DNA from: an uncultured Verrucomicrobiae bacterium | GTDB taxonomy: Bacteria > Verrucomicrobiota > Verrucomicrobiia > Limisphaerales > Palsa-1400 | Assembly (NCBI GenBank): GCA_963707025.1 | Contig: CAVPOM010000018.1 | Span: 96,001-160,000, forward strand | Length of the DNA stretch: 64,000 nt | Reading direction: 5' to 3' | Part shown: piece after piece, positions 1-64,000 of the stretch | How positions within the stretch are numbered: position 1 is the first letter of the stretch | How the letters are laid out: every line of letters begins with the position of its first letter | The notes under the pieces: generated by a model | The model's database searches: none | What the model saw: the letters and a program-made list of their open reading frames with translations, nothing else | Told to the model about the DNA's origin: nothing | Program-made: the position numbers and the translations under genes

Positions 1-176
1 GTTTTCATGTTTCATTAGACGCAAGCCTTGCGCTATTACTCCCGAGAAAAGCAAGGGAACAGGTCTGTCCCGCATAATCCCGTGCTCTGCTGCGGTTGCC
101 TCCACGGGTGAATTGGCTTGTCGCGGCTTGGATTCCAGGGCATGAAATGGACCTCAACAAAGATGTTGTCTGCCAT

Positions 177-1520
177 ATGAATGCTGCCGCGCCCGCCCGC
201 CCTGTTTTCACGTCCCGAGGCCAATTCCTCTTTCTGCTGGCGGCGATGGCAGGCGGCCTGGCGGCCAATGCCGCCGCCCTGGCGGACCCGGCCGCGGAAC
301 TGTTTTGGCCGCAGTGGCGGGGGCCGCTCTCGACGGGTGACGCGCCCCGCGCGGACCCGCCGTTGACTTGGAGCGAAACCAATAACGTCAAGTGGAAAAC
401 CATGATCCCCGGCGAGGGCGATTCCACGCCCATCGTCTGGGGCTTCCGCGTTTTTCTCCTGGCGGCCATTCCGCACGGAACGAATGCCGCCGCGCCCGCC
501 GCGCCGCAGGCCCCGTCTGAGAGTTACCAATTCGCCGTCCTCTGCCTGGACCGCGCCAGCGGCAAAATCCTCTGGCAACGAATCGCCCGCCAGGAGGCGC
601 CGCACGAGGGGCGTCAAGAGAACAACACTTTCGCCTCCGCCTCCCCGGTCACCGATGGCCAGCGGCTGCTGGCTTACTTTGGCTCGCGCGGGCTGCACTG
701 TTATGACTTCGAGGGCCATTTGCAGTGGGAAAAGGATTTCGGCAAAATGAAGACCAAAATGGGGTTTGGGGAAGGCGCCTCTCCGGCCCTGTGGGGCGAC
801 AAGGTCGTCGTCAATTGGGACCAGGAAGGCGGTGGCTTCATTGTCGCGCTGGACACGGCCTCCGGCCGCGAACTGTGGCGGCGCTCGCGCGATGAAGCCA
901 CCGGCTGGTCCACGCCGCTGATCGTCGAATACAATGGCCAGCGGCAGGTCATCGTCAACGCCACGAAAAAAGTCCGCGCCTACGATCTGGCCGGCGGCAA
1001 GGAGCTTTGGTCCTGCTCAGGACAGACCGACAACGCCATTCCCAGCCCCGTGGCCGCGGGCGGGGTGGTCTATTTGACCAGCGGGTTCAGAGGCAGCGCG
1101 TTGCAGGCCGTCCGCCTGGGACGGGAGGGCGATCTGACCGGCACCGATGCCATTGTCTGGAGCCACGGCCAGAACACCCCTTACGTGCCGTCGCCCTTGC
1201 TGACCGATAAATTTCTCTACGTCATTTCCGGTAACGACGCCATTGTTTCGTGCTTCGAGGCCGGCAGCGGCCAGGTTTATTTCGAGCATGAGAGGCTGGC
1301 GGGGGTTTACGGGGTCTATGCCTCCCCGGTGGCGGCGCGGGACCGGGTTTATATCCTGAGCCGGGAAGGCGCGTGCGTTGTGCTGAAAAAAGGCCCCGCG
1401 CCAGTGGTGCTGGCAGTCAACAAAGTAGCCGACGACCATTCCGACGCCTCTCTCGCGCTGACGGAGAAGGACCTTTTCCTCCGCACCCGGCACAGTCTTT
1501 ATTGCCTGTCCCAACCCTGA
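177..1520 (+). CDS. PQQ-binding-like beta-propeller repeat protein (BamB-like, exported)
   Basis: Signal-like N-terminus; WPQWRGP, NVKWK, SSPI/ASPV-type repeats and G..LW beta-propeller motifs; start 147 or 177 uncertain. Confidence 0.85.
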   Translation: MNAAAPARPVFTSRGQFLFLLAAMAGGLAANAAALADPAAELFWPQWRGPLSTGDAPRADPPLTWSETNNVKWKTMIPGEGDSTPIVWGFRVFLLAAIPHGTNAAAPAAPQAPSESYQFAVLCLDRASGKILWQRIARQEAPHEGRQENNTFASASPVTDGQRLLAYFGSRGLHCYDFEGHLQWEKDFGKMKTKMGFGEGASPALWGDKVVVNWDQEGGGFIVALDTASGRELWRRSRDEATGWSTPLIVEYNGQRQVIVNATKKVRAYDLAGGKELWSCSGQTDNAIPSPVAAGGVVYLTSGFRGSALQAVRLGREGDLTGTDAIVWSHGQNTPYVPSPLLTDKFLYVISGNDAIVSCFEAGSGQVYFEHERLAGVYGVYASPVAARDRVYILSREGACVVLKKGPAPVVLAVNKVADDHSDASLALTEKDLFLRTRHSLYCLSQP

Positions 1521-1859
1521 CGCATATTCAGTTCGTTCAGCCCCTGTTCCGTTTCGGATAACCCGGCGATGCCCGTCACGCCCAACGCGGCCGGCTTTTC
1601 GCATTCCGCATCCGCCCTCTGCTGCGCCGCAGATGGTCCGCCGGGTCGAAGGCCGCTTCGAGCAACTCTTGGAATCGTGGTCATGACGCCTCGAGGAACG
1701 CCGGATGATAAACCACCTCTGTGCGACCCCGCCATGGGGTGTAACCCTGCCGCGGATGATGGGAGGTGCTTTCCAAAGGCTGACCCGGCGGCGGAAAAAT
1801 TGAAAAATCAAACAACCCCGTGACACTGTGGCAGTGCCGCACAAACCGGAGTTTCAGCC

Positions 1860-2348
1860 CTATGCGGCTGATTCCATCCCTGGCGCAGAACCATTGCCGC
1901 CGGGCGCAGTCTGGGCCGGGCCGCGGCTGGCGTCGTTGCCGGGGGCATCCCGCCAAGATGTGGCGGCCGGGTCGCCCAAGCGGGACGCCAACAGCCGGGT
2001 GACCATCCGGCGGCATTCCTCCCGCCGCTGGTCCAGCTTCCTGCGATAGAGCGTCCCCAGGCCCACAAACGCCAGCAGGCTGATGAGCGAGCCGACACCC
2101 AGGGCGCAATCCAGTTTCACGATGGATTGGGGCGCGCTGTAGGGAAAGTTGGCCAGCAAAATCGCCGGATAGGCAAGGCCCATCAAAGCGAGCGCGGTCA
2201 AGATGGCCATCAGCCAGGCCGCGCGTTGCACACAGCGCTCGTCGCGCTGGAACTGAGTGATCTCCTGCTCCAGTTTCTGGCGCCCGCCGCTTTGCTCGTA
2301 ACGAAGGCAATGCTTCAGAAACTCCGTTTGTAGGTGGTGGTCGCGCAT
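1860..2348 (-). CDS. Hypothetical two-TM membrane protein
   Basis: MRDHHLQTEFLKHCL... ORF with two hydrophobic segments flanked by charged helices. Confidence 0.65.
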   Translation of the reverse strand: MRDHHLQTEFLKHCLRYEQSGGRQKLEQEITQFQRDERCVQRAAWLMAILTALALMGLAYPAILLANFPYSAPQSIVKLDCALGVGSLISLLAFVGLGTLYRRKLDQRREECRRMVTRLLASRLGDPAATSWRDAPGNDASRGPAQTAPGGNGSAPGMESAA

Positions 2349-2454
2349 GATGGTTGAGACTCCTGCGTTCCTTTCAAGGCAAGGCCCGCGCGCGCCTGCC
2401 ACCGGGCGGAGCGGTCGTGGATTGCCGTGAGGGCCGTTGGTTTCATGATATTCT

Positions 2455-2721
2455 TCAAATCGTCCGGTCACTGCGCCGCTGGTTCACCTGAAGTCTTTCA
2501 TGGGCATGCGCCGGCCTTTTTGCGGATTGTGCGCCTTCGCGCAGATTCCGCGCCAAACCCCTGAAATAGAAACGGGCGGCACCAGGGTGATGACAAAGGC
2601 ATTTTAAGTGCAAGACAGCCCGGCCCAGCGGAGTCAGGGATAAGGTGGCGGCGCTCATGGGGAGTTTGACGTTCCGGGCCTCTCCGGCGCGCCGCGCCCG
2701 TGGCTCCATTGTTTTCATCAT
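2455..2721 (-). CDS. Small hypothetical protein
   Basis: ORF co-oriented with 1860..2348, preceded by a purine-rich RBS-like stretch and the repeated operator-like motif. Confidence 0.45.
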   Translation of the reverse strand: MMKTMEPRARRAGEARNVKLPMSAATLSLTPLGRAVLHLKCLCHHPGAARFYFRGLARNLREGAQSAKRPAHAHERLQVNQRRSDRTI

Positions 2722-2798
2722 GCGGGTCTCTTTCTTCTTTTGACGCGTTTTACTTCTGCTCAGCCGATGCAAACTACGCGCCGGCCGGGGCGTTGGCT

Positions 2799-2813
2799 AT
2801 GGGGTGTTCACCT
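2799..2813. promoter_or_regulatory. Candidate NarL/LuxR-type operator ATGGGGTGWWCMCCT (other copies 1734-1748, 5561-5575)
   Basis: Three near-identical semi-palindromic 15-mers around the two-component locus. Confidence 0.5.
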
Positions 2814-2916
2814 TATATGCAGATGGACGCCAATACGCGATACTTCCCTTGCCTGGGCGGTTTGAGCTTGAGAGATGCAACCTTGCGGAGAGACCCGCTG
2901 AAGCCGGCATGAGAGC

Positions 2917-3616
2917 ATGAAACAAAAACTCAATGGTTTGTCGCAACGATATGTGGCGGCGTTGCGCCAGCATCTAAAGCGGGGTCCGCGCGCGAGCTTG
3001 TCGCCGGCCATGGCCCTGGGACGCCGGGCAGTCGTCCTGGGCCTGGAGACGCTGGAAGTGGCCCGGATGCACGAGGGAGCGATCACCCTGCTGAAACTGT
3101 CCGGCGGCAAAAACGCGATGATCAAGCGGGCGGAAATTTTTTTTATGGAGGCGATCACCCCGATCGTGGAAACCCATCGCGCCGCCCGCCAGAGCAAAAT
3201 TGACTTGCACCGGCTGGGCCACGCGCTGAGCCGACGCACGGCGGAACTGGCCGCCACCAACCGTCAGTTGCGATGGAGCATCGCACGGCGCAAGCGCGTG
3301 GAAGCCGCCCTCGACAAAAGCGGGAAACGCTACACCAGGCTGTTGCGGGATTCCCTGCATTTACAGGAAAGTTTGCGGCAACTGGCGCACGAAGTGCTGG
3401 CGGCGCAGGAAGTTGAACGCCACAAGATCAGCCACGAGCTGCAGGACCAAATCGCCCAGACTTTGTTGGGCATTAATGTCCGGTTGCTCTCGTTGAAAAG
3501 AGGGGCGAAAATCAACACCACGGGCCTCAAGAATGAAATCGCCAGCACGCAGCGGCTTGGTGGTAAACTCAGCCCAGTCCGTGCGGCGGGCCGCCCGCCA
3601 ATTTAGGAACCCATGA
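2917..3616 (+). CDS. Truncated histidine-kinase paralog (RsbU-N-like + HisKA_3, no ATPase domain, H-box His replaced by Gln); +1 frameshift near 3558
   Basis: Paralogous to the next gene; HELQDQIAQ versus RELHDVIAQ; removing one T at ~3558 gives QRLVVNSAQSVRRAARQFRNP* with ATGA overlap onto 3613. Confidence 0.75.
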
Positions 3617-4788
3617 AAGGCAAACTCCTCGACTTGCCACGACGCTATCAGGCGGCGTTGCAAACGCATCTGAAGCAGGGGCGCCAGGCGGGCCTGGAGT
3701 CGGCGCGAGGACTGGGGAGCCAGGCCCTGGCGGCCGGACTGCAAACGCTGGACCTGGCCAAGCTCCACGAGCAAACCTTGCTCAAGCAGGTCTTGCCCGG
3801 CTGCCCGGCGAACAAACGCGCCGCCCTCATCAAGCAGGCGGGGATTTTCTTTGCCGCGGCGGTCACCCCGATTGAGAAAACCCATCGCAGCGCGCGGGAG
3901 GCCGCCGTCCACCTTCAAAAATTCATTGAGGCGCTGAGCCAGCGCACGGTGGAACTGGCCTCTTCCAACCTGGAATTGAGCCACGAGATCAGCCAGCGCA
4001 AGGCGGTGGAGGCGGCGCTCAAAAAAAGCAAGCGCCATTACGCGCAGTTGCTGGAAAAGTCCGAGCGCCTGCAGGAACAATTGCGGGGGTTGTCCCGCCA
4101 GATTCTTTCCGCGCAGGAGCAGGAACGAAAGGAAATCAGCCGCGAACTGCATGATGTCATCGCCCAGACCCTGACGGCCATCAATGTCCGGCTGGCCGCC
4201 TTGAAAAAGGAGGCCGCGGTCAACACCAAGGGGCTGGACCGCAACATCGCCCGCACGCAACGGCTGGTGGAAAAATCGGTGGACATCGTGCATCAGTTCG
4301 CCCGCGAATTGCGCCCGGCGGTTTTGGACGATCTGGGCCTGATCCCCGCGCTGCACTCCTTCATGAAAAACTTCACCGCGCGGACCGGCGTCCGCACCCA
4401 TTTGACGGCCTTTGCGAAAGTGGAAGATCTGGATACGGCCCGGCGCACGGTGCTCTTTCGTGTCGTCCAGGAAGCCCTGACCAATGTGGCCCGCCATGCG
4501 CAAGCCAGCCGGGTGGAAGTGAGCATCCAGCAACTGCCGGACTCTATTTGCATGAAGATATGCGACAACGGCAAATCCTTTGAAGTGGAACGTGTGCTGC
4601 ATGCGCGCGGCGGCAATCGCCTGGGTTTGCTCGGCATGAGGGAACGATTGGAGATGGTGGGCGGTCGTTTCGATGTCCAGTCCGTCCCGGGCAACGGCAC
4701 CACCATCACCGCGCAACTTCGGCCCGGGAAAGGCGCGGGGGGTGGAAGCAGTCGTGGCGCCGCTGAAACCAAATTGAAAAGTCTATGA
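3613..4788 (+). CDS. Cytoplasmic NarX/UhpB-type sensor histidine kinase
   Basis: ERKEISRELHDVIAQ H-box, QEALTNVARHA N-box, DNGKSF, GLLGMRER, PGNGT. Confidence 0.93.
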   Translation: MKGKLLDLPRRYQAALQTHLKQGRQAGLESARGLGSQALAAGLQTLDLAKLHEQTLLKQVLPGCPANKRAALIKQAGIFFAAAVTPIEKTHRSAREAAVHLQKFIEALSQRTVELASSNLELSHEISQRKAVEAALKKSKRHYAQLLEKSERLQEQLRGLSRQILSAQEQERKEISRELHDVIAQTLTAINVRLAALKKEAAVNTKGLDRNIARTQRLVEKSVDIVHQFARELRPAVLDDLGLIPALHSFMKNFTARTGVRTHLTAFAKVEDLDTARRTVLFRVVQEALTNVARHAQASRVEVSIQQLPDSICMKICDNGKSFEVERVLHARGGNRLGLLGMRERLEMVGGRFDVQSVPGNGTTITAQLRPGKGAGGGSSRGAAETKLKSL

Positions 4789-5462
4789 AACGAATAACTG
4801 TTGTGCTGGCGGAAGACCATACCATTGTGCGCGAGGGCTTTCGCATGATGCTCGAACTGGATCCCGATCTGGAAGTCGTTGGCGAAGCCCAAGACGGCCG
4901 CCAGGCCGTCGCCCTGGCCACAAAACTTCAACCCAATGTGGTCTTGATGGACATTGCCATGCCCCTGCTCAATGGTTTGGAAGCCACCCGCCAGGTGCGC
5001 AAAGCCGTCCCGGCCACCAAAGTCCTCATGCTCTCCGCGCACAGCGATGACGCCTACGTGAAAAGCGCCGCCGAATCCGGCGCCGTGGGATTTTTGCTCA
5101 AACAAACCTCCTCCCACGATGTCTGCCATGCGATTCGGCAAGTCCATGCCGGGAAAACGTTTTTCAGTCCCTCCGTCGCCCGGCGCCAGGATCGGCTCCA
5201 GCCGAAATCGCTGGATCGCTCCGGGCGGCTTCACAAAACCGTGGCGCCACTGACTTCGCGCGAGATGGAGGTGCTCCAACTCATCGCCGAAGGCAAGGCC
5301 AACAAGGCAACCGCCGCGGAACTGGGCATCAGCATGAAGACCGTGGAGAAGCATCGCGAGAATCTCATGGCCAAGCTCGACATCCACGACACCGCCGGGC
5401 TGACCCGTTACGCCATCAGCGCGGGCATCATCGAGAACAGCGTCCAGTTGACCATTGTCTGA
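4785..5462 (+). CDS. NarL/LuxR-family response regulator
   Basis: REC domain (LAEDH, LMDIAMP) plus LTSREMEVL...TVEKHRENLMAKL HTH. Confidence 0.95.
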   Translation: MKRITVVLAEDHTIVREGFRMMLELDPDLEVVGEAQDGRQAVALATKLQPNVVLMDIAMPLLNGLEATRQVRKAVPATKVLMLSAHSDDAYVKSAAESGAVGFLLKQTSSHDVCHAIRQVHAGKTFFSPSVARRQDRLQPKSLDRSGRLHKTVAPLTSREMEVLQLIAEGKANKATAAELGISMKTVEKHRENLMAKLDIHDTAGLTRYAISAGIIENSVQLTIV

Positions 5463-5733
5463 CGCAGAAAACCCTCCTCCCCCATCCAGGAAGAGGCTTT
5501 GGTCGGCAAGAGGCCCGCAAATTGAACGGGAATAGCTGAGACCGATTCGGCAACTCCGGCATGGGGTGAACACCTTGTAGCGCCCGCACAGTTCTCCAGC
5601 ACTATGAAGCCATGACGCGGCGCACCGCCAGAAGCGCAAAAACCGGACATAAACCGGCCGGCAAAGTTTTTTCAAGCGCAAAGGTGGAAGGCGATAAACC
5701 AGCAAAACCCACTAATTTACAGGCATTTTTGAA

Positions 5734-5809
5734 TGGTGGGCCCAACTGGATTTGAACCAGTGACCAAGCGATTATGAGTCGCTTGCTCTAACCGCTGAGC
5801 TATGGGCCC
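5734..5809 (-). tRNA. tRNA-Ile2 (CAU anticodon, lysidine type; Met not fully excluded)
   Basis: GGGCCCATAGCTCAGCGGTTAGAGCAAGCGACTCATAATCGCTTGG...TTCAAATCC...GGGCCCACCA cloverleaf with CCA end. Confidence 0.9.
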
Positions 5810-5846
5810 AAGTAATTTAAAATGAATCACTTATGAATCTGTATTC

Positions 5847-6006
5847 AATGAGAACTTGACAACCTGATACTGCGTGAATGAAGACAAAAACCAGCGAGTC
5901 ACGGCGGGCAAGCAGCCCGGTTGCCAATCTGGTTCGTTACGTTCCATCCGGGTTTTATTTTGCGCGGGCGCGGGTAAGCGGCAAGCTTATTCGCCGGTCG
6001 CGCAAG
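5847..6006 (+). repeat. Direct repeat copy 1: promoter plus N-terminal remnant of a tyrosine integrase
   Basis: Near-identical to 17141-17300; encodes ANLVRYVPSGFYFARARVSGKLIRRS, an integrase arm-like N-terminus. Confidence 0.8.
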
Positions 6007-6099
6007 CCGAAAACCTCGGGCATTGGACAATTTGGCAGTACCAACTTCGAGATTTACGTCCTGCTGATGGTGTATCACCCCTTCATTGAGCAACTCGGT

Positions 6100-7980
6100 T
6101 CAGGCATAGACCAGGAGATCGATGTCGTCGGGCAGGTTGTCGGAGATTTCCCGAATGATGTTGCCGCGAAGAAGATGTGACAGGCCATGTCGCTCGGGTG
6201 CGCCCAAAATCAGATGCGAGGCTCCCATCGTCGCGGTGATGTCCACAATCGTGTGCGCCACGGAGTCGCTCACGGCATAACAGGGAAAGACGGGGTGGGT
6301 GCCGGCTTTTTTCCTTGCTTCAAGGAAGATTTCCCGCGCCTCGGGGTCGTCCTGCCATTTGCGTTTATAGTCGTCCGACGTTAAGACCGGGACAGTGCGG
6401 ATGAACAGGAGGTAGAGCGGGCGGTTGCTTTGCCGGGCTTCCCTAATGGCGAAGTCGAGCGTCTTTCCCAAGCCTCGGACGGCGCACATCATGGGCGAGC
6501 CGGAAACCTCCTGGGAGGGAAAAGTGAACGTAGCGGGTGGCGGCTGGGTGGGGCGCGTGATCGCGGCCGTTTGTCCGGCCATAGCGGGGGCGGCGGCGGC
6601 GGCGGCGGCGGCGGTTTTTTGGCGGTGGGAATGTTCGAGGGCCAATCCACGCATGATCAATCCAATCAGTAGAACGGTGCTGGCAAAGATGCGGGCGTTG
6701 GGCTTGTCGGCGAACAACGACAATTCGATGGCCAGCATGATGAGAAACGTGCAAAACATTAGCACGCGCTCCCACCGCGCCAGGCCCAATTTCCGGTCCG
6801 TGGCGCTGGCTCCGAGGTTGGTGGCGATGGCCCCAACCACGCCCACGGCATAAAGTTCGGCCAAACCGCCCATATCTTTCACCGCAAGGACGAGGAACGC
6901 CGGCACCAGCGACGCCGCGAACAGACCCACATTGGGCACGCCAAAACTGTTGAGGCGCTGGAATTGCGGTGGCAATTCCGCGTCCCGCGACATGAGGAAA
7001 GTGATGCCGACAAGAGCGACAATCGCCGTATTCACAGCCGAGAGGAGAAGGAACCCAAAAACGATGCTAATGATCAGACCTGCAATGTGTCCGGCCCAGA
7101 TGGAGTGGAACTCGCCACTCACGAATTGCTCGCCCATGTATTTGAGCATGTAGTCGCGCACACCAGCATGTCCGGGGGCGTTGACTTGAGCGGGTTGGCC
7201 GGCAACGGTGATCTGGGTCGTCAGGTTGGGCAGAGCATGCATGGCCAAACTGAGCAAGGCGGTGAAAATGCAGACCTCCAGAAGGACCCACAGGATGGCG
7301 CGGGTGGAAGTTTTGGAAACATTGGGGTTGGCCTCGCTACAGCCGGGGTTGAGTTTCATCACGCCTGTGGAGTTGGCAATGGCCTCGACGCCGGAAAGGG
7401 CCAGGACGACACCGACAAATCCATTCCAATTTTTGACGAAACCGCCCTGGAGCGGTTGCAAGTTATCCACCGCCGTCCCCAAATGCGGAAGGGAGAAAAG
7501 CGCCAGCAGCGCCACCGCCGTCATCGTCGGCACCGAGACCAGGAACGCAAGGCCGCCGGTGTGTTTGGGACCGAAGTAGTTCAGGCATCCGATGAAAAGA
7601 ATGGCCAGAGCGGCACAGATGTCGGGGTGCGAGACCCCCAGGTATTGAAAGGCCGACAGTGAGCTAATCGCTGCTGTCACAATGTAATCCGCGATCAACA
7701 AGAAAGCGCCGACAATCGAAATGATCTCCGACCGATGTCGGACACTGGCATAGACGCCGCCACCGTCCGGATAATGCTTGCAGATGGCCATGTAGTTGAC
7801 CCCCACCAGGGCGGTCAGCAGGCACATGGCCGCGATCAACCAGAACGAACTATAACCGCCCACGGCAAAGGCGATGCCGATAACATAGGCTTTGCTGGTG
7901 CCCCAGTCCCCGTACAGAATGGCGGCTGCCCGAGGAGCATCCACATTACGCGGTCGTCGCGTGCTGGTAGTCAGGGTCAT
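6100..7980 (-). CDS. APC-family permease with C-terminal universal-stress-protein domain
   Basis: GDWGTSKAY, YPDGGGVY, LSGVEAIAN motifs, about 12 TM segments, USP tail ending LLRGNIIREISDNLPDDIDLLVYA. Confidence 0.88.
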   Translation of the reverse strand: MTLTTSTRRPRNVDAPRAAAILYGDWGTSKAYVIGIAFAVGGYSSFWLIAAMCLLTALVGVNYMAICKHYPDGGGVYASVRHRSEIISIVGAFLLIADYIVTAAISSLSAFQYLGVSHPDICAALAILFIGCLNYFGPKHTGGLAFLVSVPTMTAVALLALFSLPHLGTAVDNLQPLQGGFVKNWNGFVGVVLALSGVEAIANSTGVMKLNPGCSEANPNVSKTSTRAILWVLLEVCIFTALLSLAMHALPNLTTQITVAGQPAQVNAPGHAGVRDYMLKYMGEQFVSGEFHSIWAGHIAGLIISIVFGFLLLSAVNTAIVALVGITFLMSRDAELPPQFQRLNSFGVPNVGLFAASLVPAFLVLAVKDMGGLAELYAVGVVGAIATNLGASATDRKLGLARWERVLMFCTFLIMLAIELSLFADKPNARIFASTVLLIGLIMRGLALEHSHRQKTAAAAAAAAPAMAGQTAAITRPTQPPPATFTFPSQEVSGSPMMCAVRGLGKTLDFAIREARQSNRPLYLLFIRTVPVLTSDDYKRKWQDDPEAREIFLEARKKAGTHPVFPCYAVSDSVAHTIVDITATMGASHLILGAPERHGLSHLLRGNIIREISDNLPDDIDLLVYA

Positions 7981-8078
7981 TGGGTTGGGCTAAAAACATC
8001 GCGCGGGAGCATACCTGTATCCGGGCCAACCTCAAGCACGGATTGGAAAGCCGCTCGCAAGCCCTGCGTGGAAGATGC

Positions 8079-8459
<381 letters not shown>

Positions 8460-8475
8460 TCATGCACAATGGATA

Positions 8476-8492
8476 AGCAAAGTTAATGCCAA
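8476..8492 (-). promoter_or_regulatory. Sigma-54 (-24/-12) promoter for the P-II/APC operon
   Basis: Minus strand TTGGCATTAACTTTGCT; GG-N10-GC spacing, about 60 bp before the start codon. Confidence 0.75.
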
Positions 8493-8699
8493 GAAAATCA
8501 GAGATGCTCTCCTTGTGCTTGAAATAAATTCAAAACCAGCTTCCGAGCGTGGAGAACAGGTTGAACTTTCAGTAAAATCAAGCAGGGTGGTCAAAAGGAG
8601 CCAAAGCGGTGAGCATCAAGTTTTCAGTATCAATTTGGGAAGTGCATTAACTGCGAGAAATGATGCTGAATTTGAAACACGCTGGAGTAATATCAAGGC

Positions 8700-11352
8700 G
8701 TGACGGACGGGATTTCGCCTGATTCAGCGCCGACTGCTCCTCCGGCCCGCAGCCCTGAACGGCGCGGGAAGCGGGCCAAGCTGAGGGTGTTCCTTGGTTT
8801 TGGACCGGGAGTCGGCAAGACTGCTGCCATGTTGGAAGCGGCGTTGGCGGAGAAGCTGGCCGGAACGTCAGGTCGTCGTCGGCGTTGCCAATCGTCGAGG
8901 TGGGCGCGCGGTGGACGCTTTGTTGGGACGGCTTCCATGGGTGCGCAAGGAACAGGGCGGGCCGGAGGGTGAAATGGACTTGGGGGCGGTGCTCACGCGG
9001 CGGCCGGACATTGTTGTTGTGGACGAACTCGCCCATGCCAACAGCGGCGCATCGCGTCACCTCAGCCGTTTCCAAGACGTGCAGGAGTTGCTGGATTCGG
9101 GTATTGATGTTTACACCACTCTCAATATATATGAAATCACCAGCCGCGCGGACCTGTTGCGGCCAATTGCCGGGATCGCCAGCCGACACGTTGTTCCTGA
9201 CAGCATCCTGGATCATGCAGCCATTGATTTGGTTGATTTGGCGCCGGAGGATCTGATCCGCCGCCTTCGGCACGGGGACATCCGCCTGCCTGAAGATGGC
9301 GAATTGGCAAAATCGCGCTTTTTCGAGGAAAGCAGCCTCATGGCGTTGAAGGAGATGGCCGCGCGCTTCTTCGCCGAGCGAGTTGCAAAGGAAGCCCAGG
9401 AACTTCGCCAGACCTCCAAATCTCGTGGCCCAGCGAATTCAACCCATCGCATGCTCGTTGCCATCGAGTCTGGCTGGGACCCGAAGCCATTGATTCTTTG
9501 GACTTGCCGGCTCGCTGGAAGTTTGAATGCGGCCTGGATTATTCTCTACGTCGAAACCCCGCGTGGAGCGAGCTTTGAGGAGGAATCGCGCTTGACCCGC
9601 AATCTGGAACTGGCGAGAGAATTGGGGGCTGAAGTCATCACGACGACGGATGCGGATGTCGTGAGCGCGATTTTGCGGGTCGCGTCGGCCCGCAACATCA
9701 CCCAGATCATCGTCGGCAAACCGGGGCCGGCTCCGTGGTGCCATCCGTTTCGGCGCGACAGCGGCATAGCCCGCCTCCTGAGGGAAAGCGGGGAAATTAG
9801 CGTTCACGCCGTGGCTGTCAACCGCAACGCCCCTGCGGCGCCAACCCGCCCCGCCCGCTCCGGGACAGGGTGGCGGCAGTACCTCCTGGTGACTGGCATC
9901 ATGGGTCTGGTGACATTGGCCGGCTTTCCTCTCACGAAATGGATTAGTCCCCATGCCACGGCGTTGCTTTATCTGCTGACGGTGGTCATCCTCGTTTTTG
10001 TCGTGGACCGCGGTCCGTTTCTGGTGGCAGCGGCGGTGAGCGCCCTCAGTTGCGATTACTTTTTTCTCCCCCCGGCTTTTGCGTTCCGTCTTTCGCATCT
10101 CGAGGACGTGATGCTGCTGGCGATGTATTTCTTCGTGGCACTGGTCCTCGGTCATTTGACCGCGCGCCTCCGCGCCCAGGAGGCGGGCGAGCGCCAGCGG
10201 GAGCGCCGCGCCACCGCGCTTTATTTGCTGACTCGCGAATTGGCTGAAGCCACCACCTTGGATCAAATCGTCCGCAAGGTCGTCGAAGAGATGGAGCGCG
10301 CGTTTGATGCAGAAGTCTCCGTCCTGTTGGCCGACAGCGCGGGGCGGTTACAGTTTCCGCCGGCCGGTTCGCCGGTTTCTGGAGAGAAGGATCGTGAGGT
10401 GGCAGCCTGGGTTCTGGAGCATCGTCAACCAGCGGGGAAATTCACCGGCCACCTGCCTATGGCCGGTTCATTGTTTGTCCCGCTCGTCAGCACGAGCGGA
10501 CCCCTGGGCGTGATGGGCCTGCGTCTGCGGCAGCCAGGCCCGCCGACCATTCAACAGCACAATCTGCTGGACGCGCTCAGCCGGCAAATCGCCCTCTCCC
10601 TCGACCGGCAACGCTTGAGCGAGCTTTCCGGCAAGGCCACGTTGCTGGCCGAATCCGAACGCCTGAGCAAGATGCTGCTCGACTCCATGTCTCACGAAAT
10701 CCGCACCCCGCTGGCCGCCATTGAGAACGCCACCAGCAGCCTGGCTGAATTGGGCCACGCCGCCGGGGACGGCGCCGCATTGATCGCCGAAATCCGCGAA
10801 GCCACCGAACGGCTCAACCGTCTGGTCGGAAAGGTCCTCGACATCATGCGTCTGGAAGCCGGTCAAGTCCAACCGTCCTTCTGCGAATGCGATGTTAGCG
10901 AAGTGGTCCATTTTGCCGTGGCTGGGACGGAACGGGAATTGGCACGGCACAAAGTGACCGTCGAAATGGCCGCCGATTTGCCCATGATGCGGCTGGACTT
11001 CGTCTTCTTGCAAGAGGCTCTGATGAACCTGCTCTCTAACGCCGCCCACCACACGCCGCCGGGGACGTTGGTGGAAGTCCGCGTCTGGACTTCCGAGTCC
11101 GCTCTCTTCCTCACGGTGGCGGATCGCGGCCTGGGCATTCCTCCAGAGTCTTTGCCGCGAATCTTTGACAAGTTTTACCGTGGTCCGGGTGCGCCAACTG
11201 GCGGCACAGGCTTGGGACTCTCTCTGGTTCAAGGCTTTGTGGAAGCCCTCGGTGGCACGGTGGCGGCGGCCAACCGCACCGGCGGGGGCGCGGAGTTCAC
11301 CATCCGCCTGCCAATCAAGCAGACTAACTCCCGCGAGCCTGTAGCAATTTGA
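8700..11352 (+). CDS. kdpD: KdpD-type sensor histidine kinase (+1 frameshift at ~8865)
   Basis: LRVFLGFGPGVGKT in the upstream frame; VDELAHAN, USP domain, 4 TM, GAF, SHEIRTPL, GTGLGL in the main frame. Confidence 0.9.
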
Positions 11353-11760
11353 ACAGGTTGGTCGTTTCGTTTCAAAGTCATGGCGGAATTCCGCCCATTT
11401 CTAAGCACCGCCATCTTCCGCAAAACGGCAAGCGCAGGCTTAACCGACGGGCAAAAACGGGCTGAGAATTGATCTAGAATTGATCCCCGCAAAAGGCCGG
11501 CAAGCCCAGAATTCAGCGAGGCTGCAGAACAGAAGTCTTATTAACAGTTTTTTAGCACGTTAATCTGACCGCGATGAAAGCTTGGCGTTTCGCATGTCGG
11601 TTTTGGCATTCTTCATTTGCTAGTAAATCGCTAGAATTGGGCCGCTTCATTCAGCGCGCTCCCGTGGAATCTAGGCGCGTCCCTCTGGAACAAACCCTCC
11701 CGCATCCGCCTGCTTCCCGGCCCGGGCTTCAACCGGCGGGATTAGGAATTGGTTAAATAA

Positions 11761-12258
<498 letters not shown>

Positions 12259-12306
12259 GGCCATGAACAACACTGGCAACAAGACCCATCGTATCGCACC
12301 TAAAAT

Positions 12307-14132
12307 ATGCATCCTATGATCAAAAGAACAATCGCTTCGCTCACTGCCTCGCTCCTGCTCCTGCTCGCTGGTCGCGCCGCCTTCGGCCAGGCCACCAATG
12401 CTCCCGACACCAACGCTCCCGCGGCGGCGGCTCCGGCGGCGGCCGCTCCCAACTTTGACCCCGGCGGCGGCAACACCGGCACGATTGGCGACCTCGGCGG
12501 CTCTGGCGGCAGCTACAGCTACCCCACCTTCCAAGTCAGCGCCCCGGCGGAGCTGAGCGCCGACGACAAAAAGGACACCAACAAAGTGGCCGCCTACACC
12601 GACGCCAAGAAGGCTTTCGACGATTACACGGCCCAAGCCAAAGCCGAACCGCTCGCCGTGAAGATGGCGGATGCCGTCGGCCACAACCGCATCTCCATCA
12701 ACTTCGTCTGGACTTTGGTCACGGGCTTCCTGGTCATGTTCATGCAGGCGGGTTTCGCGCTCGTGGAAACCGGTTTGTGCCGCGCCAAGAACGCCTCCCA
12801 CACCATGACCATGAACATGCTGATTTACCCGCTGGGCATGTTGGGATTCTGGGTGTGCGGGTTCGCCTTCATGTTCGGCGGGGTGGGTGCATTGGGAGGT
12901 GGAACCCTCGGCTCCTGTTCCAGTCTGAACCACGAATGGACTTGGCACCTTTTCGGCCATGATTGGGGCATCATCGGGTTAAAGGGGTTCTTTCTTTCGT
13001 GGGACACTTATGACGTAGGCGTATTCTGTCTCTTCCTCTTCCAGATGGTGTTCATGGACACCACGGCCACCATTCCGACCGGCGCTGCCGCCGAGCGATG
13101 GAAATTCTCCGCCTTCTGCCTCTACGGCTGCTTTATCGGCACGATTATGTATCCGGTGTTCGGCAACTGGGTTTGGGGCGGCGGCTGGCTTTCCCAAATG
13201 GGCACGAACTGGGGATTGGGCCACGGGCATGTGGATTTCGCCGGTTCCTCGGTCGTCCACATGCAGGGCGGCGTGATCGGCCTGATCTTCGCCTGGCTGC
13301 TTGGACCGCGCATCGGGAAATACAACAAGGACGGCAGCGCCAATCCCATGCCGCCGCACAACATTCCTTACGCCATCCTCGGCACTTTCATCCTGGCTTT
13401 TGGCTGGTTCGGGTTCAACCCCGGTTCGACCCTGGCCGGCACGGACCTGCGCATCGCCGTCGTCGCCACCAACACCATGCTCGCCTCCGCCACCGGCTTG
13501 CATGGGAGCGGTTCTTTGGATGTGGTGGGTTCGCACCAAGAAACCGGATCCGAGCATGGCTTGCAACGGAATGCTGGCAGGCTTGGTCGCCATTACCTGC
13601 CCCTGCGCCTTTGTCGGACTCGCGCGGCGCCTGCGCTTTGGGCTTGGTGGCCGGGATTCTGGTGGTCGAATCCGTGTTTTTCTTTGACAGGATCGGCATT
13701 GACGATCCTGTCGGCGCGATTTCCGTGCATGGCACTTGCGGCGCTTGGGGTTGTCTTTCGCTGGGACTTTTTGGCGATGGCACGTACGGCCAGGGCTGGA
13801 ATAATGCGCACTGGTTCACGCTGCCCGACGGCACTTACAAAATGATGGATCCCAGCGCCGCCCCCAAAGGAGCAGTCGAGGAGGGTGTCAAAGGCTTCTT
13901 CTACGGAGGCGGTTTCAGCCAGCTCACGGCCGAATTCATTGGCGTGCTAACCTGCTTCCTCACCTTGAGCCTCCTCTCTTTATTCGTTTTCTACATCATC
14001 AAAGCCATCCTCGGCACACACCGGGTGACACCGGAAGTGGAACTCGAAGGCCTGGACATCCCGGAGATGGGCATCGCTGGCTATTGCGGCATCGTCATGG
14101 ACAAACATTCGGAAACACCGGCCTCAAAGTGA
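12307..14132 (+). CDS. amtB: Ammonium transporter (two +1 frameshifts at ~13498 and ~13616)
   Basis: FMQAGFALVETG, DFAGSSVVH, WFGFNPGS; then NGMLAGLVAIT in a second frame; IDDPVGAISVHG and ELEGLDIPEMG in a third frame. Confidence 0.92.
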
Positions 14133-14150
14133 CGGGCTGCGACTTGAACC

Positions 14151-14181
14151 CGGTTGTGCGGGCCTAAGTGCCCGCACCACC
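14151..14181 (+). terminator. Hairpin downstream of amtB
   Basis: gtgcgggc-ctaagt-gcccgcac stem; no clear U-tract. Confidence 0.4.
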
Positions 14182-14207
14182 CAGCAAAATGAACGGAGAT
14201 TAATACC

Positions 14208-14537
14208 ATGAATGCGAACCTGTTAAATATTGTTCAATGGCTGATTGCGTCGTTCGCCGGCGGAGGTCTCGGACTCGCCTTTGGCCTGCTGCAGAAGTGG
14301 GCGCGCCAACGCTACGAAAAACTCCAGCAAGCCGACGCTTTGCGCAGCGAGTGGGTGGTGGTGCGAGGCTCCAGCAGACGCATTATCGTTCTGCTGGCCG
14401 CCCTTGGCTTGGCGCAGATCATCTGCCCGTTCCTGTTCTCCGCTGGCGGCCAATGGTGGTTTTCCGGCGGGGTCATGGCCGGCTACGGTGTGATGCTCTA
14501 CCGCCAGATCCGCCTCCGCCTGACGGCGGCCAGATAA
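14208..14537 (+). CDS. Small hypothetical membrane protein (about 3 TM)
   Basis: GGAG RBS, hydrophobic ORF. Confidence 0.65.
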   Translation: MNANLLNIVQWLIASFAGGGLGLAFGLLQKWARQRYEKLQQADALRSEWVVVRGSSRRIIVLLAALGLAQIICPFLFSAGGQWWFSGGVMAGYGVMLYRQIRLRLTAAR

Positions 14538-14667
14538 TGAGCCGGTAATCGCTTGGCTGGATGCCATGCTGCGAAAAGCAGGTAAGCCGGCGCGGGTGTG
14601 GTGACCCGCGCCGCGCTTATTTTGAACAGTCAATTAGTTCGTATCGAAGCTCCTTGTCTTTAGTCTT

Positions 14668-16101
14668 ATGGATGCCATCCCTGGTCGGCTCTCCGTCAAT
14701 CCGGTCATGATGCTGCCCTTCGGAGCATTGTTGGCGGCCATTGCCCTGGCCCCGCTGTTCTTTTCTGACTGGTGGGGAAGGCATTATCCCAAGATAGTCG
14801 GCCTGCTGGCACTGGTTGTGGTTGTCTATTATTTCGCCGGCCTGAACGATGGCGAACGGGTTGGCCACACCGCCCATGAATACCTCAGCTTCATCGCCTT
14901 GGTGGGATCGCTCTTCGTCGTTTCCGGAGGCATCCACATCACCGTCCAAGGCGAGGCGACACCCAGGGCCAATGTCCTCTTTCTCCTGGTCGGCGCGCTG
15001 GCCGCCAATCTCCTCGGCACCACCGGCGCCTCCATGCTCCTTATCCGGCCCTGGCTGCGCATGAATAAGTACCGCATCACCGGCCATCACGTCATGTTCT
15101 TCATTTTCATCATTTCCAACGTCGGCGGCTGCCTCACGCCCGTGGGCGATCCTCCGCTCTTCCTCGGCTACCTCATGGGAGTGCCATTTTGGTGGGTGGC
15201 CGCGCACGGTTTTCTTATTTGGTGCGTCGGGGTGGGGACCCTGCTCCTGATGTTTTACGCCGTGGACTCCTATAATTTCCACCGCGCGGCCAAAACCGTG
15301 CAATTGCAAGAGACTCAAGGCGGCGAGCAATGGCGTTTCGACGGCTTGAAGAATGTTCTTTTTCTCGGGATCATTCTCGCCGCCGTCTTCATTCAAGACC
15401 CTCCCTTTCTGCGCGAAGCCGTAATGCTGGCTGCCGCCGCCGCTTCCTATTTCACCACCCCAAAGACCGTTCACGAATCCAATCATTTCAACCTCCAACC
15501 CATCAAAGAAGTCGCCATCCTGTTCATCGGGATTTTTGCCACCATGATGCCCGCTCTCGACTGGCTGCAAGCCAACGCCGGCAGGATCAATTCACCCAGC
15601 GCGGCATTTTTCTATGCCGGTTCCGGCTGCCTTTCCAGCGTCCTGGACAACGCGCCCACCTATCTTTGTTTCCTCCAGGCGGTTTGCGGCCGCTTTATCC
15701 ATCCGGACTCCACGGCTCAGTTGTCTCAACTCTTGCATACCCATGGGGCCGGTTTGGCGGCAGTGACCGGCACACATGCGCAGGAAATTCGCGGCGCCTT
15801 TGCCGCCCTCCAACAATTCCATCCCGCCGTTCTGGCCAGCGGCTTTGCCTCCACGGATCAGATTCACGTCGCCTATCTGGTTGGAAATCAAAACCTCGGC
15901 GCCTACGTCTTGGCCGTCAGCATCGGCTCGGTCTTTTTCGGGGCCAACACCTACATCGGCAACGGCCCCAACTTCATGGTCAAAGCCATTGCCGACCATC
16001 AAAAAGTTCACACCCCAAGTTTTCTCGCCTACATCTTTAAGTACACCCTTCCCTTCATGCTCCCCATGCTGCTCCTTGTGTGGTGGCTTTTCTTCCGGTG
16101 A
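14668..16101 (+). CDS. IT-superfamily transporter (putative Na+/H+ antiporter or citrate transporter)
   Basis: GTTGASMLLIRP, SNVGGCLTPVGDPPLFLG, LDNAPTY, TYIGNGPNFMVK. Confidence 0.85.
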   Translation: MDAIPGRLSVNPVMMLPFGALLAAIALAPLFFSDWWGRHYPKIVGLLALVVVVYYFAGLNDGERVGHTAHEYLSFIALVGSLFVVSGGIHITVQGEATPRANVLFLLVGALAANLLGTTGASMLLIRPWLRMNKYRITGHHVMFFIFIISNVGGCLTPVGDPPLFLGYLMGVPFWWVAAHGFLIWCVGVGTLLLMFYAVDSYNFHRAAKTVQLQETQGGEQWRFDGLKNVLFLGIILAAVFIQDPPFLREAVMLAAAAASYFTTPKTVHESNHFNLQPIKEVAILFIGIFATMMPALDWLQANAGRINSPSAAFFYAGSGCLSSVLDNAPTYLCFLQAVCGRFIHPDSTAQLSQLLHTHGAGLAAVTGTHAQEIRGAFAALQQFHPAVLASGFASTDQIHVAYLVGNQNLGAYVLAVSIGSVFFGANTYIGNGPNFMVKAIADHQKVHTPSFLAYIFKYTLPFMLPMLLLVWWLFFR

Positions 16102-16158
16102 TTCTGCCCAACCCCGATGCCAACTCCTCCAGATCACGGGCTTGAAAATCGCGAGGGA

Positions 16159-16924
16159 ATGGAGTTAAATGCGAACATGAGCGTTGAGTCCCCATCCGAA
16201 CCCGCCCCGCCACCGGCGGCGGACAGGATCTCCCCGCCCCTCCACACCGTCGTCCTGGTCGTGGATGACGAAGTGCAAATCCGCCGGCTGCTGCGCGGCT
16301 GCCTGGAGCGCAACGGCTACGAAGTAGTGGAGGCCGCCACCGGCGAACAGGCTCTGGCCGAAGCCATCCGCTGCCAGCCCAACGTTATTCTTCTTGACCA
16401 AGTGCTTCCCGACATGGACGGCCTGGTCGTCCTCAAGCGGTTGCGCGAATGGAGCAAAGCGCCCGTCTTCATCCTCTCGGTCCGGGACCGCGACATGGAT
16501 AAAGTCACCGCGCTCGATCACGGCGCCAACGACTATCTTTCCAAACCGTTCAGCACGAGCGAACTCCTGGCGCGTTTGCGGGTTATTCAGCGATACAACC
16601 AGCCTTCCGCCAAACCAAAGCTCTTCACCTCCGGCGAGCTTCAGGTGGATTTGACCACCCGCTCCGTCAGAGTCAGAGGACAACCGGTCAATCTCACCGG
16701 CACTGAGTACCTCGATCCTCATATTTTTTGTCCAACAAGCCGGCAGGATCCTGACCCACCGCCAGATCTTGCGCGAAATCTGGCACACGGACGACGCCGA
16801 GAAAACCACCATCCTGCGTGTCTACATGACCTACCTGCGCGCCAAAATCGAAGCCATCCCGGCCAAGCCCAAGTTGCTGATCACAGTGCCCGGCGTGGGC
16901 TACCGCCTGGAAATTTGCGATTGA
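16159..16924 (+). CDS. kdpE: KdpE-like OmpR-family response regulator (+1 frameshift at ~16711)
   Basis: VVDDEVQIRRLL, LPDMDG, LREWS, GANDYLSKPF; shifted frame continues LTHRQILREIW...VPGVGYRL. Confidence 0.88.
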
Positions 16925-17140
16925 CTCCCCCCTGCTCCATATACCTCCATTTGCGGGCCGATCTGCTGGAATGGAGCGGAGTGGAACCGGCTTGAATTGG
17001 CGGAGTCGGGGGGGCGGCGCTCAGGGCAGGTGATTCCCGGCACTCCTCGGCGAATCTGATACTGCAATCTGATACTGTTTGCCAATTTTCAGGCAGATTC
17101 GTGAGGATTCGGGATGACGTGAAAGTCATAAACCCTTGGA

Positions 17141-17366
17141 AATGAGAACTTGACAACCTGATACTGCTTAAATGAAGACAGAATCCAGCGAATCACGGCG
17201 GGCAAGCAGCCCGGTTGCCAATCCGGTTCGTTACGTTCCATCCGGGTTTTATTTTGCGCGGGCGCGGGTAAGCGGCAAGCTTATTCCGCGGTCCCTCAAG
17301 ACGGACGTTCTCAGCGTCGCCCAACTTCGGCTGGCCTTGGAAAACGGCTGCGACTTCAACATATAA
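17141..17366 (+). pseudogene. Direct repeat copy 2: tyrosine integrase N-terminal remnant (ORF 17172-17366)
   Basis: ...GKLIPRSLKTDVLSVAQLRL then an early stop; matches 5847-6006. Confidence 0.75.
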
Positions 17367-17744
17367 CGCTTCCCCAAACGTGCGGATTTAGGGGGGGGCA
17401 AGGCTCTGGCGGCCAACTATTTTTTATCTGCACAGAGGGGGTCCCTCCTGCCCCCGGGTGATGCCCCCCGCCACGGCAAAACGGCCTCAGGCTGAAATCT
17501 TGCCCAGCCGATCCGGCAATGCCCCGGAGGGGTTTCTTGCCGAATCCAGTTGCATCCGCGCCGCGAAATTGCTTTCATCAAGTCCGAGCCAGCAAACTCG
17601 CAACCGGGCATGCCGCCGCATGCCCCGGTCAAGAAAAAGTGATGAATTAAATATGCCGCAGACCGGCGACCATGGATCCGGCTGCAAGATGGCCAGTTGT
17701 TTTTAAATTCAATTTGAACCGGCGAATTCCTCCGGCGCCGAACC

Positions 17745-18878
17745 GTGTCTCATTCTCCAAACCTATTGATCGTCGCAGACAGCGAGCACGACGCGAACAT
17801 GCTTTACGCCGTGGGCCTGTTCGCGGCCGACCCGTTCATTTTTTTCCGCGTGGAGGGCAAGGGTCACGCCGTGGTCAACGATCTGGAACTGGATCGCGTT
17901 AAAAAGAAGGTCCCCCATTGCCGGGTCATCTCCTACAGCCAATGCCTGGAAAAGCTGCGGCGCGTCCGCATCAAACGTCCCGGCATGGCCGCCGTCATCA
18001 ACCTCCTCCTGCGCGAGCAGCGGTTGCGCAAAATCTTTGTCCCCGCCAATTTCCCGGTCGGCCTGGCCCGCGATTTGCGCAATTATAAAATTAAAGTCCG
18101 CGTCAAAAAGGACGGCGTTTTCCCCGAACGCGAATTCAAGCACGCCGATGAGATTAAAAAAATCAGCGCCGCCCTCATCATGGCCGAAGTCGGCCTGGCC
18201 GAAGGCCTTCAGGCCTTGAAAAGCTCCAAAATCGCCCGGGACGGCAAATTGATGTACCACGGCGTGCCCTTGACCTCGGAGAAACTCCGGTCCATCATTG
18301 ACGTCGGCATCCTCCAGGCCGGCGGCCGTCCCGGCCACACCATTGTCGCCTGCGGCCGGCAGGCCTGCGACCCCCGCGAGCAGGGCCACGGCCCGCTGCG
18401 CGGCCACCAACCGATCATCCTGGATGTCTTCCCGCGTTCCCAGAAAACCGGCTATTTTGGCGATATCACCCGCACCGTCGTCCGCGGCCGCGCCAGCGAG
18501 CCGGTGCGCCGTCTCTACGACACCGTCTGGCGGGCCCAGGAAATCGGTTTCGCCAAAATCCGCGCCGCCGCCGCCGCCGCCAAAATCCACGCCGCCGTCC
18601 AGGAGTTTTTCGAGGCCCAAGGCTACAAAACCTGCAAAAAAAACGGCCGCATGGCCGGTTTCTTCCACAGCGCCGGCCACGGCTTGGGCTTGGAAATCCA
18701 CGAACCCCCGCGCCTGAGCCACAACTCCGCCGACATCCTCAAACCCGGCCACGTCCTCACCATCGAACCGGGCTTGTACTACCCGGAACTGGGCGGCGTC
18801 CGGCTGGAAGACGTTGCCTGCGTCACCGGCAATGGCCCGCGCAACCTGACCAAATTCGAGAAAGTCTTCGAAATCTGA
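17745..18878 (+). CDS. Xaa-Pro aminopeptidase (M24 family)
   Basis: GYFGDITRT, FFHSAGHGLGLEIHE, TIEPGLY, GVRLED. Confidence 0.92.
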   Translation: MSHSPNLLIVADSEHDANMLYAVGLFAADPFIFFRVEGKGHAVVNDLELDRVKKKVPHCRVISYSQCLEKLRRVRIKRPGMAAVINLLLREQRLRKIFVPANFPVGLARDLRNYKIKVRVKKDGVFPEREFKHADEIKKISAALIMAEVGLAEGLQALKSSKIARDGKLMYHGVPLTSEKLRSIIDVGILQAGGRPGHTIVACGRQACDPREQGHGPLRGHQPIILDVFPRSQKTGYFGDITRTVVRGRASEPVRRLYDTVWRAQEIGFAKIRAAAAAAKIHAAVQEFFEAQGYKTCKKNGRMAGFFHSAGHGLGLEIHEPPRLSHNSADILKPGHVLTIEPGLYYPELGGVRLEDVACVTGNGPRNLTKFEKVFEI

Positions 18879-18973
18879 GGACCGGGACGCACTCCTGGCG
18901 GGCTACCGGTGGCCAACAGGCCAAGTTGCTTGAAGAATTGAACGAAGCCCCTGCCGCCTGATACACTTTGAAT

Positions 18974-19501
18974 ATGGACATCAAAGAAGTGATCGCCGTT
19001 ATCAACCGGATGCAGGCCGACGGCGTCATGGATCGTTACGCCATAGCCGGGGCGGTGGGGGCAACCTTCTACCTTGAACCCGTGGCCACGCTCGACGTGG
19101 ACATCTTTGTGGCTTTCCGGCCTCAGCCGGGAAGCGTGCTGGTCAGTCCGCAACCCATTCTTGATTATCTCAGGGCACGAGGCGCCAGGATGGAGGACGA
19201 ATACATCGTCGTGGCTGGCTGGCCTGTCCAATTCCTCCCGCCGGGAACCCCCTTGGTGGAGGAAGCATTGCTGGAAGCGGTGGAGCGGGATGTGGATGGA
19301 ACCCGAGCGCGTGTCTGCACCGCCGAACACCTGGCCGCCATCGCTCTGTAGACCGGACGAGCCAAGGATAAAGCCCGCCTCCTCCAGTTCATCGAGGCTG
19401 GCGCGCTCCAGGCCGCGCGCTTTCAAACCATCCTTTCACGGCATGGGCTGCTTGATGCCTGGCGGAAATTTGAACGACAATTCTTGAGCGACGAGACATG
19501 A
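18974..19501 (+). pseudogene. Nucleotidyltransferase-like (TA-type) gene with in-frame TAG at 19349
   Basis: YAIAGAVGA...T.DVDIF NTase motif; frame continues after TAG as TGRAKDKARLLQF... to a TGA overlapping the next ATG. Confidence 0.7.
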
Positions 19502-19695
19502 GCTTCGACCTGCAAAAGATTCTGAAAAGCAAACGGGCTGTGCGCCGCAGACTGGCCGCGCGGCCTATGGCAGAAAAGCTGCGCCTGCTCGACGCCTTGC
19601 GCGAACGGGAACTAGCCATTCGGGGCAGCGGGATTCCTTCGGATTCGAGCGTGCTCCGTGAAGAGTCAGCGCCCTGTCGCACCCGGCCACTCTGA
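19498..19695 (+). CDS. Small basic hypothetical protein, partner of the NTase-like gene
   Basis: ATGA overlap; KRAVRRRLAARPMAEKLRLLD. Confidence 0.6.
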   Translation: MSFDLQKILKSKRAVRRRLAARPMAEKLRLLDALRERELAIRGSGIPSDSSVLREESAPCRTRPL

Positions 19696-19764
19696 ACCGC
19701 AATGGCTGTGCGCAGATTTCGCGGATGAACGCGGATTGACCTTGGTAATGCGTCAGTCAAGGCT

Positions 19765-19841
19765 GGTAGGGCGAGACTCCGTCGAGCCGAAACTCGATTT
19801 CTTTGGAAAAAGTCACGGCTCGAACAGAGTCTCGCCCTACC
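19765..19841. repeat. REP-like inverted-repeat doublet
   Basis: GGTAGGGCGAGACTC..TCGAGCCG / CGGCTCGA..GAGTCTCGCCCTACC; GTAG-footed palindromes. Confidence 0.75.
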
Positions 19842-19915
19842 TCGACCCGCCGTCACCGACGCATTACGGATGTACGCGGATTGACGCTGGCGAATTTCCC
19901 GTGTAAAGTCCTGCC

Positions 19916-20128
19916 ATGAGCATCACTGCTGTCATCGAAAAGGGAATGATCAAACTTCCCAAGAATGTTCCGTGGAAATCCGGCACGATCGTGCGCATCG
20001 AGGCGGTGGACGAGCAGTCGCCCACGCTTCTGGACACTTTCAAGGAATTTGACGGCATGGCGGATGACCTGCCCGCCGATCTCGCCGCCAATCTCGACCA
20101 TTACGTTCACGGTCATTCCCGGCCATGA
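19916..20128 (+). CDS. Putative antitoxin (DUF104/AbrB-like)
   Basis: ITAVIEKGMIKLP...LPADLAANLDHYVHG; overlaps a PIN start. Confidence 0.75.
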   Translation: MSITAVIEKGMIKLPKNVPWKSGTIVRIEAVDEQSPTLLDTFKEFDGMADDLPADLAANLDHYVHGHSRP

Positions 20129-20175
20129 AGGTTGTTCTTGCCGATGCCTTTTATTTTGTGGCGCAGCTCAAATGA
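20125..20175 (+). pseudogene. Truncated PIN/VapC toxin (16 codons)
   Basis: MKVVLADAFYFVAQLK*, a typical PIN first strand with catalytic Asp, ATGA-coupled to the antitoxin. Confidence 0.6.
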
Positions 20176-21270
20176 ACAGTACCTGTCCATAGCCCGGCAC
20201 GGCCATCAGATGTGACCCCGGATTATGCCCCTTCCCAAGAGAAGGACGAGATCGTGGTTTTCCAGTTGCCCGCCGATTCACCGACGGTGACAACCGAGGG
20301 AGTGCGCCGCATCGAAGCAGGTGGCGAATGAATCCAAAAACGGCAATTGAAGCAACCGCAGAGCACGCAAAGAGCGCAGAGAAAGAAACGTCAAGCGAGG
20401 CGCACCCCATATTTTGGTTCTATTTGATTGATGTGCGTCACGTAAAAACAATGCCAAAACCAAAACGAACCAAACTATGGGTTGAGCCCTTTTCCATATA
20501 TGTCAGAGAACGTCAGTTCTAATGTGCTTTTTCACTTTACTACGTCCATGAGGAATCTGAAACGCATTCTCCGACACGGATTTTACCCTCGCTATTGCCC
20601 CGAATACACCCTCGACCCGGATGACCGAAGAGCCGCCGCCGCCGGGCTTTCGCCATTGCGTGCCGCCCCGATGGTGTGCTTCTGTGACTTGCCCCTGTCG
20701 TTAATTAACAAGCACCTTGCCGAATACGGCAATTTTGGAATTGGCGTTGACAAGGATTGGGGGCGCGAAAACGGCGCGGCGCCTGTCATTTACACACATC
20801 AAAATGCCCGGACTCTCCGGAGCATATCAGACCTTTCCTCCGAGGCATCCGAACTCACTACTTCGACGGCACGCAATCGCAGATCGCTTTTGCCTGCTTA
20901 TACAAAGCCTGTTACTGGGGCCGCATGGAGAAATAATAAGGTGGCCCCGAACGTGCGTTTTTATGATGAAAGAGAATGGCGATATGTACCGGACCTTCGC
21001 GAAGCCGGTTCAATATTCTTGCCTCGGTCTGATTATTGTAACATGTCAAAAATAAAAGCGCTTCATAAACGTCTCGCGTCGCGATATGCACTGCGCGTTC
21101 ACCCAGACTATATTAGCTATTTGATATTGCCAGATTTGTCCTCGATTTTTGCAGCTGACTCTATCAGGGATTTATCCTTACTCGTAACCGCGTGAGCTGG
21201 ACCCCTATTTTTAGACCACAGGTAAGTTTCGATTTTTGCCGGTTTGCTGTAGATAAGAAAGAGCAGACTT

Positions 21271-21561
21271 ATGAAAGCAAAACGGAAAAGACACAGTGCG
21301 GCCTTCAAGGCCAAAGTGGGATTCGAAGCCCTGGTGGGGCTGAAGACGGTCGCGCAATTGGCGCGAGAGTATGCGGTGCATCCGGCGCAGGTCACGCAGT
21401 GGCGGGCGACGATTCGGGATCACATGCCCGAATTGTTTGAGCCCGGGCAACCCCGCACGGAGGATCAGGAACAGTTGATTGCCCAACTGCATGAGAAGAT
21501 TGGCCAACTGACGGTGGACTTGGACTGGCTTAAAAAAAAGTCCAGGCAACTGGGGCTTTAA
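21271..21561 (+). CDS. IS3 transposase OrfA
   Basis: RKRHSAAFKAKV HTH, KIGQLTVDLDWLKKKS; A8G slippery site at 21532-21540. Confidence 0.92.
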   Translation: MKAKRKRHSAAFKAKVGFEALVGLKTVAQLAREYAVHPAQVTQWRATIRDHMPELFEPGQPRTEDQEQLIAQLHEKIGQLTVDLDWLKKKSRQLGL

Positions 21562-21593
21562 CATGTTTAATCGCTCCCGATCCGCAGCTCAGC

Positions 21594-22448
21594 GTGCGGC
21601 GCCAGTGCGAGCTGCTGGCGGTGTGCCGTGGCAGTTATTATTACCAGTGCTGTCCGGAGACAGAGGAGAACCTGGCGCTGATGCGGCGGTTGGACCAGAT
21701 GCATTTGGACCACCCGGTTTATGGCAGCCGCAAACTGACCGTGCTGTTGCGCCGGGAGGGTTTGACCATCAATCGCAAACGGGTGGTGCGGCTGCTGCGG
21801 TTGATGGGGATCGAGGCGATTTACGCCAAGCCCAAGACGAGTCTGCGGGAGATGGGGCACCAGATTTATCCGTATCTGTTACGCAATTTGGCAGTGACGG
21901 GACCGGATCAGGTTTGGTGTTCGGACATTACGTATGTGCCTATGGCAACTGGGTTTATGTATTTGGTGGCGGTGATGGATTGGTGGAGTCGTTACGTGCT
22001 GGGATGGCGCTTGAGCAACACGTTGGAGGCGGACTTTTGTGTGGACGCTTGGGAGGCGGCGTTGCGGGCGGGGCGTCAGGCGCCGTTGATTTCCAATACC
22101 GACCAGGGATCGCAGTTCACCTCCCCGATGTTTATCGATGCGGTGGAATCGGCGGGGGTGGACGTGAGCATGGACGGACGGGGTCGCTGGATGGACAACC
22201 GGTTTATCGAGCGGCTGTGGCGGAGCGCCAAGTATGAGGACATTTATTTGCAAGACTATGGCGACGGGTTGGCGGCAGGGCGCGGACTGGGCCGGTGGTT
22301 TGACGGCTACAACCGGGAACGACCGCACCAGGCGTTGGGCTATGCGACGCCGGCGGACGCGTATTTTGATCCCGGCACGCATGGAGCCCAACCGGCCAAA
22401 TGGGAAGCGATGCAACCTGCCAGAGGCAGGAGCGATCGCAGCACTTGA
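21594..22448 (+). CDS. IS3 transposase OrfB (DDE), -1 frame open back to the slippery site
   Basis: YGSRK, VWCSDITY, NTDQGSQFTS, DNRFIERLWRS. Confidence 0.93.
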   Translation: MRRQCELLAVCRGSYYYQCCPETEENLALMRRLDQMHLDHPVYGSRKLTVLLRREGLTINRKRVVRLLRLMGIEAIYAKPKTSLREMGHQIYPYLLRNLAVTGPDQVWCSDITYVPMATGFMYLVAVMDWWSRYVLGWRLSNTLEADFCVDAWEAALRAGRQAPLISNTDQGSQFTSPMFIDAVESAGVDVSMDGRGRWMDNRFIERLWRSAKYEDIYLQDYGDGLAAGRGLGRWFDGYNRERPHQALGYATPADAYFDPGTHGAQPAKWEAMQPARGRSDRST

Positions 22449-23114
22449 CAGAGAGGCAGGCGGCAGGAAAAGGCTTGAAATCAGACCGCCTGCGGCGGTA
22501 GAGTTGAGAACCCTAAGAAAACGGAGAGGGAGGACGGGCAGTGCTCCGCATCGCTCGTTCTCTCTTTTCGAAAGGGTTTTGAAACACGGAATGAACAGTA
22601 GTCAACTACAATTAGTAATGACAGCAATCGGCAAAAGTCGCGCTTATTTCATGCGCTCCGTGGTCTAAAGGATGGGGTCCACCTCAGCACTCACGAAACA
22701 GTCAGATCCATTGTCCGTATTTCTCTGGAACGCATTTCCCGCTCATGACAAAGAAGTTCTTACGCGGTTTCACCCTTCGGCACCAAACGCCAATCGCACT
22801 AAAGAGGCTATTTTGCGAACTCTTAATGAGGTAATTGGAAAATGGCGCCTCTACGACCGTGCTCGATTCAAAGGTATCTCGCTGCGGCGCGAAACGAGGA
22901 GGCTTTTGGAGAAGGAAGAGGCAGCCGCCACCTTGCCTCGGCTCAATCGCCTCCTCCTTGAAGACGCGTATCCATCGGCATTCTGCCGGGACCTTGACGA
23001 GGAGAGGAATATTCTCGAACTGGCACAGTTCATTCAACGGCGTTATAAGCGCCTGCGAGATAAGATCTTAGTATCAACTACGATCATGACGATTGATTGC
23101 ATACACGAGGATGT

Positions 23115-23744
23115 TTGAGCACATGCCACAAAGATAAGGACAGTCCCAAGTCCTTACGAGACCCTTTGGTTAATGAGGAGAGACGTTGGGGTCTCCGGGA
23201 GCCGCATGTCGCTCAGCTTACCGCGTTTGTCGAGAAGCTACGGCGTCGCACTGGCTACGGCGATTTGATCCCGTATTTCGATCCTTTCGACGGTGGTACG
23301 CGCGCACTGTGTTTGTTTCTATTTGAGGCTCCTGGCCCGAAAGCTGTAGAAAGCGGCTTTATCTCGCGAAACAATCCGGACGAAACTGCGAGGAACTTCT
23401 TCATCCTCAATGAGGAAGTTAGGCTGGCCCGTTCCCTCACCGTTTCCTGGAATATCGTGCCCTGGTATGTGGGGTCGGGTTCGCGTATTACGCCGGCGAC
23501 CACTGAGGACGTTATCCGCGGCGTCTCGCATCTAGTTCAGCTGATAAGGATGCTGCCTCACCTCCGGGCTGTCGTCTTGGCTGGAAGAAAGGCCGAGCGA
23601 GCGAAGGGCTTCCTGGAAAAGAATTTTCCACCCATTCGTCTTTTCACGATGCCGCACCCTAGTCCTCAATTTGTTGACAGAAATCGTAGCAACCGGCGAA
23701 AAATAGTGAAAGTCCTGCGTCAGATCACAAACTATCTCACGTAG
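23115..23744 (+). CDS. Uracil-DNA glycosylase superfamily protein
   Basis: LFEAPGP, WNIVPW, VVLAGRKA, PHPSP motifs; TTG start overlaps the AbiGi stop. Confidence 0.8.
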   Translation: MSTCHKDKDSPKSLRDPLVNEERRWGLREPHVAQLTAFVEKLRRRTGYGDLIPYFDPFDGGTRALCLFLFEAPGPKAVESGFISRNNPDETARNFFILNEEVRLARSLTVSWNIVPWYVGSGSRITPATTEDVIRGVSHLVQLIRMLPHLRAVVLAGRKAERAKGFLEKNFPPIRLFTMPHPSPQFVDRNRSNRRKIVKVLRQITNYLT

Positions 23745-23951
23745 TCAATTGGTTGCGGATTGTCGTCGATCATTTGGAAGCATTTTTGCGAGGCGCGGTT
23801 GCGGTTTTGATCTTTTGGAAAAGAAAAGGGTCAACCCATAGCTGGGTTCGTTTGGCATGAGTTCTAAAAACGGTCTTGTCATGGTATTGTAATATAATTC
23901 ATTCCAAACTTGCGGAGTTGGGTGTCGCCGTCGCGCGTCAGCCGCATGCGA

Positions 23952-25538
23952 TCAAACAGCGCGGCCGTTCCAGTATCTATAATTGACGTTTGGGAAAAGG
24001 TTGTCGGTCCACTCCAGGCCCGACAGCCAGGACTCGTCAATCTCATGCCGGTGAAGCTGATCATGGAGGGCGAGGAAGCAGCGGAGGTGCTCCTTGACGC
24101 GCACGGCGGCGTAATCGGGGCTGGTGCCGGTGTGGAGGATGAAGGGCCAGTCGCTGGACTGGGCGAGCAGCAGTTCGCGGGCGGCTTGTTTCAAGGCGCG
24201 CTCCAGCAGGCCGCCGGCGTTGGGAAATTTTTGGGCCAGATCGGCCATGCGGGCTTGGGCGGCCCGCAAATGCGGATAGATCCACTGGTTGCTCTCGTTG
24301 AGCCAGACCCGCCAATAGCCCTCCTCACCCCAACTGGAGGCCCCGGGCATGGCCACCTGATGGGTGGCGTGCAAGCGCAGATATTCACCGGGCGTCTGGA
24401 GCCGGAACAACTGCTGGTCGCAAGCGGCCTTGCGCACGAAGAAATTCAAAAACTCCGGCCCTTCATGCCACCAGTGGCCGAACAATTCCGCATCGTAGGG
24501 CGCGACCACGATGGGCGGGCGGTCCATCACCGCCCCCAGCTTGGCGAATTGCTCCATGCGCGACCGGAGAAAATGGCCGGCGTGTTCATCGGCCGCGCCC
24601 AGGGCCGCCGCGCGATCATACACCTGCTTCTCTGCCGTCGGGCCGGTGATGCGGTGGTATTTAATCCCGGTGAATCCCCGCGCGTCCGGCACCGGCAAAT
24701 AAGGTTTGACATAATCGAAATCCAGGTCAAAGCCGATGTCCCGGTAAAAATCGCGATAGCGGTAATCGCCCGGATAACCTTCTTGTTTGCTCCAGACTTG
24801 TTTGGCGGATTCAAAATCGCGTCCGAAGGCCGCCACGCCGTTGGGCGTATAGACCGGGGCATACACGCCGTAACGGGGCCGCGGCCGGGCGTGCAGGAGG
24901 CCGTGGGTGTCGGTGACGAACCAGCGGATGTTGGCTTCCTGCAACACCTTTTCGACCCCTTCCACGAAGGCGCATTCCGGCAGCCAGATGCCTTGCGGAT
25001 CGCGCCCAAAGCATTCCCGGTAATCGTCCCGGGCCACCAGGATTTGCGCGCGCAGCGAGGGCGGATCATCCGCCAGCAAGGGGAGCAGCGCGTGGGTGGC
25101 GGCGCAGGTGGCGATTTCCAAGACGCCCTGTTCCTGAAACTCCCGCAACGGGCGCAGCAAATTGCGCCCATGAGCGGCATACGTGTCGCGAATGTCGCTC
25201 AGGCGATGGTGATACATCCAGGCCAGTTCCCGAAAGGCCCGGTCCCAGTGGGTGCGATGGATTTCCTTTTCCGCCAGTTCGATCAGGCCGTTGAGATGCC
25301 GCCCATACCGCTCCTGCAGTTGCTGGTCCTGCAACATGGCGCAGAGCGTCGGGGACAGGGACAGGGTGAGGCGGGCGCCAATGCCGTCGGCCAGCCAGCC
25401 GTCCATAATTTGGACCAGGGGTATGTAAGTCTCGGTGATCGCCTCAAAAAGCCAGTTCTCCTCCAGAAATTTCTCGTGCTCCGGGTGACGCACAAAAGGC
25501 AGATGCGCGTGCAACAGGAGGGCAAAGTGGCCTTGCAT
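23952..25538 (-). CDS. GH57 1,4-alpha-glucan branching enzyme (DUF1957)
   Basis: LHAHLPFVRHP, GIWLPEC, PYDAELFGHWWHEG, AQSSDWPFI. Confidence 0.93.
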   Translation of the reverse strand: MQGHFALLLHAHLPFVRHPEHEKFLEENWLFEAITETYIPLVQIMDGWLADGIGARLTLSLSPTLCAMLQDQQLQERYGRHLNGLIELAEKEIHRTHWDRAFRELAWMYHHRLSDIRDTYAAHGRNLLRPLREFQEQGVLEIATCAATHALLPLLADDPPSLRAQILVARDDYRECFGRDPQGIWLPECAFVEGVEKVLQEANIRWFVTDTHGLLHARPRPRYGVYAPVYTPNGVAAFGRDFESAKQVWSKQEGYPGDYRYRDFYRDIGFDLDFDYVKPYLPVPDARGFTGIKYHRITGPTAEKQVYDRAAALGAADEHAGHFLRSRMEQFAKLGAVMDRPPIVVAPYDAELFGHWWHEGPEFLNFFVRKAACDQQLFRLQTPGEYLRLHATHQVAMPGASSWGEEGYWRVWLNESNQWIYPHLRAAQARMADLAQKFPNAGGLLERALKQAARELLLAQSSDWPFILHTGTSPDYAAVRVKEHLRCFLALHDQLHRHEIDESWLSGLEWTDNLFPNVNYRYWNGRAV

Positions 25539-25553
25539 TGGAACCCGGGACCG

Positions 25554-27014
25554 TCATCCCACGGCGCTGACCGACGGCGGTTGCAGCTTTTCATCCTGCG
25601 GATGCGCCGCGACTCCCCCTTGGTACTGGCTGGCCCGGCTGAACTGCAATTCCGCCTGGCGCCCTTCCTCGCCATCCGCCGAGCGCGCCGCCACCGGCAG
25701 CTCATATTGGCCGTCGGGCAGGGCGAAGCGGAAACTGAAACTCCCGTCCCGCCGCAACTGGATCGGCCGCCCTCCGATGGTGACGCTCGCATCCGGTTCC
25801 GTGGCACCATAAACGATCAATTCGGCGTTGACGTTGAACCAAAAACTCCGCCGCTGTTCCGGCCGCGCGGACGGACTGGAGACGCCGCCAAACGCCGCCG
25901 CCGGAGAGGCCGGCCCGCCCAATTGCGCCGCGCCGATGGAGGAAACTTCCTGCGCCAGCTGGCGGCGGATCAACTCCGTCACTTCCAGCGAGCCGATCCA
26001 AATCCGGCGCGCCTGGTCAAGCATAACGATTTCGGCGAGGGCTTTTTCCTGGGCCGGCGCCCAGGGGCCGGCGATCTGCTCCGGCTCCGGCAGGCTGGAA
26101 AAACCTTCGGCGCGCAACTGCTGCACGGCCTCCGCCAGCGGCACATGTTCGCGCACCGCCGCCTGCACCGAGGAGAGCAACTGCGCGAAAGGCACGTCGG
26201 CCGGAATGGTGGCAAAGCGAACGCCGGTGTCATCCGCCACCGAATCCGGCGGCGTCAGGGTGGCGGCGGAACGGGCCAGTTCGGTCCATTGTTTCGTCGC
26301 GTCGTAATAGCCCAGGGTGGCCACGTATTTGGCGCCAGCATGGGGCGCCGGCACAAACCAGTGCCGCGATTCTGGATGCAGATGAATCTGCAAGAGCGGC
26401 TGGCCGGCGGGGGTGTCGCGATACAGCCGCAGCAATAGATGCCCGTCGGCGGAGCGGGCATTGCATTTTTTTAATTCCCCGGCGGTGAAATCCCAGTGCG
26501 CGTAAAGCCAGCGCGGATCGCGCGCCGCCAAAAACAGTTGTTGCGTGCCGTAGGATTCCGGCAAATCCACCCCCGCAGGCGCAGGATGAACCGGCGGAGT
26601 CGGCCCCAGCACATAACGCCGTCCCGGGCCGCTCGCCCGCGAGGGCGCGGCCTCATCCCCTTCCAGCAGAATTGGCGGTATCTTTAAGCGGGCCGGCTTG
26701 GCAGATTTTTTGGGGTTGACGGCGGAAGGGCCTGCCGCCTTGGCCGGGCCGGCCGCAGCCGCCTTTTGGAGTGCGGGCGCTTGCTCCCGCTTCAGGGCGG
26801 AGCCAGCCTTGGCCGGAGCCCTCGGAGCAGGGGCGGCTTTGGCCGGGGCCGTCGGAGCAGGGGCCGCTTTGGCCGCGACAACGGCAGCCAAAGCGGCGGC
26901 GGGGGCGGAAGGCGCCTTTTTACGGGATTTGGTCGCGGGTGGCGGGGTGAAAATGGCGGCCTTGGCGGCTTTGGCCTTTGCTTTGGGCGGCGGAACCGGC
27001 TTTTTTGATTTCAT
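25554..27014 (-). CDS. DUF4912-domain protein with K/A/P-rich N-terminus
   Basis: LPESYG..LFLAARDPRWLYAHWD; FWFNVNAELIVYGATEPDA; adjacent to GH57. Confidence 0.85.
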   Translation of the reverse strand: MKSKKPVPPPKAKAKAAKAAIFTPPPATKSRKKAPSAPAAALAAVVAAKAAPAPTAPAKAAPAPRAPAKAGSALKREQAPALQKAAAAGPAKAAGPSAVNPKKSAKPARLKIPPILLEGDEAAPSRASGPGRRYVLGPTPPVHPAPAGVDLPESYGTQQLFLAARDPRWLYAHWDFTAGELKKCNARSADGHLLLRLYRDTPAGQPLLQIHLHPESRHWFVPAPHAGAKYVATLGYYDATKQWTELARSAATLTPPDSVADDTGVRFATIPADVPFAQLLSSVQAAVREHVPLAEAVQQLRAEGFSSLPEPEQIAGPWAPAQEKALAEIVMLDQARRIWIGSLEVTELIRRQLAQEVSSIGAAQLGGPASPAAAFGGVSSPSARPEQRRSFWFNVNAELIVYGATEPDASVTIGGRPIQLRRDGSFSFRFALPDGQYELPVAARSADGEEGRQAELQFSRASQYQGGVAAHPQDEKLQPPSVSAVG

Positions 27015-27168
27015 AAATGATGGCGTGCGGGAAGCTTGTCATAAAACTGCAACCATTATCGCCGAGGCTCTCCCGGCCCGCAACCAGAAAGTTCCTTGAC
27101 TCCCCATGAACCTGCTTGCCAAGAACAATCGCCGGCCTTTAAATGCGTGTTGTCCGGTCAACAAAGCT

Positions 27169-27579
27169 ATGAGCCAAAGCAATGCCGCGCCATCTTCCGC
27201 CGAAAGCGGCGCCCCGTCTCTCATTTTCGTCGTGGACGACTCCGCGATGCTGGTGGAGTTTGCCGCCATGGTCCTGCAATCGGCCGGCTACGCGGTCAAA
27301 TCCTTCACCGAACCCCGCCACCTCCTTAAGGCGCTGGGGGAGAGCGCGCGCCCGCCCTCGCTGCTGGTGACCGATTACGACATGGGGTCGCATTCCATGA
27401 ACGGATTGGATTTGATTGTCAACTGCCACAAAATTCATCCCTCCATGAAAACCATCCTGGCCAGCGGCACGGTGGATGGATCGGTCACTCTGAATCACGC
27501 GGCCAAGGTGGACCGGTTTTTGAGCAAGCCCTATCCCCCGGCTCAACTCAAGGCGATGGTGGCCGAGTTGTTGAAATAA
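27169..27579 (+). CDS. Single-domain response regulator
   Basis: VVDDS, LVTDYDM..MNG, LASG, FLSKPY. Confidence 0.88.
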   Translation: MSQSNAAPSSAESGAPSLIFVVDDSAMLVEFAAMVLQSAGYAVKSFTEPRHLLKALGESARPPSLLVTDYDMGSHSMNGLDLIVNCHKIHPSMKTILASGTVDGSVTLNHAAKVDRFLSKPYPPAQLKAMVAELLK

Positions 27580-27741
27580 AAGGGCGGCGGCCGCAGGGAG
27601 GAGGGCGGATTGGAAATCCCGGAGCGAAAGGGGATCATGGTCCGATCCTACATCCGCGCCGGGGTGGCGTCGCGCCCATTTGTTCTTTCGGACATTCCGC
27701 CTTGAATTTTTTGGGCGGGAAACCTATCCTGGCAGCCGGCT

Positions 27742-27818
27742 GGTGGCTATAGCTCAATTGGTAGAGTCCAAGCTTGTGGAGCTTGTTGTTGCGGGTTCGA
27801 ATCCCGTTGGCCACCCCA
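27742..27818 (+). tRNA. tRNA-His (GUG)
   Basis: CAAGC-TTGTGGA-GCTTG anticodon arm, G-1 with C discriminator, GTTCGAATC, CCA. Confidence 0.93.
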
Positions 27819-27926
27819 CTTTCTTTGCCGGGCCTTTGTCATACGTCCGGGGATGGAAAAGAATGTTGGTTTGACGGCGCAGCCGAAGGCCGCCCCTCGC
27901 GGCGGCTTCCGTGGCGTTCCTGGGCA

Positions 27927-28955
27927 TCAGCCAAGCAGCCGCGAGACCAGCAACTCGCAAAAGCCATCCAGGTTCTTCCAGGCCGTGGCTGCGGTCACAG
28001 GGTCTCCTTTTTCATCAATCCGGCTGAACCCGTCATCTGAAATCCGAACCCCCAGCCTTTCCATCCGGCAGAAATCCCGGGCAAAGGCGAGATACACCGC
28101 CACGGTGTCAAACAGCACACTGGAATGACTTTGGGCGGCCGTGTCCTGATTGTTGTTTGCCCTGGACCAGAGCCGGTAGTTTTCGATTATCGTCGCGGCC
28201 ACCGGGTCCTTTGAATCGCGAAGCCGGCGATAGCGCTCGCCCTCCAGTCTGACCAGGCCGCAGGTGTCCAGCGGTGTGATCGTCTTCTCCCAGGGCGCGG
28301 CCAAGACGGCCTGGCAAGCCTTGGCGTCGGCCTTGACGTTCCATTCCGCTGAAACGGTCTTGCTGCCATTGTAGCCGGCGCGCAGACTGCCGCACATTCC
28401 GACGAAGCGCGCCCGTCCGGCCATTTGCGGGTCCCGCGCCAGGGCGGCGGCCAGGTTGGGCATCGGCGCAATGCAAATCACCGTGACCGGCTGGCGGGAT
28501 TGGTTGATGGTCTCAATGATGGCCTGCGCCCCGTCGCGATGCACCTTGCCAGGGTAGCTGTTCAAGTCGTAATTGCCAATCCAGCCCGCTTGCGCCCCTT
28601 CGCCTCGCGGATCGGCGTCGGCACCCAGACCGAGGGGAATATCCGGGCGACCCACCGTTTGCAGGAATTTTGCGATGAGCTTGGCGCGGTATTGCGTTTT
28701 GCCATATTCGCCGATCAGCAGCTTCAAATCCAGTTCCGGGCATCGCAACAAAAAGCCCAGCGCCCAGGTGTCGTCTATATCATCGCCAATATCCGTGGCG
28801 AGAATGACTGGAATGGCCTGGCGGGCCGGTGGCACCGCCGGCGGCGGCGAGGCCCGGACGCCGCACCGCCCTGCCATTTGCAATCCGGCCGCCCCGGCCA
28901 CGACCATCGTTTGCCGAAGAAAACGGCGGCGGCTGATGGCGGAGCGCTTTTTCAT
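27927..28955 (-). CDS. Tat-exported nucleoside hydrolase (IU-NH family)
   Basis: SRRRFL Tat motif; TDIGDDIDD; AEWNVKAD. Confidence 0.87.
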   Translation of the reverse strand: MKKRSAISRRRFLRQTMVVAGAAGLQMAGRCGVRASPPPAVPPARQAIPVILATDIGDDIDDTWALGFLLRCPELDLKLLIGEYGKTQYRAKLIAKFLQTVGRPDIPLGLGADADPRGEGAQAGWIGNYDLNSYPGKVHRDGAQAIIETINQSRQPVTVICIAPMPNLAAALARDPQMAGRARFVGMCGSLRAGYNGSKTVSAEWNVKADAKACQAVLAAPWEKTITPLDTCGLVRLEGERYRRLRDSKDPVAATIIENYRLWSRANNNQDTAAQSHSSVLFDTVAVYLAFARDFCRMERLGVRISDDGFSRIDEKGDPVTAATAWKNLDGFCELLVSRLLG

Positions 28956-29338
28956 AAGTTATGGCGCGGTGGCGTCGGAGAAAACATGTTCCGGACATTT
29001 CCCCACGGAATGCAAGATCAATCGGAGGGGGGCGCATCCCCGTTTTTGGCAGCGTCGGCGCGCTGCGCCTGGCGCGGCGTCCCTGGCTGGAAATTGTCTC
29101 AAAAGAGAGGTGCGCCCCTGTCGTGAACTATTAGAAAATTTTATTTGCAGGGGGATTCTTTCCTGAACTAAGATGCCTGCTCGCTTGGGGAGCGGGTTGG
29201 AGTGGATTTGTCGGCCCGAGGAAAACGGATGACCGGGGTGAATGTTGGAGGGCGGCAGTGTCGTCTAATCGGGCGGCAGGGTGAATCAATCAATCGGACG
29301 GGGTGGCGCGGAAAGCCCATCCCCAAGGATATAAATTT

Positions 29339-30778
29339 ATGCGAGGATCATTCAGAGTGATAATTGTGGCGGTGGCGGCGCTGGCGCTGGCGGGGGCGGC
29401 GGGGGCCTGGTTCTGGCACGCGCGGCATACCAACCGGCCTTTGTGGCGGACGGGCACGGTGCGGAAAGGAAACCTGACGGCGATGATCACGGCGACCGGC
29501 ACGGTGGAACCGGAGGAAGTGGTGGACGTGGGGGCGCAGGTCTCGGGGCAATTCCTGGAGTTTGGCAAGGACAAGAAGGGAAATCCCATTGATTATGGGT
29601 CGGTGGTGGAATCGAACATGCTCCTGGCCAGGATAGACCCCAGTTTGTTCAAGGCGGACGTGGCTTTGGACAAGGCGGTGTTGGCCTCCGACCAGGCCGG
29701 GGTGGCGCAGGCAGAGGCGAATGTGGAGCAAATGAAAGCCAAGGAGGCGGAGGCGGAGGCGGACTGGAAACGGGCGCAGGTCCTTGGCCCGTCGGAAGCG
29801 CTGGCGCCGACGACCTATGATTCCTACAAGGCGAATTATGAAATCGCCAAGGCAAACGTGAATCTGGCCATTGCGGCGGTGGATTCGGCCAAAGCGGCGA
29901 CCAACCAGGCGACAGCCACCCTTCAAAAGGCGCAACAGACGCTGGATTACTGCACGATCATCTCGCCGGTCAACGGGGTGATCATTGACCGCCGGGTCAA
30001 CATAGGAGAGACGGTGGCGTCGAGCTTGAACACGCCGAGTTTGTTTTTGATCGCCAAGGACCTGACACGCATCCAGGTTTGGGCCTCGGTCAATGAAGCG
30101 GACATCGGGAGCATCCACACCAACCAGGCTGTGACTTTTACGGTGGATGCTTTTCCCAACCGGACCTTCCACGGCAAAGTCAACAAGGTGCGGTTGAACG
30201 CGACCATGACGCAAAACGTGGTGACCTACACCGTGGAGGTGAACACGGACAATGCCGATGGCAAGCTATTGCCATACTTGACAGCCAATGTGAATTTTCT
30301 CACCGGCCAGGCGACCAACGTGCTGCTGGCCTGGAACTCGGCCTTGCGCTGGCACCCCCAGAAGGATTTGATCGCGCCGGCATTCCGCCAACCGGCCAAC
30401 GGGGCCGAGGCAGGCCCGGCGGGGGCCAGGGCGGCGGCCGAGCCGGGCGGGACCGACGGCCCCAGCGCGGCATCCGGCGGGAGCGGCCGCCAGGGAGGGG
30501 ACGCCCGCGGCAGCGGACAGGGGGTGGCGCCGGTGCAAATGGGAATGTTGTGGGCGGCGGAGGGAAATTTTGTGCGGCCCGTGCCGGTCAAACTGGGTTT
30601 GACCGATGGGACGTGGACGGAAGTGCAAGGAGAAGACCTGACCAAAGGCATGGTGGTGGTGACGGGCACCTTGAGCGTGGAAGCGGCGGCGGAGGAGGCG
30701 GCGGGAGCCAATCCGTTCATCCCGCAAATTGGCCGGCGGGGCGGGCCAGGCGGCGGCGGCGGCAGGCGGGGAGGCTGA
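29339..30778 (+). CDS. MacA-like periplasmic adaptor subunit
   Basis: ATGTVEP..VDVGAQVSG, IISPVNGVII.R.VNIGETV, VNEADIG. Confidence 0.92.
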   Translation: MRGSFRVIIVAVAALALAGAAGAWFWHARHTNRPLWRTGTVRKGNLTAMITATGTVEPEEVVDVGAQVSGQFLEFGKDKKGNPIDYGSVVESNMLLARIDPSLFKADVALDKAVLASDQAGVAQAEANVEQMKAKEAEAEADWKRAQVLGPSEALAPTTYDSYKANYEIAKANVNLAIAAVDSAKAATNQATATLQKAQQTLDYCTIISPVNGVIIDRRVNIGETVASSLNTPSLFLIAKDLTRIQVWASVNEADIGSIHTNQAVTFTVDAFPNRTFHGKVNKVRLNATMTQNVVTYTVEVNTDNADGKLLPYLTANVNFLTGQATNVLLAWNSALRWHPQKDLIAPAFRQPANGAEAGPAGARAAAEPGGTDGPSAASGGSGRQGGDARGSGQGVAPVQMGMLWAAEGNFVRPVPVKLGLTDGTWTEVQGEDLTKGMVVVTGTLSVEAAAEEAAGANPFIPQIGRRGGPGGGGGRRGG

Positions 30779-30796
30779 GAAGGGCAAAGCACGGTT

Positions 30797-31507
30797 ATGG
30801 CATTACTTGAGTTGAACAAGGTCTGCAAGACCTACCATTTGGGGGAAATGGATTTGCCGGTGCTCAAAGGCGTCACCCTGTCCATTGGCAAAGGAGAACT
30901 GGTGGCGCTGATGGGGGCCAGCGGCTCGGGCAAGAGCACGCTCATGAACATCCTGGGCTGCCTGGATCATCCGACCTCGGGGGAGTACTGGCTGGACGGC
31001 CAGGAGATCTCGGGGGCCTCGGCCAATGAACGGGCCCGCCTGCGCAACCGGCTGATCGGCTTTGTTTTCCAGAGTTTCAATTTGTTGACAAGAACATCGG
31101 CGCTGGACAATGTGGCGATGCCGCTCACCTACGGCGGCACCTATGTCCACGAGGAAGAAATGAAGGCGCGCGCCACGGAGATGCTGGACAAGGTGGGGCT
31201 GGCCGACCGGATGGACCACCAGCCTTCACAACTTTCGGGGGGACAGCAGCAGCGGGTGGCGATTGCCCGCTCGCTCATCAACCGGCCGCGCCTGCTCTTG
31301 GCCGACGAACCGACCGGCAATCTGGATTCGCGCACCAGCGAAGAGATTCTGCAAATGTTAAGAACCCTCAACGAAGAGGAAGGGCTGACCATTATCCTGG
31401 TGACGCACGACCCGCAAGTGGCGCGCCACGCCAAACGCATCATCCGCATCAGCGACGGCGTGATCGAGGGGGCGGCGGAGGCAAAAAGAGAGGAGCAACA
31501 ACCATGA
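30797..31507 (+). CDS. ABC transporter ATP-binding protein (MacB/LolD-like)
   Basis: GASGSGKST, LSGGQQQRVAIAR, LLADEPTGNLD. Confidence 0.95.
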   Translation: MALLELNKVCKTYHLGEMDLPVLKGVTLSIGKGELVALMGASGSGKSTLMNILGCLDHPTSGEYWLDGQEISGASANERARLRNRLIGFVFQSFNLLTRTSALDNVAMPLTYGGTYVHEEEMKARATEMLDKVGLADRMDHQPSQLSGGQQQRVAIARSLINRPRLLLADEPTGNLDSRTSEEILQMLRTLNEEEGLTIILVTHDPQVARHAKRIIRISDGVIEGAAEAKREEQQP

Positions 31508-32868
31508 GAGCGTATCGCACCTTTAAAACCGCCATGCGGGCTTTGCGCCGGAACGTGATGCGGGCAGCCCTGACGACGCTGGGGATCGTCATCGGGGTGG
31601 CCGCGGTCATCGCCATGATGGAGATCGGCAACGGGTCCTCGCTGGCCATTCAACATACCATCGCCACGATGGGCGCATACAATCTGATGGTGTTTCCCGG
31701 CAACTCCCTGCTGGCCGGCATCAGCACGGGGACCGGCGGCAGCATGCGGCTCTCGCCCGGGGACGCGGACGCGATCTTGATGGATTGTCCGTCGGTGGCG
31801 GCGGCGGCGCCGGTCGTCTACGCGCGGGCGCAGGCGGTGTATAATAACCTGAACTGGCAGCCCGGCAGCCTGTGTGGAACCACTCCGTCTTTTTTGGACG
31901 TGCGGGATTGGAGCGACATGGCGGAGGGGAATCCCTTCACCGACCGGGACGTGCGCAACGCCAGCAAGGTCTGCGTGATTGGCAAGACGATTGAGAAACA
32001 ACTTTTCCAGGATGAACCGCCCGTCGGCAAGGAAATCCGCCTCATGAACGTCAACTTCAAAGTGGTCGGCGTGCTCAAGGCCAAGGGCGCCAACATGATG
32101 GGTTCGGACCAGGACGACATCATCCTGGCGCCCTGGACGACGATCAAATACCGCGTGTCGTCGGTTGGGTCCACGGCGGCGGCGGCCACGGCGACCTCGA
32201 CGACCACGACCGTCCTGCCCAGCCAGGTTTATCCTCCCGCGCCGGAGTCCTTGTATTCAGTGCCGACGTCGGTGCAACAGGCCGACACGCCCCAGCCGGT
32301 GCGGTTTGCCAATGTCAATCAAATCGTGGTGGCGGCCCGATCCGGCGGCGAAGTGGCGTCGGCGATTGACGAAGTCACCGCCCTGCTGCGGGAACGCCAT
32401 CACATCCGGCCCGACATGCCGGAAGATTTCACCATTCGCGACATGACGGAAATGGCCCGGACGATGAGTTCTACGACGCAGTTGATGACGACCCTGCTGC
32501 TGATCGTGGCGGCGATTTCGCTGGTGGTGGGCGGGGTGGGCATCATGAACATCATGCTGGTCTCGGTGACGGAGAGAACGCGAGAAATCGGGCTGCGCAT
32601 GGCGGTGGGCGCGCAGTCCAGCGATATTCTGCATCAATTCCTGACAGAGGCCATCGTGCTGTGCCTGATCGGGGGTGCCGTCGGGATTGGGGTGGGACGC
32701 GCGACTTCCATCCTGGTGCGGATGATCAAACACTGGCCGACCGCGGTCTCGGTGGGGGCGATCATCGTGGCGGTGGCCGTTTCGGCGCTGGTGGGAGTGC
32801 TGTTTGGATTTTATCCGGCGTGGAAGGCGTCGCGTTTGGATCCGATTGACGCGCTGCGTTACGAATAA
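31504..32868 (+). CDS. ABC transporter permease (MacB/FtsX-like)
   Basis: LGIVIGVAAVI, GGVGIMNIMLVSVTERTREIG, LDPIDALRYE. Confidence 0.95.
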   Translation: MRAYRTFKTAMRALRRNVMRAALTTLGIVIGVAAVIAMMEIGNGSSLAIQHTIATMGAYNLMVFPGNSLLAGISTGTGGSMRLSPGDADAILMDCPSVAAAAPVVYARAQAVYNNLNWQPGSLCGTTPSFLDVRDWSDMAEGNPFTDRDVRNASKVCVIGKTIEKQLFQDEPPVGKEIRLMNVNFKVVGVLKAKGANMMGSDQDDIILAPWTTIKYRVSSVGSTAAAATATSTTTTVLPSQVYPPAPESLYSVPTSVQQADTPQPVRFANVNQIVVAARSGGEVASAIDEVTALLRERHHIRPDMPEDFTIRDMTEMARTMSSTTQLMTTLLLIVAAISLVVGGVGIMNIMLVSVTERTREIGLRMAVGAQSSDILHQFLTEAIVLCLIGGAVGIGVGRATSILVRMIKHWPTAVSVGAIIVAVAVSALVGVLFGFYPAWKASRLDPIDALRYE

Positions 32869-34332
32869 ATGAGCGGGATGATCTGTCATCGAAGTGCCAT
32901 GAACAAAACGTTTTCAACGGCGCGCGCGGCCCTGGCCGTTTCTCTGGCCGTGCTGGCCCTAAGCAGCGGCTGCATGGTCGGCCCTGATTATCAGCCGCCG
33001 AAAACCGCGGCGCCGCCGGCCTGGTCCGGCCCGACCAACACCACCACCAACGCCGGCACGCGACTGTCGGCCAGCACGGTGGACACGGCCCGTTGGTGGA
33101 GCAAATTCCAGGACCCCAAGCTGACCGAGTTGGTCAACGCGGCGCTGCGAACCAACCTGGACGTGCAACTGGCCGAGGCGCTGCTGCGCCAGGCCCGCGC
33201 CGCGCGCGGGAGGGACGCGGGCGGACTGTGGCCGTCCGTAACGGCTTCGGGATCGGCCACCCGCACCGGCACGGTCAACGGGGCGAAGGTCGCGAACCCC
33301 AATGCGATCCGGGCGGGCGTGGGGGCGGCGTGGAATTTGGATTTTTTTGGCGCGACCCGGCGGCAGCTTGAGTCCGACGACGCCGCCATCCAGGCGGCCT
33401 GCGAAAATGTTTATGGGGCGCAGGTGACGCTGGTCTCGGAGGTGGCGCTGGACTACATCCAAGTGCGCAGCGCGCAGGAACAAATCGCCATTGCGCGGAC
33501 CAATCTTGCGACGGAGGTGCATACGGCGGAGGTGACCCGCCAGAAAGGGGTGGCCGGGTTCGTCAGCGCCCTGGACGAGGCCAATGCCGACGCGCAAGTG
33601 GCCACGACGGCGGCGACCATTCCGGTGCTGGAAACCAGCATTCAGCAGAATATTTTTGCCTTGAGCATCTTGCTCAACCGTCCGCCCGCCGATTTGTTGG
33701 AGGATTTGTCCAAACCCGGCGCCGTGCCGCTGACCCCGCCGGGGGTGCCGGTGGGATTGCCCTCGGACCTGTTGCGACGGCGGCCGGACATCCGCGCGGC
33801 GGAAGCCAGTTTGCATCAGGCGGCGGCCCTCATCGGCGTGGCGGTGGCGGACTTTTATCCGCAATTCTCCTTGACAGGGAATCTCAATTACCAGAGCAGC
33901 CTGGCGCGGGATTTGTTCGCGGGCGGCAACGGCATCTATTCCGGCGGCCCCTCGGTGAGCTGGCCGGTATTTTCGGGCGGCAGCACCATTTCCAACCTGC
34001 GGTATCAGCAGGCGGCGACGGACGCGGCCTATATCAAGTATCAGCAGACGGTGCTGGCGGCCTTGTCGGACGTGGAGAGCTATCTGGTGGCGTTTGCCAA
34101 GGAGTGGGACCATCGCAAGGCGTTGAGCGACGCCGTGGTCCACAATCGCCGCGCGCTCTACTTCTCGCAGCAGCTTTACCGGGCCGGCACCGAGGAGTTT
34201 CTGGTGCTGCTCGACGCCGAGCGTTCGCTCCTGGCTTCCGAGACCGCCCTGGCGCAGAGCAACCAGGCCATCGCGTCGGACCTGGTGAACATCTACCGGG
34301 CGCTGGGCGGCGGGTGGGAGGAGCTGAACTGA
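32869..34332 (+). CDS. NodT/TolC-family outer-membrane efflux lipoprotein
   Basis: Lipobox SSGC-MVGPDY; LPSDLLRRRPDIRAAE; YRALGGGW. Confidence 0.93.
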   Translation: MSGMICHRSAMNKTFSTARAALAVSLAVLALSSGCMVGPDYQPPKTAAPPAWSGPTNTTTNAGTRLSASTVDTARWWSKFQDPKLTELVNAALRTNLDVQLAEALLRQARAARGRDAGGLWPSVTASGSATRTGTVNGAKVANPNAIRAGVGAAWNLDFFGATRRQLESDDAAIQAACENVYGAQVTLVSEVALDYIQVRSAQEQIAIARTNLATEVHTAEVTRQKGVAGFVSALDEANADAQVATTAATIPVLETSIQQNIFALSILLNRPPADLLEDLSKPGAVPLTPPGVPVGLPSDLLRRRPDIRAAEASLHQAAALIGVAVADFYPQFSLTGNLNYQSSLARDLFAGGNGIYSGGPSVSWPVFSGGSTISNLRYQQAATDAAYIKYQQTVLAALSDVESYLVAFAKEWDHRKALSDAVVHNRRALYFSQQLYRAGTEEFLVLLDAERSLLASETALAQSNQAIASDLVNIYRALGGGWEELN

Positions 34333-34337
34333 GAGGG

Positions 34338-36491
34338 TTATTTCTCCCATTCCATCTCAAGCTGGGCGAAGAGGAAGGCGTAAACGTCGGCTTCCTCGGC
34401 GATGCGCTCGTCCAGGGAACTGCCGATGCCGTGGCCGGCGGCGGAGGCGGTGCGCAGCCAAACGGGCGAGGGAAAGGGATCGCGGCTGGCGGCCTGGAGA
34501 CGGGCGGCGAATTTGCGCGAGTTGTAAGGATTGACCCGGCCGTCGTTGTCACCTGTCAATAATAATAAACCGGGGTAGCGCACCCCGTTCACCACATGCT
34601 GGTAGGGCGAGTAGGCGTAAAGGGCCTGGAATTGCGCCGGGTCCTGGACGGAGCCGAATTCGGTGACGTTGAAGGCGCCGTTGGGCTCCAGTTCGGCGCG
34701 CAGCGAATCGTAGATGCCGACATGGGAGACGACGGCGCGGGCCAGCTTTGGGTTCTGGGTGAGGAACGCCCCCATGAGCAGGCCGCCGTTGCTGGCCCCC
34801 TCGGCAGCCAGCTTGGAGGGCTGGGTGTACTTCTTGTCAATGAGCCATTGGGCGCAGGCGGCGAAATCGTCGAAGACATTTTGTTTGTTGGTCAGGCTGC
34901 CGGCTTTGTGCCATTCCCCGCCAAACTCGCCCCCGCCGCGGAGGTTGGCCACGACGTAAACGCCGCCGTGCTCCAACCAGAGGCTGCGGGCGGCGGAGAA
35001 GTCGGGGGTCAGGGAGATGCCGAAGCCGCCGTAGCCGTAGAGGAGGGTGGGATTATTGCCGTCCAGTTTGGTTTTTTTGCGGCGCATGATGTTCATGGGG
35101 ATTCGGGCGCCGTCCCTGGAGGTGGCGAATTCGCGCAGGACTTCGACGTTGCTGAAGTCGGCGGGCGATTTTCCGACGAGCGCGGTGCGGCGGATTTTTT
35201 TGGTGGCGGCGTCGAATTCACTCCACGCGTAAGGCTCGGTGTAACTGACGGTGTCAAACAGCAGCTCGTCGCCTTGGGGAGAGAGCATTTCCAAGACGGC
35301 GGAAATGGGGTCCTTCAGGGGAATGCGCCGGACGCCCTCGCCGCCGATGTAGCGAATTTGGGACGGGCCGCCCATCAGGTCCTGCACGTAGAGGCCGCTG
35401 ACGGTGGGGCAGAAATTCTCAATGACAGCCTCGCTCAAGGGGACGACGACCGGGAGCGGTGTGCGGCGGTCAGAGACCGCCGTTACAGGGTCGGTCAGGG
35501 AAAGGCGCAGGATTTTGCCGTGCGGGGCGTCTTTGGTGGAAAGCAAGTAGAGGCAGTCATCCTTGCCGAATTCGCCCTGCTTGATTTGATCGCTAAAGGA
35601 GGCCAGTTGTTTCCACTGGCCGTCGGGATCGCGCAAGTAAAGGGCGAATTCGCCGCCGTCGCCGTTGGCCACGGTGGCCAGGAGGTAACGGCCATCTTCC
35701 CGGGATTTGAGGGCGATTTCGGCGATGCGGGGCAGGCCTTGGCCCAACTCGAGGCGGTCCTGGCTGAGCGGCGTGCCCAGGCGGTGGAACCAAACCTGCT
35801 GGTAGAAATCCAAATCGGCCTCCGGCCGTTCGCCGGGGGCGGGGTAGCGGGTGTAATAGACGCCCGAGCCGTCGGCGTTCCAGGCGGCGCTGCCGCCGGC
35901 GGTGGCGCCATTGACGCGCGGGATTTTGTCGGCAAGCGGCTGGCCGGTGGCGGTGTCGTGGAAGAAAAGGGTTCCGTCCTCGGAGCCGTTGTCAGAGAGG
36001 GAAACGGCGACGCGTTTGCCGTCCAGGGAAGGCACGGCGAAGTCAATGGTGGTGGTCCCTTTGGGATTGAGCCGGTTGGGGTCGAGCACGACGCGTTCGG
36101 AGGAGGGATCGTTGGGGGACTTGAGGGTGATGAGCCAGGGCTGCTGGGCCGGGGGCTGGAATTTCAGGGCGAAGAGGAGCCCGGGGCGGGACTGGAGACC
36201 GAAGTAGCCGGGGGCGGTTTGGGAGTAAATTTTTTCCAGGCGTTTGACAATGTTGGAGCGGGCGGGGAGATTGTCCAGGCAAGCGCGCGCGAAGGCGTTT
36301 TGGGCGGCGCTCCACTGTTTGACTTCCGGATCGTTGAAGTTTTCCAGCCAGCGGTAATTATCAATGACGGTAACCCCGTGGTAAACGTTGGTGACGGGGC
36401 GCAACGGTGTGTCCGGCAGGCCGCCGGCGAAACCGGGATTTGCGGCGGCGAGCCAGGCGGCCAGGGCCAGGTTGAGGAGCGACGTTTTCAC
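34338..36491 (-). CDS. Prolyl oligopeptidase (S9A)
   Basis: DNYRWLE, YGYGGF, GASNGGLL, DGRV, GHG. Confidence 0.94.
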   Translation of the reverse strand: MKTSLLNLALAAWLAAANPGFAGGLPDTPLRPVTNVYHGVTVIDNYRWLENFNDPEVKQWSAAQNAFARACLDNLPARSNIVKRLEKIYSQTAPGYFGLQSRPGLLFALKFQPPAQQPWLITLKSPNDPSSERVVLDPNRLNPKGTTTIDFAVPSLDGKRVAVSLSDNGSEDGTLFFHDTATGQPLADKIPRVNGATAGGSAAWNADGSGVYYTRYPAPGERPEADLDFYQQVWFHRLGTPLSQDRLELGQGLPRIAEIALKSREDGRYLLATVANGDGGEFALYLRDPDGQWKQLASFSDQIKQGEFGKDDCLYLLSTKDAPHGKILRLSLTDPVTAVSDRRTPLPVVVPLSEAVIENFCPTVSGLYVQDLMGGPSQIRYIGGEGVRRIPLKDPISAVLEMLSPQGDELLFDTVSYTEPYAWSEFDAATKKIRRTALVGKSPADFSNVEVLREFATSRDGARIPMNIMRRKKTKLDGNNPTLLYGYGGFGISLTPDFSAARSLWLEHGGVYVVANLRGGGEFGGEWHKAGSLTNKQNVFDDFAACAQWLIDKKYTQPSKLAAEGASNGGLLMGAFLTQNPKLARAVVSHVGIYDSLRAELEPNGAFNVTEFGSVQDPAQFQALYAYSPYQHVVNGVRYPGLLLLTGDNDGRVNPYNSRKFAARLQAASRDPFPSPVWLRTASAAGHGIGSSLDERIAEEADVYAFLFAQLEMEWEK

Positions 36492-36540
36492 GGGAGGGAG
36501 ATTAATCGGAAACGGAAGTATAAAGATAACGCACAGCCCG

Positions 36541-36816
36541 TTAAAAGCACGACAAATATCGTTTCGTGTTACTGACCGCTACATCCCGACATTTTTTCCT
36601 GGCATAAGCCCGGAATTGAATGAGATTGATGGATTTGAAGTCGGGATGAACTGAAACCTTCTCAGCATGAAGTCTCTCGATTAAGGTATTAAATGCCTCC
36701 TTCGCTTCCTTGCATTGGGTTGCAAGGGGGTCGGAAGCCCCTTCAAATTGCACAAATAAGGCAACAAGCTGATCTATGTCACTTCCGCAAATAACCCCGC
36801 TGGAATCACCTGGCAT
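36541..36816 (-). CDS. Hypothetical protein (low GC)
   Basis: ORF overlapping the upstream gene; start uncertain. Confidence 0.5.
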   Translation of the reverse strand: MPGDSSGVICGSDIDQLVALFVQFEGASDPLATQCKEAKEAFNTLIERLHAEKVSVHPDFKSINLIQFRAYARKKCRDVAVSNTKRYLSCF

Positions 36817-37181
36817 TCAGAATCCTGTAGGTTTTGATAATAACGGTCTTGGGCTTCCGATTTGTAATCAAGGGCCAGATCGAAAAGATCACCAGTCCCG
36901 CATGCTGGATGATTTACTCGTAATTCTCGTAATGCTTTCAGGGCAGTATCACAAAAATCGGCCATCTTCTTCCAGATTTTGGCGGCCTCTTTTGGGTCTG
37001 CCTGCTGAATCGCAGTATAAGCACTTAACTGATAAGTGTGCATTATTGCTGACTTCACATTTACAACGTGCTGGAAAATCTTGTCACAATCCGCAATGGG
37101 GTCGAGCGTGGCGGCGGCCCTTTTTAATTCAGCAATCTGGCACCCATTCACGGCGTCTAAATTGTCGGTGAGTGCAATCAT
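36774..37181 (-). CDS. Hypothetical helical protein (low GC)
   Basis: 135-codon ORF in an AT-richer patch with protein-like composition. Confidence 0.65.
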   Translation of the reverse strand: MIALTDNLDAVNGCQIAELKRAAATLDPIADCDKIFQHVVNVKSAIMHTYQLSAYTAIQQADPKEAAKIWKKMADFCDTALKALRELRVNHPACGTGDLFDLALDYKSEAQDRYYQNLQDSECQVIPAGLFAEVT

Positions 37182-37434
37182 AGTTCATTTTTCATGGCAC
37201 AGCTTAAGGCAAATCTGCATGGCAGTCAACCCCTTTCCACGCCATGAACGACCTCGCGTGCCAGGCACAGAAGGAAAAGGAGGCGCTGGAAGCCGCCAAG
37301 GCCGCTCAGGAGGCGGTTGACGGGCAAATCGAGGATCAAGCCGTCGAGAAGATAATCGAGAGCCTCGAAGGGGCCAACGATAGGGAGCAACTCATCGAAG
37401 ACCTGACCGATCTGATGAACGGCGGTAAGTTGGA

Positions 37435-37510
37435 TGTAACACAATGTAACGGGGTGTAACGGGGGCGGTTTTCGTAAACCCTTGATAATCAACAACTGTA
37501 ACGGTGTAAC
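37435..37510 (+). repeat. Five TGTAAC direct repeats around a CGTAAACCCTTGATAATCAAC core
   Basis: Copies at 37435, 37445, 37455, 37497 and 37505. Confidence 0.8.
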
Positions 37511-37612
37511 GGGTGTGGCGCATCTCACCCTGCCTGCATTTTGGTCTAACACACAAGAGGACATTGGGGTGCGTTGAACCAAACCAGTCCCAAGCCTTTC
37601 CCGGCCAACGCT

Positions 37613-38686
37613 TCACTGACGCATCGGCGGCGGGGCATTGGTGGCGGCGGCGGCTTTGGCAGGCGGGCGGGCGGGCGGTTGGAACGAGGCGGTGGAGATA
37701 ATGGGCGGGCTCATGCCCGGGGGCAGCGGCGGGGGCAGGATCATGCCTGGAGGCATGGGAGGATATTGCACGGGGCGAAAGCCGGGCGGCGGGGGCGGCA
37801 GGATGGGGAATCGTTGCACCAGGGCGCGCCAAAGGCTGCGCTCCTTGGGGGTCAGGGTCTCCCAACGGGCGGCATTTTTAAGGAATTCATCGCGTTGGGC
37901 GGTGTCCATGCCGGCGAATTTTTCGAAGGACTGGATGCAGATTTTGCGCTGGGCTTCGGGCAGGCCGGCAAAGGTTTTCAGGGCTGTTTCCATGGTGTGG
38001 CGCTCGGCCTCGCTGAAGGCGGTGAGGGTTTTTTGCTGGCGGGACTGGTCCTCCTCGCAGAATTGGCCGAATTGAGCGCTGCGTTGCAGGCGCTCGGGTT
38101 CGGGGACCGAATCCCATTGGGCCAGGGCCAGGGTGAGGGCCTGGTGGCGGTCGGGGGAAAGTTGGGCGAGCATCGCCTTTTTCCCGGCCGGGGAATTGGT
38201 CAGCCAGCGGGCATAGTCTTCCAGAAGGGGGCGGTCTTCCAAAGTGAGGTCCTTGATGAAGGCGGGGCGCTCGGCGGGGGCCAGGCCGAGCAGGCGGGAC
38301 AGTTCCCAGCGCAATTGGGTCTGGCGCAAGCGGGCTTCGCGGATGTCGGCCGGGAGGGCCTGGTATTCCTCGACTTTGGCGAGGAGGATTTTTTTGGAGT
38401 CGGCGGGTTTGTCGGCCAGGGCGCGTTCGCGCTGGGCCGCGGTCATGCCCAGAATGCCGCGGAAGTAAAGGACGGGGGAGGTTTGATGGAGGGTGACGCC
38501 GGGGGCGACAGCTTTGTATTCAATGGGAGGAGGAAAGGGAGGAAGATTAGGATTAGGATTAGGATTAAGATTGGAATTAAGACCGGGATGAGGAGGGGCG
38601 GGGGGGGATTGGGCGCGGAGGCCAATCGCGGCTGCCACGGCAAAAGTGACCAGGACAAGGCGGCGCAAATGGATGAGCAAGTTCAT
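37613..38686 (-). CDS. DUF3106-like exported helical-repeat protein
   Basis: Signal peptide; repeats of the W/F..L.P.ER type; Pro-rich ends; last gene of an ECF operon. Confidence 0.75.
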   Translation of the reverse strand: MNLLIHLRRLVLVTFAVAAAIGLRAQSPPAPPHPGLNSNLNPNPNPNLPPFPPPIEYKAVAPGVTLHQTSPVLYFRGILGMTAAQRERALADKPADSKKILLAKVEEYQALPADIREARLRQTQLRWELSRLLGLAPAERPAFIKDLTLEDRPLLEDYARWLTNSPAGKKAMLAQLSPDRHQALTLALAQWDSVPEPERLQRSAQFGQFCEEDQSRQQKTLTAFSEAERHTMETALKTFAGLPEAQRKICIQSFEKFAGMDTAQRDEFLKNAARWETLTPKERSLWRALVQRFPILPPPPPGFRPVQYPPMPPGMILPPPLPPGMSPPIISTASFQPPARPPAKAAAATNAPPPMRQ

Positions 38687-39211
38687 TTATTGCAGGATTT
38701 GCAGGAGGGCGTCATCGGCGACTTGAACGCGGCTGAGATTTTCGATGGTGTGGAAGTTTTGCAGCCAGTCCACCGGCTGAAGGGTGGCCAGGGCGCCGAC
38801 GCTGGCCAGGTCGCGGGCCATTTTTTGGCGTTGGACGGTTTGGTATTCGAGGACGGTGGCGAGGCTCAGGCAAACCATGGTCAGACCGACGGCCAGACGC
38901 GGCATCCAGCCGGCCGGGAGCCAGGAGGCGGGGTCGAGCCGGTAGCGCCAGGCGGAGGGGGCGGGAGCGCGCTGGACGGCTTTGAGGACCAGAGCGGTAA
39001 AGTTGGAGGAGACGGGCGCGGGCGGCAGGCGGTCCAAGGCGCGGGTGAGGGCGGCCTCCAATTCCCACTGGCTGCGGGCTGCGGGATGGGCGGCGAGGTA
39101 TTGGCGCAGACGGGCCTGTTCGTCCGGCGTGAGGCCGCGACGCCAGGCCAGTTCGGTCAGTTCCTGCGAAACAGGGCTGGGCATGTCATCATTCACACTA
39201 TTCATAAACAC
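38687..39211 (-). CDS. Putative membrane anti-sigma factor
   Basis: YLAAHP..R..WELE..L...L..LPPAPVSSNFT plus one TM; overlaps the ECF gene. Confidence 0.72.
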   Translation of the reverse strand: MFMNSVNDDMPSPVSQELTELAWRRGLTPDEQARLRQYLAAHPAARSQWELEAALTRALDRLPPAPVSSNFTALVLKAVQRAPAPSAWRYRLDPASWLPAGWMPRLAVGLTMVCLSLATVLEYQTVQRQKMARDLASVGALATLQPVDWLQNFHTIENLSRVQVADDALLQILQ

Positions 39212-39864
39212 CGTTTGAGCGGCATGGTTTCGGTTTGTTTAAGAGGCGTGGTTTGGGCCGGATCCTCCTCCCAGGCGCCGGTTTGGAGATAAGGTTTGAG
39301 CCGGAGTTTCAAGGTTTCGCGGGCGCGATGGATGAGGGACTTGGTGGCGGAAAGGGAGAGGCCAATAACGCGGGCGATTTGCTCGTAGGAAAGCTCATCC
39401 TGGCGGCAAAGCAGGACGGCCAGGCGCTGTTTTTCGGGCAGTTGATCCAGGGCTTGCTGGATTTTGGCTTCGAGTTCGTTATGCAAAATGGCTTGCGGCG
39501 GGGTGAAGGTGCGCTGGTCTTCAAATTGGCGCGTGGCCGGTTCGTCGGTGTCCGGCAGGCTGGACTCGATGGACTGGGCGGGATGGCGGGAGCGGCGGCG
39601 GATTTCGTTGAGGCAGACATGGCGGGCGATGGTGAAAATCCAGGTGGAGAATTTGGCGGAAACCTGGTAGCGGGAGGCCGATTGGTAAACCCGGACGAAG
39701 ACGGTCTGGGCCAGGTCTTCGGCTTCGGAAAGATCGTGCAGCATGCGGAACATGAGGCTGACGATGGGCTGTTTGTATTTTTCGACCAATTGCTCGAAGG
39801 CGCGCATGTCTCCCTCTTTGGCGAGGAGCATGAGCGCGGCATCCGGGTCGGGCGGCTTGGCCAT
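39202..39864 (-). CDS. ECF sigma-70 factor (SigW/RpoE-like)
   Basis: AEDLAQTVF, FSTWIFTIA, LSYEQIA..TKSLIHRARE. Confidence 0.93.
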   Translation of the reverse strand: MAKPPDPDAALMLLAKEGDMRAFEQLVEKYKQPIVSLMFRMLHDLSEAEDLAQTVFVRVYQSASRYQVSAKFSTWIFTIARHVCLNEIRRRSRHPAQSIESSLPDTDEPATRQFEDQRTFTPPQAILHNELEAKIQQALDQLPEKQRLAVLLCRQDELSYEQIARVIGLSLSATKSLIHRARETLKLRLKPYLQTGAWEEDPAQTTPLKQTETMPLKRCL

Positions 39865-40092
39865 GGGCGTCAGTTTAACGCAACACCGGGCGGGAGACAA
39901 GGATGCGGCTGGAATGTTGGAGAAATGCTAAATGATAAAGGAAAAATGATGAAGGGCAGATCTTTTTGACGCGGATGATAATGGTGACCTTTTGCCAGTC
40001 CGGGAAGTACTGAGAACGCAGGAGCAACTTTCAGTCAGGCGGTGACTCCCGGTGGCCCAGGTCGCGCGGCAGAAAACATCCCAAGTCACGGT

Positions 40093-40584
40093 TCAGATAT
40101 CCGAGAACAGGATAGGGCGAACGTGCCTTCGCAAACGCTCAAGTTCGCCAGCATTGTGACAAAGGAGACCATGCGCCCATGTCTCGTCGGTGTTGTCACG
40201 GCAGTCCCTTGCCATCGCCAAGCCGATGGTTTCGTATGTAGAACCGAGATTCTGTCGCAACTCTTCGGGTTCGCTCCGCGCGCCCAGAACGAATACTCTT
40301 TCCCTCAAGGGATCTGGAATCGCGGCCCGCACTTCATTCAGCCGACCTTCCCTGCCATCGAAGTCAATCAGAAGAACCATAAACCGATTGGCATTTCGAT
40401 CCATTTCCGGGACGTGGTAAGCCTGAAAGCGATCCAGAACCTCCCGCCAGCCACCCGCCTCCTCAAGTATTTGCATTCTCCGAGTGTCCAACCGCGGATC
40501 GAGTTGGAAGCCGTTGGCCAATTGCCGGTTGGCATCGTCCTCCGGAAGCACGAAGACATGCGGCAGATACTTGTTCACGCTCAT
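40093..40584 (-). CDS. Hypothetical TOPRIM-like partner of the AAA ATPase
   Basis: VFVLPEDD and VLLIDFD motifs; 4-bp overlap with the ATPase. Confidence 0.65.
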   Translation of the reverse strand: MSVNKYLPHVFVLPEDDANRQLANGFQLDPRLDTRRMQILEEAGGWREVLDRFQAYHVPEMDRNANRFMVLLIDFDGREGRLNEVRAAIPDPLRERVFVLGARSEPEELRQNLGSTYETIGLAMARDCRDNTDETWAHGLLCHNAGELERLRRHVRPILFSDI

Positions 40585-41690
40585 GGTTCGACATCCCCGC
40601 GAATGAGCGCGCTCACCAGTTCTCCATTTACGGTGATATCACTTAGAGGCCGGACATTGGTGGGCTCAAGGTGGTTCTTCCTGTAGAGAACAAAGGTGTT
40701 TTCCTCAGAAAACCGTCGAATCGCTTCTGGATTATGCGACGTTGTGATGAACTGGCCGCCGGATTGGAAGGCTTTGCGAAGAGCCGTTATAAAGTGCCCG
40801 ACCTCGGACAGACCGAGATGATTGTCTGGCTCATCCCAAAAACACACCAGCGGCACGTAAGCATCATTCGCCGCAAGCACCATCGCGCAAATCATAAAGC
40901 ATTTCTCGCCGTCCGACAGGTCTGCGAAAGAAATGGTCATGTTTCCCAGGTCGTTCGAGAATTGCACCTCAAGGCTTCGAGAATCTTTACCAATCACCGG
41001 ATTCTTTATGTCTTTGATGTCCGGCATGACTTGTTTGAGGTAGGCATCAATCTTTCCGTATGCGGCCGGCGCGTAGGCCAGCAGACCAGAAAACCACGCG
41101 CCGAAATCCGTGACCTGAGTGTTCGGTTGCAAAGTCTCCAACTCGGAGTTCCCTTTAATCAAGCTGGGTATCGGACGAAGAATGAGCGTACGAGCGAGCC
41201 ACTGCTTGAAAATGAACAGAGGATCCTTCGTAGTCCGTTCCTGAACTATCGGCAAGGCAGCCAAATGCCAGTCAATGAGGAATCTCGCTTCTTTTTCCTG
41301 GCTTGTTGTTGCAAGATGCACTTGGGCTAATTCTCGCGTGAAGACCGGTTTGCCGTCTGCCGCAAGACTCTCTTCAAATACCCTCAATTCCTTGAACCCC
41401 GGCGGGAATTCGAAGGCGATAGAGTATTTATAGATCTGACCGCCCAGCTTGACTTCAATCTCGAATCTCATAGGAACGTCAGCACGCCCGCGAGCGAGAT
41501 CCTTCGGTTTCACAACATCATCCACGCGGCTCGCTCCTCGAGCGATCTTCTGAAGGATTTCGAGCGCAAGCCCGACCGTGGTCTTGCCCGCGCCATTCTT
41601 TCCAATCAGCAGCACGGAAGAGCGATCCGCGATCGGCAGTTCGAAATTCTCCAAACACCGGAAGTTATGAACGTAAAATCAACGTATCAC
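40581..41690 (-). pseudogene. AAA_21/ABC-type ATPase with TGA at codon 4
   Basis: GTG ATA CGT TGA TTT TAC GTT CAT AAC TTC CGG (MIR*FYVHNFR); GKNGAGKTT, LSDGEK, WDEPDNHL, TSHNP. Confidence 0.8.
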
Positions 41691-41804
41691 GAAGTGATGA
41701 TACTGCGCGCTCCGGGCTGCGTTCAATCGAAATGTTGTGCTGTGGTTGAAGCCGGCCCATAAATACATGGGAGCAAATTTTGCGGGGTGCCGTCTGATGG
41801 ACTG

Positions 41805-43238
41805 ATGACAACTTTATTTTTAAGATTAGACGGGCTGATTTCGCCTTTTGGCCGGGTCGGCGGTTGGATATTTGGTCTGGCGGCTTTGCTGGCGCCGGCG
41901 GCGGCGGGTCATGCGGCCGATGCGCCTAAAACGGCTGATCCCTGGGTGATTCATGAATGGGGCACCTTCACCTCGTTGCAGGATGAGGCGGGCAAGGCGA
42001 TTGGAGGCATCAATACGGACGATGAGCCGACGCCGAAATTTGTGCATCGGCTGGCGGATTATTTGCTGCTGACGCCGGAGCAGCTTTGGCCGGCCGGCAG
42101 CAAGGGCACGCCGCATTGCCATCCGGGGGTGACGATGCGGCTGGAAACGCCGGTGCTTTATTTTCATCCGCCGGCCTCGGAGCCGACGGCGACGGGGATT
42201 GAGGTGAGGGCAAGGTTTCGCGGCGGGTGGTTGTCGGAGTTTTATCCGAACGCGGAGGCGGCCGCGCCGGGCTTCAATACCAACACGATGGGATTTGGGC
42301 CGTTGAACTCCAGCACGGAGGGGACGCTGGCCTGGAAGAATCTGGCGGTGGGCGGCGCTTGGGCCGGGCCGGCCACAGGCGCGCGCGTCTGGACGGCGCC
42401 GCGGGCGGTGCGGGCCGCGCCGGTGCGGACGGCGGAGGGGGAAAGCGAGCGGTTTTTGTTTTATCGAGGGGTGGGGCACCTGGACGCGCCGCTGGCCGTT
42501 TCGCAGGATGCCAGCACGGCGGAATTGGTGCTGCGCAGCCAATGTCCGCCGGAACTGGAGGGCAAGCCGGGGTTGAACGTGCGGTCCGTCTGGCTGGTGG
42601 ATATTCGGGCGGATGGCAAGGCGGCCTTCCGCGCCGGGCCGGCGCTGACGCTGAATGGGAATGGGAAGATCGCGGGGAAAATCTCCAGCCGTTTCGGGCC
42701 GGGGGATTACGCGGCGGGCAATCTGGAGAAATTGAAGACGGGCTTGCAGGCCGCGCTGGTGGAGGAGGGACTTTTTGGGGATGAGGCTCGGGCGCTGCTC
42801 AATACATGGGAGTTGTCGTATTTCAAGACGACCGGGATGCGCGTTTTCTTCATGGTGCCGCGGGTGTGGACGGATTTGTATTTGCCGCTGAGCGTGTCCC
42901 TGCCGGCGCAGATGACGCGGGTGATGGTGGGGAGGATCGAATTGGTCACGCCGGCGCAGCGGGAGATTTTGAACAAACTGCACCGGATTGCGGCGGAGGA
43001 GGTCCAGACGGCGGCTGGGCCGCCACAGACCGGTTGGAACGATCAAAGCAGGGCGGGCGGCGCAGTTGGGCAAAGTTATCAGTTATATCTGGGTCTGGGG
43101 CGATTTCGAAACGCGCTGATTTTGGAGGAAGCGGCCAGGAATCCGGCGGCGGGGCTGGGCCGTTTTATTGCGGCGCACGGATTGGAAGGGTATCAGGCGG
43201 CGGAACAATCAGAGGTGGCCACAGGCGGCGCGCCTTAG
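41805..43238 (+). CDS. Exported hypothetical protein (PVC-type, HEWGTFT motif)
   Basis: Signal peptide; IHEWGTFTS, MRLETPVLYF, ERFLFYRGVG. Confidence 0.8.
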   Translation: MTTLFLRLDGLISPFGRVGGWIFGLAALLAPAAAGHAADAPKTADPWVIHEWGTFTSLQDEAGKAIGGINTDDEPTPKFVHRLADYLLLTPEQLWPAGSKGTPHCHPGVTMRLETPVLYFHPPASEPTATGIEVRARFRGGWLSEFYPNAEAAAPGFNTNTMGFGPLNSSTEGTLAWKNLAVGGAWAGPATGARVWTAPRAVRAAPVRTAEGESERFLFYRGVGHLDAPLAVSQDASTAELVLRSQCPPELEGKPGLNVRSVWLVDIRADGKAAFRAGPALTLNGNGKIAGKISSRFGPGDYAAGNLEKLKTGLQAALVEEGLFGDEARALLNTWELSYFKTTGMRVFFMVPRVWTDLYLPLSVSLPAQMTRVMVGRIELVTPAQREILNKLHRIAAEEVQTAAGPPQTGWNDQSRAGGAVGQSYQLYLGLGRFRNALILEEAARNPAAGLGRFIAAHGLEGYQAAEQSEVATGGAP

Positions 43239-43336
43239 CCCGACTTTCCCAACTGGAGGGGGTCGGAGTTCGTAAGTTGGTGCAAATCAGGGCAGCCTGC
43301 CAAAGGGTCGGCACCAAAATTCCATTCCCAATCATC

Positions 43337-43399
43337 TTTGGAGTGTGCCGACGGGTCGGCGCCGCTTCCCAAAGCGGGAGCAAGCTCCCGCACTCCAAA
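43337..43399. repeat. REP-like palindromic element
   Basis: TTTGGAGTG...CAAAGCGGGAGCAAGCTCCCGCACTCCAAA nested inverted repeats. Confidence 0.65.
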
Positions 43400-43765
43400 A
43401 CCGGCTGTGTTACCAATCATCCTGCCGTCTGCTCCGGTGGCCTGCCTCAAGCCGGTGCTGTGGCACACTCAGGAGCGCTCCGGCGATCCTGTTCCATTCT
43501 GAACGGCGCCGCAAATTGGGGACTAATGATGAGGCGCTTGGTTTTCTTGATGCGCCGTCCAGCTTATGTTTAACATGCGAATTGCCGTTAGTGGAGTGAA
43601 GAGACCGGGCGGCTGCCGATGAAGCGATGGGCCGGCTGGCGGAGACGGTTTGGGGAAAGGATCGGAGCCGGCCGCGGCCAACATTTTTTTGGCGGAATAA
43701 TGAACAATTTATGGAAAGCAGCCGTCTCATTTACGAGCGCGAGAACCTTAAGCTTACAGCGTCGC

Positions 43766-44808
43766 ATGCCGCCGACTAAAGTTCGCCAGCCCCGCCTGAG
43801 TCTCAGGCTTTGCCCCGGCCTGCTGCTGGCGATGCTGCCCGGCTTCCCCGCCTTGGGCGCCACACCGGTGATGGTCACGCTGCCTGCCTATGCCGGCGGC
43901 GCGGAAATCCAGAAGGCGCTGGACAGCCTGCCGCCGGAGGAGAAGTGATTTTAAGCGCCGGCACCTGCGAGATTACCCAGCCGCTGTTGTTGCAGCACGA
44001 CGGCCTGACGTTGCGCGGCGCGGGAGCAACCACCATTTTGCATCTGGCAGACCAGGCGGAATGCCCGGTGGTGATTCTGGGGCCGCCCCTGGCCAGGAGC
44101 AGTCATCCGGCCGCGCATCTTCGCCTGGCGGATCTGGTCATTGACGGCAACCGGAAAAACCAGAGCGCGGAGCGCTGGCGGTCGGCTGGGGACGGCCCGG
44201 CCATCAACAACAACGGGGTGCAGATTTGGAAGGCGACCGATGCGGTGGTCGAGCATGTGGTGTGTTGCCGCTGCCGTTCCGGCGGCCTGGTCACGGTCGA
44301 AGTCCGCCGCCTGCGGGTGAGCGATTACGAGGGTTTTGACAATCAATTCGACGGGCTGGCCTGTTACCAGACGCAGCAAAGCCGCTTCGCCGGCTTGCGG
44401 CTGCATGACAATCTGGCGGCGGGCCTGTCAGTGGACCTTGGGTTCGATCTCAATCTCATCACCAACGCAGTGCTGGCCGGCAACGACCTGGGTGTTTTCA
44501 TGCGGGACTCGCGGGACAATCAGTTTCGAGGGCTGACCATTTCCAAGAGCCGGCACGATGGGATTTTCATGGCCCAAACCGCGTCGCTCACCGCCCAAGG
44601 CTGGCAGTATTCGCCCAACACCGAATGCGTTGGCAACAGATTCGAAAACCTGGTGGTCAACGATTGCGGCGGGAAGGCCTTTCAGGTCAACGACGCCTCC
44701 TGCACGGACAACACGATTGCCGGCGCCTGTTTCCAGCGCAACCTGCTGGGCGGTCTGGCCGAGCCTGCCGTCAACCTGGTCAGCGTGCGGGAACTGGTGG
44801 ATCGGTGA
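43766..44808 (+). CDS. Exported right-handed beta-helix protein (frameshift at ~43935)
   Basis: Signal plus AEIQKALDSLP in one frame; GGEVILSAGT, LTLRGAG, IDGNRKNQ and PbH1-like repeats in another. Confidence 0.8.
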
Positions 44809-44953
44809 GGGTGGCCAGGCAGGGTCATCTGTTCCCAACGCCGCCACCCGGAAAACTCCGGCCCTGCGGGCACGGCTGCCTCTGGTTCCGCCCCTTAAGA
44901 CCAAGCGCAACTTTGATTTTTGGATGGTGTTCATCAGGATGAAGTGATATGAT

Positions 44954-45943
44954 ATGAGTGTGATGTCAAACATGAGATGGCCCGGCCTGGTCGGCGGAGC
45001 GATTCTGCTGGGCGGCCAGGGACTGTGGTGCGTTCTTGCGGCCAGCGCGCCTTCCGCCGCGGCGGGAGACGCGGACAACGCCAATCCATACGCGGTCATT
45101 GTTGACCGGAACCCCTTTCGTCTGAACCCGCCGCCGCCGCCCCAGTTGGCTACGCCGCCGCCGGCGCCGGAACTGCCGGAGGTAATCTTCAGCGGCACCA
45201 TGATCAACGCGGGACAAATGAAGGCCATGTTTGCGGTCCGGTCCAAGGCCCCCAAGGACCCCAAGGCGATACAAGCCGGCGGCGCGCAAGACACGACCAG
45301 TTACATCTGCCTCAAAGAAAATGAGACGGAGGGTCCGGTGCAGTTGCTGAAGATTATGAAAGGTGGAGACGAGGTTGAGATCATGAATTCCGGCACGCGC
45401 ATGGTGCTGAACATGAAAGACAACGGTTTTGCAAAGGAACAAGCCTCCCCCGCGCGTGGCACTGGCCCGCCGGGATTGCAGCAGGGTGCGCGGGGCAATC
45501 CCAATCTGAACATGCCGGCTGGCCAGCCGGGACAGCCTGCGGCGCAGAACACAGAATCCAGAGGCATATATGTGGGCGGAGCTGCCGCCGGCATGACAGG
45601 TCGCGGCGGCATCAATGTGGCCGGCCCAAACGTGGGTAATCCAGGCGGAGGGACAGTTATCGGTGGAGCACCCCAGGTGATGAACCAGCCAGGCATCGCC
45701 CAACTAGCGTCCTCTGGAGGGTACAACGGCGGGACCATGGTTGGCGGGGCCACGCGAACCGTCAACCCCGTCACCACGACTGCGCCGACGGCCATGAATG
45801 TCAATCCCTTCAATTCTCCGGGCAATCTGGGCAGCCAGTCGTCCTTGCCGCCGAATTCCACCCCCATTTCCACAGGGCCGCTGCGCAATGTGCAATTTCC
45901 GCCAATGCCGGGCCAGCCGGGCCAGCAGGGCCAAAAGGACTAG
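44954..45943 (+). CDS. Hypothetical exported protein (possibly GspC-like) with G/P/N-rich tail
   Basis: NPY.VIVDRNPFRLNPPPPP motif after a signal anchor. Confidence 0.6.
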   Translation: MSVMSNMRWPGLVGGAILLGGQGLWCVLAASAPSAAAGDADNANPYAVIVDRNPFRLNPPPPPQLATPPPAPELPEVIFSGTMINAGQMKAMFAVRSKAPKDPKAIQAGGAQDTTSYICLKENETEGPVQLLKIMKGGDEVEIMNSGTRMVLNMKDNGFAKEQASPARGTGPPGLQQGARGNPNLNMPAGQPGQPAAQNTESRGIYVGGAAAGMTGRGGINVAGPNVGNPGGGTVIGGAPQVMNQPGIAQLASSGGYNGGTMVGGATRTVNPVTTTAPTAMNVNPFNSPGNLGSQSSLPPNSTPISTGPLRNVQFPPMPGQPGQQGQKD

Positions 45944-45961
45944 CCAGAGTTGGGGGCTTGC

Positions 45962-47122
45962 TTAACCGCGCAGGAACTCCGCGCCGGCCCAATCGGCGAA
46001 GCGCAGCCCCTGGCGGGTCAACTGAAACCGCTCCCCGTCCAGCCGGCCGTATCCCAGTTGGATCATGCGCTGAATTTCCGGCGCCCATTCGTGTTGCAGG
46101 GCAAAGCCGGTGCGCTGCTGGAATTGGTCCAGCGGCCAGCCCGCCGTCATGCGCAACCCAAAAGCGGCCAGTTCCCCCGCCCGCGCCAGAGGCGGCAACT
46201 GTTCGCTGGAGGCCAGCGCGCGGCGGCCCCGCTCCAACTGCTCGCAATACAAAGTGGTGTTGGCCACGTTGGTGGTCCGGCGGCCGGCGGCATAACCGAC
46301 CGCGCCCGGCCCCAAGCCGTGGAACCAGCCGCCCCGCCAATAGTTGACATTATGCCGGCAGGCGCGTTGCGGCAATTCGTCCCGCCCGGCGCCGCCCCGG
46401 GCAAAGTTGGCCACTTCGTATTGGCGGAAGCCCGCCGCCTCCCCCGCCGCCAGCAGTTCGTCGTACATGGCGCAGGCCAGGTCTTCATCGGGGGAGATTT
46501 TGCCGGACTGCAACTGGGCGAACAAGGCGGTGTCCTCCTCGTAGATGACCTCGTAACAAGCCAGGTGTTCGCTGCCCAGGGCGATGGCTTCGGCCAAAGT
46601 GGCGCGCCACATCTCCATGGTCTGGCCGGGAATGGCGAACATCAAGTCCAGATTCACGTTGTCGAAACCGCCGGCCCGGAGAAGGTCGAACGATTTGAAA
46701 ATCATCTCCCGGCTGTGGACCCGGCCGAGCCGTTGCAGCAAGGCGGGATCAAAGGACTGCACGCCCATGGAAACGCGGTTGACGCCCCAGTCGCGCAGGA
46801 GCCGGGCCTTGTCCGCCGAGACGGTGGCGGGATTGCATTCGACCGTCCATTCCGTCGCGCCGAGCATATTCAGGCGATCCATGGCTTTGAAGATGGCCTG
46901 CCATTGGCGCAAATTCAGGAGCGATGGGGTGCCGCCGCCAAAGAAGACGGTCTGCGGTTGCAAGTCCGCCGCCACCAATTCCATTTCCGTGACCAGCGCC
47001 CGGACATAGCGATTGACCAGCGCCCCGTCGGCGGCTTCCGAGTAAAAGGCGCAATAGGCGCATTTCCTGGCGCAAAAGGGCACATGAACGTAGAGACTGG
47101 TGATGGCCCGGTCGTTGGGCAT
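45962..47122 (-). CDS. hemW: Radical SAM heme chaperone
   Basis: LYVHVPFCARKCAYCAF, FFGGGTPS, QYEVANFA, HNVNYW. Confidence 0.92.
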   Translation of the reverse strand: MPNDRAITSLYVHVPFCARKCAYCAFYSEAADGALVNRYVRALVTEMELVAADLQPQTVFFGGGTPSLLNLRQWQAIFKAMDRLNMLGATEWTVECNPATVSADKARLLRDWGVNRVSMGVQSFDPALLQRLGRVHSREMIFKSFDLLRAGGFDNVNLDLMFAIPGQTMEMWRATLAEAIALGSEHLACYEVIYEEDTALFAQLQSGKISPDEDLACAMYDELLAAGEAAGFRQYEVANFARGGAGRDELPQRACRHNVNYWRGGWFHGLGPGAVGYAAGRRTTNVANTTLYCEQLERGRRALASSEQLPPLARAGELAAFGLRMTAGWPLDQFQQRTGFALQHEWAPEIQRMIQLGYGRLDGERFQLTRQGLRFADWAGAEFLRG

Positions 47123-47249
47123 CGTTGAGGCGAGCTTACACCGGACGGGCGGGAAAGGCGAGGCTGGAGGAAGGAAAATGGCGAAGCCGCGTCAAAAACC
47201 TTGAAAAAAACGGTCACTTTTTCAAAGCGGTGTCCGTGTATATAGTGAG

Positions 47250-48440
47250 ATGATGAATGATGACATGGCCTTGGTGAGGGAATATGCCGGGAGCAATTCC
47301 GAGGAGGCGTTCGCCGCCCTGGTCACGCGCCACCTCAACCTGGTGTATTCGGTGGCCTTGCGCCGGGTTGGCGATGCGCATCTGGCCGAGGAAATCACCC
47401 AGGTCGTCTTCATCATTTTGGCGCGCAAGGCAGGCTCGCTTGGCCCCAAGACCGTCCTGTCCGGCTGGCTGTGCCGGACGGCGCGCTACGCTTGCGCGGA
47501 CGCGTGGAAAAGCGAGCAGCGCCGCCAGCGCCGCGAACAACAGGCCCAAACCCAATTTATGTCAAACCCATCCGAACCCGAAGCGTGGACGCACATCGCT
47601 CCGTTACTGGACGAGGCGCTGGCGGAGTTGGGCGCCAAAGATCACGACGCCATCGTGCTCCGTTTTTTTGAAGGCAAGTCTATGCAGGACGTGGGCGCGG
47701 GCCTGGGCATGAACGAGGTTTCTGCCCGGAAACGCGTCAGCCGCGCCGTGGAGAAGCTGCGGGCTTTCTTTGTGCGCCGCGGCATTGCGCTGTCGGCGTC
47801 CGTGATCGCCGGAGCGGTGACCGCCCACTGGGTGCAAGCCGCGCCCGGCGGGCTGGCGGCCTCGGTTGCCGCGACCGCCATTAAAGCAACCTCCGTCAGC
47901 ACCTCAACCTTAACCCTACTGAAAGGAACACTAAAACTTATGGCATGGACAAAGCTCAAAACTGCCGCCGTGGCCGGGTTGGCCGCCCTCCTGGTCACCA
48001 GCACCGCCACCGTCCTTATTGTCAAATCCATCAAGCCAACGCCGCCAACGTCTTTGGCCTCCGTGCCTTTTCCGGGATATGACACGCCCGAGGCCGCGCT
48101 CCAGTCGTTTCTTTGGGCGGCAAGCCAGGGGGATTTTGAAAAGCTCCTGGCCTGCCTTTCGCCGGAGGAAAAGGAACAAACCGTGGCGGGAGCCAGAGAT
48201 GACGCCCGGCGGACCGGCAAATCCGAAGAGGAGGCCCGGCGCGCGTATATGGCTGCCCGACAAGTTCTGGACCTGCAAATCACTCAAAAAGAGATCGTGT
48301 CCGATGATGAGGTCCGCCTCCATGTCCATTCACCGTCGCGCCCGGACAAACTGCCGGACACTATTCTCGTGCTGAAGAAGATTGGAGACGAGTGGAAAGG
48401 GGCCGGACAAATTGGAAAGAACGGCCAGGTTCAACTTTAA
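47250..48440 (+). CDS. ECF sigma factor with TM segment and C-terminal extracytoplasmic domain
   Basis: [32 protein letters not shown] near [19 protein letters not shown]...KIGDEWK domain. Confidence 0.88.
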
Positions 48441-48522
48441 AATCCCGCGGCAGTTTTGCGATTGCCGACACAGTTTTGCGATTGCGATTGCCCCGTTCCG
48501 CGCCGCCCGCTACGCTTTTGCT

Positions 48523-49269
48523 ATGACTGCTGATGCCACGGGCGCGGCTGTCCGCACCGACGGACGCCGCCCCGATCAACTCCGCCCGGTGCGTTTTCAA
48601 AATGGCATCGCTCCGTACGCGACCGGTTCGACGCTGGTGGAATGGGGGAACACGCGGGTGATCTGCGGCGTGACGGTGGAGGAAGCGGTGCCGCGCTGGA
48701 TGAAGGAAAAGGGCGCGACGGGGGGCTGGATCACCGCCGAGTATTCCATGCTCCCTTACTCGACGCTGACGCGCAAGCCGCGGGACATTGCCAAAGGCAA
48801 AATTGACGGGCGCTCGCAGGAAATCCAGCGACTCATCGGACGGGCCATGCGCGCGGCGATTGATCTGGAACGCATCGGCCCGCGCACGGTCTGGCTGGAT
48901 TGCGATGTGTTGCAAGCCGATGGCGGCACGCGCACCGCTGCGATCACCGGGAGTTACGTCGCCTTGTCGCTGGCCATGCGCAAACTGGCCGCCGCGGGGA
49001 AGCTGGCGGAGGGTGCGGTTGTCAAACCGATAGCGGCGGTGAGTGTTGGGATCGTCGGCGCACAACCATTGCTGGACCTGGCCTACGATGAAGACGCGGC
49101 GGCGACGGTGGACATGAATCTGGTGATGAACGGGGCCGGGGAATTCATCGAGCTGCAAGGGACGGGTGAGGAATCCACTTACACTGAGGAACAACTGGGG
49201 GCCATGCTGGCCCTGGGAAAAAGCGGGATCAAACAATTGCTGGCGTTGCAACAAGCGGCGTTGGGGTGA
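48523..49269 (+). CDS. rph: Ribonuclease PH
   Basis: RTDGRRPDQLRP, GWITAEYSMLP, CDVLQADGGTRTAAITG. Confidence 0.96.
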   Translation: MTADATGAAVRTDGRRPDQLRPVRFQNGIAPYATGSTLVEWGNTRVICGVTVEEAVPRWMKEKGATGGWITAEYSMLPYSTLTRKPRDIAKGKIDGRSQEIQRLIGRAMRAAIDLERIGPRTVWLDCDVLQADGGTRTAAITGSYVALSLAMRKLAAAGKLAEGAVVKPIAAVSVGIVGAQPLLDLAYDEDAAATVDMNLVMNGAGEFIELQGTGEESTYTEEQLGAMLALGKSGIKQLLALQQAALG

Positions 49270-49349
49270 GGGGGAGGCGCCTGTCGCCCTTTCCTCCAAT
49301 GCCGAAACCTGCTTGTCTTTCCGGCCCTGGGGGCTACATTAAAGGCGCC

Positions 49350-49601
49350 ATGAGCCTGGTAGAAATTGAAGCTGAGTTGGAGCAATTGGGACCGGATGAA
49401 CTCCGCCACCTCGCCTTAAAATCGTGGAGGACATTTGTGGAGAAGGAACAGCGCCAGCACGGGGTCAACGAGTGCGACGAGGGTGACCCGCGCCTGTTGG
49501 CCGCCTTGGACGAAGCGATTGCCAAAGCCGACGCGACCCCCGGCCAGGGACATTCGGGGAGCGAGGTTCGCGCCCGGCTGAACGAATGGACTACCGGGTA
49601 A
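49350..49601 (+). CDS. Putative antitoxin
   Basis: Acidic 83-aa ORF overlapping the RelE/ParE toxin. Confidence 0.7.
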   Translation: MSLVEIEAELEQLGPDELRHLALKSWRTFVEKEQRQHGVNECDEGDPRLLAALDEAIAKADATPGQGHSGSEVRARLNEWTTG

Positions 49602-49882
49602 TTTTCAAAGGCGCCTTTCTGGCCGACCTCGAACGAATTGTGAGGTCTGTTGCCGTTCATAATCCGTCCGCCGCGCGCAAGTTGGGTGACATGATTATTC
49701 AAAGCAGTGAAAGCCTCTGTTTCTTTCCAGAGCGTCACCCCAAAGTTCGTCAACGTCCGGGAATCAGGCGATTTATCATAAAGAAATACTTCAAGGTGTT
49801 TTACCGGGTGCAACCTGAGTCACGAACCGTGGAAGTGCTCCGTTGTTGGGATGGCCGGCGGGCATCCGATCCTGTCTTGTAG
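49586..49882 (+). CDS. RelE/ParE-family toxin
   Basis: YRVIF...FLADLERI..NPSAA..FPER..YFKVFYRV..VEVLRCWDGRR. Confidence 0.88.
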   Translation: MDYRVIFKGAFLADLERIVRSVAVHNPSAARKLGDMIIQSSESLCFFPERHPKVRQRPGIRRFIIKKYFKVFYRVQPESRTVEVLRCWDGRRASDPVL

Positions 49883-50168
49883 TCGCCGGGCAAACCTGGA
49901 GCGTTTTCAAGAAAACTGTAGCCGCAGCACGACGCGGCAGGGTCCCGGTCCCGAACTATCGGGACCCGCCGCGGCGCGCACGGAGTGCGCGCCCTACCTC
50001 CCTCGTGTCGGCTGCATCGTTTCCTAAACCGCTCCAACATGGCGAAAAAAAGGGGCCGCGATTGGGGTCTCCTTGGCCGGAAACACCTGTCGCCTGGGAA
50101 ACGGGAAGCTCGGATGTTGAGCGCAAGCCAGGCCGTGAAGCTGCGGCGGGTGATGCGGCGCCACGGCC

Positions 50169-50729
50169 TCAGTTCCAGGAGAGGTTGTCGGGGGAATCGG
50201 CCAGCCAGCGCAGGGTGTGGTCTTTCTGGCGTAGGATTTCCTTCCAGAGCAGTTCCGGCTCGGACTGGAAGATCAAATCCACGCTGGCGGGATGGGTCAG
50301 CCAGTCGTGCCGGGCCATTTCCTGATCCAACTGGCCGGCGGACCAGCCGGCGTAGCCGGCAAAGAGGCGGAGCTTTTGGGTGGTGGAATAGGATTCGGCC
50401 AAATCCATCAGCGTCTCAATGGAGTGGCCGAGATTCAAATTGGGCAGGACATTGGCGTGCGGCACGAAAATGTCCGAATGGAGAAAGCTCAGGACGCCGG
50501 GCTGGACCGGGCCGCCCAGGAAAAGGGGCTGCTGCTTGAGGGCTTGGGGCAAGTTGGCCACCACCGCGTCGCCCACCTTGCTGCCGGCCGGACGGTTGAG
50601 AATCAGGCCGAAAGCGCCTTCGGCATCGTGCTGGCAAACCAGGACGACGGCGCGATGGAAAAAGGAGCCGTGCAGTTTCCCGCCGTCCAGGAGCAGTTGC
50701 CCCTGCCAGGAGTTGGAGGTGCCAGGCAT
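50169..50729 (-). CDS. YqgE/AlgH family protein
   Basis: GAFGLILNRP, FLGGPV, FAGYAGWSAGQLDQE. Confidence 0.93.
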   Translation of the reverse strand: MPGTSNSWQGQLLLDGGKLHGSFFHRAVVLVCQHDAEGAFGLILNRPAGSKVGDAVVANLPQALKQQPLFLGGPVQPGVLSFLHSDIFVPHANVLPNLNLGHSIETLMDLAESYSTTQKLRLFAGYAGWSAGQLDQEMARHDWLTHPASVDLIFQSEPELLWKEILRQKDHTLRWLADSPDNLSWN

Positions 50730-50734
50730 ATCGT

Positions 50735-52804
50735 CTAACGCATGAGTTCCTGCGCGGCCTCGACAATTTTGGCGCTGGTCAGGCCGTGCTTTTTGTAAAG
50801 GTCCGCCGCTTTGTAGGCCGACTGTCCGAATTCACCGCGAATGGCCAGAGTTTTCATCTGGTGATGGATGCCCGCCTGGGCCAACTGGTGCGCCACCTGC
50901 GCGCTCATCCCGCAAATCGCCTGATGGTCTTCGATGGTGACGACCCGCCCGGAACATTGCCGCACGGCCGGGCCGATGGTCTCCAGGTCCACGTGGTTGA
51001 CAAACGGATTGTTGATGACGGTGGCGGCAATTTTTTGTTCCTGCAGCAGGCGGCCGGCTTGCAGCGCCTGCCCCAGCAGCGGGCCGCAGGCGATGATGGC
51101 CACGTCTCCGCCCCCGGCCAGGATTTGCGCCCTGCCCCATTCATAACGGGCCTGTTCGGCCAGGTGAACGGGATAATTCTCGCGGCCGACAAAAAAGATG
51201 ACCGATTCGCCGTCGCCGCCCTGTTCGCGGGCCTGGGCGATGCGTTTGATGGCCTGGTAGATGAGCGCCTCCGCTTCGTCGGAGCAGGAACAGGCGATGA
51301 CGACGGTGTGCGGAATGGCGGAGGTGGCGGCGAAATAAGTGGTGGCCTCATGGGAGGCGCCGTCGGCCGCGTCCTGAAAACCGACATGGGAGAAGATGGC
51401 GATGAGCGGGGCCTGGGAGAGGGCGGACATGGTCAAAGGCAGGTTGCCCTTGGTCACGCCGAACTGGCCGAAGGTGTCCACGATGGGAATCAGCCCGGCT
51501 TTGGCCAGACCGGCTCCGGCGCTGACCATGTTCGCCTCGGCCACGCCCAGGTCCACAAAGCGGTCGGGAAAGGTCTTCTGGAAAAAGGAAATACCGGTCG
51601 AGCCGGCCAGGTCGGCGGAAAGGGAAAAAACGGGCAGGCCCTCCTGGGCGGCGCGCACCGCGCCTTTGGCCAGGCCGGCCTGGATTTTTTCGGCCTTGAC
51701 GGAGGGCGCGGCGGGAGGGGCGGCGGCGGCCTGGGCTTTTTTGGCGGCGTCCTTTTTCTCCCAGTCGGCGCGGAGGGCTTGGGACCAGGCGGCCAGTTCG
51801 GCGGGAACCTCCCCGCCAAAGTAAATCTCGTTGACAAACTCGGCAATTTTCTCGCCGCCGGCCAGGGGAAAACCGTGTCCGCCGGAGGAGCTTTCCATGG
51901 TGGACTTGACGCCGAAGCCCTTGATGGTTTTGACCCAGAGGCAAACCGGGGCGAGGGGATTGGCCCGGGCCTGTTGCAGGCCGCGCTCGACCGCCAGATA
52001 GACGGAGGAGAGCTCGTTGCCGTTGGGCACCTGGATGACATTCCAGCCCAAAACGCTCATGGCGGCGAAGGTCGGCTGCATGCTGAAGGAGTCCTTGGTG
52101 ATGCGGCCGGAGAGTTTGGTGTCGTTGTCGGAAATGACCAGGAGGAAAGGATTCAGCAGGCCCCTGGCCGCCAGGCCGGGAATGGCGGCGAAGGCCTCCT
52201 TGGCTTCGCCCTCCATGGACGCGCCGTCGGAAACGGTGCAGACGGTGAGGCGGTCATTTTTGAGCACATGGTCGGCCAGGGCCAGCCCCTGGGCTTGGGG
52301 AAGGGCCGAGCTGAGCGGGCCGTTGCTCAGGAGCACCCCTTGCGGGTTGAGGTGGGATTCGCCGTGGCCGGTCAGTTTGCTCTGGAGGCTGCGAAAGCCC
52401 TTCAAATCCTCGAAGGTCATGCCGTCAAAGCCATAGTTGGCGCGCAAGGCATAAATGCCGTTCTCCGTGTGGCCGGCGTCGTTGACGAAATTGTAGGCGG
52501 CGTGCCAGGGCCGGCCCTGCACGGCAAACAGGAAGCCGTGAATGGCCGACATGATCTCGGCGAAGGCGGCGGGGCCGCCCCAATGACTGGCGGCGCCACC
52601 GTTGACGGCATGAACGTCCATGAGGGCGACCAGGGCGCGCGTGGCGCGGGGATCGCCCAGCAACACCTCCCCGCCGGCGGCGTTTCTGACCCGGACGGAA
52701 TAGCGGGGCGGAGAGGCCGGAGCGGGAGCCAGTTTGGATTTGAGCTTGAGCGCCGCCAGGGGGGGCGCTGCCACCTTTTGCACTACAGATTTATCTTCGG
52801 ACAT
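50735..52804 (-). CDS. Transketolase-family TPP enzyme
   Basis: SKLTGHGE, SDGASMEG..N, SADLAGST, GVAEANM, DGASHE, TIEDH. Confidence 0.88.
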   Translation of the reverse strand: MSEDKSVVQKVAAPPLAALKLKSKLAPAPASPPRYSVRVRNAAGGEVLLGDPRATRALVALMDVHAVNGGAASHWGGPAAFAEIMSAIHGFLFAVQGRPWHAAYNFVNDAGHTENGIYALRANYGFDGMTFEDLKGFRSLQSKLTGHGESHLNPQGVLLSNGPLSSALPQAQGLALADHVLKNDRLTVCTVSDGASMEGEAKEAFAAIPGLAARGLLNPFLLVISDNDTKLSGRITKDSFSMQPTFAAMSVLGWNVIQVPNGNELSSVYLAVERGLQQARANPLAPVCLWVKTIKGFGVKSTMESSSGGHGFPLAGGEKIAEFVNEIYFGGEVPAELAAWSQALRADWEKKDAAKKAQAAAAPPAAPSVKAEKIQAGLAKGAVRAAQEGLPVFSLSADLAGSTGISFFQKTFPDRFVDLGVAEANMVSAGAGLAKAGLIPIVDTFGQFGVTKGNLPLTMSALSQAPLIAIFSHVGFQDAADGASHEATTYFAATSAIPHTVVIACSCSDEAEALIYQAIKRIAQAREQGGDGESVIFFVGRENYPVHLAEQARYEWGRAQILAGGGDVAIIACGPLLGQALQAGRLLQEQKIAATVINNPFVNHVDLETIGPAVRQCSGRVVTIEDHQAICGMSAQVAHQLAQAGIHHQMKTLAIRGEFGQSAYKAADLYKKHGLTSAKIVEAAQELMR

Positions 52805-52860
52805 AATGAGTTTGGGTGGGGAAAATGGGGGCGGGCCGGCCGCGGCGGAAGGCGGGCGGG

Positions 52861-53235
52861 TCAGCCGCCGGTTTTTTGCAGGACCGCCTGGATTGCGTCC
52901 ATTAATTGATGCGTTTCAAAGGGTTTCCAGAGCATGACGCCGTTGACCTTGCGAATAAAATCCTCGATGTCGCGGTTGCCTTTATAGCCGGTGATAAAAA
53001 TGAAGCGCTGGCAAAGGCGCGGTTTGGTGCGTTCGACGGCGCGATAAAACATGTCGCCCGGCAAATTGGGCATCATCATGTCGCAGATGATGGCGGAGAA
53101 ATCCCGGGCGATGATTTGTTTCAAGCCGTCCACGCCGTTGGTGACCGAGACCAATTTGTAACCGTTGCAGGCGAAAAAGGGCGTCAGTTCCTCCGTCAGG
53201 GCCGTTTCATCCTCCAGCATCAGAATGGACTTCAT
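52861..53235 (-). CDS. Single-domain response regulator
   Basis: ILMLEDE, IICDMMMP, FITG, LWKPF. Confidence 0.87.
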   Translation of the reverse strand: MKSILMLEDETALTEELTPFFACNGYKLVSVTNGVDGLKQIIARDFSAIICDMMMPNLPGDMFYRAVERTKPRLCQRFIFITGYKGNRDIEDFIRKVNGVMLWKPFETHQLMDAIQAVLQKTGG

Positions 53236-53304
53236 CAGGCCGGTTTTGTCCGGCGCGCTGGCGGCTTTCTGCGGCGCTGCTGAATAGATTTTCACAATAA
53301 AACT

Positions 53305-53381
53305 TGGTGCGCGCGGCGGGAGTTGAACCCACAACCTGCGGCTTCGGAGGCCGTCACTCTATCCAATTGAGCTACGCGCGC
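53305..53381 (-). tRNA. tRNA-Arg (CCG)
   Basis: GCGCGCGTAGCTCAATTGGATAGAGTGACGGCCTCCGAAGCCG...GTTCAACTCC...GCGCGCACCA. Confidence 0.92.
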
Positions 53382-53490
53382 TGCTGCCCGGGCCTGCCGC
53401 GGCTCGACCAGATCATGGTCGCGGGCCAGGGCCATTCCGGTGCGGCACTGCTCGCAGCAATATGTCCTTTCTTGTCCCGCACGGCAAGAA

Positions 53491-54582
53491 TTAATCCGCC
53501 GTCAGGGCCTTGAGCAAACTATTCAGTTGCTCATCGCTGTGCTGGCTGGAGATGGCGAAGCGAAAATAACCGCCCTCGGGAGCGCCGGGATACTGGATGA
53601 AGGATGGGAAAATCTTGCGCGCCAGCAGGCGTGCGCGCAGCGCGCCGGCTTCCTCCGCGGTGGCAGGATGGAAGGCGATGATCGGCGTTGGGGCGGAGGC
53701 CAGGGGAAAGCCCTGCTCGCGCAGAGCGGTTTTAACGAGCTGGATGTTTCGCTCCAGGCGCTGGCGCAGGCGGGGATCGTTGCGCACCATGTCCAGCGTC
53801 GTGAGCACGGCGGCGGCCAGCGGCAGGGGCAAGGGGGTGCTCCCTGCAAACATGCGGCTGTGCCGCACGATTTTTTCCCGCAGGGGCGGCGCGCCCAAAA
53901 TCGCCCCGCCGTAAACGCCGAAGGCCTTGCTCAGGGAGATGGTCTGGATAATGCGCGCGCGCGAAACGCCGGCGTATTCGGGCGTCCCCCGGCCTTTTTC
54001 GCCCAAAATGCCCGCGCCGTGGGCGTCATCCACCAGGATCAGGCCGCGCGGGGAGAGGATTTGCAAATAGTGGGCCAGGGGCGCGACTTCGCCGCTGTGG
54101 GCGAAAAGGCCGTCGGTCAGGACAATCGGTTTGTCCTGGGCGCCGCCGCGGGCCAGGAGGCGGGCCAGGCCGATGGGATCGCGGTGTGGGAAGGACTGGA
54201 CCCGGCAGCCAAACAGACGGCCGGCATCGTGCAAACTGGGGTGGGCTTTTTCATCTATGAGCACGCGGGAAAAACCGCCTTGCAGCGCCTGGGCGGCAAT
54301 GGCGGCGGCGGCGTAGCCGCTGGAAACCAGAGTCGCCGAGGGCGTGTCAAAGAAAACCGCCAGCGCGGCCTCCAATTGCTCGTAAATCGGGTGATTGCCG
54401 GTCGTCAGGCGGGAGGCGGCCACGTTCAAGCCATATTTTCTCAAGGCCTTCCGCAACGCGAACATGACCCGTCTATGGCTGGAGAGGCGGAAATAATCGC
54501 AGCCTCCGAAATAAGACCAGGGGCGGTTCTTCCAGCGGATGAAGGTGCGGTTGAATTGTTGCAATGGGTCGGGAAAGGCCAT
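53491..54582 (-). CDS. PLP-dependent 8-amino-7-oxononanoate synthase-like aminotransferase (BioF-like)
   Basis: FGGCDYFRL, ASRLTTG, VDDAHGAG, SLSKAFGVYGG. Confidence 0.85.
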   Translation of the reverse strand: MAFPDPLQQFNRTFIRWKNRPWSYFGGCDYFRLSSHRRVMFALRKALRKYGLNVAASRLTTGNHPIYEQLEAALAVFFDTPSATLVSSGYAAAAIAAQALQGGFSRVLIDEKAHPSLHDAGRLFGCRVQSFPHRDPIGLARLLARGGAQDKPIVLTDGLFAHSGEVAPLAHYLQILSPRGLILVDDAHGAGILGEKGRGTPEYAGVSRARIIQTISLSKAFGVYGGAILGAPPLREKIVRHSRMFAGSTPLPLPLAAAVLTTLDMVRNDPRLRQRLERNIQLVKTALREQGFPLASAPTPIIAFHPATAEEAGALRARLLARKIFPSFIQYPGAPEGGYFRFAISSQHSDEQLNSLLKALTAD

Positions 54583-54634
54583 ACGGGAGTGAAAAGTGGA
54601 GAGTGGAGAGTGGAGAGTGAAGAAAGCGCGCGGG

Positions 54635-55169
54635 CTAGAGTTGGGTGGCAAGGATGGCCAGGCCAGGCGCGGGAGACTTTGACGTCGTCGGCGGAAACGC
54701 CGCCGCTGAAGGCGGCGATCAACTGGCCGATTTTTCCCCGGGCGGTGACTCCGCCCTCCCAGCCGTTTTCACCGGTGAGGGGGGCGCGGACTTTGCTGCC
54801 GCTGTCCTTCAAGGTGTCGGCCATCTCGGCGGCTTTGGCGTAGGCAATGCCGAGCAAATTGCTACCCTTGTCCTTGTCGGTCGTGGGGGTTTTCAGGTTG
54901 CCGACGACGACCATTTTTGAGGACCAGGATTGGACGGTGTCGCCGGGGGCAAAGGCGACCAGGGCGACGCCTTTGATGTTGAGTTCCTGGGCGCGTTTGG
55001 ACATGGCCAGAAGAGCTTTGTCGAAAAGTTCTTCCTGCGAACTGCTCGCGCCTGCGGCGTTGCCGGGGGGAGGCGTTTTATCCTGGGCTGGTGAAATTGG
55101 AGTGCTCATGAGCAGGGCAACGGCTGGCAAGGCCAGCAGTCCTCTCAGGAAGTAATTTTTTGGCATCAT
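54635..55169 (-). CDS. Exported GlcG/HbpS-like hypothetical protein (+1 frameshift near 54666)
   Basis: Signal peptide; IAYAKAAEM, AFSGG.S.DD.KVS; removing one base gives RAGLAILATQL*. Confidence 0.6.
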
Positions 55170-55451
55170 GGCTCGTTTTATGGCGACGGTCAATTGATTA
55201 CCGGTTGATGGCCATAGAAGTGGCTTTTTCGTTGGCCGGTGTCACGCAAATTTTTCGGACGGCGGGGCGGGTTCAGGGATTGCGAGCGGCCTTCCTGCCA
55301 TGGAAACCGGAGATGCCGGGGAAAGCGGGGATGGGAGGGATGGGAGGACTGGGACCGATGGGACGAAAAGTTCCCACGCAGGCGATTAGGGCGGTCTGGC
55401 AATGTTCGGGGTTGCGGGCGCGGGCGGCGGAGGGTAGGCTGGGGTTAATTT

Positions 55452-56822
55452 ATGACGCTGACTGAAAAAATCCTGGCCCGCGCGGCGGGAAAAAAATCGG
55501 TGGAAGCCGGGGAGAATGTCTGGGTGCGAGCGGACATTCTCATGACGCATGATGTGTGCGGGCCGGGGACGATTGGGGTTTTTCAACGGGAGTTTGGGGC
55601 GAAAGCAAAGGTGTGGGACCGGCAGAAGGTGGTCATTATCCCGGATCATTATATTTTCACGGCGGATTCGCTGTCGAACCGGAACGTGGATATTTTGCGG
55701 CAGTTCGCGCGGGAACAGGATTTGCCCTATTTTTACGACGTGGTTGAGGAGGGACAGGGGTCCTGGAAGTTTGATCCGGCCAAAGGAATGTTGCAACGGC
55801 AGTATGGAGCCAGTTACGCGGGGGTGTGTCATACGGCGCTGCCGCAGAAGGGGCATACCCGGCCGGGGGAGATTCTTTTTGGGACCGATTCGCATACCTG
55901 CATGGCGGGGGCGTTCAATGAGTTTGCCACGGGCATTGGGAACACGGACGCGGGATTTGTGATGGGGACGGGCAAGCTGTTGTTGAAGGCGCCGGAGACG
56001 ATGCATTTCCGGCTGGAGGGACGGCTGCAACGGGGCGTGATGGCCAAGGACATCATTTTGCATTGCATCGGGCAGATTGGGTTTGACGGGGCGACTTACC
56101 GGGCCATGCAGTTCGACGGAGAGGGAGCCAGGGGCCTGACCATGGACGACCGGATGACGGTGGCGAACATGGCGATTGAGGCGGGAGGGAAGAACGGGAT
56201 TTTTGAGTTTGATGATCAAACCAAGGCGGCGGTGGATAGGCGTTGCCGGCTCAACGGGACCAAGGCGGCTTATGAACCGGTGGAACGGGATGGGGGCGAG
56301 AAGTTTGTCTATGAGATGGTGGTGGACTTGGCCAAGTTGGAGCCGACGGTGGCCTGTCATCCGGACCCTGGAAAACGGCGGCTGGCCAAGGAATTGGGGG
56401 GGATCGAGCTGGACCGGGCTTATGTGGGGTCATGCACGGGCGGAAAGACGAGCGACTTTCTGGAGTTTGCGCGGGTGGTGAGGGGCAGGCGGGTGGTGAT
56501 TGACACCTTCGGGGTGCCGGCCACGCCGGAGATCGTGCAGGATTTGCAGACGGCGCGGTGGGAGGACAAGACGGTGTGGCAAATCCTGGTTGACGCCGGG
56601 GTGCAGATGACGGAGAACGCCGGATGCGCGGCCTGCCTGGGCGGGCCGGTGGACACGTTCGGGCGGATGAACTCGCCGCTGAAATGCATCAGCGCGACGA
56701 ACCGGAATTTCCCGGGGCGGATGGGTCACAAGGAGTCGCAGGTTTTTCTGGCGTCGCCGGTGACCGTGGCGGCGAGCGCGTTGACCGGGCACATCACCGA
56801 CCCGCGCGAGTATATGGGGTAA
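55452..56822 (+). CDS. leuC: 3-isopropylmalate dehydratase/homoaconitase large subunit
   Basis: MTLTEKILA, GTDSHTC, VGSCTGG, CAACLGG, TNRNFPGRMG. Confidence 0.88.
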   Translation: MTLTEKILARAAGKKSVEAGENVWVRADILMTHDVCGPGTIGVFQREFGAKAKVWDRQKVVIIPDHYIFTADSLSNRNVDILRQFAREQDLPYFYDVVEEGQGSWKFDPAKGMLQRQYGASYAGVCHTALPQKGHTRPGEILFGTDSHTCMAGAFNEFATGIGNTDAGFVMGTGKLLLKAPETMHFRLEGRLQRGVMAKDIILHCIGQIGFDGATYRAMQFDGEGARGLTMDDRMTVANMAIEAGGKNGIFEFDDQTKAAVDRRCRLNGTKAAYEPVERDGGEKFVYEMVVDLAKLEPTVACHPDPGKRRLAKELGGIELDRAYVGSCTGGKTSDFLEFARVVRGRRVVIDTFGVPATPEIVQDLQTARWEDKTVWQILVDAGVQMTENAGCAACLGGPVDTFGRMNSPLKCISATNRNFPGRMGHKESQVFLASPVTVAASALTGHITDPREYMG

Positions 56823-56987
56823 GTGAAGTTCTCCATAGGCCTCTGCCTCACAGGAATAGAGGGCACAGGGCGCAAGGGCCAGGCCGGCCGGGCGGTAAAA
56901 AAGGGTGGAAAACGGCTTGAAATGGCCTGAAATGGGGGTTTTGGCAAAAATGAACAAAAAAAGGCCAAAAAAAGGGTCGAAAATCTG

Positions 56988-57015
56988 TTGACATTCTACC
57001 GGCAGGGGGTAATCT
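56988..57015 (+). promoter_or_regulatory. Sigma-70 promoter of the FecR/cyclase operon
   Basis: TTGACA-N16-TAATCT with A-tract-rich upstream region. Confidence 0.6.
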
Positions 57016-57048
57016 CGCACTGTTACAACATTCTAATCCAGAACTGTT

Positions 57049-57849
57049 ATGAAACGAACTAAATCCATTTTAATCTGCGGCTTGGTGTTGGCGCTGACTG
57101 GCTTGACCACTTTGCTCGTGGCGGCGAGCGGCAACAGGGACGCAAAAGCAATCGTCCGCTCCGTCCACGGCTACGTGACCTACCAGGCGCCGGAGGGGGG
57201 GCCCTATCTGCCTCTGAAGGTCAACATGGAATTGGTCCCGCGCACCGTTGTGAAATCCGGCGATGGCGCCGAGGCGTTCCTCCAAGTCAACGGGTCCACT
57301 TCCATGGTAAAGGTGGCGGAAAGAACCACCTTGGTGCTGAGGAAAATGGAGGACTTGGGGGCGGGCGACACTTCCACGGACTTGAAACTGGACGGCGGCT
57401 CGGTTTTGGCCAAAGTAAAGAAGCTCTCCGCCAATTCCGATTATAGAGTGACGGTGCTCAACGGCGTGGCCGGTATTCGGGGCACGGATTACCAGGTGAC
57501 GGCGACTTTTGAGGGGAACGGATCTTGGACGATTGTATTCACCAGCGTGACAGGCCCGATCACTTGCTCCGTAAATCTTCCGGCGGGTCAAAATGGCCAG
57601 GATACACGGACACTGATAGATGGCGAATCATGGACGGTAACGGCAGATGCGCAGGGCCAAACGCTGGTCATTAACCCGCCTGTGACACTGCCTCCGGTGG
57701 TGTATGCCGCGATACTTAAGGCCTTCGAAGGTTTTCCCGCTCCACCCCCACCGTCCCCCCCGACGCCTCCGCTGGTGGGCCCTTACATACCGCCCAACGA
57801 ATCTCCCTCCGAGACTGGTGGCAATGTGCCGCCCCCGCCTATTGATTAA
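57049..57849 (+). CDS. Exported FecR-domain protein
   Basis: Signal peptide; L..GSVL..VKKL, GVAGIRGTDY. Confidence 0.82.
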   Translation: MKRTKSILICGLVLALTGLTTLLVAASGNRDAKAIVRSVHGYVTYQAPEGGPYLPLKVNMELVPRTVVKSGDGAEAFLQVNGSTSMVKVAERTTLVLRKMEDLGAGDTSTDLKLDGGSVLAKVKKLSANSDYRVTVLNGVAGIRGTDYQVTATFEGNGSWTIVFTSVTGPITCSVNLPAGQNGQDTRTLIDGESWTVTADAQGQTLVINPPVTLPPVVYAAILKAFEGFPAPPPPSPPTPPLVGPYIPPNESPSETGGNVPPPPID

Positions 57850-57929
57850 TAGGCTGAGTTGACGGAAGTTTGGATTTTTGGCCCGGAGCAGCCTTGCGTT
57901 GCTCCGGGTCTTTTGTTTTAAATGGGGAT

Positions 57930-60842
57930 GTGCGGCTGCGCTTTCCAAAGATCCCGACTTTGCCCAAACTGGCGGACTTGCCCAAACTTCCTTCCGATCT
58001 GCTCAGTTACAAGGAATGGGATGCAATGCTGAGGGATTGGGAAAGGCTGCTGCCGGGCGGAGGGTCGCCGCAGCAGAGGAAACTGCCGATGGTGCTCATT
58101 ACGGCAGCGGTGGTGACGGTGGTTTGCCTGCTCCAGATCGGCCAGATGGCCGCCTTGCAGAAAGTGGAGGACATGACTTATGACTGGCGGGTCAAGCTGG
58201 CGGGCCGCCTGGCCGGCCCCCATCCCAATGCGGCGACCAATCTGGGCCTGGTGGAAATCACCGATGACACGGTGGACATCGTCAGTGGCGGAACGCTGGG
58301 ATACAGTTCGGGATTGTTGTGGCCGCGCAGCGTTTACGCCAGGGCCTTGCAGGAACTTTCCCTGCAAGGGGCCGGGATGGCGGGGTTTGACGTTGATTTT
58401 AGTTTAAGGCGGCCGGGCGATCCGCCGGTGATCATGGACGGGCGGACAATCGGATCGGACGAATTCTTCGCCGAGACGCTGAAAAGAGCGGGCAACGCCA
58501 TCCTGGCCATGGCGCACAATGTGGCCCCGGCGCAGCTTTTCCAGCAGAGCGCGTCGGACCTGGGCAATATCAATGCCGAACGGGATGAGGACGGGGTATT
58601 GCGACGCGACCGGCCTTATGAAATATACCGGATCTGGGATCCGTTATTTGTCAAACAAATCGCTTTGGAGTGGCATTTGGACCTGGAGGATGTGAAGATC
58701 CAGTTCGACTCCCAGGCGTTCGAGGCGGGGGATATCACCGATTTGCCATCCTTTGCCGCCAAACTGGCCGGCCAGCCCGATGCCGTCTCCAAGTTCTTGA
58801 GGAGGCGGCTGGATAAGGCCACGACCGGGGCGTTGCTGCAATATCAAGGCTCCGGGACGGCGTCGAATGATTTGGCGGGGGGGCTGATCCAGGCGCTGAA
58901 TAAAATCGTGGCCGGCCCCTCCATTTACGAGGATGGCCGTTTTGCGGCAGTGAAGCTGCGCCCGGAAACCCTGCGGCTTTTTGACCGGGATTATGAGGAT
59001 GGCGGAGTGGCCCGGCTCAACCGCTTGCTCCTGGAAGACGCCTATCCGCTGGAATTGGCGAGGAACGAGGCGGCCGCAATCGTTATCGCAACCAAACGGA
59101 AAGACCCGCCCACGGTCACTTATCACCGCGACAAGGACGGCTTTGTGCCCATGTCGGAGATCACAAGCAATGCGCCCGCCAATCAGCCGCTCTTTATCCC
59201 GTTCACCTATACGCGGGTGTGGAGCATGGGAATCGTCCTGGCCGCCAGCGAGTTGAAACTGGACCTGGACAGCCCGGAAATCCAACGCCGGCAGCACCGG
59301 GTGGTTTTGCACGGGGACAAGGGTGTCACCCGGGTGATCCCGTTGGAATCGGACGGCAGCTACTATATAAACTGGGAACTGGGCCGCTCCAACACCCTGA
59401 GCCAGATCACCCGGGTGACAACCAATCATCCGGGTGCAACCAATCAGGTTGTCCTCACCAATCAAATTGTGCTCCGGCCCGGTTTTCAAGCCGGGTCGTT
59501 TGAGGAATTGTTGCTGGAAGCCAAGGCGCGGGCCGAGGGCCAGGCGGTGGACACCGGGCGGTGGAAGAACCGGCTGGTCGTAATCGGCTCGGCCGTGACG
59601 GCGTTCTCCGCGGTGGCGGACCAGGGGAACACGGCGTTGGAAAGCGGGACCAGCCTGGTGCTCAAACATTTGAATGTGGCCAATGCCATGCTGACCAATC
59701 GTTTTGTCACGACCAGTCCGCTGGCGCTGAAATTACTCATGATCCTGGTGATGGGCGTCATTGCCGGGTGGATCACCTCGGCGGTGTCCCGTCCGCTGAC
59801 CGGCACGGCCCTGATGGCCGCGGTGGTGGCGGTTTACGTGGGGCTAGCCTGCTGGCTTTATACCCGGCACCGGTTTTGGCTGCCGGTGATTCTGCCGCTG
59901 GGCTGTTCGGGCCTGGTCACCCACGCCATGGCGCTGACTTACCGGGTGCAGGCCGAGCAGGCGGAGAAGAAGCGGGTGAAGTCGGTTTTTTCCAAGATGC
60001 TGGCGCCGGAGGTGGTGGATGAATTGTTGAAAGCGGCCAAAATTTCCACGGGCGGGGTGCGCCGGGAGATCACGGTTTATTTTGCCGACGTGCGGGGATT
60101 CACGACGCTGACCGACAGAACCCAAACCCAGGCGGTGGAGTACGTCAAGCAACACAAGCTCACCCCGGAACAGGCCGAGGCCTATCACAACCGGGTGGCC
60201 AGGGAAATCCTGGATACGGTGAGCACTTACCTGGGGACCATCGCCGGGGCGATCAAGAAACACCACGGCACGCTGGACAAATACATTGGCGATTGCGCCA
60301 TGGCCTTCTGGGGCGGGCCGCTGCCCAATCCGCGCCATGCCGGCGATGCCGTGCGGTCGGCCATTGACGCGCAGCGGGCCATGCTGGATCTGAACCTGAA
60401 ACGGGACGCCGAGAACAAGAGGATCGCCCGGGATAGCGCGGCCCGCGCCGCGCAGGGATTGCCGCCGGAATCGCCCCTGCCGCTCCTGGCCATGGGCACC
60501 GGGATCAATACGGGGGTGGCGATCATGGGAATGATGGGATCGGATGCCGACGGGCTTAATTACACCGTGTTTGGACGGGAAGTGAACCTGGCCTCCCGGC
60601 TGGAGACCCTGTCGGGTTACGGCAGAATCATCATCTCGCACGCGACCTATCTGGCCTTGCAGCGGGACGACCCCGAGCTGGCGGCGCGGTGCGTGGAACG
60701 GCTGCCGGAGAATCTCAAGGGGTTCCGCGAGGCTGTCAGAAATTACGAAGTGCTCTGGAGGCCGGAGGGCGGGCCGGAGGATCCAACGCAGCAGCAGATG
60801 CCGACGATGTATGGCAGCGGCACAGGCACGTTTTTGCGCTAG
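57930..60842 (+). CDS. CHASE2-domain class III adenylate/guanylate cyclase with a 118-aa insert (58710-59063)
   Basis: WPRSVYA, GFDVDF, DEDGVLRR, LVVIGS, 3 TM, FADVRGFT, DKYIGDCAMAFWG, VNLASRLE; start uncertain. Confidence 0.92.
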   Translation: MRLRFPKIPTLPKLADLPKLPSDLLSYKEWDAMLRDWERLLPGGGSPQQRKLPMVLITAAVVTVVCLLQIGQMAALQKVEDMTYDWRVKLAGRLAGPHPNAATNLGLVEITDDTVDIVSGGTLGYSSGLLWPRSVYARALQELSLQGAGMAGFDVDFSLRRPGDPPVIMDGRTIGSDEFFAETLKRAGNAILAMAHNVAPAQLFQQSASDLGNINAERDEDGVLRRDRPYEIYRIWDPLFVKQIALEWHLDLEDVKIQFDSQAFEAGDITDLPSFAAKLAGQPDAVSKFLRRRLDKATTGALLQYQGSGTASNDLAGGLIQALNKIVAGPSIYEDGRFAAVKLRPETLRLFDRDYEDGGVARLNRLLLEDAYPLELARNEAAAIVIATKRKDPPTVTYHRDKDGFVPMSEITSNAPANQPLFIPFTYTRVWSMGIVLAASELKLDLDSPEIQRRQHRVVLHGDKGVTRVIPLESDGSYYINWELGRSNTLSQITRVTTNHPGATNQVVLTNQIVLRPGFQAGSFEELLLEAKARAEGQAVDTGRWKNRLVVIGSAVTAFSAVADQGNTALESGTSLVLKHLNVANAMLTNRFVTTSPLALKLLMILVMGVIAGWITSAVSRPLTGTALMAAVVAVYVGLACWLYTRHRFWLPVILPLGCSGLVTHAMALTYRVQAEQAEKKRVKSVFSKMLAPEVVDELLKAAKISTGGVRREITVYFADVRGFTTLTDRTQTQAVEYVKQHKLTPEQAEAYHNRVAREILDTVSTYLGTIAGAIKKHHGTLDKYIGDCAMAFWGGPLPNPRHAGDAVRSAIDAQRAMLDLNLKRDAENKRIARDSAARAAQGLPPESPLPLLAMGTGINTGVAIMGMMGSDADGLNYTVFGREVNLASRLETLSGYGRIIISHATYLALQRDDPELAARCVERLPENLKGFREAVRNYEVLWRPEGGPEDPTQQQMPTMYGSGTGTFLR

Positions 60843-60919
60843 GTTTGGGGAATGGATAAGTGATGGTTTGACGCCTCCCATAATCTCAAAAGGATCAGGC
60901 TCCGAAACGGTTGGCAGCC

Positions 60920-60948
60920 TGTAACATTTTGCGGGTATTGCTTCTGAA
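60920..60948 (+). promoter_or_regulatory. Candidate ECF-type promoter upstream of the kinase
   Basis: TGTAAC...CTTCTG just before the ATG; a similar GTCAC...CCGTGTA sits at 47213-47240 before the other ECF gene. Confidence 0.4.
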
Positions 60949-60956
60949 GGGGGTAT

Positions 60957-63311
60957 ATGAATGAAGCTGGAACGGACAAAAACATGCCAAAGCAATGCCC
61001 CCAATGCGGCGCGGCGCTGCCGGGCGGCGGGTTGGAGGGGCTTTGCCCCGCCTGCCTGCTCAAACAGGGGGTGGAAACGGGGCCGCCGCCGGGGCTGGTG
61101 CCATTCCAGCCGCCCAGCCTGGAGGAGGTGGCGCGCTTGTTTCCACAATTGCAAATCCTGGCTTTCATTGGCAAGGGCGGCATGGGGGCGGTTTACCAGG
61201 CCCGCCAGCCCGCGCTGGACCGGCTGGTCGCGCTGAAAATCCTTCCGCCGCAGGCGGCGGGCGGGCCGGGCTTTGCCGAGCGATTCAATCGCGAGGCCCG
61301 CGCCCTGGCCCGGCTCAACCATCCCAACATCGTGGCCGTCCACGAATTCGGGCAGGCGGGCGGCTCGCCGTTTTTCCTCATGGAATTTGTGGACGGGCTG
61401 ACCCTGCGCCAGTTGGAACAGGCCGGACGCCTTTCGCCGGCCGAGGCGCTGCGCATCGTGCCGCAGATTTGCCAGGCGCTCCAATTCGCGCACGACGAGG
61501 GGATCGTCCACCGCGACATCAAGCCGGAGAATATATTGATTGACAAGAAGGGGCGGGTGAAGATTGCCGATTTCGGCATCGCCAAAATCATCGGCGGCGA
61601 GGAGGCCGGAACGGGCATGACCGGCACCCGTCAGGCCATCGGCACGCCCCATTACATGGCGCCGGAGCAGGTGGAGCAGCCGCAGACCGTGGACCACCGG
61701 GCGGACATTTTTTCTTTGGGCGTGGTGTTTTACGAAATGCTGACCGGCCAGTTGCCGCTGGGAAAATTCGCCCCGCCCTCCAGAAAGGTGGAGATTGACG
61801 CGCGGCTGGACGAGGTGGTTTTGCGCGCCCTGGAGCGGGAGCCGGAGCTGCGTTATCAGCAGGCCGGCGACGTCAAAACCGAGATTGACACGATCTCGTC
61901 AACACCGCCGGGGAGGCCGCCGGAAAAGGCGGCGGCGCGCGCGCCGGGTCGGGGCGATGGCAATTCTCGCAAGGCGGTTTTTGGATGGATGGCGTTGGGG
62001 TTTTTGATCCTGGGAGTGTTGGGACTTCCTTTGTTAATTGCGATTCGGGCTGATGAGAACGCGGTGGGAGCTTTCACGGGATTGAGCCTGCTACTGGCCC
62101 TGATTTTTGGCATGATGAGCCGGCGCGAACAGGTTGGACAGGCCTCCACCATGGTGAGAACGCAGTTCCGACGCACGGTCACCATTGTAATCGTGGGACT
62201 ACTGGTTCTGGCCGCTGCATTAATGGTGATTGCCAGATTGCGGTATGCAGCCGTGGTCCGAAGGGAGGCGCAGGCAGCGGAAGCAATGCAGCGCCAGGCG
62301 GTGGCCCGAATGAAGGAACGCCAGAAGTCCCTGCACGTAAGGGATGAATACAATAAAGTCCTCCAGCAATTGGCGCTCCATCAAACCCTCGAGGCCAAGC
62401 TCGAGTCCGCGTACTCGACGAACAGCCCCATGGTCAAAACCAACCTAATGGAGATTGAAGCCCTCCGGGCCGAAAAGAAGCGGCTGGAGCAAGCAAATCC
62501 CGGCCTTGCCAACCCGACCGCAGCGTCCGACCTCCCGCCAATCAATCCCACCGCAGAAGGCGGGGTCGGACACGCCAAACCAACGGAAGCCACTGCTATC
62601 AGAGGCTCCATCGGAAGGTATCAAGATGGCGTCGGTGCAGTGGAGTCGTCCAATTCAGTCGTCTTCGCCATTCCCGCGCCCGCAGCCGAGGAAATCATCA
62701 AAAAACTTGGCGCGGGCAATGCGTTGCCCGTCGAGGCCTTCGTTCAGGACACCAACAAACTGGGCCACGGCATTTTGCTGGCGGTTGACCGTCAGGTTGA
62801 TCCCGCCACTGGCACTGTCAAATGCAAGGCAAGTCTTCAACCCGAGCCAGACCGGGTGGTTTTCATCAACCAGTTCGTGTCCGTTCGGCTGCTTCTGGAG
62901 ATGAAACACGATGTCGTCATCGTGCCGGCCACGGCCCTGATTCACGATCTTTCAGACCGCGTTTTGGTCATCAATCCGGATCGTTCATTTACTCGAAGGG
63001 AAGTCGTTGTCGGAATAATGGACGGCACCAATGCGGAGATCCAAAGCGGTTTGCAACCGGGTGAGACCGTCGTTGGCGACAACGCGCAGAAGTTCGAGGT
63101 AACCCGGGCCACCAACCCGGGCCCGCCAGTCAGTTTTACCGTCATTCCACTCACAAACGGCGGGCTGTCTTATCAGTGGCAGTTGGATGGAACCAATCTC
63201 GGTTACCAGTGGTTTGATAATGCAACAAATATCACGGTCAGGACCAATCAGGACGGAACTCTTCTCTTGATAAACTCCGGGTCCAATTCCACCGTCAAGA
63301 CCAACCAATGA
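60957..63311 (+). CDS. Membrane Ser/Thr protein kinase with mosaic extracytoplasmic region
   Basis: CPQC..CPAC knuckle; GKGGMGAVY, VALK, HRDIKPEN, DFG, YMAPE; 3 TM; MdtA-like and Ig-like pieces. Confidence 0.93.
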   Translation: MNEAGTDKNMPKQCPQCGAALPGGGLEGLCPACLLKQGVETGPPPGLVPFQPPSLEEVARLFPQLQILAFIGKGGMGAVYQARQPALDRLVALKILPPQAAGGPGFAERFNREARALARLNHPNIVAVHEFGQAGGSPFFLMEFVDGLTLRQLEQAGRLSPAEALRIVPQICQALQFAHDEGIVHRDIKPENILIDKKGRVKIADFGIAKIIGGEEAGTGMTGTRQAIGTPHYMAPEQVEQPQTVDHRADIFSLGVVFYEMLTGQLPLGKFAPPSRKVEIDARLDEVVLRALEREPELRYQQAGDVKTEIDTISSTPPGRPPEKAAARAPGRGDGNSRKAVFGWMALGFLILGVLGLPLLIAIRADENAVGAFTGLSLLLALIFGMMSRREQVGQASTMVRTQFRRTVTIVIVGLLVLAAALMVIARLRYAAVVRREAQAAEAMQRQAVARMKERQKSLHVRDEYNKVLQQLALHQTLEAKLESAYSTNSPMVKTNLMEIEALRAEKKRLEQANPGLANPTAASDLPPINPTAEGGVGHAKPTEATAIRGSIGRYQDGVGAVESSNSVVFAIPAPAAEEIIKKLGAGNALPVEAFVQDTNKLGHGILLAVDRQVDPATGTVKCKASLQPEPDRVVFINQFVSVRLLLEMKHDVVIVPATALIHDLSDRVLVINPDRSFTRREVVVGIMDGTNAEIQSGLQPGETVVGDNAQKFEVTRATNPGPPVSFTVIPLTNGGLSYQWQLDGTNLGYQWFDNATNITVRTNQDGTLLLINSGSNSTVKTNQ

Positions 63312-63317
63312 TTTCAA

Positions 63318-64000
63318 TTGACGCCCGACGATTCAACCCACGCCACCGGCCCGCCGCGCGATTATTTTGCCACGACGCGCTGGACGGTCGTGCTCGCCGC
63401 CGGAAGCCGCGGCACGCCCAAGGCCGATGTGGCGCTGGAGGAATTGTGCCGCACTTATTGGTATCCACTTTACGCCTGCGTGCGGCGCCATGGGCATTCG
63501 CGCGAGGATGCCGAAGACCTGACGCAATCGTTTTTCGCGCGCTTTCTGCAAAAGAATTACCTCGAAAAACTCCGCAGCGAGCACGGCAAGTTTCGCGCCT
63601 TTCTGCTCGCGGCGCTCAAACATTTTCTGGCCAATGAATGGGACCGCGCCCGCCGGAAGAAACGCGGCGGCGGCGTCCCGCTCCTTTCCCTCGACTGGCA
63701 GGATGCCGACAGCCGTTATCAAATTGATCCCGCCGACCAGCTCAGCCCCGACAAAATTTACGACCGCGCCTGGGCGGTGACTCTGCTGGAACGGGTCATC
63801 GGCCGGTTGCGCGCGGAGAACGCCGCCGAGGGCAAGGCCTTGCTCTTCGAGCAGTTGCGGCCATTTTTAATGTTGGGCCGGAGCGACATTCCCCATGCCC
63901 AGGCCGCCGCCGGGCTGGCCATGACGGAAGGAGCGGTGCGGGTGGCGGTCCACCGGCTGCGCCGCCGTTACCGGGAACTGTTGCGCGAGGAAATCGGCCA
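63318..64000 (+). CDS. STK-associated ECF sigma factor (runs off the window end)
   Basis: Frame absent from the ORF track: FATTRWTVVLAAG, LCRTYWYPLY, AEDLTQSFF, GAVRVAVHRLRRRY. Confidence 0.88.
   Translation, partial: MTPDDSTHATGPPRDYFATTRWTVVLAAGSRGTPKADVALEELCRTYWYPLYACVRRHGHSREDAEDLTQSFFARFLQKNYLEKLRSEHGKFRAFLLAALKHFLANEWDRARRKKRGGGVPLLSLDWQDADSRYQIDPADQLSPDKIYDRAWAVTLLERVIGRLRAENAAEGKALLFEQLRPFLMLGRSDIPHAQAAAGLAMTEGAVRVAVHRLRRRYRELLREEIG

Follow-up and report, generated by a model that had tools for sequence, protein, structure and literature searches.

How did one and the same protein domain come to lie inside two unrelated proteins of one bacterium? The window (the whole stretch of DNA analysed, 64,000 nucleotides from an uncultured Verrucomicrobiae bacterium whose genome is referred to as G000) encodes a CHASE2 sensor/nucleotidyl cyclase and, about 37 kb away, an AbiGi-family protein, and both contain the same block of 118 residues, hereafter the module. 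The alignment of the two copies is gapless with 39 of 118 residues identical (6/18 in the first piece of the AbiGi copy plus 33/100 in the second), exactly as the initial annotation had counted by hand. BLASTP aligns the larger AbiGi piece with the cyclase copy at 33/101 identical residues without gaps (E 3e-16); the match of the 18-residue piece alone is not significant. A 12-mer, RLNRLLLEDAYP, is identical in both copies, and its DNA differs at 6/36 bases, all six of them synonymous. The hosts are unlike in base composition, with a G+C content of 0.61 for the cyclase gene and 0.50 for the AbiGi pieces. The identity of the 12-mer, the synonymous nature of its differences, and the distance and unlike composition of the hosts had all been pointed out initially, and are reproduced here.

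The first host contains CHASE2 in two stretches (E 1.6e-23; 84.1 bits against a Pfam cut-off of 26.3) and Guanylate_cyc (60.6 bits against a cut-off of 21.9), so that both the sensor domain and the class III catalytic domain that define a CHASE2 cyclase are present. The CHASE2 profile is cut into its two stretches by the module, whose profile envelope spans 58704-59072. The inserted block, judged against insert-free orthologues, spans approximately 58716-59075. The second host matches Pfam AbiGi (E 3.8e-31; 109 bits against a cut-off of 22.4). Because it scores 45 bits against the NCBIfam AbiGI equivalog, for which the cut-off is 300, it is a member of the AbiGi family rather than the equivalog. 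The insertion sequence that breaks this gene is, as we take it from the gene layout, of the IS3 family. The initial placement of the module inside the CHASE2 region is correct, and so is that of the other copy within the AbiGi gene, but the latter is located past the Pfam AbiGi domain. Its position is internal all the same, since a 252-residue homologue that lacks the insert has a C-terminal tail to which the 39 residues following the module align. As insert-free homologues exist for each host, both modules in the window are true internal insertions (Table 1).

Table 1. Features of the two host genes and of their modules; positions are those of the window.
Feature	Position	Strand	Basis
Host gene 1, CHASE2 sensor/class III nucleotidyl cyclase, 990 aa	57870..60842	+	ORF call; Pfam CHASE2 and Guanylate_cyc
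CHASE2, first stretch (residues 83-292; profile positions 5-148 of 257), stops at module start	58116..58745	+	Pfam
Module copy in cyclase, residues 281-398	58710..59063	+	Profile match, E 1.9e-47
Cyclase catalytic domain, residues 733-958	60066..60743	+	Pfam Guanylate_cyc
Host gene 2, 5' part, AbiGi-family protein, broken after codon 237	20482..21192	+	ORF; Pfam AbiGi, residues 34-216
Module of AbiGi gene, first 18 codons	21139..21192	+	6/18 identical in register with cyclase copy; nothing there in insert-free homologue
Insertion sequence breaking AbiGi gene within its module; not part of the module	21193..22686	+	27-nt inverted ends, 81% complementary
Two transposase ORFs of the insertion sequence	21271-21561 and 21594-22448		HTH_Tnp_1 and rve/rve_3/HTH_21 matches
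Module of AbiGi gene, other 100 codons	22690..22989	+	BLASTP against cyclase copy; profile match, E 3.3e-31
C-terminal tail of AbiGi-family protein, 3' of module	22990..23118	+	Aligns to residues 214-252 of insert-free 252-aa homologue (G151)

The module extends far beyond the two genes. In G000, a profile search returns 14 copies distributed over 11 host ORFs, all of them in the frame of a long ORF and 18-47% identical in protein sequence to the first copy. Among 1.84 billion representatives, the profile hits 4787 clusters at E<=1e-3 and, at the stricter E<=1e-10, 2799. Most matches span nearly the full module profile, and the boundaries are constant, with copies covering profile positions ~2-118. 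Internal position is the rule, as 291 of 324 full-length copies lie within their protein, and free-standing forms are rare (10 short matches, of which those inspected are mostly pieces of larger hosts). The initial annotation had recognised no named family, and the searches agree: Pfam has no family for the 14 copies (its sole row is at chance level, E 0.21), NCBIfam has nothing relevant, PHROGs and PADLOC have 0 matching families, and the PDB sequences offer a single 25-residue stretch with an E value of 0.004. The best ESM Atlas score is 0.87, which is too low to count, and none of its clusters has a Pfam family. No published description of the module was found in the open-access PMC papers and bioRxiv preprints searched. 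The module is a large uncatalogued family. Since a family of thousands is absent from the domain libraries searched, annotation reads the module as unexplained insertions or low-quality regions.

The hosts belong to dozens of unrelated families, in line with the many host families expected of a spreading module. Three Pfam profiles are split by it, CHASE2, E1-E2_ATPase, and T6SS_TssG; further hosts are YidC, LptE, MurJ, PTR2, MFS, MscS, PTS EIIC, ECF sigma factors, DNA methylases, and c-type cytochromes. Judged by record title, the copies come from several phyla. Outside the order to which the window belongs, only 3 of 150 sampled genomes of the phylum carry the module. Copies at different sites have a median identity of ~34%. 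All matches in 31 genomes lie inside long ORFs, and one of them has a stop codon. An MFS gene on contig 9 of G000, considered as a diverged copy, was rejected as a paralogue without the module.

Species within one genus differ in which genes carry the module. Between congeneric species at a dS of ~0.2-0.6, the range that separates G000 from G003 (0.2-0.6), there are clean indels of ~123 codons, YidC being one example, and clean pairs of empty and filled sites differ by exactly 123 codons. YidC of G000 has the module, and none is present at that point in four YidC loci of the same genus (67-86% identical). The other genera searched likewise have YidC without the module at the G000 point (30 of the 31 genomes had a YidC match), and YidC of G004 has a module at a different site. 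Conversely, G000 is without the module at sites that are filled in its congeners, with flank identity of up to 87-93%. At the cyclase site, the module is present in G001, G003, and G005, and absent from the orthologues in G002, G016, G008, and G012; this copy goes back to a gain in the ancestor shared by four of the genus's six species. Empty sites, one of the checks suggested at the outset, are thus found: insert-free orthologues exist for the two hosts in the window and for six or more other sites. Many unrelated genes have received the cassette as a discrete block of ~120-123 codons in frame, and it usually lands in loops, often within another domain. The initial reading, a module that spreads into the loops of unrelated proteins as either a selfish insert or a plug-in domain, is supported. 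Because close species differ in which genes carry it, the module behaves like mobile protein-coding DNA.

Base and codon composition point in the same direction as these gains. In 87 of 120 copies, the module has a lower GC3 than its host (Wilcoxon p 5e-8), the biggest deficits are those of the two YidC insertions (-0.18 and -0.22), and, measured against the host, GC3 is lowest in the youngest copies. The youngest copies also resemble the family consensus most closely (57-63%, the median being 47%). For 21 copy pairs with an empty orthologous site, identical residues share the codon in 52% of cases, compared with 31% in the within-pair control, which we count in favour of shared DNA ancestry between sites. 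The opposite polarity, with the domain ancestral at all sites and the species differences arising from repeated precise deletions rather than gains, is very improbable. It gains something from PTR2, in which G003 and G005 have the module and G000 does not, though G005 branches outside G000 and G003; this pattern requires, most simply, precise loss or allele replacement in G000. The low median identity between sites also fits an old domain. However, the copy in YidC of G000, absent from the other YidC loci and found elsewhere in G004, would need many independent exact losses. The low GC3 of the youngest copies, their closeness to the consensus, and the scarcity of the module outside the window's order also speak against ancestral presence.

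The module is read as protein. In seven orthologue pairs between G000 and G003, omega lies within 0.24-0.51 in the modules and within 0.14-0.46 in the hosts; resident copies are under purifying selection at about the host rate, which bears out the early suggestion that the protein sequence is under selection. Codons of the conserved 12-mer vary at the third position and hardly at all at the first two. Only the host frame (frame +1) is open in all 14 copies, the other five having stops in most. The AlphaFold model (pLDDT 89.5, pTM 0.84) consists of six helices with no strands of at least 3 residues. Bridge residues occur in it only at positions 11 and 118, so that the N- and C-terminal ends are predicted to meet. 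A helical domain with adjacent termini had been proposed from the two copies, and the model conforms to it. Foldseek found no structural relative in the PDB and BFVD at E<=0.001, and the best VIA Z among 48161 chains is 4.2, neither of which is proof of a new fold. The block begins with small-residue linkers before a Phe and ends in ...ELSR(N/D/S), and the residues that follow vary among copies.

These features also bear on self-excision, by which a new type of intein or an mRNA intron would leave the host protein without the module. In conserved and often essential proteins, and sporadically among close relatives, the module does sit where inteins sit. An intein has a Cys, Ser, or Thr nucleophile as its first residue and a His-Asn plus nucleophile at its C-terminal junction, and the Hint fold is mainly β. 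In the module, the junction residues vary, with no Cys/Ser/Thr at the first position and no terminal His-Asn plus nucleophile, in agreement with the initial remark that intein motifs are lacking. The model is all-helical without a Hint fold, and purifying selection at the protein level acts over the whole length. At the RNA level, Rfam gives nothing at gathering score (one sub-threshold row at chance level, 18.3 bits against 50), and the module does not fold better than the coding sequence around it (mean z of -0.58 for the module and of -0.61 for the host flanks, n=14). We therefore give self-excision scarcely any credence.

A donor and a mobilising apparatus were sought at the DNA level. The young YidC copy has its best match at 57% within the genus and at 58% in a word-indexed search of a 5.8-billion-protein collection, so that a near-identical donor was not found in either. 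Terminal inverted repeats of eight young copies score 5-12, within the range of shuffled sequences (maxima 10-15). The flanks hold an exact 8-nt repeat at one site and an imperfect 9-nt repeat at two. Family-wide, a shared flank word of at least 3 residues occurs at the protein level in 23 of 353 copies against 7.3 expected, and at the DNA level a shared flank word occurs in 12 of 107 against 6.6 expected. These repeats are only suggestive of target duplication on insertion. The palindromes TCCGCGGA and TCCAGGA were rejected as end signals, being found in 2/44 and 4/45 cases in the genus and in 0/48 and 2/53 elsewhere; a preference for AGG at the last Arg, considered as a DNA signal, is explained by Lys/Arg interchange. 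The initial annotation had proposed looking for a co-occurring recombinase or reverse transcriptase, and in G000 and its relatives none could be tied to the module. In G000, 16 RVT_1 (reverse transcriptase) ORFs are nearly identical and probably represent a group II intron, and there is one RVT_1+GIIM ORF; nothing links the RVT_1 ORFs to the module, and they were rejected as mobiliser. Y1_Tnp was rejected as well, as every one of the 31 relatives has it, even genomes in which the module is missing. Between its count and that of the module there is only a weak correlation (rho 0.30, p 0.10), in a set where kin are not independent.

The lack of a mobility enzyme and of a DNA end signal in these searches favours the most serious competitor, namely an ordinary uncatalogued functional domain with a binding, docking, or regulatory role, which would have been recruited repeatedly by rare illegitimate recombination without dedicated mobility. 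We regard this as rather unlikely, though several observations favour it. Purifying selection is equal in strength to that on the hosts, even old copies retain the length and the fold, and some polar residues (the Asn and Arg of the LNR motif) are near-invariant. Polytopic membrane proteins are 3.4-fold over-represented among the hosts (62/241 against 273/3644), so that membrane/envelope proteins are enriched. Some architectures are stable across phyla, as in MscS channels with a C-terminal module, which occur in records labelled Nitrospirota, Alphaproteobacteria, and Betaproteobacteria, and some proteins contain tandem module arrays. In contrast, free-standing forms of the domain are rare. 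Hosts are found on both the cytoplasmic side (TssG, AbiGi, sigma factors, methylases, integrase) and the periplasmic side, and a single binding partner is hence hard to fit. Random recombination should insert many kinds of domain, whereas this one recurs at a constant ~123 codons, and its recent insertions have the GC3 deficit typical of incoming DNA.

On balance, we think it somewhat probable that the module is a widespread, uncatalogued cassette of ~360 bp, encoding a six-helix domain of ~120 residues, that spreads in frame as a near-neutral or selfish passenger. The cassette would be translated and kept in the mature host protein as a looped-out domain. It would spread as DNA, mobilised in trans and perhaps with a short target duplication. 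Selection may preserve the fold mainly since a misfolded insert would cripple the host, and some hosts may have put their near-neutral or selfish passenger to use. A bolder proposal, that the module represents a new class of translated non-autonomous mobile element, copied in frame from gene to gene and between phyla with a short target duplication and precisely reversible, and hence a transposon at the level of domains by which essential proteins are reshaped, is one we hold tentatively and stop short of calling probable.

Several known systems resemble this cassette in part. According to a published review, Rickettsia palindromic elements (RPEs) and other intragenic MITEs are short repeats present in frame in many unrelated genes, where the conserved peptide is tolerated by the host (PMC10969869). 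The module is similar in being in frame in many unrelated genes of many Pfam families, as the 14 copies in 11 ORFs illustrate. It differs in having neither many similar copies nor intergenic ones, since its copies are diverged and bound to ORFs. RPEs are ~150 bp long, palindromic, and from one genus, whereas the module cassette is longer, has no inverted ends or excess folding, and is found in several phyla by record titles. Unlike an RPE, the module is conserved at the protein level, and its product is a predicted autonomous fold. PARCELs are described as coding repeats that are patchily spread by horizontal transfer, have moved within genomes, and often lie in membrane-targeted proteins (PMC2996958). 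The module shares with them the coding unit, the patchy spread, and the frequent membrane-protein hosts. PARCELs are tandem units of 25 residues with dyad symmetry in their DNA, in ORFs of unknown function; the module is a single domain of 120 residues in known, often essential proteins. The ShiLan-type insert in a phage DNA methylase is, in the published account, in frame, stop-free, homing-like, and neither intein nor intron (PMC11855218), and the module is likewise an in-frame, stop-free insert of neither kind. The ShiLan insert is described as hiding an HNH endonuclease in another frame, whereas the module has no second frame open across all 14 copies; its in-frame product is the conserved one. 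With inteins, the module has in common the in-frame position in conserved, often essential proteins and the sporadic presence among close relatives, but not splicing-type junctions or the Hint fold. With ordinary nested domain insertions it has in common the autonomous fold, the adjacent termini, and the location in a loop of a parent domain; it differs from them in its dozens of unrelated families, its clean indels within a genus, and its being almost never free-standing.

If in-frame mobile cassettes exist in bacteria, domain gain in prokaryotes need not rely solely on rare gene fusions. Essential proteins such as YidC, P-type ATPases, LptE, and MurJ could then acquire an appendage of 13 kDa in the time that congeneric species take to diverge. 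The missing near-identical donor poses a concrete problem for how the cassette moves. For protein engineering, both the natural insertion points and the module are useful: the former show which loops can accommodate a whole domain, and the latter is itself a natural insertion-tolerant scaffold. Among mobile replicons, tblastn found no module match in 50,697 records of cultured phages or 72,556 plasmid records, and IMG/VR yielded three viral loci with the module from 20 candidate stretches. As to the module's own role, its near-invariant polar residues and the excess of membrane hosts may stem from a common function instead of simple tolerance.

The cyclase and AbiGi-like genes of the window (see the table) both contain an in-frame insert of ca. 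120 residues (ca. 360 bp), hereafter the module. The initial annotation had counted 39 identities over 118 gapless positions between the two segments, and our recount gives the same figure (6/18 plus 33/100). The longer AbiGi piece matches the cyclase copy in BLASTP with an E value of 3e-16, and the shorter piece by itself has no significant similarity to it. As had been stated, the common RLNRLLLEDAYP differs at the DNA level only synonymously (6 of 36 bases, every change synonymous), and the two hosts are unlike in base composition (G+C 0.61 vs 0.50). An insertion sequence, flanked by the triplets GCG and GCA, interrupts the AbiGi gene within its module, and hence this defence gene is a pseudogene. 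Its end is overlapped by an ORF (23097-23744) for a uracil-DNA-glycosylase-superfamily protein (UDG, E 1.4e-5). The ORF was rejected as an AbiGii-like partner and may instead encode a second component of another kind for the defence locus.

Insert-free orthologues had been named as a check, and empty counterparts were found for both genes. The module is present in the cyclase orthologues of three congeners of the window's own genome (G000), namely G001, G003, and G005, and is absent from those of the congener G002 and of other genera, the latter being ORFs of 771-813 aa. The aligned host sequence runs uninterrupted across the insertion point in G002 and in G016, G008, and G012 from other genera. 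Across 151 genomes of the order, the only AbiGi homologue found besides the window's gene is a module-free protein of 252 aa with 49% identity, whose C-terminal 39 residues align to the window gene's tail downstream of the module. Both window copies are therefore real insertions. The identities of YidC and ATPase give the topology ((G000,G003,G001),G005),(G002,G004), on which the presence and absence of the cyclase copy indicate a single gain in the ancestor of the four species. The CHASE2 region of the cyclase has a second insert unrelated to the module, which comprises ca. 28 Thr/Asn/Gln/Val-rich residues (window ca. 59410-59500, residues ca. 515-545); it is present in G000 and G003 and absent from G002, G016, G008, and G012.

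The module also resides in further unrelated hosts, in line with the spread that the initial annotation had proposed. Queried with the cyclase copy, a word-indexed search found 91 longer proteins of unrelated host families, with ca. 100% query coverage and 40-50% identity. The profile built from these matches located 14 copies in G000 (6.96 Mb), spread over 11 host ORFs, whose identities were assigned by Pfam. A profile from the alignment of these 14 copies (A1), run against 1.84 billion representatives, hit 4787 clusters at a threshold of E<=1e-3, of which 2799 also pass E<=1e-10. Among 75 of the new matches, Pfam added LptE, Wza-type exporters, MurJ, PTR2, A24 prepilin peptidase, ABC permease, P-II, ECF sigma factors, RNA ligase, SIR2_2, and others as hosts. 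Hosts with at least four hydrophobic segments are enriched (62/241 vs 273/3644 long ORFs of G000). The Pfam profiles of CHASE2, E1-E2_ATPase, and TssG are each split by the module, which is thus nested inside other domains; 291 of 324 full-length copies are internal to their protein. Among 232 collected proteins, 97 have one copy and 135 have two to seven. In P0092, P0093, and P0099, the module or its C-terminal 80-105 residues forms head-to-tail arrays of near-identical units, and P0092 also repeats the first helix on its own several times; these arrays could be reservoirs or merely local amplification. The two module-bearing cytochrome ORFs of G000 overlap and jointly match single two-module proteins of 456-465 aa in relatives (L050, P0097), so the gene seems to be frameshifted or mis-assembled. 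Free-standing forms are rare (10 matches among proteins of 67-216 residues), and of eight short proteins inspected (six length-restricted and two profile matches), three are DUF1080-type fragments. One nearly free-standing copy, the 146-aa P0253, has the similar short host word Asn-Trp-x-x-Pro-Pro-Gly on both sides, which looks like a duplicated target.

Module hosts and sites in the window, in G000, and in its congeners
Feature	Location or status	Extent	Details
Cyclase ORF (host)	window 57870-60842	990 aa	CHASE2 domain (two stretches) and class III cyclase domain
AbiGi-like gene (host)	window, start 20482		interrupted after codon 237; in-frame resumption at 22690
Insertion sequence in AbiGi-like gene	window 21193-22686		27-nt inverted ends; HTH_Tnp_1 and rve genes
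TMEM260-like glycosyltransferases	G000 hosts		two paralogues
P-type ATPase	G000 host
YidC	G000 host	module at residues 133-252
Multihaem cytochrome ORFs	G000 hosts; L002 3079-4768 (contig 6, 718079-719768)		two ORFs
BSP-type peptidase	G000 host		two copies, either side of HEXXH helix
GH95 glycosidase	G000 host
TssG	G000 host		two divergent copies
TIGR03663-like membrane protein	G000 host
4Fe-4S protein	empty in G000, occupied in G004	exactly 123 codons	flanks 87-90% identical
MFS transporter	empty in G000, occupied in G004		right flank 93%
PTR2 transporter	empty in G000, occupied in G003 and G005	123 codons

AlphaFold2 on A1 predicts six helices with a mean pLDDT of 89.5 and a pTM of 0.84, in agreement with the helical module with adjacent termini that had been described. 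Residues 11 and 118 alone are assigned to a strand or bridge, from which we read that the two ends would pair with each other, the geometry expected for a loop-inserted domain. Foldseek searches of PDB and BFVD with this model returned no match at E<=0.001, an exhaustive VIA structure search of 48161 chains found no relative (best Z 4.2), and the ESM Atlas gave sub-threshold leads only; absence of a structural match is not proof of a new fold. At the sequence level, the PDB set matched a stretch of only 25 residues (E 0.004), and Pfam, NCBIfam, PHROGs, and PADLOC contain no matching family, so the module stays without a named family as first noted. Among described elements, the closest are RPEs and further intragenic MITEs (PMC10969869), PARCELs (PMC2996958), and the ShiLan-type insertion with its hidden HNH gene (PMC11855218), and the module fails defining tests of each. 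It also fails defining tests of inteins and introns, and self-excision is a poorly supported reading that we consider very improbable. Searches of open-access PMC papers and bioRxiv preprints found no description of the module. The contribution of the present analysis consists of the two hosts in the window and their empty sites, tests of rate and composition, and the negative tests of DNA ends, vectors, and enzymes.

Copies also differ within the genus. In a YidC comparison with matches in 30 of 31 genomes, the two halves of YidC are contiguous and module-free in G001, G002, G003, and G005 (67-86% identical) and in other genera, and G004 has a module at a site different from that of G000. Close to its N terminus, the YidC of G003 (L009) bears a separate insert of 70 residues, which is not the module and is missing from the other aligned YidC genes. 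Besides the 4Fe-4S, MFS, and PTR2 sites, three more are empty in G000 and occupied in congeners. As dS between G000 and G003 is only 0.19-0.59 (seven genes), such differences are recent. That they reflect repeated loss from an ancestral state is improbable and poorly supported overall, and is favored by the PTR2 pattern, which argues for loss over gain: presence in G003 and the outlying G005 requires a precise loss or allele replacement in G000.

No donor was found for the YidC copy of G000, whose best relative is 57% identical within the genus and 58% in a large protein collection; the median identity between copies in non-homologous hosts is 34%. Neither inverted ends, an excess of nucleic-acid folding, nor a hidden ORF was found for the module, and no copy lies outside an ORF among the 14 copies of G000 and in 31 relatives. 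Short words that may be duplicated targets occur at the cleanest sites: the 4Fe-4S insert has CGCGCCGG on each side and the empty site has it once; the YidC inserts are flanked by Leu-Asn-Ser in G000 and by the repeated word (Thr)-Gly-Tyr in G004. The excess of flank-word repeats across the family is modest. An AGG preference at the last Arg was rejected as a DNA signal, as it reflects Lys/Arg interchange. None of the cultured phages and plasmids searched carries the module, and only three viral contigs do. G000 encodes 16 RVT_1 reverse-transcriptase ORFs of 538-593 aa that are nearly identical to one another (e.g. contig 6, 589898-590545) and probably represent an active group II intron. It also has an RVT_1+GIIM ORF of 350 aa, with a methylase and an S24/HTH repressor as neighbours (L172), and ten matches to Y1 transposase. 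None of these could be linked to the module. The negatives on donor, end signals, folding, vectors, and enzymes argue against a simple transposon.

Across the 14 copies of G000, the host reading frame alone is open in all, and in the conserved 12-mer the third codon position is variable while the first and second are nearly fixed. Identity among cyclase orthologues is 57-82% in the module vs 53-80% in the remaining CHASE2, and in seven G000-G003 pairs omega is 0.24-0.51 for modules and 0.14-0.46 for hosts. Several features suggest a foreign origin. Of 120 non-redundant copies, 87 have a lower GC3 than their host ORF (mean difference over all copies -0.04, p 5e-8); the deficit is greatest in the two YidC insertions (-0.18, -0.22) and ca. 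zero in old copies. Copies with an empty orthologous site resemble the family consensus more than the median copy does (57-63% identity for four of them vs 47%). In 21 pairs of empty-site copies at different sites, 52% of identical residues have the same codon, vs 31% for the same residue in other columns; when all non-orthologous pairs within the genus are taken, the values are 47% vs 35%. We read this codon excess as pointing to residual shared DNA ancestry, i.e. propagation within this lineage, and six-fold degenerate codon families may account for part of it. It is solid that the module forms a discrete in-frame cassette that has been acquired repeatedly and is maintained by selection, with translation presumably in the frame of the host. 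A functional domain recruited conventionally is rather unlikely, and we favor a mobile, largely passenger-like element, with somewhat better than even confidence, because the insert length is constant, free-standing forms are nearly absent, hosts lie on both sides of the membrane, young copies have a GC3 deficit, and copies turn over within one genus.

The module occurs in 28 of 31 relatives from the window's order. Members of the genus have 7-14 matches, against 1-8 in the remaining genera of its family and 0-3 in the other families. In a phylum-wide sample of 150 other genomes, only 3 have it (E<=1e-12). A scan for the word RLNRLLLED in one genome per species confirmed 154 of 180 stretches, and same-codon use at loci from these other genomes is 36% vs 31%. 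The 80 loci kept carry bin labels, possibly wrong, that are mostly Verrucomicrobiota, the remainder being Acidobacteriota lineages, Nitrospirota, Alpha- and Betaproteobacteria, two cyanobacteria, a Chloroflexota order, and one archaeon. Three loci labeled Nitrospiraceae, Alphaproteobacteria, and Betaproteobacteria (L094, L113, and L154) encode MscS-type channels of ca. 970-990 aa that carry the module at their very C-terminal end, an architecture that seems to travel as a whole.
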